Below are positions 1 through 44,496 of a stretch of 44,496 nt of DNA, in pieces (position 1 is the first letter of the stretch; the number at the start of each line of letters is the position of its first letter). Source of the stretch: Bdellovibrionales bacterium RIFOXYD12_FULL_39_22 (GTDB lineage Bacteria > Bdellovibrionota > Bacteriovoracia > Bacteriovoracales > Bacteriovoracaceae); the NCBI GenBank assembly GCA_001770205.1, contig MEQL01000020.1, forward strand, positions 1 to 44,496, written 5' to 3'. The position numbers and the translations under genes were made by a program. The notes beneath the pieces were generated by a model, which did no database searches, had not been told where the DNA came from, and saw only the letters and a list, made by a program, of their open reading frames with translations.

Positions 1-99
1 AGAAATTCATCCTGGATAAGGTAGATCTATTCCGTTCGGAGGGGCAGCGCATGATTGCCTTCGGATAAAAAAGTTAACAAAAGTCGGTAGTCATGAGTT

Positions 100-732
100 A
101 TGAATCCTAAAACAAATCAAATCGAAGAAGTTGTCCTGCGAATACAGAAGGAGTTTGTTCATAAAAAAATTTCCGAGGAAGCAAAAAACTGGAAAAGCAC
201 CATCTCCAAAATGGTTGCGGATAAACACGATCCTGACATTAGAAGAGCTGGAAAAATGTTAGAAGAGGAGTATTCAGAAATAATGCGTACTTTGAATAAA
301 TCGGGAGTAGAGCTGAATCTTGAAAAGCAGAGTTTGTTGGAACCGCTTGCTGACGAAGGTTATACTAGGGCCGCAAGCAAGACCAATAAAACAAGCTTTG
401 AAATAGACAAAAGTAAGAAGGAGTTAATTGAATCACTGATACCTGCAGAATTTAGATCGCAAATATCCATATTGGAATATATTCCCCATGTTCGTTGGGA
501 GGATATGAATTATATTGAAAAAGCAAAGTTTGCCAAAGACGTAGTAGAGGCAGAAGCTAGAGCAATTGCGAAAGGAAAGTTCGACCCCGAACCACATTTT
601 GCAAATTGGCTAAAACATTCCGGTGAACAGGAGCGAATGGTTAGAATTGATTTTGACAAAATTGTTAGTCTAAAACCCAGCGAAGTGGAATCCCTCAAAT
701 CCGTGGTGAGAGTACTTGCAAAAAAAGGCTAA
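100..732 (+). CDS. Hypothetical charged helical protein; probably the 5' part of a frameshifted gene
   Basis: 210-aa ORF that ends GCA AAA AAA GGC TAA at an A7 run (720-726). No family recognised. Confidence 0.6.
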   Translation: MNPKTNQIEEVVLRIQKEFVHKKISEEAKNWKSTISKMVADKHDPDIRRAGKMLEEEYSEIMRTLNKSGVELNLEKQSLLEPLADEGYTRAASKTNKTSFEIDKSKKELIESLIPAEFRSQISILEYIPHVRWEDMNYIEKAKFAKDVVEAEARAIAKGKFDPEPHFANWLKHSGEQERMVRIDFDKIVSLKPSEVESLKSVVRVLAKKG

Positions 733-1151
733 ATTCTAGTGATGAACAGGCAATCGCCGCTGATTTTGAATTTTTATTTAAAGAGGTCGGAGGGAAAATT
801 GACGACCCGCTTCCGTACATTAGTCAAGTTATACGCTCTCCAGATTTTCCATCCTCTCAACGAATCTTTGATAGGCTCTCTTATCTTCGCGATCAGATTC
901 AAACACTCCATAATAAGAAAGGCAATGAAACATATATATTGAGTCTGAAAGAAGCACCATCGAGTGCGTCAGCTAGTATGAATAGACTTAGTTTTTACAG
1001 ATCTTATATGAATGAAAAAGCATTTGACAAAATTTTGGTGAATAATTTGGAATTAAATCCTGTTAGGAATGCATTGAAATTTATTGGGTCAACTCTATCA
1101 AGCTGTCTACGAGAACTCTTAACAAAACAATATCTTTTAATGAAAAGATAA
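723..1151 (+). pseudogene. Probable -1-frame continuation of the 100..732 ORF
   Basis: Frame 3 has no stop from 669 to 1151 and reads KRLNSSDEQAIAADFEFLFKEVGG...SSCLRELLTKQYLLMKR. It has no convincing start or RBS of its own; the track's 939..1151 ORF is its tail. Confidence 0.55.
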
Positions 1152-1228
1152 ATTATAAAGCCAATGGCGAATTTGCTCCGATCCCAGAATATTCTTCGCA
1201 CATTTCTCTCAAAATGAGAGTGGTGGCA

Positions 1229-2296
1229 CTAGCGCTTAATCGGACATGACTCCAGCTTCAAATAAAGTGTAATCCGATCAACACTGGCCCAAGAAGAACT
1301 TTCCTCATCCAAAACGCCAAGCATAAAAGAAGTATTTATTCGCAAAATATCTTGCGCACCACATTTGGAAACTAACACTTCGTTGCGACGAAGAAGCGAA
1401 CGCCCTTGTAAACCATCGTTGGTAGCAACCACTCTTTTAGACATTGTTGGTGCATGAGCACCGGCGGTAAAAGCTTCTAGTTTCAAATTAGAAAACTCTC
1501 CCTCTGTGGCCAAATCAAATTTTTGTCCAATATCAATTTGAGAAATAACCAAGCGTGTATTGGCAGGAACTTTGATTGGAATGGCAAGAGAGCAACTCTT
1601 GCGCAAAATAGTAGAAGAACCACTAATACCATTTTTTAACATGTAGTTTTTTGGATAAATATCCAAAATATTTCTCTCATAATCAAAGTCCGCAAATATG
1701 GCGGCGCTGCCGGCATGTCCCTGCGGACAACCAGTGCCATTTATAGCAATCTCCTCACTATTAATTACCGAGGCTAGCAATTCATCATCAATCAGTAAAA
1801 ATTTATCTCCGATATGTGTTACAATTTTAAATCCAACCTGCAATGGATTTAAGTATTGCGAGATAACATAATTATCATCATTGATCGCCGCGGCCCTAAG
1901 CATTTCATGAAAAACCAAATAGTATATATCTCGATCTTTCTCAAAATGTTCAAACCAACGATCTCGATCCAGTATGATTTTACCTGGAGCACCAATCGCA
2001 TCCACCAGCGCCCCTCCATTGTCCCATATCGGGCCGCTTTCAGTGGTAATAACATCTATGGACAGCGTCTGGCGCAAACCTTCCAGATCTAGTTTATGAT
2101 CAATTAAAAGTTGCAGGCCTTGCTCAGAAGCAACAAGATAATTTAATACTACCTCTCCGGCCTTAATAAAAGTTGCGCGCACATGGTCACCACCATTGCC
2201 TTCCCCATGGCCACGAAAGGCCAAGAGATTGGTGCTAACAAAGAGCAGCAGTGACACTAACATAAGCGTTTTGGTAAATTTTTTTCTCTCTTTCAT
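1229..2296 (-). CDS. Secreted protein with an N-terminal GNGGD/HE-motif domain and a C-terminal DUF4360-like domain
   Basis: Start reassigned to ATG 2296 (GAGGAG RBS; signal peptide MKERKKFTKTLMLVSLLLFVSTNLLA). Motifs GHGEGNGGD, LVFHEMLR and INGTGCPQG...RKSCSLAIPIKVP. Confidence 0.7.
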   Translation of the reverse strand: MKERKKFTKTLMLVSLLLFVSTNLLAFRGHGEGNGGDHVRATFIKAGEVVLNYLVASEQGLQLLIDHKLDLEGLRQTLSIDVITTESGPIWDNGGALVDAIGAPGKIILDRDRWFEHFEKDRDIYYLVFHEMLRAAAINDDNYVISQYLNPLQVGFKIVTHIGDKFLLIDDELLASVINSEEIAINGTGCPQGHAGSAAIFADFDYERNILDIYPKNYMLKNGISGSSTILRKSCSLAIPIKVPANTRLVISQIDIGQKFDLATEGEFSNLKLEAFTAGAHAPTMSKRVVATNDGLQGRSLLRRNEVLVSKCGAQDILRINTSFMLGVLDEESSSWASVDRITLYLKLESCPIKR

Positions 2297-2313
2297 AATT
2301 TTCTCCTCTTCTG

Positions 2314-3138
2314 TTATTGCTCCCCGTCCTTGGTTTGCGTCAATGGAAATAGATTGATGCAAATTTTGTACACTTCATTCTTACAATCATCCTCTAAAAA
2401 ATCTGACAATTTCTGTCTAAACTCTCTAATCATTTTTTTTGCTTTTGGCAGCTTTTTGATATCAATGGCCATGGTCATTGAAACAAAATCACGTTTCTCC
2501 ACGCTATCTTTTTCTAGCGATCGCTGGGCCAGTTCTAAATTACGCAAGTGTGCTTTTTTCAAGGCGATATCTGCAATATCATCGGTAGTATTGTAACTTG
2601 CGCCAGTTGGTTTTAATTTACCATTTTTACTTTTGCTTAACATATTTAAGCGAATTAAACGCGCAATTGCCATTTTGACTTCATCAACTCCAATGTTTAA
2701 TCTGCGCGCAATTGCCACTTCATCGCTATCAAAATCATCTGTTTCTGACAGCGATAAAATGGCAAAGTGATACCAATCTGAAATTGTGTGGAACTGATCC
2801 ATGGCCAATTCGATACTAGGCTTAGTTGATTTTTTTTCTCTATTCTGTATCGTGCCATCTTCGCTACTTTTATCTAACTTCTCATTAACATAAAGATCTA
2901 AAATCTGGCCGATCTCTGCGGGCGAAAGACAGAGATTCCGCAAAACCTTTTCCATTCCTTTTTTTGATACACGACGTTTACCGTTTAATATTTCCGATAG
3001 TGCCGCAGGGCCAATTCCTGCGCGCCTGGCAAATGCTCGCAATGAATAGGCCCCATTTTTCATCTTCGCGGCCAGAAGTAGCTCTTGTAATTTTTTCTGA
3101 AAAGCTAGTTGTGCCGACATTTTTTCTTCCTTTCCCAT
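2314..3138 (-). CDS. TIGR02147/DUF4423-family protein with an N-terminal Xre-type HTH
   Basis: YSLRAFARRAGIGPAALSEILNGKR HTH, WYHFAILSL, RDFVSMTMAID and C-terminal EVYKICINLFPLT are typical of this family. Confidence 0.85.
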   Translation of the reverse strand: MGKEEKMSAQLAFQKKLQELLLAAKMKNGAYSLRAFARRAGIGPAALSEILNGKRRVSKKGMEKVLRNLCLSPAEIGQILDLYVNEKLDKSSEDGTIQNREKKSTKPSIELAMDQFHTISDWYHFAILSLSETDDFDSDEVAIARRLNIGVDEVKMAIARLIRLNMLSKSKNGKLKPTGASYNTTDDIADIALKKAHLRNLELAQRSLEKDSVEKRDFVSMTMAIDIKKLPKAKKMIREFRQKLSDFLEDDCKNEVYKICINLFPLTQTKDGEQ

Positions 3139-3141
3139 TAA

Positions 3142-3762
3142 CTACTTTATTTCAAAAATACCGTTATTGGGGCCACATGACTTCACTACTGCGCTAATTA
3201 CAATTTCTGGCCCAATCTCCACCCAGGCCCACGATCTACGAGAGGAAGGAGATGAGTTTCGAAGTAAAATACTAGTATTAAGACGAAGATTTACATCTTC
3301 CCCGCAACCACTCCAAATAATTTCCTCATTCCCGATGGAACCAAAAATGTGGCCCGTTGGCAGATCAATGCTCACCGGATTTCCCACTCCCCCGGCCAGA
3401 AAGTATTCAAATCCAATACGCCCTCGTACGTTGGAAGAAAGGTAGCTACTGAAATCTAACGTCTGCACCACAATCCCAACCTGCATACCGGCCGGCACGG
3501 AAACAGGAATGGCCATATTACAAGTAACGCGTTTGATTGTTTTTCCCTTCGTTATACTAACATAACCATCAAACTCAATGTTGAGTGCATTTAGTTCATA
3601 ATCAAATGAGTACGAAACCGTCTCATCAGCACAGCCACTTCCTCCCACTTCCGGATGGCCGAATGATAAAAATCCTGCGGCGGATGCTGCGGTGGCCACC
3701 CAAGTAGTGGCCAATACCACTGTTAATCCTTTCTTTAAGCTTTTGAAAATCTCTTTTTTCAT
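3142..3762 (-). CDS. DUF4360-like secreted protein
   Basis: Signal peptide ending AASA; GGSGC, RVTCNMAIPVSVPAG and WSGCGEDVNLRLNTSI. GGAG RBS. Confidence 0.75.
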   Translation of the reverse strand: MKKEIFKSLKKGLTVVLATTWVATAASAAGFLSFGHPEVGGSGCADETVSYSFDYELNALNIEFDGYVSITKGKTIKRVTCNMAIPVSVPAGMQVGIVVQTLDFSSYLSSNVRGRIGFEYFLAGGVGNPVSIDLPTGHIFGSIGNEEIIWSGCGEDVNLRLNTSILLRNSSPSSRRSWAWVEIGPEIVISAVVKSCGPNNGIFEIK

Positions 3763-3876
3763 GGCAATCTCCCCTGTTTGTGTGCGTTATTCTTATTGTG
3801 ATTCAGAATTCCCACTCTCCATTTGGTATCCTGATCTCTCAACTATACATTTATCATGATCTTTTTAAGAGGCGCA

Positions 3877-3909
3877 AGATGTTTTGGAACAAAGTGTTCC
3901 AAAACATCT
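3877..3909. promoter_or_regulatory. Perfect 15-bp inverted repeat, candidate operator
   Basis: AGATGTTTTGGAACA-AAG-TGTTCCAAAACATCT in the divergent intergenic region between the DUF4360/TIGR02147 genes and psuG. Confidence 0.5.
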
Positions 3910-4020
3910 CCAGAGAGCATGGCAATGGAACAGGGCCAACTTGTTACCAGCTATTTTTTTGCCCTAAATATGAAAATATGCAACACTACTATAAAGCGTA
4001 AAAATAACGAGGATAGAGAT

Positions 4021-4983
4021 ATGTCAATAATCACCCAAAAAAATTCCAGACAAAAAAAATTCGTCTCAGGCCTTGCTCAGTATTTAGATTTCTCTCCAGA
4101 AGTAAGAAAGGCCAAGAAAAATAAAGCACCGCTAGTGGCCTTAGAGTCGACCATCATCGCCCATGGCATGCCTTATCCACAAAATCTGGCCACGGCCCAG
4201 GCAGTAGAAAAAATTGTACGACAAAATGGAGCTACTCCGGCCACCATCGCAATCTTAGAGGGAAAAATTAAAATTGGCCTAACCAGTGACGAATTAAAAC
4301 AACTGGCCAGTTCGCCAGATGTAGCAAAAGTCTCTCGTCGGGACATGGCCACCATCATTACTTGTAAAAAAAATGGTGCTACCACCGTCTCCGCCACAAT
4401 GATTGCCGCACACTTGGCCGGAATTGAACTCTTTGTTACTGGAGGGATTGGTGGTGTTCATCGAGGAGCAGAAAACTCTATGGATATCTCTGCTGATCTC
4501 AGTGAACTGGCGCAAACTTCCGTGGCGGTAGTTTGTGCCGGAGCAAAATCAATCTTGGATCTCCCAAAAACACTAGAGTATTTAGAAACACATGGAGTAC
4601 CTATCATTGGATTTAAGACTGATGAATTTCCAGCCTTCTATTCACGTGCAAGCGGCCTATCCGTTGATCACCATGCTACAAGCGTAGAAGAGGTGGCCAA
4701 TATCATTCGCTGCAAATGGAAATTAAATCTGGCCGGTGGAATTGTAATTGCCAATCCAATTCCAAGACAAAATGAACTGCTGGCCTCTTTTATCAACCCT
4801 TATATTGAAAATGCCATCAAAGAAGCGGCCCGAAAAAATATTTCCGGCAAAGAATTGACTCCCTTCTTATTAAAAGAAATTAAGGAGGCAACCAAAGGTA
4901 AAGGATTAGATGCAAATATTGCGCTAGTAAAACATAATGCAATGGTTGGTGCAAAAATTGCTGCCGCACTATCCAAAATTTAA
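4021..4983 (+). CDS. psuG: Pseudouridine-5'-phosphate glycosidase
   Basis: ALESTIIAHGMPYPQN, TGGIGGVHRG, DISADL, AGAKSILD and TPFLL motifs. Start placed at ATG 4021, after GAGG, rather than 3856. Confidence 0.93.
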   Translation: MSIITQKNSRQKKFVSGLAQYLDFSPEVRKAKKNKAPLVALESTIIAHGMPYPQNLATAQAVEKIVRQNGATPATIAILEGKIKIGLTSDELKQLASSPDVAKVSRRDMATIITCKKNGATTVSATMIAAHLAGIELFVTGGIGGVHRGAENSMDISADLSELAQTSVAVVCAGAKSILDLPKTLEYLETHGVPIIGFKTDEFPAFYSRASGLSVDHHATSVEEVANIIRCKWKLNLAGGIVIANPIPRQNELLASFINPYIENAIKEAARKNISGKELTPFLLKEIKEATKGKGLDANIALVKHNAMVGAKIAAALSKI

Positions 4984-5083
4984 AAGACAACATTAGTCGG
5001 GAATTTATTCAAAAGAAGGCCTTTACTTTTTAGGTATTCATAATATCATCTCTTATGTGCTTAAATTTAATTGGAGGCATTGA

Positions 5084-5329
5084 ATGAAAACTATTTTATT
5101 TTTATCTCTTATCTCTCTAACCCTGTGCACTTCTGGTTTTTTTGGAGATTCTGCATTTGCTCAAGGCATTGCTATTTCTGGAGCAATGTCTAGCAAAGAA
5201 AAACCCTACTGCACTAAGATGAAGAAAAAAAAACAGGCCGCCAAGTGTTGTACTATCGCTGATGCCAAAAAAAAGAACAAATGCGCTGCTAAGTATAAAT
5301 GTCAGTGCCCATCACCGGCCACCAACTAG
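5084..5329 (+). CDS. Small secreted Cys/Lys-rich protein
   Basis: GGAGG RBS; signal peptide ending AFA; predicted mature part has 6 Cys and 14 Lys. Confidence 0.75.
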   Translation: MKTILFLSLISLTLCTSGFFGDSAFAQGIAISGAMSSKEKPYCTKMKKKKQAAKCCTIADAKKKNKCAAKYKCQCPSPATN

Positions 5330-5401
5330 TTATTTGTTCAATTGCAATTACTAGTATGAAACTAAATGAAAGTTCGTAAAAACAGAACTGACTAATAAAA
5401 T

Positions 5402-6034
5402 TCATCTTATTTTCTGTGCTATAATTTTTGCCTTGATTTGCTCTAAAATTAAATTCTCAGAATCTTCGGGGCAAATTTTAAATGGATCTCCCCAGGAAAT
5501 ATATCCACAAAAAGGCACCAAAATAGAGTCTCCTCGCGGCAGTGAGGCACCAGTATTTTCTAAATATACCGGCACACAAGAAATTTCTGGCATGGCCTTA
5601 AGTAAAATTGCTACTCCTTTTTTTAGTTGTTGCCACTCCCCAGGATTACCTCGAGAGCCCTCAGGAAAAATCACTAAACTTTTTCCGGCCCTTAATAAAG
5701 TAAGCATTGCCTCAATAGGATCCGTGCCATTTTCTTTTTCTTGTTTGTTGCGATTGATTAAAACAACGTTTAAAAGATGATGCGAAAGAAAACGCGACAG
5801 AGAGCTTTTGCCCCAATAGTCCATTGCCGCCACCGGATGAGTGGTAAATATTTTAGAAGCTGGCAGAGAACTCATTATGGCCATGGCATCTATATGACTA
5901 TTGTGATTGGCCACAATTATAAATTGTTTTTCCTTGCAAATTTTTTCATTTTTATAAACATCTATGCCTACAATAAATTTTAAAATCGGGCGCATGACCA
6001 AATAATAGTAGATAAAAATTATAATTTTACTCAT
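5402..6034 (-). CDS. Lysophospholipid acyltransferase (PlsC family)
   Basis: ANHNSHID (HX4D) and FPEGSRG motifs. The start is uncertain; ATG 6034 was chosen. Confidence 0.88.
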   Translation of the reverse strand: MSKIIIFIYYYLVMRPILKFIVGIDVYKNEKICKEKQFIIVANHNSHIDAMAIMSSLPASKIFTTHPVAAMDYWGKSSLSRFLSHHLLNVVLINRNKQEKENGTDPIEAMLTLLRAGKSLVIFPEGSRGNPGEWQQLKKGVAILLKAMPEISCVPVYLENTGASLPRGDSILVPFCGYISWGDPFKICPEDSENLILEQIKAKIIAQKIR

Positions 6035-6170
6035 AACAACAAAGCAATTCTCTCGGACAATAAACCGTTTTTCCTCCCTTGTTACCAATTAAATTCGTGC
6101 TACGATGTGACTATAACTAAGAGAGTCTGCAATATATTGGCATTATACATCAACCTAGGAAAAAGTATTT

Positions 6171-7928
6171 ATGAAAAATTATGAGATCATAGAAGGAAAT
6201 TTTATCTCTTTTGATAAAACAGAATTATTCTATCGAACTTGGAAACCGAAAAATAGTAACGAGGGTGATATTCCCGGGCGCGTGTTAATTCTTTTGCACC
6301 GAGGCCATGAGCATTCTGGACGGCTGCAAGATTTGGTCGAGGGGATTGCTTCCGATGACATGTGGTGTTTTGCCTATGATGGGAGAGGCCATGGAAAAAA
6401 CCCTGGCCCACGCGGATACGCCCCGGATTTTGGATTTATGATTAAAGATCTTAATTCGTTTGTTCAGTTTCTTATCGAAAAACACAATATCAAAATGGAA
6501 AACATCACTATTGTCGCTAACAGTGTTGGCGCAGTAATAACTTCCACCTGGGTGCATGATTATGCTCCTAAAATCAGGGCGATGATATTAGCAGCACCGG
6601 CCTTTTACATTAAACTGTATGTGCCCTTTGCTCTCTTTTTCCTCCGTATACTGAACGCTTTTAAGCATCCGGCCTTTATCTCTAGCTATGTTAAATCAAA
6701 ATTCCTAACTCATGATCCAGCAGAACAGAAAAAATATGATAGCGATCCTCTCATCACTCCTCAAATTGCCGTAAATATCCTACTCGGACTCTACGATCAT
6801 GCTAATCGCACTGTAATCGATGCTGCGGCAATTCACGTACCGACACTAATTCTATCAGCGGGCTCTGATTGGGTAGTGGGGGTAAAACAGCAAAAACAAT
6901 TCTTTGATCAACTATCCTCTACTACTAAAGAATTTGTAGAATATCCCACTTTTTATCACGGAGTTTTGTACGAAAAAGAAAAAAACCTACCCTTCCAAAA
7001 ATCGCGAGAATTTATAGAACGAGTTTATTCTCAGGAATTATTTTCCTATAATCTTATCAATGCCGATCAACAAGGATACACCAAGCAGGAATATGAAAAT
7101 CTTTTGCGCAAATCACTCCCCCTTTGGAAGGCCTTTTACTATGCGTTCACTCGCTTGATGATGGCCACCTTTGGACGTTTAAGTCAGGGTATCCGAATTG
7201 GACTAAATCATGGCTTTGACTCTGGCCTTTCTCTAGACTATGTTTATGAAAATAATCCAAGAGGTATCACGGGAATTGGCCGCTTTATCGATCGCTGTTA
7301 TCTTGATGCTGTCGGTTGGAAAGGCATTCGTGCCAGAAAAATTAATTTGCAAAAAAACATTGAAGAAACCATAAATCGATTATTGAAAGAACATCGTCCA
7401 GTCCGCGTTATGGATATTGCCGCCGGCCCCGGCCGCTACCTTCTAGAAGTGGCGCAGAAATATAATCGGGATGATGTTAAGTTTTTGATTCGCGATTACG
7501 ATCCGCGTAATATTGAAAAAAGCAGATTGCTGGCACGAGAACTTAATTGCAAAAATGTAGAATTCATTCAAGGTGATGCTTTCGATCCCAAGTCATTTGA
7601 TGCCAATAATTTTGCGCCCAACGTTATTGTCATCTCCGGCCTATATGAGTTATTTGATGATAATAAAATGGTGGCCAATTCTATTATGGGGGCCACCTCT
7701 GTTTTGCAAAAACCAGGATATGTGATTTACACCGGACAGCCTTGGCACCCTCAACTCGAATTAATTGCTCATACACTACCCAATCGCGATGGCAACCGCT
7801 GGGTTATGCGTCGAAGAACTCAAGCGGAACTAGATCAGCTATTTTACGGTAGCGGCCTGGTTAAGCAGGATATGAGTATCGATGAGTGGGGGATTTTCAC
7901 TGTATCCAGAGCACAAAATCAGCAGTAA
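6171..7928 (+). CDS. ynbC: YnbC-like bifunctional alpha/beta hydrolase and class I SAM methyltransferase
   Basis: HRGHEHSGR, ANSVGA nucleophile elbow, GFDSGLSLDYVY, DIAAGPGRY, YTGQPWHPQLE and WVMRRRTQAELD. Confidence 0.9.
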   Translation: MKNYEIIEGNFISFDKTELFYRTWKPKNSNEGDIPGRVLILLHRGHEHSGRLQDLVEGIASDDMWCFAYDGRGHGKNPGPRGYAPDFGFMIKDLNSFVQFLIEKHNIKMENITIVANSVGAVITSTWVHDYAPKIRAMILAAPAFYIKLYVPFALFFLRILNAFKHPAFISSYVKSKFLTHDPAEQKKYDSDPLITPQIAVNILLGLYDHANRTVIDAAAIHVPTLILSAGSDWVVGVKQQKQFFDQLSSTTKEFVEYPTFYHGVLYEKEKNLPFQKSREFIERVYSQELFSYNLINADQQGYTKQEYENLLRKSLPLWKAFYYAFTRLMMATFGRLSQGIRIGLNHGFDSGLSLDYVYENNPRGITGIGRFIDRCYLDAVGWKGIRARKINLQKNIEETINRLLKEHRPVRVMDIAAGPGRYLLEVAQKYNRDDVKFLIRDYDPRNIEKSRLLARELNCKNVEFIQGDAFDPKSFDANNFAPNVIVISGLYELFDDNKMVANSIMGATSVLQKPGYVIYTGQPWHPQLELIAHTLPNRDGNRWVMRRRTQAELDQLFYGSGLVKQDMSIDEWGIFTVSRAQNQQ

Positions 7929-7970
7929 TCGATTTCAATCTAAAACTCATTACGAGAAAAGAGGTTCTGT

Positions 7971-8951
7971 ATGGATCAAGAGGAGAAGCTAAAGGCACTG
8001 GAAGTCTATTTTAATTTAATGTCCTTTAATGGCGGCGCTTATATCTTTCAGATCGCTAGCAAAATGAATATTTTTTTACAGTTTAAAAATCAATCATTAT
8101 CAGTTACTGAAATGGCCACAGCACTTTCCATGCAAGAACGGCCGCTTTCCGCCCTACTGGAATGCTTAGTGGCCATGGGCCTTCTGCAAAGACAGGACGG
8201 TAAATACTATCCTTCGCCTACCTTACAATTTTTGCACGGTAATTATCAAAATTTAAGTTCTGACTACTGGGAACATTTGCCCACGCTACTTAAAACCGGT
8301 ATCCCATATAAAAAAATGGATGCTGTAGAAAATAGCGAAAGTGAGTATAAAACACAGGTAAAATCTCTGGAGTGGATGATGCGTCCTTCTGCGATGCTGG
8401 CCGCCCAAATGTTAGGTATTGGGAAATCGATCAACGGAGCAAAAATTTTGGATGTCGGGGCCGGATCAGCTGTTTGGAGTCTGGCCATGTTGCAACAAGA
8501 CTCAACAGCATCTGCTACCGCACTAGATTGGCCGGCAGTTTTAGAAGTAGCTAACGAGTCAGCAAAAATACAAAATCTAAGCGGCCGCTTTAAAACCATT
8601 GCTGGCAACTATCATCAAGTAGAAATTAAAGAACAATATGATTTAATTATTCTTGGCAATGTAACCCATCTAGAAAGCGATGTGGGCAATATTAATCTTC
8701 TCTCTCGTCTAAAAAACTATCTCAACCCGCAAGGCCGTTTGATAATTTTTGATGTTTTTAGAGGCCAAAAGCAAGGTGATTTATCGGCGGCCTTATATGA
8801 AATGGGGTTGGTGATTAGAACGACTCAAGGCAAAGTATATGGCAAAGAGGAATTAAGTCACTTTTTACATCAGAGTGGATATTCAAAAACTAATTTTATG
8901 CCTATAGAAATTACCCCGTACACCATGGGAATGTTGATAGCAGAGGTTTAG
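7971..8951 (+). CDS. SAM-dependent O-methyltransferase (class I, with winged-helix dimerisation domain)
   Basis: N-terminal wHTH-like segment, ILDVGAGSA, LDWPAV and AGNYH. Confidence 0.85.
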   Translation: MDQEEKLKALEVYFNLMSFNGGAYIFQIASKMNIFLQFKNQSLSVTEMATALSMQERPLSALLECLVAMGLLQRQDGKYYPSPTLQFLHGNYQNLSSDYWEHLPTLLKTGIPYKKMDAVENSESEYKTQVKSLEWMMRPSAMLAAQMLGIGKSINGAKILDVGAGSAVWSLAMLQQDSTASATALDWPAVLEVANESAKIQNLSGRFKTIAGNYHQVEIKEQYDLIILGNVTHLESDVGNINLLSRLKNYLNPQGRLIIFDVFRGQKQGDLSAALYEMGLVIRTTQGKVYGKEELSHFLHQSGYSKTNFMPIEITPYTMGMLIAEV

Positions 8952-8952
8952 T

Positions 8953-9291
8953 ATGGCCATTTTCCTCTCTCTTGTTGCCGCGGCCATTGGGGCCTTAGCA
9001 CAATATTTTTATAAATTGGGCGCGGCCAGAGTATTAGAAATTCCCATTTATAAAAATGTTTATATTTTTTTAGGACTTATTTCTTTTTCGGCCGTACTGG
9101 TGTTGTTTATCGTTGCTTTCCGCTTGGGTGGTAAAATGTTTGTCATCTATCCCGTCTATGCCACCACCTATATTTGGAGTGGACTACTTGCTTATTTCGT
9201 GGCCAAAGAGCCTATCAATCATTGGCAAATCATCGGCGTAATCTGCATAATGTTGGGAGTCTCTATAATTTCGCTTGGACATGAACACTAA
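8953..9291 (+). CDS. Small 4-TM EamA/SMR (DMT superfamily) membrane protein
   Basis: 112 aa with four hydrophobic segments; IYPVYATTYIW and KEPINHWQIIGVICIMLGV. Confidence 0.8.
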   Translation: MAIFLSLVAAAIGALAQYFYKLGAARVLEIPIYKNVYIFLGLISFSAVLVLFIVAFRLGGKMFVIYPVYATTYIWSGLLAYFVAKEPINHWQIIGVICIMLGVSIISLGHEH

Positions 9292-11168
9292 GACTCGCGC
9301 AAAGCACGAACTACTGAACGATCACTCTGTTTAAGATTTTTTTTGCGAATACGAATGTTCAGTGGTGTTACTTCCACCCATTCATCATCATCAATCCAAT
9401 CCAGTGCCCATTCCAAGGTTCGAGGCGCAATAGGTGGAAGGATAATGTTTTCATCTTTCCCGGCAGTCCGTACACTAGAGAGATGTTTTTCCCTAACAAC
9501 ATTGATATTTGAATCATTTGTTCTGGTGTGTTCTCCCACTACCATCCCCTCGTAAACTGCTTCCCCTGGTTTGATAAACTGTCGCCCAACGGCCAATAAA
9601 TTAAATAGCGCATACGGCGTAGCATGCCCCGCTCGATCGGAAATAAGTGCTCCATTCTGCCTGGCCAACATATCACCGGCATAAGTTTTATAACCTAAGA
9701 AATAGGAAGACATCAATCCTTGGCCCTTGGTATCCGTCAAAAATAGTGAGCGATAGCCAATTACTCCGCGTGAAGGAATAACAAACTCAATCCGAGTACG
9801 ATTCTCGCCAATTGAAACCATGTTATTCATTCGTCCCTTCCGATTAGATAGTTTTTCAGTAATAGGCCCGGTAAACTCTGAAGGAACATCTAAAATCAAC
9901 ATTTCAAAAGGCTCCAGTTTTGCCCCATTTTCATCGGTTTTCATAATAACTTCCGGCCGCGAAACCATGAATTCAAAACCTTTGCGTCGCAACTCTTCAA
10001 AGACAATGGCCAATTGGAATTCACCTCGGCCTTTAAGCATAAATACTTTGGGATCAACCGTTCGAGCATAGCGCAAGGCCACATTCAAGCGACAAGATTC
10101 TTCTAAAAATTCTTCTAATTTGCGCGAGGTCAAATATTCTCCCTCTTTACCAGAAAGAGGAGATGTAGAAACCGAGACATTAACCGAAACAGTAGGAGGT
10201 TCAATCTCCACTCGTGGCAGCGGATCTGGCCGATCAAAAGAGCAGATAGTATCGCCAATCTCCGCCTCAGAAAATCCAGAAATTATGGCAATTTCCCCCG
10301 CACTACAATTATCTACCTCAACCTGTCCTAGGCCGCCAAAAACCTGAATAGATGCCACTTTGAAATTTTTTGTTTTCCCATCACGGCCACACCAAGTGGC
10401 CTGTTCTAGTCTTCTAATAAATCCTCGTTGAATACGGCCAATCATCAATGGCCCCATATAGGGAGAATAAGAGAGGTTTGCAACCAGTAATTGCAAGTCC
10501 GGCCCTGGTGAAATTTTTGGGGAAGGAAAAAAATCTGAAATTAAAAAATCTAAAAGTGGATGCAAATTTTTCCCTTTTTGCGAAGGATCCTCCAAGTACT
10601 CCACCGCCCAACCTTCGCGCGCCGAGGCATATAGCTTGGGAATATGTAAATCAAAATCTTCCAAACTTAAAAGAGAGGCCAACTCCAAGAAAAGATCATC
10701 AATTTCGACTTCCACCTCTTTCACTCGTTGATCAGCACGATCCACTTTATTAATAACGACTGCAATTTTAAGTCGACGCTCCATGGCCTTCTGCAAAACA
10801 AACCGAGTCTGCGGCAATGGGCCTTCGGAGGCATCTACCAATAAAAATACTGAGTCCACCATCATCAGTGAGCGCTCTACTTCCCCTCCAAAATCAGAGT
10901 GTCCAGGAGTATCCAGTAAATTAATTTTTATCCCTTTCCATACAATAGAGCAATTTTTAGCACGAATGGTAATACCTCTCTCCTGCTCTAACTCTCCCGA
11001 ATCCATCACTCGTTCAGCGGGAGCATCTTTGCCAAAATTTATTCCTGACTGCGAAAGCAGGCCATCCACTAATGTCGTCTTTCCGTGGTCAACGTGAGCA
11101 ACAATAGCAACATTTTTAATAGGTAAAACTACCGTTGAATCCCCGGTTTTAGTTGTAAGATCATTCAT
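9288..11168 (-). CDS. typA: Translational GTPase TypA/BipA
   Basis: AHVDHGKTTLVD, ERGITI, DTPGHSDFGGEVER, NKVD and C-terminal EVTPLNIRIRK. Confidence 0.96.
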   Translation of the reverse strand: MNDLTTKTGDSTVVLPIKNVAIVAHVDHGKTTLVDGLLSQSGINFGKDAPAERVMDSGELEQERGITIRAKNCSIVWKGIKINLLDTPGHSDFGGEVERSLMMVDSVFLLVDASEGPLPQTRFVLQKAMERRLKIAVVINKVDRADQRVKEVEVEIDDLFLELASLLSLEDFDLHIPKLYASAREGWAVEYLEDPSQKGKNLHPLLDFLISDFFPSPKISPGPDLQLLVANLSYSPYMGPLMIGRIQRGFIRRLEQATWCGRDGKTKNFKVASIQVFGGLGQVEVDNCSAGEIAIISGFSEAEIGDTICSFDRPDPLPRVEIEPPTVSVNVSVSTSPLSGKEGEYLTSRKLEEFLEESCRLNVALRYARTVDPKVFMLKGRGEFQLAIVFEELRRKGFEFMVSRPEVIMKTDENGAKLEPFEMLILDVPSEFTGPITEKLSNRKGRMNNMVSIGENRTRIEFVIPSRGVIGYRSLFLTDTKGQGLMSSYFLGYKTYAGDMLARQNGALISDRAGHATPYALFNLLAVGRQFIKPGEAVYEGMVVGEHTRTNDSNINVVREKHLSSVRTAGKDENIILPPIAPRTLEWALDWIDDDEWVEVTPLNIRIRKKNLKQSDRSVVRALRES

Positions 11169-11186
11169 AGTTTGGATTTCCTTTAA

Positions 11187-12467
11187 TCAATTTTGTCTAC
11201 GATTAGCATTAGCAAGTAGGCGACGATCTCGGTAAAGTGGATGAGTAAGGCAACGCGGCCCTCCTCGCGCACGACAAAGTTCCTCGCCTTTTAACAAAAT
11301 GGCCGTCTTCTGATTGAAGTTCGGTTCAAAAGTTTGGCTTAAAACTTCGGAAGCATTTACGCAAAGATAACCTGCGCGCGACAACTCTTTAATGGTATTT
11401 ATATTTCGCGAATAGGTCAAAATAATTCCTGGCGCAATACAAAAGGAGTTGGCCCCTTGAGTCCATTGTTCTCTCTTTTGCGCAATCAAATTATTTTTTC
11501 CTCCGCAGTAAATGGGTTTTAGTGGAATTTTCAGATCATTAAGTAAGTCAAAAATTAGATCATATTTTTTCTCTTTAAACTCTGTCTGGTTTAAATCGAA
11601 GTAAAAAATATCTGCACGAGTTAAACTCTCTGGAGCAAACAGTGGAGGATAAATCAAACATTCATCTTCGCTAATGCGTGTAAACACCGTATCCAAATGA
11701 ATAAAGCTAATCTGATTGGGAAGCTTGGCCACAATGAGGTTTTTAACTCCTAGTTTTTTTAATTCTTTAGAAAGTAATTGAATGGATTTAAGACTAGTTC
11801 TACGAGACCAGGCAATGGCCACTGTATCCTCATCCAATACCAAAAAATCTCCCCCCTCCAGTGATAGCTTTGTTCCTTCGGTACCCAATTGATGAAGGTC
11901 AATAATAGGTTTATCCAAAATCAGCTCAGGATGGTTGGTAAAAATAAAAATCATCAATTTTGCTTCGCGTCTGCGTACTGGTTCGGCCATGGAGGAGGCC
12001 AATATACGATTAAAGGCCACAATCACTGGATCTCTAGCAAAGATCAAATTGGGAATAGGTTTTAATAGATATAAGTTCTCATCATCCATTAAATGCTTAT
12101 CTAGTAAAATACCTTCAATCAAAGCTGCCGCTAATTGCTTGGGTGTTAGTGACTTTAATTTTTTTACAACTTGCAAAGATAGATGTTCTAATAATTGCAA
12201 TTCATCAACCAGTGCGGCCACTACTTCTTTACTGGCCGCTTCCAAGGCCGTAATCAATAACTCTTTTATCTCTAAAACCTCTACCCCATATTTGCGAAAG
12301 ACGTTACACATAGCGCGATGTTCTTCCTGGGCCATCTCTCCAAAAAGGATATCTTCAAATAAAAGTTCATTGGCGCCCTCAGGTACAATTATATCAATTT
12401 CGGGGCCAGGTGAATGAACCATTACCTTTTTCAAAATTCCAATTTCGGAATATAGATTCGGCGTCAT
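11187..12467 (-). CDS. arcA: Arginine deiminase
   Basis: SEIGILKKVMVHSPG, PNLIFARDP, LEGGD, HLDTVF, REQW and catalytic RGGPRC. Confidence 0.92.
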   Translation of the reverse strand: MTPNLYSEIGILKKVMVHSPGPEIDIIVPEGANELLFEDILFGEMAQEEHRAMCNVFRKYGVEVLEIKELLITALEAASKEVVAALVDELQLLEHLSLQVVKKLKSLTPKQLAAALIEGILLDKHLMDDENLYLLKPIPNLIFARDPVIVAFNRILASSMAEPVRRREAKLMIFIFTNHPELILDKPIIDLHQLGTEGTKLSLEGGDFLVLDEDTVAIAWSRRTSLKSIQLLSKELKKLGVKNLIVAKLPNQISFIHLDTVFTRISEDECLIYPPLFAPESLTRADIFYFDLNQTEFKEKKYDLIFDLLNDLKIPLKPIYCGGKNNLIAQKREQWTQGANSFCIAPGIILTYSRNINTIKELSRAGYLCVNASEVLSQTFEPNFNQKTAILLKGEELCRARGGPRCLTHPLYRDRRLLANANRRQN

Positions 12468-12472
12468 ACTAC

Positions 12473-13324
12473 CTACTCTCCTCGCTTGATTGCTAAGAAT
12501 TTCTTTCCATCCTTAATAATGGGCCGGCCAACAATTTTATACTGAGCTCCGTTCTCAATTTCCATCTGCATTTTTTTATAAAAATCATTATCCAAGGCAT
12601 CCACTAAAAAATCATATGCAACGGCCACTCGTTCCTTCCCCGATAAGGCGGACAAAAGGCCCAAATCTGTATAGACCGAACGATAGGCCATAGTTTTTTC
12701 AAAGGAGTGAGCAGGAGTATAACTCGAATGTACTTCCATATCCGCCAATTGCGAATGAATATGTATGGCCGAGGATTCCCACTGAGTGGCGCCAAACATT
12801 TTACCGATATTTAAAACCTTAAGTCCCAATGCCTTTGTCAAAAGTGCCAATCCCGAAAGTGGATAATAATTTCCAATAAAAGAATTGGCCGAACATAAGT
12901 TATGGCCGAACCAAGAATCACCACTTGCCATGGGTATGGCAATATACATGGAGAAAGGTACTAGGCCCTTATAATTGCGATCAATTTTATAAATTTTTAA
13001 AACTTCTTCCGGTAAATCTGCTGCCATCTTTCCGAGACCTACGATTCCCCCTACCATCTCGCCACAATCAAAAAAAACCCACTTATCCATAGGCATTCCG
13101 ACTTGTCCAAAAGATAGAGAATCTAGTGTTTGCAAAAGATCAAAAAAAGTGGCGTGTTTTGAATCAATACAAGAAATAATATTCTCTTTTTTTATCTCCA
13201 GGCCCCAGGGAGAGAGATTGAAGGCAGGTAAATTGCCAGGGTAACTTAGAACATACAACTCACATTCATTTAAAATGTTTTTGTACTTTTGATTAATTTT
13301 ATCTAATTCCAATGAAAGCTTCAT
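12473..13324 (-). CDS. Hypothetical protein, possibly GNAT-like, inside the arginine operon
   Basis: 283-aa ORF 18 bp from OTC and 5 bp from arcA. The fold assignment is tentative. Confidence 0.75.
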   Translation of the reverse strand: MKLSLELDKINQKYKNILNECELYVLSYPGNLPAFNLSPWGLEIKKENIISCIDSKHATFFDLLQTLDSLSFGQVGMPMDKWVFFDCGEMVGGIVGLGKMAADLPEEVLKIYKIDRNYKGLVPFSMYIAIPMASGDSWFGHNLCSANSFIGNYYPLSGLALLTKALGLKVLNIGKMFGATQWESSAIHIHSQLADMEVHSSYTPAHSFEKTMAYRSVYTDLGLLSALSGKERVAVAYDFLVDALDNDFYKKMQMEIENGAQYKIVGRPIIKDGKKFLAIKRGE

Positions 13325-13342
13325 AATCCTTTCTGGCCTTCC

Positions 13343-14266
13343 CTATTTTCTCTTTTTCATCAAGGTATACATGATGGCCTTTTGAGCATGCAAGCGATTT
13401 TCTGCCTGATCAAAAATTATCGATTGCTTACCATCAATAACCTCATTGGCCACCTCTTCACCTCTATGAGCAGGTAGGCAATGCATGTAAACGGCCTTTT
13501 TATTGGCCATGGCCATGACTTCTGGCGTGACTTTGTACGGACCTAGGGCCTGTAGCCGTTTAGCTGACTCTGCCTCTTGGCCCATGCTAGTGAAAGTATC
13601 TCCGTAAATAATATCTGAGCCTTTCATGCCTTCTGCGATGTTATCTGTAAAGGTTAATTTAACTTTAGCTGACTTAGCATCTTTTTCACCAGCAGCAATT
13701 AGTTCACTGGCCAGCGTATGACTTTTTGGCGAGATCGAACAAAAATCCAATCCAAAACGAATACACGCATTCATTAGAGAGAGAGTCACATTGTTACCAT
13801 CCCCAACGTACGTTAGCTTAAGACCTTTTAGTTTTTTAAACTTTTCTCGAATAGTCATCATATCCGCCATTGCCTGGCAAGGATGATTAAAATCAGTCAG
13901 TCCGTTAATAACTGGGATAGAGGCATGCTGGGCCAATTCAGTTACATCTGAGTGCTTGAAGGTTCTAATCATAATGCCATCGAGATAACGAGATAAAACC
14001 TTTGCCGTATCGTAAATAGTCTCTCCACGAGATAGTTGTAAGTCGTTTGCACTGAAAAACAGTCCCTGCCCACCTAGTTGAAAAATCCCAGTTTGAAAGG
14101 AAACTCTCGTTCGAGTAGAATTTTTTGTAAAAATCATTCCCAACGTCTGTCCTTGAAGTGACTTGGCGTACTTTTTGGGATGCTTTTTCATATCATCGGC
14201 CAAATCAAGTATTTTAGTTAACTCTTTGCTTGAATAATCAATAACGGCGATAAAATCCTTTTTCAT
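13343..14266 (-). CDS. argF: Ornithine carbamoyltransferase (ArgF/ArcB)
   Basis: STRTRVSF, HPCQ, DTFTSMG, HCLP and QAENRLHAQKA. Confidence 0.95.
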   Translation of the reverse strand: MKKDFIAVIDYSSKELTKILDLADDMKKHPKKYAKSLQGQTLGMIFTKNSTRTRVSFQTGIFQLGGQGLFFSANDLQLSRGETIYDTAKVLSRYLDGIMIRTFKHSDVTELAQHASIPVINGLTDFNHPCQAMADMMTIREKFKKLKGLKLTYVGDGNNVTLSLMNACIRFGLDFCSISPKSHTLASELIAAGEKDAKSAKVKLTFTDNIAEGMKGSDIIYGDTFTSMGQEAESAKRLQALGPYKVTPEVMAMANKKAVYMHCLPAHRGEEVANEVIDGKQSIIFDQAENRLHAQKAIMYTLMKKRK

Positions 14267-14539
14267 AAACGGCTGTGCCTCCTAATGGGTAAATAAAGGG
14301 GTAATTTAGCTATAAATATATCGGGATAAATTAGCCGAAAGAAGTAGACAATGGCAATGACATTGATAAAAAAATCGCCTATTCGGCAAAACTTGAAAAA
14401 TGGAACAATTCTAAGCAAAACAGTCAGAAATTGTCTTGCAATTTCCAAACATTCCCTCTCCATTACCAATGGACATTTTCACAAAATCTTGTATTGTTGT
14501 TATCAATAATATTAACGTGAGTATTTTAAGGAGCATTAA

Positions 14540-16342
14540 ATGTCTAACAAACAAACTAACAACAAAAAATTGCTTTCTTGGGTAGATGAGATAACCAAGA
14601 TGTGTAAACCAGAAAATGTCCATTGGTGTGATGGCTCTGAAGCAGAGTACAACAAATTGGCCGATCAAATGGTAAAAAATGGAACATTCACCAAGTTGAA
14701 TGATAAAACAAGACCTAATTGCTATCTGGCGCGCTCTCACCCTAGTGATGTGGCCCGCGTCGAGAATAGAACCTTCATCTGCTCAAATAAAAAAGAGGAT
14801 GCTGGGCCAACAAATAATTGGGCCGACCCTCGAGAAATGAAAGAAATTTTGCGCAAAAAATTTGATGGAGCAATGAAAGGCAGAACCATGTATATTATCC
14901 CTTTCTCTATGGGCCCCATCGGTGCTTTGGCCTCTCGAATCGGCATAGAGATTACTGATTCTCCTTACGTTGTATTGAATATGAAAATTATGACTCGCAT
15001 GGGAGAAAAAGTTCTAAAGGCCCTAGGCGATAACGGTGATTTCGTTCCCTGTCTACACTCTCTGGGTGCTCCTCTTTCTCCAGGACAAAAAGATAGTACC
15101 TGGCCATGCGCTCCCAGCATAGATGATAAATTCATCTCTCATTTCCCAGAAGATCCGGCCATCTGGTCTTATGGTTCTGGGTACGGTGGAAATGCCCTCT
15201 TGGGAAAAAAATGTTTGGCGCTACGAATCGCTTCTCCAGTAGCAAGAAAAGAGGGATGGCTTGCCGAACATATGCTTATTTTAGCACTTACCTCTCCAGC
15301 AAAAAAAACCTATTATGTAGCGGCCGCTTTCCCCTCGGCATGCGGAAAAACTAATTTGGCCATGCTTACTCCTACCATTCCGGGCTGGGATGTAAAGTGT
15401 GTCGGTGATGATATTGCCTGGTTACGCTTTGGCAAGGACGGACGGCTTTACGCAATTAATCCTGAATATGGCTTTTTTGGAGTTGCTCCAGGAACCTCGA
15501 TGGAATCCAATCCAAACGCAATGAAAACCATCACTAAAAATACTATTTTCACCAACGTCGGATTAACTGATGACAAAGATGTGTGGTGGGAAATGATGGG
15601 CGTTTCCGCCCCTCAACATCAAGTCGACTGGAAGGGGAATGATTGGACTCCGGCCTCCAAAGAAGTGGCCGCTCACGCCAATTCTCGCTTTACGGCACCG
15701 GCCAAACAGTGTCCTGTTATTGATCCCCAATGGGAAAGTCCAGAGGGCGTCCCTATTTCAGCTTTCTTGTTTGGAGGCCGTCGGCCATCAACAATCCCTC
15801 TCGTTTATGAGGCACGCTCTTGGGAGCATGGGGTCTTTATCGGCTCAACCATTGCATCAGAAACCACAGCGGCCAACATTTCTGAACAAGGTGTATTAAG
15901 ACGAGATCCTTTTGCGATGTTGCCATTTTGTGGTTACCACATGGGTGATTATTTTGCGCACTGGATTTCTATGGCCAAAAAAACTGATCGAAAAAATCTT
16001 CCCAAGATTTACTCGGTCAACTGGTTTAGAAAATCACCAGAGGGCAAATGGATGTGGCCGGGCTATGGCGAAAACAGTCGCGTTCTAAAATGGATTGTAG
16101 AGCGAATTGAAGGGAAGGCCTCGGCAAATGAAACAGCAATTGGTTTTGTGCCAACTGCCGAAAGCTTAGATGTGGCCGGACTTAAAATTGATAAAAATAC
16201 ACTTAATGACCTTTTGGCCGTTAACAAAGATAACTGGAAAAAAGAGGCCGACAGCATCGAGCAACATTTTAAGCAATTTGGGGACAAATTACCTAGCGAA
16301 CTAACTAAAGAACTAAACGATCTACGTTCTCGTCTAAACTAA
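14540..16342 (+). CDS. pckG: Phosphoenolpyruvate carboxykinase (GTP)
   Basis: [33 protein letters not shown] and [20 protein letters not shown]. Confidence 0.97.
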
Positions 16343-16365
16343 TAACCGACGCTTTGTGAGGGTGT

Positions 16366-17895
16366 TTACTTAAACGCCCTCACAATATCTTCGGGCAAAA
16401 TTTTCTGATAATCACCATCTCTAAAAATGAATTCAAAAAGTTTAGTTCGGGCATTTCCGATATATTGGTTAGCGTAGTACCCCTGCCCAATATCAGCAAT
16501 AGAAACATAGTTGTATCCATTTCCATGCCATCTTCCCCAACGCATCCCGGAAATATTACGTGCTATTTCATGTCCCCCAGTTTGTGCTCCTATTATAAGT
16601 AATGCAACCAAAGTTATCTTGGCCCATTTAAGATCATTCTTAGGATTAACAAAAAATCTGGCCACTAGATATACTAAAACGAAAAGAGATGGCATTGAGG
16701 CACGCATCCCAAAATCGTTGGCCGCCCCAAAATGGAAAAAAGGTAAAAGTAGCAATGTGGCCGTAGCAACTGTTAAAAGACGGCGCTCTTCTGTTTTGGT
16801 AAATAGTAACAGCGCAAACAGCAAAAACTCAATCAGCACAAAAAAAAGATAATTTAAAAGCTCACTTTTTAAATTGGCACTCTGCCAAATAAACCCACTA
16901 ACATCTTGTAACAAACGTGCCTGATAAAAAACCCCCACCACAAAAAAAATTAATCCGGCACCTAACAAGTTTTCAAATGACAGTAAGATTTTTCTTGCCT
17001 GCCAATTAACTCCGTGACGAAAAAGAATCAAAACACAATAAGGGATAAGGCCCAACATAACAAAGGGCGACCACAGCGCAGAAAGTGATGCTACCCAAAC
17101 AAACGGCGTGGAAAAATTGCCGTTTTTACCTGATCTCTCATACAAAAAAATTAACATACCCGTAATCAACCAGCTAGTTATAGCATGTTGTGGAACCCAC
17201 CATAGTTGGGTGGCTTGAGAAGAGTATTGCTGTCCAATCCACCACTCTATGTGGGAGTATAAATTTAAAAAAAGTTTTTTATCAGTGAAGAAAACCCCGA
17301 CAATGTCCAGTCCTCCAAAAAAAATAAAAAGAAATACTGCCCAAAGATTGACCGATCTAATAATTTTAAAAAACCAGCAAATTGCCAACATAACCCCTAT
17401 TACCGTTTGCCCCAACATGAAAAAATTTAAATATTCACTACCAAATAATTTTGCCAAAAATGCTGGCGGTAAATAGTATGCCAAATAATAGATTAGATAG
17501 TATCGATTGCCGGCCTGATCCTGATAGGTAGAAGGCCAGTGGAAATTACTTAGATCAAAGATAATCGCATTATGTTTTACATAATCTGAACTCTGAGGAA
17601 ATATCCCGCCACTCCCAGAGCTTACCACCCAAATTAATACAACAAACAAGGCCACTACCCATTGCCACCAATTACCTTGGACTTTTTCCCCGTCCTCATC
17701 TTGGATAAAATAATTGAGGGCCTTAAACATGGAAAATATAAATATACCTATCATGGGGATGGCCAGTGATGGCCGTGGCCATCCGGCCAAAAATAATAAA
17801 TACGGAAATCCTAAATAGGATAATGAAATAATGGATAGCCAATTACCAGAGAAAAACAGTCGCTTGAGGGTAGCAAAATCAAATACCTTATTCAT
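16366..17895 (-). CDS. Polytopic membrane protein, probable GT-C-fold glycosyltransferase
   Basis: About 12 hydrophobic segments with conserved-looking loops SDYVKHN, YYLAYYLP, GGLD, EWW, WVPQH and NDFGMRASMP. Confidence 0.6.
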   Translation of the reverse strand: MNKVFDFATLKRLFFSGNWLSIISLSYLGFPYLLFLAGWPRPSLAIPMIGIFIFSMFKALNYFIQDEDGEKVQGNWWQWVVALFVVLIWVVSSGSGGIFPQSSDYVKHNAIIFDLSNFHWPSTYQDQAGNRYYLIYYLAYYLPPAFLAKLFGSEYLNFFMLGQTVIGVMLAICWFFKIIRSVNLWAVFLFIFFGGLDIVGVFFTDKKLFLNLYSHIEWWIGQQYSSQATQLWWVPQHAITSWLITGMLIFLYERSGKNGNFSTPFVWVASLSALWSPFVMLGLIPYCVLILFRHGVNWQARKILLSFENLLGAGLIFFVVGVFYQARLLQDVSGFIWQSANLKSELLNYLFFVLIEFLLFALLLFTKTEERRLLTVATATLLLLPFFHFGAANDFGMRASMPSLFVLVYLVARFFVNPKNDLKWAKITLVALLIIGAQTGGHEIARNISGMRWGRWHGNGYNYVSIADIGQGYYANQYIGNARTKLFEFIFRDGDYQKILPEDIVRAFK

Positions 17896-17956
17896 TGAGG
17901 ATATTCTAGCCGATGATATAATAATTTAGATAGAAAAATTTTATCCGAAAACAAAT

Positions 17957-20338
17957 ATGCGCTTGGATGCACAATCAATGGACGAAAAAAAAATTATTAT
18001 CGATCTAATTCTGCCTTGCTACAACACTAATGAACTAGATCCCTCTCGCCTAATTTCCTACATCCAAGAATTAGAAGCGGCCAAGGCCGTTGCCATTCAT
18101 CCCATCATTGTATTTGATGGCCCATCGGAAGATATAAACCTAGATGCTCTAAAAGAACAATTTTCTTTGCTCCCTTTAATCTCCTTCGTAAAATATAAAA
18201 AAAATCGGGGCAAAGGATTCGCAGTACGCTCGGCATTGCCCTCATCAAAAGGAAAGTTTCACCTCTACACAGATATTGATCTACCATATCCATTAGAATA
18301 TACCGGCAAAATTATCGACTCGCTTTTGGCCGGCCACGATTTATCTGTAGGAGTTAGACAAAAAATCGTCGATGATAACATCGGAACTCATCGTCGGATC
18401 ATTAGCTTAGTATTTCGTTTTTTTGCCCACTATATTCTACGACTTCCCTTCAAAGACACTCAATGCGGCCTTAAAGGATTTAATCGCAAAGGAAAATTCT
18501 TTCTTAAACATGGCATCATTGATCGTTATACTTTTGATTTAGAATTTTTAGCAAAATGTTTTTTATCAAAAAAAATAAAATCAAATACCATAGATGTGAC
18601 ATTACGCAAAAATGTCATTGCCACCCATTTTCACTGCAAAGTGATCTTACAAGAAGCAATTCAGGCATTTAAATTTTTATTTTACCACTACGGCATTTAT
18701 CTTTTTATGTTCCTATTTTCTTGGTGGTTAATGTTTTCCTCTTTTAATTTTGACTCTCTAAACAACGTAATTCTAGTAGGCTCACATGCTTTCAGCGATT
18801 TTCTTGCCCACGTCCCCATGATTCGCTCCTTTTCTTGGGGAGAAAACTTTCCTATAGAATATCCTTTATACTCAGGAGAACCCATTCGCTATCACTATCT
18901 GTTCTATCTTGTCGCTGGCATGTTAGAGCGTTTTTTCTTACGTATCGACTATGCGCTAAATCTAATCAGCTTGGCAGGTTTTTTTCTATTACTACTTATG
19001 ATTTATAAAATATCACTCTGGTTATTTCGTGATAAGAAGATCAGCGTCCTTTCTGTTTTATTTTTTCTATTCAATGGCACTCTTTCCAGTATTGAATTTT
19101 TTTCAAGACATGGTTTAAATATCAATGCCTTCAAAGAACTTTTCACTCAGCAGATGTGGCAATGTTTTTATCCTTACGGTGGAGTTATTGGAAATAGTTG
19201 TAACATTACTGCTTTTTCCAATCTTAATATCTATACCAACCAACGACACTTGGGCCCGGCATTTGGAATTGTTCTGGCATTTCTCTATTTTTCCCAAACC
19301 TCCAAAATACTAAGCCAAAAGAGGGCCATAATTCAAGGGCTGATCATTGGAATAATCATCTCTATCTTCCCTATCTTCCACCAACCATCACTTCTTTTTT
19401 TTGCAATTTTACTCGCTTTTTTTTTCCTCATTTCCCCGGGCAAAAGACTTTTTTATTTTACCGCCGGCCTTATCTCGCTTGTGGGAATTCTCTGGCAGAT
19501 AAAAGGCGGCAGCTCCACTGGTGCGGCCATCACTTGGCATGTTGGATATCTAATTGAAGGCAAGGTAACCATCATGAACTTTATTAACTTCTGGTGGCGC
19601 AACTTGGGCCTTCCTGCACCGCTAGCAATTGCAGGTTTTATCATGATGCCCAAGCGCGGAAAACTTCTGTTAGTTCCGGCAATTTTACTTTTTATCTTGG
19701 GCAATACCTTTCAATTTGCCAGCGAAATGTCCGCCAACCACAAACTCTTTAATTTTTCGCTAATCTTTTTCAACATGGCCGCAGCATATGCACTAGTTCG
19801 ACTATATAATCTTGCGGGGCAAACAATTGGCCATCGCCTACTACTAAAATTTACACAAACAAGCTTGTTGGCCATGGGCCTTTTTTCCATTGCCGGAGGC
19901 ATTATTGATATCTTTCCTCTCGTAAATGAACATTTTTATCACATTCCGGGATTACAAAAACGCAAACTAGTAGAGTGGTTTAAAAAAAACACTCTCCCCT
20001 CTGATGCTATTTTCAATAGTAATTACAACCAACATCCTGCCTCTTTGGCCGGAAGAAAAATATTTATGGGATGGGCATATTTCCCTTTCTCCTTGGGATA
20101 TGACACCCTGGCGCGCGCTCAAATTATAAAAGAAACCTTAAACGCAAAAAATTTCAAACTCTTTTGCGAAGTTATGAATAAATACAAACTTGCTTATGCG
20201 ACAATTGAGGAAAATCAAAATGACTCCAACAGTCCTTTTGTTCACTTGCAAGACTACTTAGATCTCAAACAACCAGACTATCTTGATCCTGAAACCAACA
20301 TGGCCGTCTACTCCAAGAAAAGTATTTGTGCCCCATAA
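17957..20338 (+). CDS. GT2 polyprenyl-phosphate glycosyltransferase fused to a multi-TM GT-C-like domain
   Basis: N-terminal NRGKGFAVR, YTDID (DXD) and DTQCGLKGF. These are followed by more than 10 TM segments with SDFLAH...YHYLF and a soluble tail containing LAGRKIFMGW. Confidence 0.8.
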   Translation: MRLDAQSMDEKKIIIDLILPCYNTNELDPSRLISYIQELEAAKAVAIHPIIVFDGPSEDINLDALKEQFSLLPLISFVKYKKNRGKGFAVRSALPSSKGKFHLYTDIDLPYPLEYTGKIIDSLLAGHDLSVGVRQKIVDDNIGTHRRIISLVFRFFAHYILRLPFKDTQCGLKGFNRKGKFFLKHGIIDRYTFDLEFLAKCFLSKKIKSNTIDVTLRKNVIATHFHCKVILQEAIQAFKFLFYHYGIYLFMFLFSWWLMFSSFNFDSLNNVILVGSHAFSDFLAHVPMIRSFSWGENFPIEYPLYSGEPIRYHYLFYLVAGMLERFFLRIDYALNLISLAGFFLLLLMIYKISLWLFRDKKISVLSVLFFLFNGTLSSIEFFSRHGLNINAFKELFTQQMWQCFYPYGGVIGNSCNITAFSNLNIYTNQRHLGPAFGIVLAFLYFSQTSKILSQKRAIIQGLIIGIIISIFPIFHQPSLLFFAILLAFFFLISPGKRLFYFTAGLISLVGILWQIKGGSSTGAAITWHVGYLIEGKVTIMNFINFWWRNLGLPAPLAIAGFIMMPKRGKLLLVPAILLFILGNTFQFASEMSANHKLFNFSLIFFNMAAAYALVRLYNLAGQTIGHRLLLKFTQTSLLAMGLFSIAGGIIDIFPLVNEHFYHIPGLQKRKLVEWFKKNTLPSDAIFNSNYNQHPASLAGRKIFMGWAYFPFSLGYDTLARAQIIKETLNAKNFKLFCEVMNKYKLAYATIEENQNDSNSPFVHLQDYLDLKQPDYLDPETNMAVYSKKSICAP

Positions 20339-20351
20339 ATCACCGTAAATC

Positions 20352-20379
20352 AAAAATGCCAAAAAAAATGGGCATTTTT
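20352..20379 (+). terminator. Possible weak intrinsic terminator
   Basis: AAAAATGCC-N10-GGCATTTTT, 13 bp after the GT stop codon. Confidence 0.4.
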
Positions 20380-20592
20380 CCGGCCAGGCTCATCTTATCA
20401 AACCATCATAATTTCAAGCAGTTCTCTTAAATAGCAAAATATAAAACATCAATGATCAAGATTATACAAAAATAGACGATAAGGAAGCTGCAGGGGGATT
20501 GTCTAAAATATTGTTAATGTTGTTTTGATGTAACGCGCCCGCAAGACAGTAGTATTGCTTTGAAACTATGAACAGATAACCGGAAGGGATTT

Positions 20593-23109
20593 ATGAAAAA
20601 AAATTTGATTGCTAAGGCCGTACCACAAAAAATTTCAGGTCAACAAAAAATTTTAATTTTCTCAATCACCGTGCTTCTTGTTCTCCTCTTTATCGCAATT
20701 GCCTTCATTCACAATTTGAATGCTGCAGAGTCTGCCCAACTAGAAGATGCAATGATCTCATCACACACCTCCAAGCAAAATAGTACCGGCCTGCCTCTAA
20801 CAGAACATTCCCAACCAGAATGCCCATGGCCGGGGAATGACGCATTACCTATCGATAAAATTATGCAAATCCACGAAAGCATCTACCCATATTTAAATGT
20901 TAGCACTAATCAAAACAAAACTGACTGTGCCAAACTGGAAATAGATAGTGGCCTTAAAAAAATAGGGGCAGAGTGGGATAGTATCCACAAAGAATATGCT
21001 AGAGCGCTTGGTTTTGAAACTTCAGGCCATGAGCGTGGAAAAAAAATGCAAGCGCAGCGAGATCGTGCAGAGGCCCTCTGCTCCTGTCTAAAAAGCGCCA
21101 ACAAACTAAATAATCCAAAAGATTTCCAATACACCCAGGCAGTTACCGACTTATCGTACGCCCCCCTACTCGATTTTAAAAACGATTACAACTCTCGCGA
21201 TGCGATTGTTTATTTTTTGCAAACAACCTCCTTTAAAATAAAACAGTCATCGCCCATCGCAGATCAAGAACTATCTTGCAATGATAAAATTGGCCTTGCT
21301 CTTGAAAGCGAGGCCTGCAAGAAAGTGGATACAGGAAATATATTCGGACATCTCACAATGCAACCAATTATAAATCCAACTGATACTGCTTTGGAAAAAT
21401 TCACCTCCGCTATAATTTCGTATATTGACACTATAGCAAAATATAAGACTCTAAAAGAACTTGCTTCTAACTATCCAAAAAGTAAATCCAGTGATCGACA
21501 AATTCCCACAACAATTGAGAACATTTTTAAAGACTTGGCCATCAATAATCCGATTCTGCGCCGTGGTTATCTCTTGGATGAAAAATTCAATGACAAAAAC
21601 TACCAAAGTTTTTATGACGATTTTTCTGAAAGAATAAGACAAAAGGGACAATCTCCCAGCGATAAAAAGGCAGCTATCGAGGAGATTCTAACTTCGATCA
21701 TGAATGAACGATTTGCGGAATTTAATAAAAACGTCGATTTTGCTTGCGACGAAATAAAGATTAAAAGCTATCTCGAAAACAGTTGCCAACGCATTACCAA
21801 ATTTGCGGAATCAATTAGTAAAAAAACAGACGGCGACTTCCTCATCAGTAATCCTATCGATGAAAAATACCAAGGAAGTGCGGCCATTTTATATTGTCAA
21901 ACCCAAACGGTGCAACGGCCAATCAGCAACTCTTTTACATCCAATGTGCATAGCTCTTTTTTACAAGATGTAATGCGCGGGGAATACAAAAGCGGCCATA
22001 TTTACTCCTCTGGGCCCATTAACAACAGTAAATACAAAAGTAACTTAACTTCCTCATCTTCTCCGGCCTATGCGAATACTGCTGAAGCTGAAAAAGAAGT
22101 CCTCTCTACTAACTCAACATCGCTCTTGCCAAAACAGACGGCCGCGAGAGAAAACAATCCCAATAGTTCGGCCAACTCTCACCCGCCAATGTTTCCTGTT
22201 AATACAAGCGGCCCTAACTCTCTAGTCTCAACAATTGACGACGAACCAGGAATTATTTCATCTGCAAATTTACCTCCAACTCCTTTCAAGGGCACAGGAC
22301 AAGTTGCAGCGGCCTATCCTGCCACGAAAGAGGCAGAAAAAAGTCCTTTTGCACCACACAATCCTAAGACTTCTGTGGCAAAAACAGATCTCTCGAAACT
22401 ATCTCCGACCGAACTGGAAGAGTTAATTAAGGCCGAAGTGGAAAAAGGCAATAAAGGCAACAAAGAATTAATCGAACAATTAAGACAGCAGATCGCCGAC
22501 TTGAAAAAAGAAAATGGAAAACTACGCCAACCCCTTACGGCCGACGGAGACGATAATCTTAAAAATTATCCCTCTGAACAATATGCGACTCCCTTTAACT
22601 CTAAATCTCCTTCATCCTTTAGCTCTGGCCAGCAATTAAATGCACCTCCAACCATAAATCAAAATCAACCAAATAATTCTCGGCCAAACGCGATAGAGCA
22701 ATCTCGTGAAGATGCCAGATCGGTGGACAATACCCCCCAAAGCGGGCCTGGCAAAATAACACTAACCAGTATTGCCAGTGGCGGAGGAAATATCGTTTTA
22801 CAACTAGATAGCGAAAAGGACGTGCCTTTAAAAGATGGTGCCATAGATATTAGCGCAATTATTAAAACGCTTATGGAACAATACGGCCGCAGCAATCCAG
22901 ATGATCTTTCAATGATTGCAATAGAATTGCCTAATAAGCAAAATCTCACCTTCATTCCAGTTCTTGATGCGAAAGGGGAAAGTATTACCTCCTTCAAAAT
23001 AAAAGAAGAAGATAATGCCCAGGCAGGCCGTGCTCCGGCATTAATGAAAGAAGAAAAAGATGATAAGCAAAAATTTTTCGTTCCAAAACTTGAAGAGCTA
23101 CTAGACTAG
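20593..23109 (+). CDS. Large secreted or membrane-anchored hypothetical protein
   Basis: N-terminal hydrophobic segment, Cys-containing helical region, S/P/N-rich linker, a coiled coil and C-terminal GRAPA. Confidence 0.8.
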   Translation: MKKNLIAKAVPQKISGQQKILIFSITVLLVLLFIAIAFIHNLNAAESAQLEDAMISSHTSKQNSTGLPLTEHSQPECPWPGNDALPIDKIMQIHESIYPYLNVSTNQNKTDCAKLEIDSGLKKIGAEWDSIHKEYARALGFETSGHERGKKMQAQRDRAEALCSCLKSANKLNNPKDFQYTQAVTDLSYAPLLDFKNDYNSRDAIVYFLQTTSFKIKQSSPIADQELSCNDKIGLALESEACKKVDTGNIFGHLTMQPIINPTDTALEKFTSAIISYIDTIAKYKTLKELASNYPKSKSSDRQIPTTIENIFKDLAINNPILRRGYLLDEKFNDKNYQSFYDDFSERIRQKGQSPSDKKAAIEEILTSIMNERFAEFNKNVDFACDEIKIKSYLENSCQRITKFAESISKKTDGDFLISNPIDEKYQGSAAILYCQTQTVQRPISNSFTSNVHSSFLQDVMRGEYKSGHIYSSGPINNSKYKSNLTSSSSPAYANTAEAEKEVLSTNSTSLLPKQTAARENNPNSSANSHPPMFPVNTSGPNSLVSTIDDEPGIISSANLPPTPFKGTGQVAAAYPATKEAEKSPFAPHNPKTSVAKTDLSKLSPTELEELIKAEVEKGNKGNKELIEQLRQQIADLKKENGKLRQPLTADGDDNLKNYPSEQYATPFNSKSPSSFSSGQQLNAPPTINQNQPNNSRPNAIEQSREDARSVDNTPQSGPGKITLTSIASGGGNIVLQLDSEKDVPLKDGAIDISAIIKTLMEQYGRSNPDDLSMIAIELPNKQNLTFIPVLDAKGESITSFKIKEEDNAQAGRAPALMKEEKDDKQKFFVPKLEELLD

Positions 23110-23124
23110 TGCGCGATGTTCACA

Positions 23125-24987
23125 CTACATTAAAGGAACTCGTACAACCACCATTGAACCTTTTCCTACCGCGGAAATTATCTTGGCATCTCCGCCTAAT
23201 TCGTTGGCCATATTACGAATAGCATTCATTCCCACTTTTTTTCCCTGTTCATCAACAATGGCCGACTTGGAAGAAAATCCATTATCAAAAATATGCTGGA
23301 TAACTTCCTCATCATTTTCATTTTTTATAATATTTTTTAATCCAATTTTTTCCATCAAACTGCGAATACTCTTGGCACTAATACCCTTTCCGTCATCTCG
23401 AACAGAAATCTCCAAAAAACGTTTTTTTTCCTCTCCACTTTTGACCTCTTCTCGGATATCGACCTTAATCGTAATATGTCCCCCTAACTCTTTTTGGGCC
23501 AATAGACGATCTTCTGGATCTTCTATCCCATGAAAAAGAGAAAAACGGATTGCGTGCAAAAGAAGCGATAGTAACTTCTCATGTCTAATATCTTTGATTT
23601 CCACTTCCCCTCCTATAAACTTTAGAGGGGCAATCTTTTTGTTTAACTCTCCTGCCAATTTTTGTGCGATTTGATCATAATGAGATAAATGATTAATACA
23701 AAAATTCTTCTTCTCCTTTTTATGCACTTCTGGTAACCGCGGAACTACCTCCGGCCCAGAGAGCAAAACAACCTCGTCGCGCTCCTTCGCAACAAGTTTC
23801 ACCGTAGGCCTTCTCAGTCCCATCTGCGTAGGCGTTGGTGGAATAATTTCTTCATCCTTTACAATCTCTACGGCCTTTTTCACTGTTTCTTTTTTTATTT
23901 CCTCTAACCCAATAACATCTTCCACGGCCTTAGGCACAAGTGGGGCCACTTTCCTTTTATTGTCTTCCTTGGTTGCTACCAATTTTTGCATGCCAGACTT
24001 GGAGAGATCATTAAATGCCAAAACTAAATTTCCTAACTCATCATTAGATTTAAAACTCAAAAGGGTCCCCCAATTACCTCGCGCCATATCTTCAAGTGCA
24101 AATGCCATTTTTGATAAAATCATTACCGGATTACTTAATGCTAAAATACCAACTACCAAAGATAACGCGATAATAAATATTATCATCAAGAATCCTTTGG
24201 AAAAAATGACATCCCCAATCAATAGTGCTGATTTCCTCTCCTGAATTGTTAGAACAATATAATTTTTATCTGCAAGTTTATAATACCCTCCCAACATGGC
24301 ACTTCCTTTTTGGGAAGTGAACTCTAAATCACCACTTTGAAAATTATTGGCCAATATCTGATAAAGAGAAGATTCCTTGCTAAAATCAATATCACGAGGT
24401 CCAACAATTAATTCTCTATTTTTTTCTAGCAAATAATTGCGATAAGGCCCTCTTTCTGCAAATTGCTCAGCAAGAACTCTATCTCGATAAAATATTACAG
24501 AAAGCGCATCGCCTAAACGTCCATTGAGAAAATAAAAACCCCAAACACCACTCTCCTCATCTATTAAATCCAAAAGAGGTATTTTATTTTGAGAAACTCT
24601 CTCTAAAACAGATCTATTTCCCAATAACTTATTCTTTATTCGAGCAACCTTAGTCTCATCAAAATATTCCGCAATTTTACTACTACTATTTTTATAAATT
24701 GCCACTCCTAGAAACAAACTATTACTGTCAAAAACAGACTTTGCTACTGGAGAAAAAACATTACCACTACTGGCATAGGCGTTTATCGCCCGTATATTAA
24801 ACTCCCCAACCTCCTCCAACCTATCTCTCACTCCGGCCCCTACTACTTTTGCAGCACGAATAGAAGATGCCACCACATATGCACGCTTATCCGCAGCGGC
24901 CATACTCTTGATGATAAAGGTATAAAATAAAAGCGATACCAAAGGAACAAGTGCAATTAATGCCAGATGTTTATATTTTAAGGACAT
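23125..24987 (-). CDS. Membrane sensor (periplasmic domain, HAMP) with a degenerate CheA-type HATPase_c domain
   Basis: Two TM segments, HAMP (SNDELGNLVLAFNDL), HGIEDPEDR, DDGKGI, IFDNGFSSK and VGMNAI. Confidence 0.8.
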   Translation of the reverse strand: MSLKYKHLALIALVPLVSLLFYTFIIKSMAAADKRAYVVASSIRAAKVVGAGVRDRLEEVGEFNIRAINAYASSGNVFSPVAKSVFDSNSLFLGVAIYKNSSSKIAEYFDETKVARIKNKLLGNRSVLERVSQNKIPLLDLIDEESGVWGFYFLNGRLGDALSVIFYRDRVLAEQFAERGPYRNYLLEKNRELIVGPRDIDFSKESSLYQILANNFQSGDLEFTSQKGSAMLGGYYKLADKNYIVLTIQERKSALLIGDVIFSKGFLMIIFIIALSLVVGILALSNPVMILSKMAFALEDMARGNWGTLLSFKSNDELGNLVLAFNDLSKSGMQKLVATKEDNKRKVAPLVPKAVEDVIGLEEIKKETVKKAVEIVKDEEIIPPTPTQMGLRRPTVKLVAKERDEVVLLSGPEVVPRLPEVHKKEKKNFCINHLSHYDQIAQKLAGELNKKIAPLKFIGGEVEIKDIRHEKLLSLLLHAIRFSLFHGIEDPEDRLLAQKELGGHITIKVDIREEVKSGEEKKRFLEISVRDDGKGISAKSIRSLMEKIGLKNIIKNENDEEVIQHIFDNGFSSKSAIVDEQGKKVGMNAIRNMANELGGDAKIISAVGKGSMVVVRVPLM

Positions 24988-25113
24988 AGTGATATTCTTA
25001 TCCTAGCGATTGTCATACTAGAATAAGTTTAAAGAGTTTTTGAAGATTTGAATACAAAATATATTAGTCAATTTATCTTGGAAAAAATTAATTAACAAAC
25101 AGGCCTGCCGCTT

Positions 25114-25731
25114 ATGCAATTTTTTAATCTCCAAAAAAATGACCAGAAAATTATTGTTGGCGCACTAAGTACCTTAGTTATTGTCTCCACACTACTTATC
25201 TACGATCGCCTTCTCTTTCCAAGTTTTCATGCTATGTTAAAAATCGATCGACCTTTTATTGTTCCAGATCCTCTTCCTACTGCGACGGCCATTCCCACCG
25301 CCACTGTTATCGCACGCTCTTTTCCAAAGATATCCTCCCCAACAAAGAATGCAGCAGTCAGTAATAATTTGCAAACCCCGAAACGACTTGATTCCGCAAC
25401 TGATGGCCTAATGATCACCAGCTCTCTAAAGCTAGATGGAATTGAGAAAGGTAATGAATTTATTTATCCTGAAGGACAACCAATCAGGCCCATAGAATTA
25501 GATTGGGAAGAGATTGCTGGTGCACAAAATTATATTATCGAAATTGCCTCTGATGCCAAATTTAATGATTTAATTATCCAAAACTCTATGCGGCAAAATA
25601 AATACTCATTCCCTCCAACTAAATGGATGAATCAAGAAATATATTGGCGAGTTAAAGCGATTAGAGGGAGAGAATCATCTAGCTGGTCAAAAACTCAGCG
25701 AATAAAAATTAAGCAGTCAGCACCAATTTAA
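25114..25731 (+). CDS. Membrane-anchored protein with a C-terminal FN3/Ig-like domain
   Basis: N-terminal TM segment, P/T linker and LDWEEIAGAQNYIIEIA...IYWRVKAI...SSWS. Confidence 0.7.
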   Translation: MQFFNLQKNDQKIIVGALSTLVIVSTLLIYDRLLFPSFHAMLKIDRPFIVPDPLPTATAIPTATVIARSFPKISSPTKNAAVSNNLQTPKRLDSATDGLMITSSLKLDGIEKGNEFIYPEGQPIRPIELDWEEIAGAQNYIIEIASDAKFNDLIIQNSMRQNKYSFPPTKWMNQEIYWRVKAIRGRESSSWSKTQRIKIKQSAPI

Positions 25732-25732
25732 A

Positions 25733-26398
25733 CTAGGCCTCGGCAGATTTTTCGGCCTTTTTAGCAGCAGGAGCTGCTTCGGCAGCACCTTCAGTTTTAT
25801 CCTCTCCGCCTTCAGTAACAGTTTTAGCGACAGGTTCTTCCTCTGCCTCTTTCGTAGCGTGAATACTTATAACCACCGTCTCATGGTCGTGCTTGTCTGC
25901 CAAGCTAACCCCTGTCGGCAACTTAATTTCACTCATATGAATCTTGGCGTGCAGCTGCAAATGACTAACATCTATTGCAATAGAATCCGGAAGATCTTTG
26001 GGTAGGCCACTGATTGTAAGCGTTTCAAACGCCTGGGAAACTGTTCCTGTGGCCGTGACACCGTGTGAGTGGCCAGTCAAAACAATTGGCACTGTTACAG
26101 TTGTTTTTTTATCCGCATTGATTTTTAAAAAAGATACATGCAAAATTTTTCCGCTGACGGCATGTTTTTGAATACTCTCAATATTTACGAGTAATTTGTT
26201 TTTCCCATCAACCATCAATTCTATGATTTTAGCTTTATGAGAAAGCTGTTTTAACAGCTTCATCTCTGATATTTTTATGGCCAGTGAATCCATCTCCTTA
26301 CCAAAAACAACACCTGGAACATACCCATCTTTTCTCATTTTATTGAGATTCACTCCATTACCATTGCCTCTGCTCTCTACCTCTAATAGTTCGTACAT
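25733..26398 (-). CDS. rplY: 50S ribosomal protein bL25/Ctc
   Basis: RKDGYVPGVVFG, IQKHAVSGKILHVSF, VPIVLTG and an acidic tail. Confidence 0.93.
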   Translation of the reverse strand: MYELLEVESRGNGNGVNLNKMRKDGYVPGVVFGKEMDSLAIKISEMKLLKQLSHKAKIIELMVDGKNKLLVNIESIQKHAVSGKILHVSFLKINADKKTTVTVPIVLTGHSHGVTATGTVSQAFETLTISGLPKDLPDSIAIDVSHLQLHAKIHMSEIKLPTGVSLADKHDHETVVISIHATKEAEEEPVAKTVTEGGEDKTEGAAEAAPAAKKAEKSAEA

Positions 26399-26559
26399 AT
26401 AATCTCCGTTACAAATGAATAACTATTCCATGCCTTAAAACTACGTGGGAATTCTACGACGTTTTTTATACAAACGATTATGATATACATTTATTAAAAA
26501 TGCATTAATAAAAATAGATAGACTGTTTTATTCCCGATCTGTTTTGGCGGGTATTAAAC

Positions 26560-26997
26560 CTACAGATCCAGCTTGGTGTAGGCCTCATCAATAAAACTAT
26601 CTATGCAACCAGAAATTGCCTCATACACCTTATCAGTATAGGTTAGATATTGTGAGCCCCCGATATTTTCTAATTTAATTAAATCATTTTTGGAAAAAAA
26701 GCCGTTTAGAACACAACGCTTCGGTAGCTTAGTAACTTTGCCCTCTACGCTACTTCCATCATAAACTCTCCACAAATAGGCAAAGTCGAAGTAGCAAATC
26801 CCTTCGCTTCTCACGCAATTTATAGAATAAAATTCATAATCAAAATCCCCTTCACACCAAGTATCCCCACAGATATTATCAATCTCTTGCAGCAGCTGGC
26901 CCTTTTCCGCGCTGGCCAAAATATCACGATAATCACTAGCGTAAACAATGCTAGAAAAGAAAATTATGCAAACTAGTGCCAAGAATAATCTGGCCAT
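26560..26997 (-). CDS. Secreted hypothetical protein, Cys-containing
   Basis: GGAGG RBS, signal peptide ending VYA, IDNICGDTWCEGDF motif and 6 Cys in the predicted mature part. Confidence 0.8.
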   Translation of the reverse strand: MARLFLALVCIIFFSSIVYASDYRDILASAEKGQLLQEIDNICGDTWCEGDFDYEFYSINCVRSEGICYFDFAYLWRVYDGSSVEGKVTKLPKRCVLNGFFSKNDLIKLENIGGSQYLTYTDKVYEAISGCIDSFIDEAYTKLDL

Positions 26998-27097
26998 ATA
27001 AAACCTCCCTTGGTGGACTCCTTTTATTAACTACACCCGCTGTATATATCTGTAAAATGTATTAATTATAATAAAACAATCTAATTTACAGATAATA

Positions 27098-28702
27098 CTA
27101 TTTTCGCCCAATACTCGTATAAATCGGTGGTGCCGACATTGCAAAATAATCATCAATGCCAATCCCCATCATCTTAAAAATCATCGAGTAAAGTGCGCTA
27201 TTTTTCATTTTCTCAAAAATTAATTCCTCGGTTTTTTTATAGGCCAATCCCACATTATGATTTCCGGCCATACGATATTGTGTGATAAAAAAATCCAGAT
27301 AGAAAAAATTTCTATTCCACCCTTCATAGGCCAAAACATCTTGGGCCCCTAACTTATGCCAATCACCGGCCAAAGATTCACTAAAACAGCCCTGCATGTA
27401 TACAAAACGAAGCTGAGTGGCCACTCCTGAAAGTTTAGCGATATCTTTGTATGAGATAAACTCTTCTCCTGCTGACGCTTTAATATGATTTGGAATCCCA
27501 TGCGTTAACAAATAAAGGTCGTATGGTTTGCCCAGTCTCTCGGCCTGTACAATTGCTTCTTTCAAGCTATCTCGATTAAAATTATCAAAGGTGATATAAA
27601 TTACTTTGTCATATACAGTCTTTATCTTCTTGGAAAGCTGCCACCAGGCGATATCCTCGGCCCGCGGCCCGGCCTCCTGCCCGTTTTTTTTATAGAGCTT
27701 ATTTATCTGTGGCTGAAACTGAGGGGCGACGCTATCATCAATGGCCACAAAAATAAGATTTCTATTGGGATTTGTATCAACCAACTCTCCTTCATCAACA
27801 ATAAGTTTATTATTCATATCATATAAAAAAATTCCCTCTTCTGAGAGAATTTTAAACTTTGAAACATAACGATAATCAGGAGGCGAAGGCAGACAACCGA
27901 CCAGCAACAGCAAAGAAAATAAGGCCAATACTCCTTTTACATTCTTTTTTATATAGCTTCGCCCAAGGGCCCCTGCGCTAAATAAAAAAATGCCCAAAGA
28001 AATAAGCTGACTAGTTGACATCGACATAAAAATATCCTCCCCGCGAAAAGTATCACCTCTGTAAAATTCTGTTATAAAACGTCCAACGGGATACAGCAGT
28101 CCCCATATAAAAATAAGCTGTCCGGCCAATTTTTTTCGCAACATTAGAAGAATAAAAAATAACAAAAATCCCAAGAATGAATCATAAAGCTGAACTGGAT
28201 GAACCGGAATGCCTAGGGCCGGCATAACAGAGCGCGGATCAAAGTAACGAACTGCCCAAGGTAGTCCACTAATTTTTCCCCAACAACAACCATTAGCAAA
28301 GCATCCTATCCGCATTAATCCGTAGGAATAACTCAGTGCCAGCGCCGAACTATCCCAGATGGCCAAACGAACGCTGCTATCTTTAATAAAAAATTTATTA
28401 AAGAACAAAACAAAGAGCGCACCAGCGGCCAGAGAACCATAGAATGTCATCCCATCAAAGCGAGTTAACTCTGCAACTCCGACACTCTCTTGGCCTGCCT
28501 CAAAAAAAAGATAAAAAAATCTAGCACCATAATGTGCCACCCAAGAGGCACCAACTACTAGCACTAAAATTTTATATAGCGGAATCTCTTTATGAAAACG
28601 ACGAATAAAATATAACAAGGTGATCAAAAATGCTAACAATGCCAGCTGGGTTGCGGTGTGCACTTCAAAAAAAGTGTTAGGAAGAGTTATATATGGAAGC
28701 AC
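27098..28702 (-). CDS. Lgt-family diacylglyceryl transferase fused to a lipobox and a putative clan CD (caspase/CHAT-like) peptidase domain
   Basis: Lgt motifs GMTFYG, RIGCFANGCCWG, HPVQLY and RFITEFYRGD. These are followed by KKNVKGVLALFSLLLLVGC, then LYLLTHG and FVYMQGC. GTG start with AGGAG RBS. Confidence 0.8.
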   Translation of the reverse strand: MLPYITLPNTFFEVHTATQLALLAFLITLLYFIRRFHKEIPLYKILVLVVGASWVAHYGARFFYLFFEAGQESVGVAELTRFDGMTFYGSLAAGALFVLFFNKFFIKDSSVRLAIWDSSALALSYSYGLMRIGCFANGCCWGKISGLPWAVRYFDPRSVMPALGIPVHPVQLYDSFLGFLLFFILLMLRKKLAGQLIFIWGLLYPVGRFITEFYRGDTFRGEDIFMSMSTSQLISLGIFLFSAGALGRSYIKKNVKGVLALFSLLLLVGCLPSPPDYRYVSKFKILSEEGIFLYDMNNKLIVDEGELVDTNPNRNLIFVAIDDSVAPQFQPQINKLYKKNGQEAGPRAEDIAWWQLSKKIKTVYDKVIYITFDNFNRDSLKEAIVQAERLGKPYDLYLLTHGIPNHIKASAGEEFISYKDIAKLSGVATQLRFVYMQGCFSESLAGDWHKLGAQDVLAYEGWNRNFFYLDFFITQYRMAGNHNVGLAYKKTEELIFEKMKNSALYSMIFKMMGIGIDDYFAMSAPPIYTSIGRK

Positions 28703-28801
28703 TAAACACTCCTGAAAAAATTTATCTAACTCCTCAATATATCACCAAATGACGCCGCGCAAAAGTATTTTGCTAGCGGCTTGTAATATTTATCTGGGGA
28801 C

Positions 28802-28832
28802 AAAAAAGGCCCACTAGAAGCGGGCCTTTTTT
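28802..28832. terminator. Intrinsic terminator (symmetrical) downstream of the 28858..29406 gene
   Basis: AAAAAAGGCCC-ACTAGAAGC-GGGCCTTTTTT. Confidence 0.8.
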
Positions 28833-28857
28833 ATTCTATTTTAAATTATAAAACTTC

Positions 28858-29406
28858 TTATCTTAAGGAACCACGAAGCTCGCTAGATAATTTTTCTACT
28901 ACCTTCAAAGATAAATCTGGATTAATTTGCGCATTTTTCTGCAAATTATCTGCATACTTTCGCATATCTTCATCACGCGCTCCAATAAAGCTGGCCATAT
29001 CTTCAGTTGTTTTTACATCAACTAGCGCAAAATATTCGTTCATTTTCTTTTCAACACTGCGCTCGTTGATAATACTAGCAACTTTATCATTAAATTCTTT
29101 CTGCTCGGCAAATTCTGGAGAAGTTATCAGAGTGCCAAGCAAGCGATCGGTGGCCGCTACGTTTCCATTAACTACTTCTGGAGCACAAGAAGATCCAATG
29201 GCCGCTCCAATAATCCCACCAGCTATCGCCCCAATTATAATGTCGCCATCGTGACCGTGATGATGACTAACAGTTACAGTACGACATTGGCGCTCATATC
29301 CATAATAGGTTTGACGAGTATGGCAACGATACTCTGTCATGTGGTGGGCCATGGCAGTAGAAGTAAGCATTAAAGCACCTAGTGCAAGTGATAGGCCTTT
29401 TTTCAT
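28858..29406 (-). CDS. Secreted hypothetical protein with a His-rich N-terminus and a glycine-zipper-like segment
   Basis: Start at ATG 29406 (AAGGAG RBS); signal peptide MKKGLSLALGALMLTSTAMA; SHHHGH; IIIGAIAGGIIGAAIG. Confidence 0.8.
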   Translation of the reverse strand: MKKGLSLALGALMLTSTAMAHHMTEYRCHTRQTYYGYERQCRTVTVSHHHGHDGDIIIGAIAGGIIGAAIGSSCAPEVVNGNVAATDRLLGTLITSPEFAEQKEFNDKVASIINERSVEKKMNEYFALVDVKTTEDMASFIGARDEDMRKYADNLQKNAQINPDLSLKVVEKLSSELRGSLR

Positions 29407-29456
29407 AAATTTTCTCCTTTTGTTGGTTAGCAAGTTTTCGCGAACGCAGCGACTAT

Positions 29457-29472
29457 TGCAATTGCACGGCCA
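29457..29472 (-). promoter_or_regulatory. Candidate sigma-54 (-24/-12) promoter
   Basis: The minus strand reads TGGCCG-TGCAA-TTGCA, with canonical GG-N10-GC spacing, 50 bp upstream of ATG 29406. Confidence 0.5.
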
Positions 29473-29612
29473 ATTTTTTTACTCTTAATAGGCCCACGCT
29501 TTATGACGATCCAATCGCAATAACAGTTAGTTGTGAATTTTTTGAAAAAAAGAAATGGAGATAATATGACACCAGAAAAATATAAATGGGGACAAGATGG
29601 CCTTCTTTATCA

Positions 29613-31403
29613 CTATCCTTGGATTTTCTCACCCGTTTCAACGGCCGTCATTTGATAGATAATTTTAGCAATCTCACCGGTATATACGTTGATCTGCTTT
29701 AATTTATCCATAATATCCATATGAATCTCATGCGTTTCGATAGTCTCTGGACGGGCCTGACGCAAGCGAATCATATGTTTCATACGAAACTCTTCTTCTA
29801 GATCCATATAGCGTTCCATCTTTTGAACACCCCGTTGGGCCTTGCTTAAATCATGATCGTGAAAAGCAAATTTAATACGACTAATCTGTTTGCATACCTT
29901 TAGATGGAAAAGCTTAAGCTCTTCTTTGCCTTCGGAAGAAAACTCCCGACCTAGCGATTCTTTTTTTACAATCAGCGGCAGCATATTTTTTTCTACAATA
30001 TCCCCTATGGCCTCTAGATCACTCATAATAGAGATCAGGCCAAAAACTTCTGCGATTTGACGATCTGAAAGCTCCTGCTGAGAAACTTTTAGCAAATACT
30101 TGCGAACATTTTCTTCGATAAAATCAACCTTGTTTTCTCTGACATGAATTCCCTCTACAACCGATAGCGTAGGATATTTTTTGTCAAACTGTGGTGTTGA
30201 GTTTAAAAATGGGGCAATAACAAACTCCACCATTTTTTCCACCAACTTTATCATATTATGAATTTCAGAACGAGCAAGGCCAATTGACATCTCTGGATTA
30301 TTAACCACTCCGTAATCAAGGTGTTTGATTATGGGAGTGAGTGTCTGAGAAAGATCCGAAGAGATCGTCTTTTTTTCTGGATAGGCCCAATTAATTAGAC
30401 GCTCCACATATTTAGTAAAGGGTAAAAAAAATAGCGTTAGACCGACATTATACACAGTATGTGCGTTAGCAATCTGTCTAGCATTAGAGAAATCGTAAAA
30501 ATAATTCAAACTATGCACTAGTTTGGTGAAACCGGGAATCCACCATACCACCAGCAACGCCCCCACCACCTTAAAACCCACATGCGCGATGGCCACTCTT
30601 ACGGCCTCGCGCTTAGTTCCAATACTGGCCATTACGGCCGTTATGCAGGTACCTATATTAGTCCCAATCATCAGGGGAATTCCCGCAGTAACAGTAATAA
30701 TATCTTGCTGCGCTAGCACTACCACTAATCCTAAAAAGGCCCCACTACTATGAATTAGGGCCGTAAACATCATCCCAAAAAGAATTCCCACTAGCGGATT
30801 TTCTAAATTTTTCATCGTTTCAATGAAGGGAGTATAGGTACGCACCGGCCCCATGGAATCAATCATAATGCGCATACCAAAAAAAAGTAGCCCAAAACCC
30901 AAAATGGCCGTGGATATATTTTTTACTCTATCGCTTTTGATGAAAACTTTTAACAAAAACCCCACAGAGACAACAAAAAGGGCATAATCTGTTAGCTTGA
31001 ATGCAATAAGTTGGGCCGTAACAGTTGTTCCAATTCCTGTTCCCAGTAAAACTCCTAGCGTCTGTGAAAATTGTAAAAGCCCGGCCTGCACAAAACTAAC
31101 TAGCATTACAGTAGAAGCAGTGCTGGATTGAATGATCATAGTAATAAAAAGTCCAACAAACATTCCCACAACTCTATTTTGAGTAAGCATCGTAAGCACT
31201 CGACGCAAACTGCTTCCGGCCACCTGTTTAAGGCCGGTGCTCATTTTATCCATACCGTATAAAAAGATGGAGATACCGCCAGTCAGTCCGACCACTAGAT
31301 CAAACCAATCAATGTCCATAGTTGTTATTATTTCTTGCGCCAATAATTTAGAAGAAATAAACAAAGAGAAAAAAGAAATAGAAAGAAGTGTGATTGGCCG
31401 CAT
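29613..31403 (-). CDS. Na+/Pi cotransporter family protein with C-terminal PhoU-like domains
   Basis: IQSSTAS and IHSSGA repeats, GTNIGTCITA, RQIANAHT and DLEAIGD. Confidence 0.92.
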   Translation of the reverse strand: MRPITLLSISFFSLFISSKLLAQEIITTMDIDWFDLVVGLTGGISIFLYGMDKMSTGLKQVAGSSLRRVLTMLTQNRVVGMFVGLFITMIIQSSTASTVMLVSFVQAGLLQFSQTLGVLLGTGIGTTVTAQLIAFKLTDYALFVVSVGFLLKVFIKSDRVKNISTAILGFGLLFFGMRIMIDSMGPVRTYTPFIETMKNLENPLVGILFGMMFTALIHSSGAFLGLVVVLAQQDIITVTAGIPLMIGTNIGTCITAVMASIGTKREAVRVAIAHVGFKVVGALLVVWWIPGFTKLVHSLNYFYDFSNARQIANAHTVYNVGLTLFFLPFTKYVERLINWAYPEKKTISSDLSQTLTPIIKHLDYGVVNNPEMSIGLARSEIHNMIKLVEKMVEFVIAPFLNSTPQFDKKYPTLSVVEGIHVRENKVDFIEENVRKYLLKVSQQELSDRQIAEVFGLISIMSDLEAIGDIVEKNMLPLIVKKESLGREFSSEGKEELKLFHLKVCKQISRIKFAFHDHDLSKAQRGVQKMERYMDLEEEFRMKHMIRLRQARPETIETHEIHMDIMDKLKQINVYTGEIAKIIYQMTAVETGEKIQG

Positions 31404-31411
31404 TCTTATGA

Positions 31412-31702
31412 TTATAATACACTTTTTAGTTCTTCTTCAATTTTTGATAAAATTTTATTTTTAAAAGCACTGTAGATAAAAGGTAGTTCCAATAAAATTT
31501 CTACCGCATCTTCAAGGAAGTTAATGGCCAGTACCACCCCCATTCCCTTAGCACTAATTACCTTATCTTTTTGGTGTTCTATTTCCACCCTGATTTGAAA
31601 TTGCCTAAGATAATCGCTTGTGATTTTTTGCTCCACTTGCGCATAGGCCATCGAACGATCAGAAACTTTGTTATATTTTACTCTAGATTTTGCCTGTGCC
31701 AC
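31412..31702 (-). CDS. Small hypothetical protein resembling the 'polyhydroxyalkanoic acid system' (PHA_gran_rgn) family
   Basis: GTG start directly adjacent to the dut stop; C-terminal LELPFIYSAFKNKILSKIEEEL pattern. Confidence 0.55.
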   Translation of the reverse strand: MAQAKSRVKYNKVSDRSMAYAQVEQKITSDYLRQFQIRVEIEHQKDKVISAKGMGVVLAINFLEDAVEILLELPFIYSAFKNKILSKIEEELKSVL

Positions 31703-32170
31703 TTAACATACCCCTGTAGAGCCAAACCCTCCCTCACCTCGCTTGGTTGAGGAAAGTTCGGCAGAATAAACATCAATAAAATGCGCCTGAAGCAGTGGGG
31801 CAACTACCAACTGCGCAATTCGATCACCATGCTTTATTATCTCTGTCACCGGCCCAAGATTACCCATAATAATTTTTATCTCTCCTCGGTAGTCAGAATC
31901 AATAGTGCCGGGAGCATTTAGAATCATAAGTCCTGTTTTAAAAGAGAGTCCCGAGCGAGGCCGCACCTGAATTTCATATCCCGGAGGAATTTCAAAACTT
32001 AGTCCTGTAGGTACTAAGACTCTCTCGCCTGGAGCAATTCGCATTTCTGCACCAGGCGAGAGACAACATCTAATATCTGCACCGGCCGCCTCTTCAGTCG
32101 TATAGGTCGGCACAGATAAATCATTCGAAAAACTTTCCAGCTTTTTAACTTTTATGGGAACTAATTGCAT
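31703..32170 (-). CDS. dut: dUTP diphosphatase
   Basis: AGADI, RPRSGL, GTIDSDYRGE, RIAQL and RGEGGFGSTG. Confidence 0.97.
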   Translation of the reverse strand: MQLVPIKVKKLESFSNDLSVPTYTTEEAAGADIRCCLSPGAEMRIAPGERVLVPTGLSFEIPPGYEIQVRPRSGLSFKTGLMILNAPGTIDSDYRGEIKIIMGNLGPVTEIIKHGDRIAQLVVAPLLQAHFIDVYSAELSSTKRGEGGFGSTGVC

Positions 32171-32201
32171 ATCTCTACTGTTTACCTAGTTTTGGGCCCA
32201 A

Positions 32202-34331
32202 TTACTTATGCTTTTTAATAACTGGTTTGGCCTCTTTAGCAGAAAGTTTTATCCTGCCCAACTTGTCGATTTCTACTACTTTGATTTCAATTTCATCTCC
32301 CACCGCCAAATAATCATTTACATCTTGTACACGCTCGTTGGAAATTTCCGAAACATGAACTAGGCCAGACACGCCAGGAGCAATATCAACAAAAGCACCA
32401 TACTCTTTTATAGTAACGACTTTCCCGATATAAACAGAACCAATCTCTGGCCCATTTAATAGCAAGTTGCAATGGCCTACACAGTTTTCAAGATTGCCTT
32501 TATCCACTCCAATAACCTTAATCGTTCCATCTTCGCCACACTCAATAGTGACATCAAATTGCTCTTGAATGGCCTTGATTACTTTTCCACCTGGGCCAAT
32601 GAGAGCGCCAATCTGATCTGGCTGGATTTTGAAAGTGGACATGCGTGGAACTCCATCCTTCAACTCTCGGCGATGAACATTAATCGTCTTGCTCATCTCG
32701 CCTAAAATATGAAATCTCCCTTTTTTAGCTTGATCTAAGGCCTTAACGATGATCTCTTCGGTAATTCCGGTAATTTTTATATCCATCTGAATGGCCGTAA
32801 TTCCCTTCTCTGTCCCGGCCACTTTAAAATCCATATCTCCTAGATGATCTTCATCACCTAAAATATCTGTCAAAATCTTAAAATTATTGCCATCCTTAAT
32901 GAGTCCCATGGCAACCCCGGCCACTGGAGATTTCATAGGAACTCCAGCATCCATCAAGGCCATGGAACCAGAACATACTGATCCCATCGAAGAAGAACCG
33001 TTGGATTCTAATACTTCACAAACCAAACGCACAGTATAGCCAAAATCATCAGCGCTGGGAAACACCGCCTTGAGCGCTCGCTCCGCCAAGTTTCCATGGC
33101 CTAATTCTCTGCGACTAACACTAAATTTACCTCGCGCCTCTCCCACCGAAAAAGAGGGAAAATTGTAGTGCAAATAAAAGCGGTCATAACCAATTCCTGC
33201 AATACCGTCAGTCATCTGCTCACCTTTGGATCCACCAATGGTTACTACTCCCATAACTTGCGTTTCACCGCGAGTAAAAAGCGCAGAGCCATGTGGGCCA
33301 CTCAAAATATCTGTTTCTGTCTCAATGGGCCGCACAACATCCAATGCTCTTCCACCAATACGTCGATTACTATTTAAAATATCTGATCTCATCATGTGAT
33401 AAAGCAGTTCATCCACCGCCCCTATCGCAATTTTTGCAAAGGCACTATCCTCACTTAGGCCATAGGCCGCAAAATTTTGTTTCATATCATTGGCCAACTC
33501 AGACTCCAGGCCACGTACCCCGGCCTGCCGTTGCAATTTTTCATTTATACTAAGAACTGCTCGCGCCTTTCCAGTAAAAGACTCCGTAACCTTTTCCATC
33601 ATCTTTTTGTTAGGGGTGGTTGATTCATATTTACGTTTAGGACGACCAACCTCTTTTTCCATCTTCGCTAGCACATCACAAAATTTCTTAATATGATCAT
33701 GGCCAAATTTTATCGCCTCCAACATCTCCTGTTCAGAGATCTCATGCGACTCTCCTTCTACCATTAAAATAGCATCTCGCGATCCTGCTATCGCCACTTC
33801 CAAATCAGAAGTCTCCCACTGATCAGCATTTGGATTTAACACTAGCTGGCCATTAATTCTTCCCACCTTACAACTACCCAAATGTCCGTCAAATGGAACA
33901 TCCGAAATTGCCAAAGCAGCAAAAGTTCCTAGTCCCGCCAAAACTTCTGGATCACCACCGGCCGGGGCATAGGATAAAACGGTGGCCGTAACTGATGTCT
34001 CATTCATATAGCCTTTAGGAAACATTGGACGAATCGGACGATCAATTAATCTGGCGGCCAGTGTTTCTTTGGCCGTCGGCTTACCTTCCCGTTTTAAAAA
34101 TCCACCCAAAAATTTTCCAGCAGCATAAAACTTTTCAATATAATCTACTGTTAACGGAAAAAAATCCTGTCCATCTTTAACAGTATGTGCAGAGCACACT
34201 GCAACCAGAACCTGAGTGCCTCCCGATGTTACCAAAACAGACCCATCGGCCTGCTTTGCCAAACGGCCAGTTTCGATAATTACTTCTTTGCCCCCAAATT
34301 CTACTTTGTACTCTCTTTTGTTCTCATTCAT
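32202..34331 (-). CDS. pnp: Polyribonucleotide nucleotidyltransferase (PNPase)
   Basis: RLIDRPIRP, FTRGETQ, ESNGSSSM, DHLGDMDFKVAG, KH and S1 domains. Confidence 0.98.
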   Translation of the reverse strand: MNENKREYKVEFGGKEVIIETGRLAKQADGSVLVTSGGTQVLVAVCSAHTVKDGQDFFPLTVDYIEKFYAAGKFLGGFLKREGKPTAKETLAARLIDRPIRPMFPKGYMNETSVTATVLSYAPAGGDPEVLAGLGTFAALAISDVPFDGHLGSCKVGRINGQLVLNPNADQWETSDLEVAIAGSRDAILMVEGESHEISEQEMLEAIKFGHDHIKKFCDVLAKMEKEVGRPKRKYESTTPNKKMMEKVTESFTGKARAVLSINEKLQRQAGVRGLESELANDMKQNFAAYGLSEDSAFAKIAIGAVDELLYHMMRSDILNSNRRIGGRALDVVRPIETETDILSGPHGSALFTRGETQVMGVVTIGGSKGEQMTDGIAGIGYDRFYLHYNFPSFSVGEARGKFSVSRRELGHGNLAERALKAVFPSADDFGYTVRLVCEVLESNGSSSMGSVCSGSMALMDAGVPMKSPVAGVAMGLIKDGNNFKILTDILGDEDHLGDMDFKVAGTEKGITAIQMDIKITGITEEIIVKALDQAKKGRFHILGEMSKTINVHRRELKDGVPRMSTFKIQPDQIGALIGPGGKVIKAIQEQFDVTIECGEDGTIKVIGVDKGNLENCVGHCNLLLNGPEIGSVYIGKVVTIKEYGAFVDIAPGVSGLVHVSEISNERVQDVNDYLAVGDEIEIKVVEIDKLGRIKLSAKEAKPVIKKHK

Positions 34332-34389
34332 AGTTTTTTCCTCTCTTTCCTTTTTCTTTGATATCTCTTGTCTGATTTAAATAAACGAA

Positions 34390-34418
34390 GCGAGTTTGCA
34401 GACAATTTGCAAACTCGC
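34390..34418. promoter_or_regulatory. Stem-loop between rpsO and pnp (terminator or RNA-processing structure)
   Basis: GCGAGTTTGCA-GACAATT-TGCAAACTCGC, a perfect 11-bp stem. Confidence 0.6.
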
Positions 34419-34464
34419 GATAGAACTCTTTTCTATTAGGATTCTTATACAAAACTCTTGTTGC

Positions 34465-34731
34465 TTACTTTCTCAAATCTAATTCTTTAATAACTTTGGC
34501 GTATTGTGCAGGATCAGTGTCTTGCAAATATTTCAGATGGGCCTTTCTTTTTCCAATCATCTGTAAAAGGCCACGATTGGAGTGATAGTCGTGCTCATGT
34601 TTTTCAAAATGTGGACGAAGATCGTTAATTCTTTTGGTAAGAAAGGCAATTTGTACTGCTGCTGCGCCAGTGTCTTTCTCATTTCTTCCGAACTTTTTAA
34701 CTAGTGCTAATTTTTCTTCTTTTGTAATCAT
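34465..34731 (-). CDS. rpsO: 30S ribosomal protein S15
   Basis: DTGAAAVQIAFLTKRI and HDYHSNRGL; GGAGG RBS; lies upstream of pnp. Confidence 0.97.
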   Translation of the reverse strand: MITKEEKLALVKKFGRNEKDTGAAAVQIAFLTKRINDLRPHFEKHEHDYHSNRGLLQMIGKRKAHLKYLQDTDPAQYAKVIKELDLRK

Positions 34732-34834
34732 CTTTCAATCCTCCGAAAAACCAAGTAGCAAATAGATTAGCGATCAATTTGAAACCTAGTAAGTGGTAAC
34801 GGTTAATAATATTGACAAAGTCAAGAAGGGCACT

Positions 34835-35875
34835 CTAACGAATAAACTCTGACATGTAAACCTTTAAGTTATTTATCAACCGCTCCTCTACCTGGCGAAT
34901 ACGCTCCCGCGAAACTCCATATTCATTGGCGATGGCCTGTAATGATTCCGGAACTTCCGCCAATAGCCTTTTTTCAAAAATCTCGCGATCACGCGGTTTA
35001 AGGGTAATAACAAAATCCTTGAGATGTTTTTTTAAAATTTCAAGACTTTGGGCCTGCTCTAATTGCTCATCTGGCCCAATTTCGGAAGAAGCAATGGTAT
35101 CCATAACCTGCATATCAGTGGCCTCACCATCACTCAAAATGGGCCGATCCAAACTGATCTCTCCTCCGGTAGATCCCAGTCGCTCATCCATAACAGTGAC
35201 TGACTTTTCGGAAACCCCTAGATTGTCAGAAATAAGTTTAGTAGTGGGAGAAATACCCATTCCTTCCAATCGTTGCTTCTCTCTTAGTAAATTATAAAAA
35301 AGCTTCTTTTGTTCATTGGTAGTGGATATTTTTACTAGACGAAAATTATCCAAAATATACTTTAAAATATATGAGCGAATCCACCAACTCGCATAATAAG
35401 AGAGCTTGGCCCCTTTGGTTGGATCATATTTGGAAACAGCACGCATTAACCCAATATTTCCTTCCTGAATAAGATCCATCACATTTTTATAGGCCGAACG
35501 ATACTCCATTGCAATCTTCACAACTAAGCGCAAATTGGCCACCACTAATTTTTTAGCAATTTCAATATCACCAGTCTCCGCTAACGCATGGGTTAGCGCC
35601 TGTTCCTGCTCAATGGATAGTAGTTCATAACGATTAATCTCTTTAATGTATTGAGTAAGTGGATCCCCTCGTTCTTTAGTTGGCCGCCCCTTAGGAAGCT
35701 CTAAGGTATCAGGATTTTCCAGATCTCTATATATAGTTACTTCTTTGCCGGAACTCTCGGAAGGAATTAGGGCGAGCGGATATTCAGCAGGCAACACCTC
35801 CACAACCAAAGACGGCGTGGCCTTAGAAATAATCTTGCTTTTTTTCTCCTTTTTCTCTTTCTTCTCTTTTTGCAT
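34835..35875 (-). CDS. RNA polymerase sigma factor, RpoH/sigma-32-like
   Basis: NLRLVVKIA, DLIQEGNIGLM, YASWWIR, RpoH-box-like QKKLFYNL and VSRERIRQVE. Confidence 0.88.
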   Translation of the reverse strand: MQKEKKEKKEKKSKIISKATPSLVVEVLPAEYPLALIPSESSGKEVTIYRDLENPDTLELPKGRPTKERGDPLTQYIKEINRYELLSIEQEQALTHALAETGDIEIAKKLVVANLRLVVKIAMEYRSAYKNVMDLIQEGNIGLMRAVSKYDPTKGAKLSYYASWWIRSYILKYILDNFRLVKISTTNEQKKLFYNLLREKQRLEGMGISPTTKLISDNLGVSEKSVTVMDERLGSTGGEISLDRPILSDGEATDMQVMDTIASSEIGPDEQLEQAQSLEILKKHLKDFVITLKPRDREIFEKRLLAEVPESLQAIANEYGVSRERIRQVEERLINNLKVYMSEFIR

Positions 35876-35963
35876 ATTATCTGGTTATATTGTAAAAATC
35901 CGTTTTTTTAAAGCATAAAAAAAGGGCGCAAAAATATTATTTTATGCTTCGTATGTATATAAC

Positions 35964-38174
35964 TTGGAGGTCCTAATTATTAAACGACTATCTATCACCA
36001 TTACGGGCGTTGTACAAGGAGTAGGTTTTCGCCCTCACGTTTATCGGCTAGCAAAAAAATATAACTTGTCCGGACAAGTTAATAACAACAACATAGGGGT
36101 ACAAATTGAGGTGGAGGGTTCAATTGATAATATTCAAAATTTTATTTCTGACTTGCGCAATTGCCCACCGAAACAATCAAGAATCGACTCCTTTGCTAAC
36201 TTTGAAATTCCTCTAAAAAATGAAATGGAATTTTCCATAATCATCAGCAGCGGAGATGGCCCTAAGGAGGTAGAGATTTCGCCAGATTTAGCAACCTGCG
36301 CTGAATGCCTTACCGATATTTTAGATCCAACTAATCGCCGATATGCCTATCCTTTCACAAACTGCACCAATTGTGGGCCACGCTATTCAATTATTCAAGG
36401 CCGCCCTTACGATAGAAAACTTACCTCTATGAAGGCCTTCGCCATGTGTGATGCTTGCGATGCAGAATACAAAAATCCTCTAGATAGACGCTTTCATGCC
36501 CAACCAAATTGTTGTCCCAACTGCGGGCCCTCCTTACATACCTTGGGTATCAACGATGGCCCTTCTCCGCTGGAAGCAATTGTAACAAAGATCCAGCAAA
36601 ACTCACTAATAGCAATCAAAGGAATCGGTGGATTTAACATTGCCTGTGATGCCACCTCCCAAGCGGCCGTGAAAAAATTACGCCTGGCCAAGCGCCGACC
36701 GAATCGCGCCTTCGCAATGATGGCCAAAAATATGGCGGCAATAAAAGAGATTTGCCAGGTAAGTACAAATGAGGAAAATGCACTGCAATCAGAAGTTGCT
36801 CCCATTGTCCTATTGAAAAAGAAAACAGGCCATTTCAATCACATAAGTCCAGACAACAACTATCTTGGCATCATGCTCCCTTATACTCCATTACATCACC
36901 TACTAATGAAACACTTTGATTTTTTAGTAATGACCTCCGCCAATAAGGCCGATGAGCCAATTGCTATTTCTGATGAAGAAATTTTGAAGTTGATTGATGA
37001 CAAAATCATTGAAGCTGCTCTCTCTCACAACCGCCCAATCCTACATCGCTGCGATGATTCTATTTGGCAATTCCCCAACGGAAAAAGACAAGTTATTCGA
37101 TTTTCTCGTGGTATGGTTCCCTCCTCTTTCCCTTGCACCTGCAGCGTTAATACTAAGGCACTGGGTGCTAATTTAAAAAATAGCTTTGCTCTAACCAAAA
37201 ACGGCCGCATCTATCTTTCTCAACATATTGGAGATCTGATAGATTATCGCAATTACCAATTTCAACAAAAAGAGATCGACAACCTAGAGAATCTTCTGGA
37301 TATTCATCCGGAACATACCATCTGTGACGCGCATCCAGGATATGAAAATTTCAATGCCAATTACCACCAAGTGTTTCATCATCATGCCCATATGTTAAGC
37401 GTAGTTGGTGAACATAATCTTAAATGTACTAATATTTTAGGTATAATTGCTGATGGCACGGGCCTTGGCAGTGATGGCAAAATCTGGGGATTTGAATTTT
37501 TATTGATCGGCCATGTCAGACAAAAATTTAAGCGAATAGCTCATCTTGAATATTTTGATTTAATCGGTGGAGATAAGGCCACTTCCGAAATTGATCGACT
37601 GGCAGTTGCACTTACGGCCCAACATCACTACTCTCTGAACAATATCTCTGCTGATAGAGTTTCTCTTTTAAAGAATTTAGCAAAAAATAAAGTCAATACT
37701 CACCAAACATCCTCACTTGGCCGACTCTTTGATGGCGTTGCGGCCATTCTTGGCCTTACCCAATATGCCGAATACGAAGGACAGGCGGCCATTTTACTAC
37801 AACAATTGGCCGAAAATTATACAAAAGATTACGACAATAATCTCCCCACAGCGCGGTACACTCCGACAATCGAAAATATGATAATCAAGCATCACATCCT
37901 AATTGCTGAAATTTTACAAGATCTAGAAAGTGAAGTTGCTAAGAATGAAATAGCTATAAAATTTCACCTCTGGGTCGTTGATACAATTGTAGAGATCATT
38001 AATAGTACAAATCACCAGGCCGTTGTCTTTTCTGGCGGATGTTTTCAAAATAGGCTTCTTTGTGAACTACTCCAAAATAAAATTGAGACAATGAAAATTA
38101 ATTACTATTTTAATGAAAAAATTCCTATTAATGATGGTGGAATATCGTATGGGCAGGCATTCTTTAGCGAATAA
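35964..38174 (+). CDS. hypF: Carbamoyltransferase HypF ([NiFe]-hydrogenase maturation)
   Basis: GVVQGVGFRP acylphosphatase domain, CxxC zinc fingers, RRFHAQP, KGIGGF, HHHAH, DGTGLG and NDGGISYGQ. Confidence 0.95.
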   Translation: MEVLIIKRLSITITGVVQGVGFRPHVYRLAKKYNLSGQVNNNNIGVQIEVEGSIDNIQNFISDLRNCPPKQSRIDSFANFEIPLKNEMEFSIIISSGDGPKEVEISPDLATCAECLTDILDPTNRRYAYPFTNCTNCGPRYSIIQGRPYDRKLTSMKAFAMCDACDAEYKNPLDRRFHAQPNCCPNCGPSLHTLGINDGPSPLEAIVTKIQQNSLIAIKGIGGFNIACDATSQAAVKKLRLAKRRPNRAFAMMAKNMAAIKEICQVSTNEENALQSEVAPIVLLKKKTGHFNHISPDNNYLGIMLPYTPLHHLLMKHFDFLVMTSANKADEPIAISDEEILKLIDDKIIEAALSHNRPILHRCDDSIWQFPNGKRQVIRFSRGMVPSSFPCTCSVNTKALGANLKNSFALTKNGRIYLSQHIGDLIDYRNYQFQQKEIDNLENLLDIHPEHTICDAHPGYENFNANYHQVFHHHAHMLSVVGEHNLKCTNILGIIADGTGLGSDGKIWGFEFLLIGHVRQKFKRIAHLEYFDLIGGDKATSEIDRLAVALTAQHHYSLNNISADRVSLLKNLAKNKVNTHQTSSLGRLFDGVAAILGLTQYAEYEGQAAILLQQLAENYTKDYDNNLPTARYTPTIENMIIKHHILIAEILQDLESEVAKNEIAIKFHLWVVDTIVEIINSTNHQAVVFSGGCFQNRLLCELLQNKIETMKINYYFNEKIPINDGGISYGQAFFSE

Positions 38175-38249
38175 AACGAAAAAGGAACCATTATTAGGGG
38201 GTCACTGTGGTTTTTATTTTACTCTGTTTTGAAAAATTCTAGAAAAAAT

Positions 38250-38325
38250 TGGTGCCCACTCGCGGAATCGAACCACGGACACAGGGATTTTCAGTCCCTT
38301 GCTCTACCGACTGAGCTAAGTGGGC
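38250..38325 (-). tRNA. tRNA-Phe (GAA)
   Basis: GCCCACTTAGCTCAGTCGGTAGAGCAAGGGACTGAAAATCCCTGTGTCCGTGGTTCGATTCCGCGAGTGGGCACCA; folds as a cloverleaf, with CCA encoded. Confidence 0.97.
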
Positions 38326-38408
38326 ATTAACTATCAAATCTCTATTTAATTAACAGGGATAAAAATAATGCTTTGTTTTAAAAGAGTCAAATTAAATGTA
38401 TATTTTTT

Positions 38409-39440
38409 TTATAGCAAATCCAGGCCATCACCAGCACGGCCAATCCAATTCCTGAGATTTTTAAGCATACCTGTTCTGCCAATACGCTCAAAAGGTGTTT
38501 GGCCATATTTCCGTCGATACTCACGACTACCAAGAGTAGTAATAACATCCATAATATGTTGAGTATCCGAAGATAAAAATATCTCTATTGGGGTACTAGG
38601 GGACAATTTCAACTCTTGTGAAGGAACTTGTCTATTCCAAGGACAGGCCAGTTGACAACTGTCACAGCCAAAAAAATAATCACCCGGGAATTGCCCCAAC
38701 GAATGAGGAATATTTTTAAAAACCTCCGTCGTGTAGCAACTAACACATCTTCTAGCATCAACCTCTCCATTCGAAGTAATTGCTTGCGTTGGACAACGCT
38801 TTAAACATTCCGAGCAATCACCGCATCGTGATTGTTGTACATCTCTTTTGGGTAAATTCAGCTTCGCAGAAAGAAGAATTGTTCCAATTAAAAAATAACT
38901 CCCTAGTTCTGGGTTAATAAGCATTGAATTTTTACCAAACCAACCGAGGCCAGCACGATAGGCCAAGTCACGCTCCAAAACAGGCGCACTATCAACCACA
39001 ATCTTATAATCGATACTTGTGTCCGTAAAAATTTTGTATTTTGCAGCAAACTCGGAATGCGAAATCCAATTCTGCAAATTATCTCTAATAGCAAGATGAT
39101 AGTCTCGCTCTCCGGAAAAAAAAACAAAATCTGCAATAGGAATACGTTTTTGGGACAAAAGCTGATGTTTATAAGGAAACAAAAAAACCAGGGCAGATTC
39201 GCAACGCCCCCAATAATTTTTTAAATCTTCCCGCCGGCCATCATCTTGGGCCAACATATATTTTAAAGGCCCATTGCATCCATCTGTCAGCCATTTTTTA
39301 TAACGTCGTTTACTATCTAATGAAATGGAAGTTGTCTCAACATAAGCAAAATCAAAAATGCCAAAATTTAAACTTAAATTAAAATCGGAATTAGAATCGG
39401 AATCGGAATTAATAGGTTGATCTAAATTGCTACTATGCAC
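38409..39440 (-). CDS. queG: Epoxyqueuosine reductase QueG
   Basis: DYH, VDSAPVLERDLAYRAGLGWFGKN, CGDCSECLKRCP and FGCDSCQLACPWN. Confidence 0.9.
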   Translation of the reverse strand: MHSSNLDQPINSDSDSNSDFNLSLNFGIFDFAYVETTSISLDSKRRYKKWLTDGCNGPLKYMLAQDDGRREDLKNYWGRCESALVFLFPYKHQLLSQKRIPIADFVFFSGERDYHLAIRDNLQNWISHSEFAAKYKIFTDTSIDYKIVVDSAPVLERDLAYRAGLGWFGKNSMLINPELGSYFLIGTILLSAKLNLPKRDVQQSRCGDCSECLKRCPTQAITSNGEVDARRCVSCYTTEVFKNIPHSLGQFPGDYFFGCDSCQLACPWNRQVPSQELKLSPSTPIEIFLSSDTQHIMDVITTLGSREYRRKYGQTPFERIGRTGMLKNLRNWIGRAGDGLDLL

Positions 39441-41364
39441 GTCTTGAATTTAAATCTTTTTCTTGATCCATTGTCAAACGCATCTTTTCTAATTTTACTT
39501 CATACTGTTGTTTCATTGATTCAATCATATGCTCATAGCTCTTAGACATCCGATCATATTCGTGACGACTTGTGCGAATAAGCTGCTCTAGTTCCTTTTT
39601 ATATTCATTTTCAGTAAAAGAAAGTTTGTCTTCATACTCATTTACAATTTGCGCTTGCTGTTTCTCGCTAACATTCTTTGCCCGGGCCATTTCCAGATCA
39701 AAAGCATCTTTCATCGCGGCCTCTTTTTGGGCATTCTCTTGCACTTTATCCAGTAAGGCGCGCTTTGTCTCTCGTAAATCCTCTACCCTTCGATCACCTT
39801 CCATTGCGCTACGCGCCTCTAATTCTTTGTAGGTTTTTTCTGCTAAACTATCTAGCTTGCCTTGATACTGCTCCTCCAATTTTTTATTATCTTTTAACAG
39901 TTGCTCAACTTTCTGTTCATATCCAGCGATCCGTGCTCCATACACTTTCTTTAACTCATCTTTTAAATTTTCTCGATCATTGTACATTTCCATCTGCATA
40001 TTTTTATAGAAACTTGTCTTTTCTGACAACAGTCCCTCTTGCATATCTTTTAGTGCTGCTTCATGCCGATCATTCAACTCTTTAATGGTAGTAGTAAAAT
40101 CCAATTTTTGATTATCAATCATCCTTTTAAACACGGCCCTGTCAGCGAAAAGCTGCCTCTCATGATCGGCCTGAATATTATTGGTATTTTTTTTATATTT
40201 TTGATCAATCTCTTCTTTTTCCTTGGCAGATTTTTTTAATACATGATCCATATCGCGAAAATTATCCATTTTTTGTGAGGCAATTTTCTGAGCACTATTT
40301 TCAGACCATGCACGCTTAGCATCCTGCATCTCGGTAGAATTTTGATTACGTTCCACCTGATGTTGATAGCGAGCGTTTTCCATCTCTCCTTTAAACTTAT
40401 TCAACCTTGTTTCATAGGCATCTTTTACTCGATCCGTACGATCTTCGGCGGCCTTAAGAGAGACTTTTTTAGCATTATCCAAGCTCTCATTTAGCTTTCT
40501 CATGGACCCCATTTCTCGATTAAACTTATCGTCTGATTCGCGCATTCTATCTGCATGTTCCAAATTCTGTTGGGCCATTGTCTTGGCACTTCGCTCTTGC
40601 GCCTCTTTCCCTTTATCAATAAATTCACTAACTGTATTTTGATTTTCGTTCATATGATCTTTGCGAATTGTTTTAACAACATCGCTTTGTCTATTGGCCA
40701 ATCCCTTGGTGGCAATATCATAATTTTGCCGTAAATTATTAATCTGATCATCTTTTTTATTTTTATAATCACTAAGTTGATTTGCCGAATTATTTAACAC
40801 ATCGGAAATTCTTCCCTCGTACAATTTCGTTAGATCTCGGTCTCGTTCTCGAACATCATCTCTAACCTTTTGAATGGATTTATTAGCAAAATTTTCTACT
40901 TCTTTAAATTCTTGATCAGACTGTTGCATGCGCTTTGCCAAAATCTCTTCTTTCTGTGTCTCATTACGATTCAAAGATTTTTGATATTCGCGCTCTTTGG
41001 TTCGATAATTTTTTTCGTAGGAATCTTTTACTGTAGTTAATTCATCGCTTAATTTTTTGCGCGTATCTAAATTTTGCCGATTAAATTCCTCTTTTTCATT
41101 GTTGAGTGAATTAACATAATCTCTTTTTCTGACCTCTATTGCTTCGGCCGTCTCTCTCCCATATTCTTGTGAAAGGTCTGCAATATTTTCTTGTAAATTT
41201 TCCCGTTGATCGTAATAGGTTTGCGCCTGTTTCTTTTCTACCGACTCATGCAAATCATCTAAATCGGCCAACTCCTGCTGATGAACCTTGCGCAAATCAT
41301 TCGTTTTTTGACGAAAATCATCACGTGCTGAAGAAAGCTGTTTATTATAATCACCTATTTCCAT
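39433..41364 (-). CDS. Long coiled-coil hypothetical protein
   Basis: 643 aa, E/K/Q/R/D-rich, no proline seen and no signal peptide. Overlaps the queG start by 8 nt. Confidence 0.85.
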   Translation of the reverse strand: MEIGDYNKQLSSARDDFRQKTNDLRKVHQQELADLDDLHESVEKKQAQTYYDQRENLQENIADLSQEYGRETAEAIEVRKRDYVNSLNNEKEEFNRQNLDTRKKLSDELTTVKDSYEKNYRTKEREYQKSLNRNETQKEEILAKRMQQSDQEFKEVENFANKSIQKVRDDVRERDRDLTKLYEGRISDVLNNSANQLSDYKNKKDDQINNLRQNYDIATKGLANRQSDVVKTIRKDHMNENQNTVSEFIDKGKEAQERSAKTMAQQNLEHADRMRESDDKFNREMGSMRKLNESLDNAKKVSLKAAEDRTDRVKDAYETRLNKFKGEMENARYQHQVERNQNSTEMQDAKRAWSENSAQKIASQKMDNFRDMDHVLKKSAKEKEEIDQKYKKNTNNIQADHERQLFADRAVFKRMIDNQKLDFTTTIKELNDRHEAALKDMQEGLLSEKTSFYKNMQMEMYNDRENLKDELKKVYGARIAGYEQKVEQLLKDNKKLEEQYQGKLDSLAEKTYKELEARSAMEGDRRVEDLRETKRALLDKVQENAQKEAAMKDAFDLEMARAKNVSEKQQAQIVNEYEDKLSFTENEYKKELEQLIRTSRHEYDRMSKSYEHMIESMKQQYEVKLEKMRLTMDQEKDLNSRRA

Positions 41365-41409
41365 AATCCATCCTAGATTAGAGGTAAACTATACTCTCTA
41401 CATTATACC

Positions 41410-41457
41410 AAAAAAACAAAAAGAAATGCCCCTCGGAATTTTATTCCACGGGGGCAT
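41410..41457 (-). terminator. Intrinsic terminator after the DsbA-like gene
   Basis: Minus-strand stem ATGCCCC...GGAAT/ATTCC...GGGGCAT followed by TTCTTTTTGTTTTTT. Confidence 0.7.
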
Positions 41458-41500
41458 GATGTTGACTGTTATGCTCGTTTTCTTTTTTATCCCAACTTAA

Positions 41501-42556
41501 TTACTTGGCCAATTCTTCATCAATAATTTCTATGAATTGGGCAGTTGGCAGCGCACCACTGACTAATTTACCGTTAATAAAAAAAGTCGGTGTAGATTTG
41601 ACCCCTGCCTTCTCTCCATCATCTAAAGACTGCTCAATACTTTTTAGTTGACGATCAGAGGACAAACACTCTTCCAATTTTGGGAAATTAACACCAGCAA
41701 TTTTGGATAATTTTCTTAGATTTTGCTCACTCAAATCGTTTTGATTTTCAAAAAAAGAATAATAAAGCTTCCAAAAAAGATCACCAGACTGCTCATTGGC
41801 GCAAAGGACGTATTCCGAAGCAAGCTTGGCATCCGAATGAAAAGGCAGAGGAAATGTTTTAAAAACCACTCGCAATTTATTTTTATACTTCTTTTTCAAT
41901 TCATTTATAGTAAGTGCTGCCTTTGAACAATGAGGGCACTGAAAATCAGAAAATTCCACCAAAGTAACTTTTGCATTTCCCGGCCCATAGAAAACGCCAT
42001 TTTCAATATTTACTGCAAAGACAGGACGCTCTGGCCTATCAAAGTAAATCTCCAAAGATTTACCCTTTGTCTTGTCCCCCATCCATTCTTCAACGGCCTT
42101 CAACTTAATATCCTCTGCCAAAAATGCCTTAATTCTTTCCCTCAGCTGAGGAGTATCTTGCTCTCGCGGTATATTCTTCTCCTTAACAAATTTATCTATA
42201 TCCTCATTAGTTGGCATTTTCCCTTTGCTGATAACTTTCTCTAAAAACTCATCATTACTCAAATTACCTTTGGACGGATCCTCCATCATTAATTTCTCCA
42301 AAAGCATGGCACGTAATTTATTTTTCTTAATTTCATAAACACGCATCTGGGCATCGTAAATATCACTCTCAATTCCCTTTACTAACTCCTCCTCCGTAAC
42401 TTCTTTATCTCCTAACTTGGCCACAATTCCTTGGCTAGGAGCTGGTTTAAAAATAAAGTTTGGAGCGGAAGTCGCATTCTTGGGCGTACATGAAACAACC
42501 ACAACCGAAATTAAAGAAAGTATGATCAACGACAATGAGAGCATAATTTTTTTCAT
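41501..42556 (-). CDS. DsbA-family thioredoxin-fold lipoprotein
   Basis: Lipobox-like VVVSC, EFSDFQCPHC, FPLPFH and STPTFFING. Confidence 0.9.
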   Translation of the reverse strand: MKKIMLSLSLIILSLISVVVVSCTPKNATSAPNFIFKPAPSQGIVAKLGDKEVTEEELVKGIESDIYDAQMRVYEIKKNKLRAMLLEKLMMEDPSKGNLSNDEFLEKVISKGKMPTNEDIDKFVKEKNIPREQDTPQLRERIKAFLAEDIKLKAVEEWMGDKTKGKSLEIYFDRPERPVFAVNIENGVFYGPGNAKVTLVEFSDFQCPHCSKAALTINELKKKYKNKLRVVFKTFPLPFHSDAKLASEYVLCANEQSGDLFWKLYYSFFENQNDLSEQNLRKLSKIAGVNFPKLEECLSSDRQLKSIEQSLDDGEKAGVKSTPTFFINGKLVSGALPTAQFIEIIDEELAK

Positions 42557-42681
42557 AATAAATCCCTTGAAAAAGTAGAATCTTGATTTTCTATTTTACT
42601 GCATTTTTCTTCAATTCGACAAATTTTTTAACTAGACAATTTAGTATTGATCGTTAATAAATATTATATACAATTTTTTGT

Positions 42682-42756
42682 GCGGGCGTAGTTCAGTGGG
42701 AGAACGCTTCGTTGACATCGAAGAGGCCGCTGGTTCAATCCCAGCCGTCCGTACCA
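42682..42756 (+). tRNA. tRNA-Val (GAC)
   Basis: GCGGGCGTAGTTCAGTGGGAGAACGCTTCGTTGACATCGAAGAGGCCGCTGGTTCAATCCCAGCCGTCCGTACCA; anticodon stem CTTCG/CGAAG, with CCA encoded. Confidence 0.95.
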
Positions 42757-44450
42757 GGCCATACGATAGACGAACCACCGGACAGACCAATGACGGCCGG
42801 TTCGACAAACGGAAATAGAAAGCCACCGGGAGAAGACCCCGGTGGCTTTTTTGTTTTAGGCTCAAATCCCAGCTCTTTTGAATTCTCGGCCAATGAATAG
42901 TGAACCTGTAGACCACGCACCGTTAGCCAAAGTTGACTAAAAATCTGACGAAGCAGCCCTTTTTTCAAGACCGGCGTAGCCTTTTTCCATCCTCGCTTAA
43001 ACTCCAAAACCCTTTCCTCAATTACCTTTCTTGCTACTTTGGTGTCCACGAAAGTGTGACCATTCTGACTCAATTCTTCCAAATTCCGTTCCAATTCCAT
43101 CTTTTTTGTTGCCAGTGTTTGCAATCTCTCTTTCACCAAATTGCCCCCAGCACATCCGTCTTCGAAGCTAGCTGAGAGTTTGAAGACTGAATCAATCTCT
43201 GAAGCAATTTTTGAAATTGCTTTTTCCAATTGTTCAATTTTTGTCTTAAAAAACAATCTACTGGTACCAACGGATTTTTTTATATTATCTTCAACATTAT
43301 CCATGTAACCAGCACCCAATATAACTTGATCCAAATGTTTTACAATCGCCTCCTCAATTTCATCAGCAGAAAAGCGTTTTATTGGACATTCAATTTTTTC
43401 ACCCGCCGTGAACTTGTGCCCGTAGTAGCGATGAACTTGGTTTCTCCCGTGCGCTGATTGACCAAACAAAGCACGATTACAATGACCACAACGTAGAAAT
43501 CCTGAAACGAAAAAAATTCTTTTTTCTGCATTATCAAATCTTCGCCACTCCAACTTCCGTGCTTGTTCAATTAACTTTTGTACCTGATCAAAAATCTCCT
43601 TATCAACAATAGCTGGCCAAGATGCTTTTACAATTTGATATTGCTGCCACGCCTTCAAAGTACCTGGGTCTTCGTCCTTATTGCCTTTATTTACTTCTCT
43701 CATCCCAGCATATGCATAATTTTGGAGCAAACACTGCACAGATGGCACTGTCCAACGACCATCAGCAACATGACGAGTGTTTGGTCTACCGTTAGCCTTT
43801 CGTATCATTTTTTCATCAGTCAATCGCTTTGCCGTTTTGGATAAACTTCCTTCCTCCAAGTACAAAGAAAAAATATATCTAATCAATTTTGCCTCATCTT
43901 CGTTGATAATAAGACGGCCAGGATTAGAAGGGTCCCTATCAAGTCCAAGGATTGGATTCCCACCGTTTGCCAACCCTCTTAATGATCTTGAGTGGAAATT
44001 CATCGAGACCCTTTCTGACGTTTGCTTACGCTCAAATTGTGCCAAATTTATCATATTAAAGATCATCATTTCACCGGCCGGAGTACTGGTATCGAACTGT
44101 TCTTTGACCGAAAGAAATTTTGCTTTGTACTTCTCTAGCTCTTTTAAAAGGATACAAAAGTCAGAGATACTGCGCGAAAGCCTCGAAAGATCGGTAATTA
44201 ATATTAAGCTAATTTTGCCATTGCGAAGATCTTTCAACATCCGCTGATATGCGGGGCGATTGGTGTTCTTTGCAGAATAGCCGTCATCAATATAAGTTTC
44301 GACAACCTTTCCCCAATTTTTCTCTTGTAGATTTTTTACCTCGACAAAGGAGCGCAATCGATGTTGCTGACTTTCAAGCGATCCTTCTGCAATCTGTGCC
44401 TGCTCCTCAGTACTTACTCTGTTGTTATGTGAAATTTCACATAACGGACG
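42735..44450 (-). CDS. Large serine recombinase (resolvase, recombinase, Zn-ribbon, coiled coil); 5' end disrupted, possibly a pseudogene
   Basis: RVSTEEQ (Ser codon 44414-44412), YIDDGYSAKNTNRP, DLSRLSRS, AQFERKQTSER and LRCGHC. The frame is open back to a TAA at 44453-44451, with no ATG/GTG/TTG before the Ser. The stop codon lies inside tRNA-Val. Confidence 0.88.
   Translation of the reverse strand, partial: RPLCEISHNNRVSTEEQAQIAEGSLESQQHRLRSFVEVKNLQEKNWGKVVETYIDDGYSAKNTNRPAYQRMLKDLRNGKISLILITDLSRLSRSISDFCILLKELEKYKAKFLSVKEQFDTSTPAGEMMIFNMINLAQFERKQTSERVSMNFHSRSLRGLANGGNPILGLDRDPSNPGRLIINEDEAKLIRYIFSLYLEEGSLSKTAKRLTDEKMIRKANGRPNTRHVADGRWTVPSVQCLLQNYAYAGMREVNKGNKDEDPGTLKAWQQYQIVKASWPAIVDKEIFDQVQKLIEQARKLEWRRFDNAEKRIFFVSGFLRCGHCNRALFGQSAHGRNQVHRYYGHKFTAGEKIECPIKRFSADEIEEAIVKHLDQVILGAGYMDNVEDNIKKSVGTSRLFFKTKIEQLEKAISKIASEIDSVFKLSASFEDGCAGGNLVKERLQTLATKKMELERNLEELSQNGHTFVDTKVARKVIEERVLEFKRGWKKATPVLKKGLLRQIFSQLWLTVRGLQVHYSLAENSKELGFEPKTKKPPGSSPGGFLFPFVEPAVIGLSGGSSIVWPGTDGWD
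42819..42857 (+). terminator. Intrinsic terminator for tRNA-Val, embedded in the recombinase frame
   Basis: AAAGCCACCGGG-AGAAGAC-CCCGGTGGCTTT-TTTGTTTT. Confidence 0.85.
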
Positions 44451-44478
44451 TTATGCTGAGTAACATATTATGTTAAGA
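44424..44478. repeat. Nested palindromes including a dif-like 11-6-11 site
   Basis: Perfect palindrome GTTATGTGAAATTTCACATAAC (44424-44445). Minus strand 44461-44434 reads ACTCAGCATAA-CGTCCG-TTATGTGAAAT. A further TTATGTTAAGA lies at 44468-44478. Confidence 0.6.
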
Positions 44479-44496
44479 ATATTACATTTTGCTCTG

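What the first reader, a model, noticed from the sequence alone, without database searches (positions are those of the whole stretch)
27098..28702. Lgt fused to its own lipoprotein substrate: Lgt, internal lipobox, caspase/CHAT-like peptidase
Seen: one uninterrupted 534-aa ORF. Residues ~1-250 carry Lgt-family motifs (GMTFYG, RIGCFANGCCWG, HPVQLY, RFxxEFxR). Directly after them is a complete internal lipoprotein signal, KKNVKG-VLALFSLLL-LVGC (Cys codon 27895-27893). The following soluble domain has YDLYLLTHG (27502-27497) and, about 37 aa later, LRFVYMQGC-x4-LAGDWHKLGAQDVLAY (Cys codon 27388-27386). Known: Lgt normally acts in trans on N-terminal lipoboxes. The pattern strand-HG ... strand-xC ... 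LA...GA..V is the His/Cys dyad arrangement of clan CD peptidases (caspase, CHAT, legumain, gingipain). Inference: a self-lipidating polyprotein, in which the Lgt domain modifies its tethered Cys and signal peptidase II releases a membrane-anchored cysteine protease. An in-frame ATA just before KK may be a relic start codon. I do not know of a described system with this architecture; it is the best novel-system candidate here.
Basis: partly seen in the sequence, partly recalled or inferred. Interest (0 to 1): 0.85.

Follow-up and report, generated by a model that had tools for sequence, protein, structure and literature searches.

The report
Lgt enzyme fused to lipoprotein protease
One gene of a predatory-type bacterium joins a lipid-attaching enzyme (Lgt) to a protein that carries that enzyme's own target signal followed by a caspase-like protease; relatives keep the same two parts as overlapping separate genes, so this looks like a natural enzyme-substrate fusion worth testing.

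Summary
Window 27098..28702 (-) is one 534-aa ORF with three parts:
- Residues 12-244 are an Lgt domain (Pfam PF01790).
- Residues 248-270 are a complete lipoprotein signal ending in lipobox LVGC.
- Residues 271-534 are a soluble domain that models confidently (pLDDT 93). Its best structural matches are all clan CD peptidases (SAVED-CHAT, caspases, C11, legumain).

The His-Gly and Gln-x-Cys motifs are conserved across the family.

The same C-terminal domain also occurs as stand-alone lipoproteins of about 260-300 aa. Their N-terminal signal and lipobox Cys align with the window's internal ones.

In related Bacteriovoracaceae/Bdellovibrionales genomes, the lgt-like gene and the lipoprotein gene overlap by 4 nt in 4 of 6 loci. 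They are fused in 1 and unlinked in 1.

The internal lipobox is kept in 28 of 30 fused forms, always with G/S/A at position -1. Fused and split states are interleaved on the family tree.

The Lgt domain is a Cys-type variant (N146C, E151C in E. coli numbering), a variant already reported for distant Lgts.

A published table gives two PF01790 genes in 10 of 10 complete genomes of these orders, so this copy is probably a paralogue.

Lipidation, LspA cleavage and action in cis are inferred, not shown. I rate this a new variant of known kinds, interest 0.65.

The parts
27098..28702 (-). Whole fused gene: 534 codons plus the stop codon (27098-27100), starting at GTG
28709..28713 (-). Shine-Dalgarno-like AGGAG, 6 nt before the GTG start
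   Evidence: Read directly from the sequence
27971..28669 (-). Lgt domain, residues 12-244, with seven hydrophobic segments
   Evidence: Pfam PF01790 at E 3.2e-33. Hydropathy. A family profile hits 5AZB at E 3.8e-20. Foldseek ranks 5azb first at E 6.4e-9.
28277..28312 (-). Variant Lgt signature RIGCFANGCCWG (R131-G142). C134, C139 and C140 sit where E. coli Lgt has N146, E151 and L152.
   Evidence: Alignment to 5azb. C134, C139, C140, G138 and G142 are invariant in 30 of 30 fused forms. The E. coli signature is quoted.
27893..27961 (-). Internal lipoprotein signal peptide. The n-region is R248-G257 (R248, K252, K253, K256), the h-region is V258-V268, and the lipobox is L267-V268-G269-C270.
   Evidence: It aligns with the N-terminal signals of stand-alone homologues.
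27893..27895 (-). Codon of lipobox Cys C270, the presumed lipidation site and N-terminus of the mature lipoprotein
   Evidence: Cys is present in 28 of 30 fused forms and 35 of 36 stand-alone forms.
27950..27952 (-). In-frame ATA (I251), 19 residues before C270, at the position where split relatives have their ATG or GTG start
   Evidence: A relic start is consistent with this but not proven.
27101..27892 (-). Periplasmic clan CD (caspase/CHAT-like) domain, residues 271-534, preceded by the conserved Pro-rich tether LPSPPD
   Evidence: The AF2 model has pLDDT 93.1 and pTM 0.89. All 42 Foldseek rows shown are clan CD peptidases or DdvA. The family has 103 representatives.
27497..27502 (-). H401-G402, the candidate catalytic His, directly after the strand formed by residues 394-399
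   Evidence: H401 and G402 are invariant in 30 of 30 fused forms. In A2, G402 is invariant and H401 is at 90% or more; P0046 has Tyr.
27386..27394 (-). Q437-G438-C439, the candidate catalytic Cys, directly after the strand formed by residues 431-437. It aligns with the caspase-7 motif that contains its Cys.
   Evidence: C439 is invariant in both alignments.
28858..29433 (-). Conserved upstream neighbour (gene X): a 191-aa protein with a hydrophobic N-terminal segment, matching no Pfam family
   Evidence: The same gene lies just upstream of the pair in L001, L002 and L004, and just upstream of the lone lipoprotein gene in L003. No Pfam hit.
28802..28826 (-). GC hairpin (GGCCC ... GGGCC) followed by a T-run, between gene X and the fused gene
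   Evidence: Read directly. The scan did not list it; its loop is 9 nt and the scan allows 3-8.

Best explanation
The gene fuses two neighbouring genes that relatives keep separate but translationally coupled.

The upstream part is a Cys-type member of the Lgt family. It is probably the second of two lgt paralogues that this group of bacteria carries.

The downstream part is a lipoprotein whose mature domain is a clan CD (caspase/CHAT-like) cysteine peptidase.

Proposed sequence of events:
1. The seven Lgt helices insert with the N-terminus outside and the C-terminus inside.
2. The former N-terminal signal peptide of the lipoprotein (R248-C270) then acts as an internal export signal and carries the peptidase domain into the periplasm.
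3. C270 is diacylglycerylated, either by the attached Lgt domain or by any Lgt in the cell.
4. Signal peptidase II cuts between G269 and C270.
5. This yields an Lgt with one extra C-terminal helix and a free lipid-anchored peptidase, the same two products that the split genes give.

Shown here: the architecture, the homology of each part, the fold, conservation of the lipobox and of the dyad, and the fused/split/unlinked gene arrangements.

Inferred: export topology, lipidation, cleavage, protease activity, and whether the Lgt domain acts in cis or is dedicated to this substrate.
For: Architecture:
- The ORF and its motifs are, and PF01790 covers residues 12-244.
- A profile of 30 fused forms hits E. 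coli Lgt 5AZB at E 3.8e-20 over residues 29-287. The positions aligned to E. coli R143, Y235, R239, E243, R246 and G154 are kept.
- Foldseek on the full-length model ranks 5azb first.

Signal peptide:
- 35 of 36 stand-alone homologues have an N-terminal signal whose Cys aligns with C270. It is followed by the same LPxPP tether.
- 28 of 30 fused forms keep the Cys, with position -1 being G, S or A in 28 of 28 and position -3 being L in 19 of 28.
- The strict lipobox pattern is met by 16 of 30 fused forms and 16 of 36 stand-alone forms.
- 9 of 10 further fused forms carry a lipobox-like motif at residues 263-298.

Topology:
- Hydropathy shows seven segments plus one, with positive residues on alternate loops.
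- E. coli Lgt has seven TM helices, and its N-terminus contributes a strand to the periplasmic head (passage). The C-terminus of TM7 is therefore cytoplasmic and C270 periplasmic.
- In the full-length model the helix spans only residues 255-265, and the lipobox residues 266-269 have pLDDT below 50. This looks like a signal peptide rather than a full membrane span.

Gene pairing:
- The pair is split with a 4-nt ATGA or GTGA overlap in L001, L002, L004 and L005. It is fused in L006 and in the window.
- On a tree of 70 C-terminal domains (34 fused, 36 alone) the state changes 26 times. At least 5 changes are forced by well-supported branches, and the count is no lower than for shuffled labels, whose mean is 23.5. 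I read this interleaving as the two states being functionally interchangeable.

Peptidase:
- The AF2 model has pLDDT 93.1.
- Every one of the 42 Foldseek rows shown is a clan CD peptidase or DdvA.
- H401, G402 and C439 are invariant in 30 of 30 fused forms.
- One relative passes the Pfam Peptidase_C14 cut-off, and one sits just under the CHAT cut-off.

Paralogue:
- 10 of 10 complete Bacteriovoracales and Bdellovibrionales genomes have #LGT = 2 in supplementary file 2 of PMC13251419.
- The window's domain scores far below the NCBIfam Lgt equivalog cut-offs.
Against: - There is no experimental evidence for lipidation, cleavage or proteolysis.
- I know of no case of signal peptidase II cutting a signal that sits behind seven membrane helices. 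This rests on recall plus searches, which found none.
- 2 of 30 fused forms (P0024, P0071) lack the aligned Cys. A tether without a lipobox is therefore tolerated at least sometimes.
- The Lgt domain has Cys where E. coli needs N146, and has Cys at E151 and Tyr at H103. In E. coli, N146A and H103 mutants are non-functional.
- L003 has the lipoprotein gene without an adjacent lgt, so the pairing is not obligatory.
- The tree is poorly resolved, with 8 of 67 inner branches well supported. 'Stand-alone' protein records carry no context, and some could be products of frameshift errors in metagenome assemblies.
- I could not see the window's whole genome. A second lgt is inferred from cultured relatives only.
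Confidence: 0.6

Rival explanations
1. Obligate self-lipidation. The Lgt domain is a dedicated paralogue that works only, or mainly, in cis on its own tethered Cys. In split relatives it works on the co-translated neighbour. The cell's other Lgt does not serve this substrate.
For: - The lgt-like gene and this one lipoprotein gene are coupled by overlap or fusion in 5 of 6 related loci and in the window.
- Relatives carry two PF01790 genes per genome in 10 of 10 complete genomes.
- TM7 lines the side cleft that Mao et al. propose as the lipobox entry site (passage). A hairpin from TM7 into the signal helix would place the lipobox near that cleft; this last step is my inference.
- Plasmid-borne lgt copies that travel with particular lipoprotein genes are a precedent (passage).
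Against: - L003 keeps the lipoprotein with an ordinary lipobox but no adjacent lgt.
- The lipobox of the family is canonical, so any Lgt should accept it.
- The same Cys-type Lgt subfamily is widespread as stand-alone proteins, including in Thermodesulfovibrionales and Elusimicrobia records.
- I could not measure the distance from C270 to the active site, and the model is unconfident there.
Confidence: 0.2
2. Permanent fusion. The hydrophobic stretch 258-268 is simply an eighth membrane anchor and is not cut. The peptidase stays attached to the Lgt domain as a bifunctional inner-membrane protein. The Cys may or may not be lipidated.
For: - 2 of 30 fused forms lack the Cys, so an uncut tether seems viable.
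- Other Lgt-family proteins carry C-terminal additions with no lipobox-like motif found directly after the Lgt domain: PDZ in P0234 and P0245, CDGSH in P0239, and forms of about 600 aa.
Against: - Position -1 is G, S or A in 28 of 28 Cys-bearing fused forms, and the lipobox profile matches that of the stand-alone lipoproteins. This is hard to explain without continued selection for cleavage.
- The predicted helix is only 11 residues long.
- Fused and split states interchange freely on the tree.
Confidence: 0.13
3. The Lgt-like domain has lost diacylglyceryl transferase activity, because N146, E151 and H103 are replaced. It serves as a membrane scaffold or has another chemistry. The lipobox is served only by the cell's other Lgt.
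For: - The substitutions are, and their importance in E. coli is.
- NCBIfam equivalog scores are 95.4 against 334 and 71.7 against 118.9.
- M. smegmatis MSMEG_5408, which has N146C, is described as having presumed low activity (passage).
Against: - L. interrogans Lgt has N146C, and its genomes carry a single lgt. It restores cell morphology and, poorly, viability in E. coli lacking Lpp.
- H103 is Y in Firmicutes Lgts.
- The positions aligned to R143, Y235, R239, E243, R246 and G154 are kept, and C134, C139 and C140 are invariant in 30 of 30 fused forms. That indicates a selected active-site variant, not decay.
Confidence: 0.05
4. Artefact: a sequencing or assembly frameshift has wrongly joined two overlapping genes.
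For: In split relatives the two genes overlap by 4 nt in different frames. A single-base error near the junction could therefore join them. The junction in the window contains a run of six A.
Against: - The identical protein is seen on 6 contigs.
- 35 of 102 representatives carry PF01790 upstream of the domain.
- 25 of 38 long Lgt-family hits show the same fusion at diverse sequences.
- The fused linkers differ in length and sequence from the split tails.
Confidence: 0.02

Closest known systems
Prolipoprotein diacylglyceryl transferase Lgt (E. coli, PDB 5AZB/5AZC; Pfam PF01790)
   Same: - Same family by Pfam, by profile (E 3.8e-20) and by fold.
- It has seven hydrophobic segments.
- The residues aligned to R143, Y235, R239, E243, R246 and G154 are kept.
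   Different: - Cys replaces N146, E151 and L152, and Tyr replaces H103.
- The head region between TM4 and TM5 is about 15 residues shorter in the alignment.
- Scores are below the NCBIfam equivalog cut-offs.
- It carries a 290-residue C-terminal addition.
Cys-type distant Lgts: Leptospira interrogans Lgt and M. smegmatis MSMEG_5408 (PMC13251419, passages read)
   Same: They have the N146-to-Cys replacement, and E151 is replaced by C or D in distant Lgts. By my pattern match, 106 of the 118 Lgt-family hits I examined carry the same C..CC signature.
   Different: Those proteins are stand-alone. The paper's main text contains none of the words 'fused', 'fusion' or 'paralog'. I did not align their sequences with the window's.
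Clan CD cysteine peptidases: caspases (C14), CHAT domains (SAVED-CHAT 8TL0, DdvA 8RW5), C11 (6N9J), legumain (C13)
   Same: - Foldseek gives probabilities of 0.97-1.00 and E down to 1.4e-5.
- His-Gly and Gln-x-Cys each directly follow a hydrophobic strand.
- The profile alignment puts both motifs in register with the caspase-7 motifs, at E 0.12-1.1, which is not significant alone.
   Different: - The window protein itself has no Pfam C14 or CHAT hit, and only 1 of 102 relatives hits each.
- TM-scores are modest, 0.32-0.45 on the query length.
- It is a periplasmic lipoprotein, and its specificity pocket is uncharacterised.
Classical bacterial lipoprotein signal peptides (Sec/SPII, lipobox [LVI][ASTVI][GAS]C; pattern quoted in the abstract of PMC12462473)
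   Same: It has a positive n-region, a 13-residue uncharged run before the Cys and the lipobox LVGC. It is homologous to the N-terminal signals of stand-alone relatives.
   Different: It lies at residues 248-270, behind a seven-helix enzyme, rather than at the N-terminus.
Extra lgt copies linked to particular lipoprotein genes: plasmid-borne lgt alongside type IV secretion lipoproteins (PMC13251419, passage)
   Same: A second lgt is genetically linked to specific lipoprotein genes.
   Different: Those are separate genes on plasmids. Here the coupling is a 4-nt overlap or a fusion on the chromosome.
Other fused or polyprotein precedents (recalled, not checked here): M. tuberculosis Ppm1, an Lnt domain fused to a mannose synthase; Bradyrhizobium FbcH, a cytochrome b-c1 polyprotein cut at an internal signal peptide
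   Same: One is a lipoprotein-pathway enzyme that takes part in a fusion. The other is a polytopic membrane protein followed by an internal cleavable signal.
   Different: Neither joins an enzyme to its own substrate signal. FbcH is cut by signal peptidase I, not II.

Membership tests
Lgt (PF01790, prolipoprotein diacylglyceryl transferase) | Match to the family model above its curated cut-off | tested here: met
   PF01790 scores 115.5 bits against 24.9, over residues 12-244. The profile hits 5AZB at E 3.8e-20.
Lgt (PF01790, prolipoprotein diacylglyceryl transferase) | NCBIfam equivalog-level score (named as the housekeeping enzyme) | tested here: not met
   NF000778 scores 95.4 against 334, and TIGR00544 scores 71.7 against 118.9.
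Lgt (PF01790, prolipoprotein diacylglyceryl transferase) | Signature G142-R-L-G-N146-F-I-N-G-E151-L-W-G154 (quoted) | tested here: not met
   R, G, F, N, G, W and G are kept, but N146, E151 and L152 are Cys. This Cys variant is reported for distant Lgts.
Lgt (PF01790, prolipoprotein diacylglyceryl transferase) | Y235, R239, E243 and R246 on TM6 | tested here: met
   Y204, R208, E212 and R215 align with them. R208 and R215 are invariant in 30 of 30.
Lgt (PF01790, prolipoprotein diacylglyceryl transferase) | H103 of the HGGL motif, and Y26 on TM1 | tested here: inconclusive
   H103 aligns with Y88, and Y is reported as the Firmicutes state. The alignment starts at chain residue 29, so Y26 is not covered.
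Lgt (PF01790, prolipoprotein diacylglyceryl transferase) | Seven TM helices, N-terminus periplasmic, C-terminus cytoplasmic | tested here: met
   Seven hydrophobic segments with positive residues on alternate loops. Seven helices in the model before residue 250. There was no experimental test.
Lgt (PF01790, prolipoprotein diacylglyceryl transferase) | Transfers diacylglycerol from phosphatidylglycerol to the lipobox Cys | not testable with these tools
   This needs an enzyme assay or a complementation test.
Bacterial lipoprotein (Sec/SPII signal) | Positive n-region, short hydrophobic h-region, lipobox [LVI][ASTVI][GAS]C | tested here: met
   R248, K252, K253 and K256; a 13-residue uncharged run; and LVGC.
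Bacterial lipoprotein (Sec/SPII signal) | Signal located at the N-terminus of the precursor | tested here: not met
   The signal is at residues 248-270 of 534. It is N-terminal in 35 of 36 stand-alone relatives.
Bacterial lipoprotein (Sec/SPII signal) | Lipobox Cys conserved among relatives | tested here: met
   28 of 30 fused forms and 35 of 36 stand-alone forms. Position -1 is G, A or S in every Cys-bearing row.
Bacterial lipoprotein (Sec/SPII signal) | Cys faces the periplasm | tested here: met
   This follows from seven TM helices with the N-terminus outside. It is a prediction only.
Bacterial lipoprotein (Sec/SPII signal) | Actual acylation and cleavage by LspA | not testable with these tools
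   This needs globomycin treatment, lipid labelling and mass spectrometry.
Clan CD cysteine peptidases (caspase C14 / CHAT) | Caspase-type alpha/beta fold | tested here: met
   The model has pLDDT 93.1. The top Foldseek hits are SAVED-CHAT, caspase-7, -11, -3 and -1, C11 and legumain, with probability 0.97-1.00.
Clan CD cysteine peptidases (caspase C14 / CHAT) | His-Gly and [small]-Cys, each right after a hydrophobic strand, in that order (the definition is recalled) | tested here: met
   Strand 394-399 is followed by T-H401-G402. Strand 431-437 is followed by G438-C439. These residues are invariant in 30 of 30 fused forms.
Clan CD cysteine peptidases (caspase C14 / CHAT) | Match to Pfam Peptidase_C14 or CHAT | tested here: not met
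   The window protein has no hit at E up to 1. Of 102 relatives, P0026 passes C14 (23.5 against 21.4) and P0081 is just under CHAT (23.8 against 24).
Clan CD cysteine peptidases (caspase C14 / CHAT) | Peptidase activity | not testable with these tools
   This needs an assay with H401 and C439 mutants.

The most novel reading that the evidence does not exclude
The pair is a dedicated protein-lipidation module rather than a neutral fusion. In this reading, a specialised Cys-type Lgt paralogue lipidates only its own tethered or co-translated substrate in cis, and signal peptidase II then cuts a signal buried behind seven helices.

A bolder version draws on two clan CD relatives, the GPI transamidase and PorU (both recalled). 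Each cleaves a sorting signal and attaches a lipid-containing anchor. By analogy, the clan CD domain could be a transpeptidase that works with the Lgt paralogue to lipid-anchor other envelope or prey-directed proteins. That would be a second bacterial route of protein lipidation.
Probability: 0.12. Interest if true: 0.85.

Novelty: new variant of a known kind. Interest (0 to 1): 0.65.

Why it matters
**Open questions in lipoprotein maturation.** Lgt is treated as an enzyme that acts in trans on N-terminal signals. A natural protein that carries the enzyme and a conserved substrate signal in one chain makes several questions directly testable:
- Can Lgt work in cis?
- Can signal peptidase II process a signal that is not at the N-terminus?
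- What are second lgt copies for? A published table lists two PF01790 genes in 10 of 10 complete genomes of the two predatory orders.

**A new peptidase family.** The work defines a family of periplasmic caspase-like lipoproteins that Pfam largely misses. There are 103 representatives, and 1 of 102 scanned passes the C14 cut-off. All 6 confirmed genome loci come from Bacteriovoracaceae or Bdellovibrionales. Envelope proteases in that group are of interest for predation biology.

**An evolutionary example.** A 4-nt overlap between the two genes sits alongside repeated switches between the split and fused states.

Tried and rejected
- **Single-sequence PDB search.** phmmer of the protein against PDB sequences found nothing better than E 0.4. 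Only the family profile reached Lgt.
- **Locus search.** The wide alignment A2 had no conserved stretch to search with. A 7-sequence alignment then worked.
- **Complex prediction.** I submitted the two halves, residues 1-250 and 251-534, each with the 30-row alignment. The outcome was no verdict (score 0.00, controls not run).
- **Promoter and terminator scan.** Counts did not exceed those of shuffled sequence. The scan also missed the hairpin after gene X.
- **ESM Atlas on residues 1-250.** It returned only generic Lgt clusters and gave no help on whether this copy is a paralogue.
- **Literature.**
  - Six searches found no paper describing an Lgt-lipoprotein fusion or an internal lipobox processed by signal peptidase II. 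A term look-up in PMC11656739 also found nothing.
  - Subscription journals are not covered.
- **Hypotheses considered and rejected.**
  - Assembly artefact: see the rival explanations.
  - An Lgt domain that is dead because of N146C and E151C. This is weakened by the Leptospira case.
  - Counting lgt copies in the window's own genome or in the MAGs of L001-L006.
  - Measuring the distance from C270 to the Lgt active site. No coordinates are returned.
- **Figure S8 of PMC13251419.** I did not look at it. It shows which lineages carry the Cys variant and may bear on whether the window's copy is the main or the extra Lgt.
Full report
**1. The observation**

Window 27098..28702 on the minus strand is a single open frame of 534 codons.
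- It starts at GTG 28702-28700, six bases after AGGAG.
- Its first residues (V/M-L-P-Y) match the starts of homologues.
C270 is at 27895-27893, H401-G402 at 27502-27497, C439 at 27388-27386, and the in-frame ATA is I251 at 27952-27950.
- The window has 39.7% G+C.
- Its other genes are ordinary chromosomal ones such as PNPase, dUTPase, ribosomal protein L25, BipA and PEPCK. None is a second Lgt.

**2. The N-terminal half is a Cys-type Lgt**

- Residues 12-244 match Pfam PF01790 at 115.5 bits against a cut-off of 24.9.
- The NCBIfam Lgt equivalog models score far below their cut-offs: 95.4 against 334, and 71.7 against 118.9.
- The single sequence finds no PDB chain better than E 0.4.
- A profile of 30 fused relatives hits E. 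coli Lgt (5AZB) at E 3.8e-20 over chain residues 29-287.
- Foldseek on the full-length model ranks 5azb first, with E 6.4e-9 and a TM-score of 0.62 on the target length.

The alignment compares the window with E. coli numbering as follows.
- Kept: Y204, R208, E212, R215, R131 and G142 align with E. coli Y235, R239, E243, R246, R143 and G154.
- Replaced: C134, C139 and C140 stand where E. coli has N146, E151 and L152. Y88 stands where it has H103.
- The three Cys are invariant in 30 of 30 fused forms.

What the literature says about these positions (passages read):
- In E. coli, R143, H103, Y26 and E151 mutants are inactive (PMC4728403).
- Y26, H103, R143, N146, G154 and R239 are listed as absolutely required (PMC13251419).
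- The same paper states that distant Lgts have C at N146 and C or D at E151.
- H103 is Y in Firmicutes.
- L. interrogans Lgt has N146C, yet restores cell morphology and, poorly, viability in E. coli lacking Lpp.
- Leptospira genomes carry a single lgt in that paper's table.

The variant is therefore compatible with a working enzyme. A pattern match found the same signature in 106 of 118 further Lgt-family hits. These include records labelled Thermodesulfovibrionales and Elusimicrobia. Of the rest, 2 had no match and 10 matched the pattern elsewhere in the protein, so I did not assess them.

**3. The middle is a real lipoprotein signal in an unusual place**

- Hydropathy shows seven hydrophobic segments in the Lgt part, plus one more at about residues 253-277. 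Positive residues lie on alternate loops.
- E. coli Lgt has seven TM helices, and its N-terminus contributes a strand to the periplasmic head. TM7 therefore ends in the cytoplasm.
- The stretch that follows has the layout of a signal peptide:
  - R248, K252, K253 and K256
  - 13 uncharged residues
  - L-V-G-C270
  - the tether LPSPPD

The search that read every representative protein used residues 271-534. It found 103 relatives at E up to 1e-3, of which 87 were at 1e-10 or better and 46 at 1e-30 or better. They fall into two length classes.
- Of the 102 scanned against Pfam, 35 carry PF01790 upstream. These are fused forms, some truncated at a contig end.
- Most of the others are proteins of 250-320 aa that start with a classical lipoprotein signal.

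Comparison of the lipobox in the two classes:

| | Stand-alone (36 aligned with the window's residues 250-534) | Fused (30 rows, the window's own protein among them) |
|---|---|---|
| Cys in the column of C270 | 35 of 36 (exception P0055) | 28 of 30 (exceptions P0024, P0071) |
| Position -1 | G, A or S in every Cys-bearing row | G 16, S 9, A 3 (28 of 28) |
| Position -3 | L in 18 of 35 | L in 19 of 28 |
| Strict pattern [LVI][ASTVI][GAS]C | 16 of 36 | 16 of 30 |

- Nine of ten additional fused forms found later also carry a lipobox-like motif at residues 263-298.
- A plain membrane anchor has no reason to keep a small residue before an invariant Cys. I take this as evidence that the signal is still used by both Lgt and signal peptidase II.
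- In the full-length AF2 model (pLDDT 88.2, pTM 0.65) the helix covers only residues 255-265. Residues 266-269 have pLDDT below 50. This fits a short signal-peptide core and a flexible join between the domains.

**4. The C-terminal half has a caspase/CHAT-type fold**

- With the 37-row alignment, AF2 gives pLDDT 93.1 and pTM 0.89.
- Foldseek against the PDB gives 11 matches at E up to 1e-3. The best is the SAVED-CHAT filament 8TL0, at E 1.4e-5.
- Every one of the 42 rows shown is a clan CD peptidase (caspase-1, -3, -6, -7, -8 or -11, a C11 peptidase, or legumain) or the anti-sigma factor DdvA. That DdvA has a CHAT domain is recalled, not checked.
- TM-scores are modest: 0.32-0.45 on the query length and up to 0.56 on the target length.
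- In the model, H401-G402 directly follows strand 394-399, and G438-C439 directly follows strand 431-437.
- H401, G402 and C439 are invariant in 30 of 30 fused forms. In the stand-alone set, C439 and G402 are invariant and H401 is at 90% or more; P0046 has Tyr.
- Profile searches put LLTHG and MQxC in register with the caspase-7 motifs that hold its His and Cys, at E 0.12-1.1. That is not significant on its own.
- Among 102 relatives, P0026 passes Pfam Peptidase_C14 (23.5 bits against 21.4) and P0081 falls just short of CHAT (23.8 against 24). The window protein itself hits neither.
- I therefore file the domain as clan CD-like by fold and dyad, but not as a member of C14 or CHAT.
- Other conserved positions are Y364, D395, G452 and P526 (invariant in both alignments) and E349 and N465 (at least 90% in both). 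Further positions reach 90% in only one alignment: W353, Q437 and F466 in the stand-alone set, and W354, D322 and N405 in the fused set. All may shape the substrate pocket; specificity is unknown.

**5. Gene context in relatives**

Six were confirmed as loci, all from Bacteriovoracaceae or Bdellovibrionales MAGs.
- **Split with overlap (L001, L002, L004, L005).** A 273-289-aa Cys-type lgt-like gene ends in ATGA or GTGA. That tetranucleotide also holds the start of the lipoprotein gene, so the overlap is 4 nt and the two genes are in different frames. In L005 the lipoprotein gene is interrupted.
- **Fused (L006).** The gene encodes 501 aa.
- **Unlinked (L003).** The lipoprotein gene stands without an adjacent lgt.
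- **Upstream neighbour.** A gene homologous to window 28858..29433 lies just upstream in L001, L002, L003 and L004, at 27-47% identity.
- **Start position.** Start codons in the split genes lie 17-23 residues before the lipobox Cys. The window's ATA lies 19 residues before it.

**6. Fused and split states switch often**

- I built a quick maximum-likelihood tree of 70 C-terminal domains. Twenty of the 90 available sequences were left out as fragments, and the signal-peptide columns were dropped.
- After relabelling two truncated fusions, the set held 34 fused and 36 stand-alone forms.
- The state changes 26 times on the tree. Well-supported branches force at least 5 changes.
- Shuffled labels need 23.5 changes on average, so the state shows no clustering at all.
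- Caveats:
  - Only 8 of 67 inner branches are well supported.
  - Protein records carry no gene context.
  - Some calls could reflect assembly frameshifts.
- Even so, the simplest reading is that a small indel near the overlap joins or separates the genes, and that both states work. That is easy to understand if the fused precursor is cut at the lipobox into the same two products.

**7. Housekeeping enzyme or paralogue?**

I could not scan the source genome. Supplementary file 2 of PMC13251419 (sheet LGT.allprok.hits.pergenome, column #LGT) lists 2 for all 10 complete genomes of Bacteriovoracales and Bdellovibrionales:
- Bacteriovorax stolpii
- Halobacteriovorax marinus SJ and BE01
- Halobacteriovorax sp. 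BALOs_7
- five Bdellovibrio bacteriovorus strains
- B. exovorus

The neighbouring Silvanigrellales genome has 1. The window's organism therefore probably has a second lgt. Given the low equivalog scores, the fused copy may be the extra one. I did not see the sequences of those pairs, so which copy is which remains open.

The same paper notes that plasmid-borne lgt copies travel with lipoprotein genes of type IV secretion systems. That is a precedent for an lgt linked to particular substrates.

**8. Mechanism and its rivals**

- **Best reading (0.6).** Fusion of a Cys-type Lgt with its downstream lipoprotein. The internal signal exports the peptidase domain. C270 is lipidated, and signal peptidase II releases a lipid-anchored clan CD peptidase plus an Lgt with one extra helix.
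- **Obligate cis self-lipidation by a dedicated paralogue (0.2).** The tight coupling and the two-copy finding favour it. L003, the canonical lipobox and the wide spread of the Cys-type subfamily count against it.
- **Uncut, permanently tethered protein (0.13).**
- **Inactive Lgt-like scaffold (0.05).**
- **Assembly artefact (0.02).**

By the E. coli '+2 rule' (recalled), the residue after the Cys would send the peptidase to the outer membrane. That residue is mostly L, I, V or F, and Asp in only 2 of 28 fused and 2 of 35 stand-alone forms. The rule is not universal.

**9. Novelty**

- The parts are known kinds: Lgt, a lipoprotein signal and a clan CD fold.
- What appears undescribed:
  - the fusion or overlap of an Lgt with a protein carrying its own substrate signal
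  - the conserved internal lipobox
  - this lipoprotein peptidase family
- Six full-text searches found no paper on it. The main text of the large Lgt survey PMC13251419 contains none of the words 'fused', 'fusion' or 'paralog'. Subscription journals were not searched.
- Other Lgt-family fusions exist: PDZ in P0234 and P0245, HAD in P0235, CDGSH in P0239, and forms of about 600 aa. My pattern search found no lipobox-like motif directly after the Lgt domain in any of them.
- I rate it a new variant of a known kind, with interest 0.65.

Noticed in passing
window 28858..29433 (-); L001 4573..5127, L002 4554..5114, L003 5367..5909, L004 276..1070: A conserved upstream neighbour (gene X) lies just before the lgt/lipoprotein pair, or before the lone lipoprotein gene in L003. 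It has a hydrophobic N-terminal segment, a Cys/His-rich start, a Gly-rich hydrophobic stretch ending in an invariant CAPE motif, and a helical-looking tail. It matches no Pfam family. L004 has a long Gly/Arg/His/Asp repeat insert. It could be a partner or substrate of the peptidase.
   Followed up: partly
L005 5953..6300 and 6328..6804: In this Bdellovibrionales MAG the caspase-like lipoprotein gene is broken into two ORFs. Its position -2 is E (LLFLEAC), where the near-identical protein P0018 has G. This is either a pseudogene or an assembly error.
   Followed up: no
proteins P0233-P0245: Other Cys-type Lgt-family proteins are fused to different domains: PDZ (P0234, P0245), HAD hydrolase at the N-terminus (P0235), a CDGSH iron-sulfur finger (P0239), and unexplained forms of about 600 aa. 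The pattern search found no lipobox-like motif directly after the Lgt domain in any of them.
   Followed up: partly
L001 11212..12488, L002 11191..12533, L003 6824..8103: Genes whose products look like dihydrofolate reductase and thymidylate synthase, judged by eye from their N-terminal sequences, lie close to the cluster on the opposite strand. In L003 they are directly next to the lipoprotein gene. In E. coli, lgt sits beside thyA (recalled), so this may be a remnant of an old lgt neighbourhood.
   Followed up: no
window 42735..44357 (-): A large serine recombinase (Resolvase + Recombinase + Zn_ribbon_recom, 540 aa) lies at the edge of the window. It may mark the boundary of an integrated element.
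   Followed up: no
window 1229..3762 (-): Two DUF4360 proteins flank an HTH + DUF4423 regulator. This is a small cluster of unknown function.
   Followed up: no
window 6171..7928 (+): A 585-aa fusion of an alpha/beta hydrolase (Hydrolase_4) with a Methyltransf_20 domain, followed by an O-methyltransferase gene at 7971..8951.
   Followed up: no
window 26560..26997 (-): The gene directly downstream of the fusion encodes a 145-aa Cys-rich protein with a hydrophobic N-terminal segment and no Pfam match. I did not check whether it is conserved next to the pair.
   Followed up: no
window 27935..27955 (-): The junction between the Lgt part and the signal peptide contains a run of six A (ATAAAAAAGAAT). 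Such a run is prone to single-base slippage, which may help explain why relatives switch between fused and split states.
   Followed up: no
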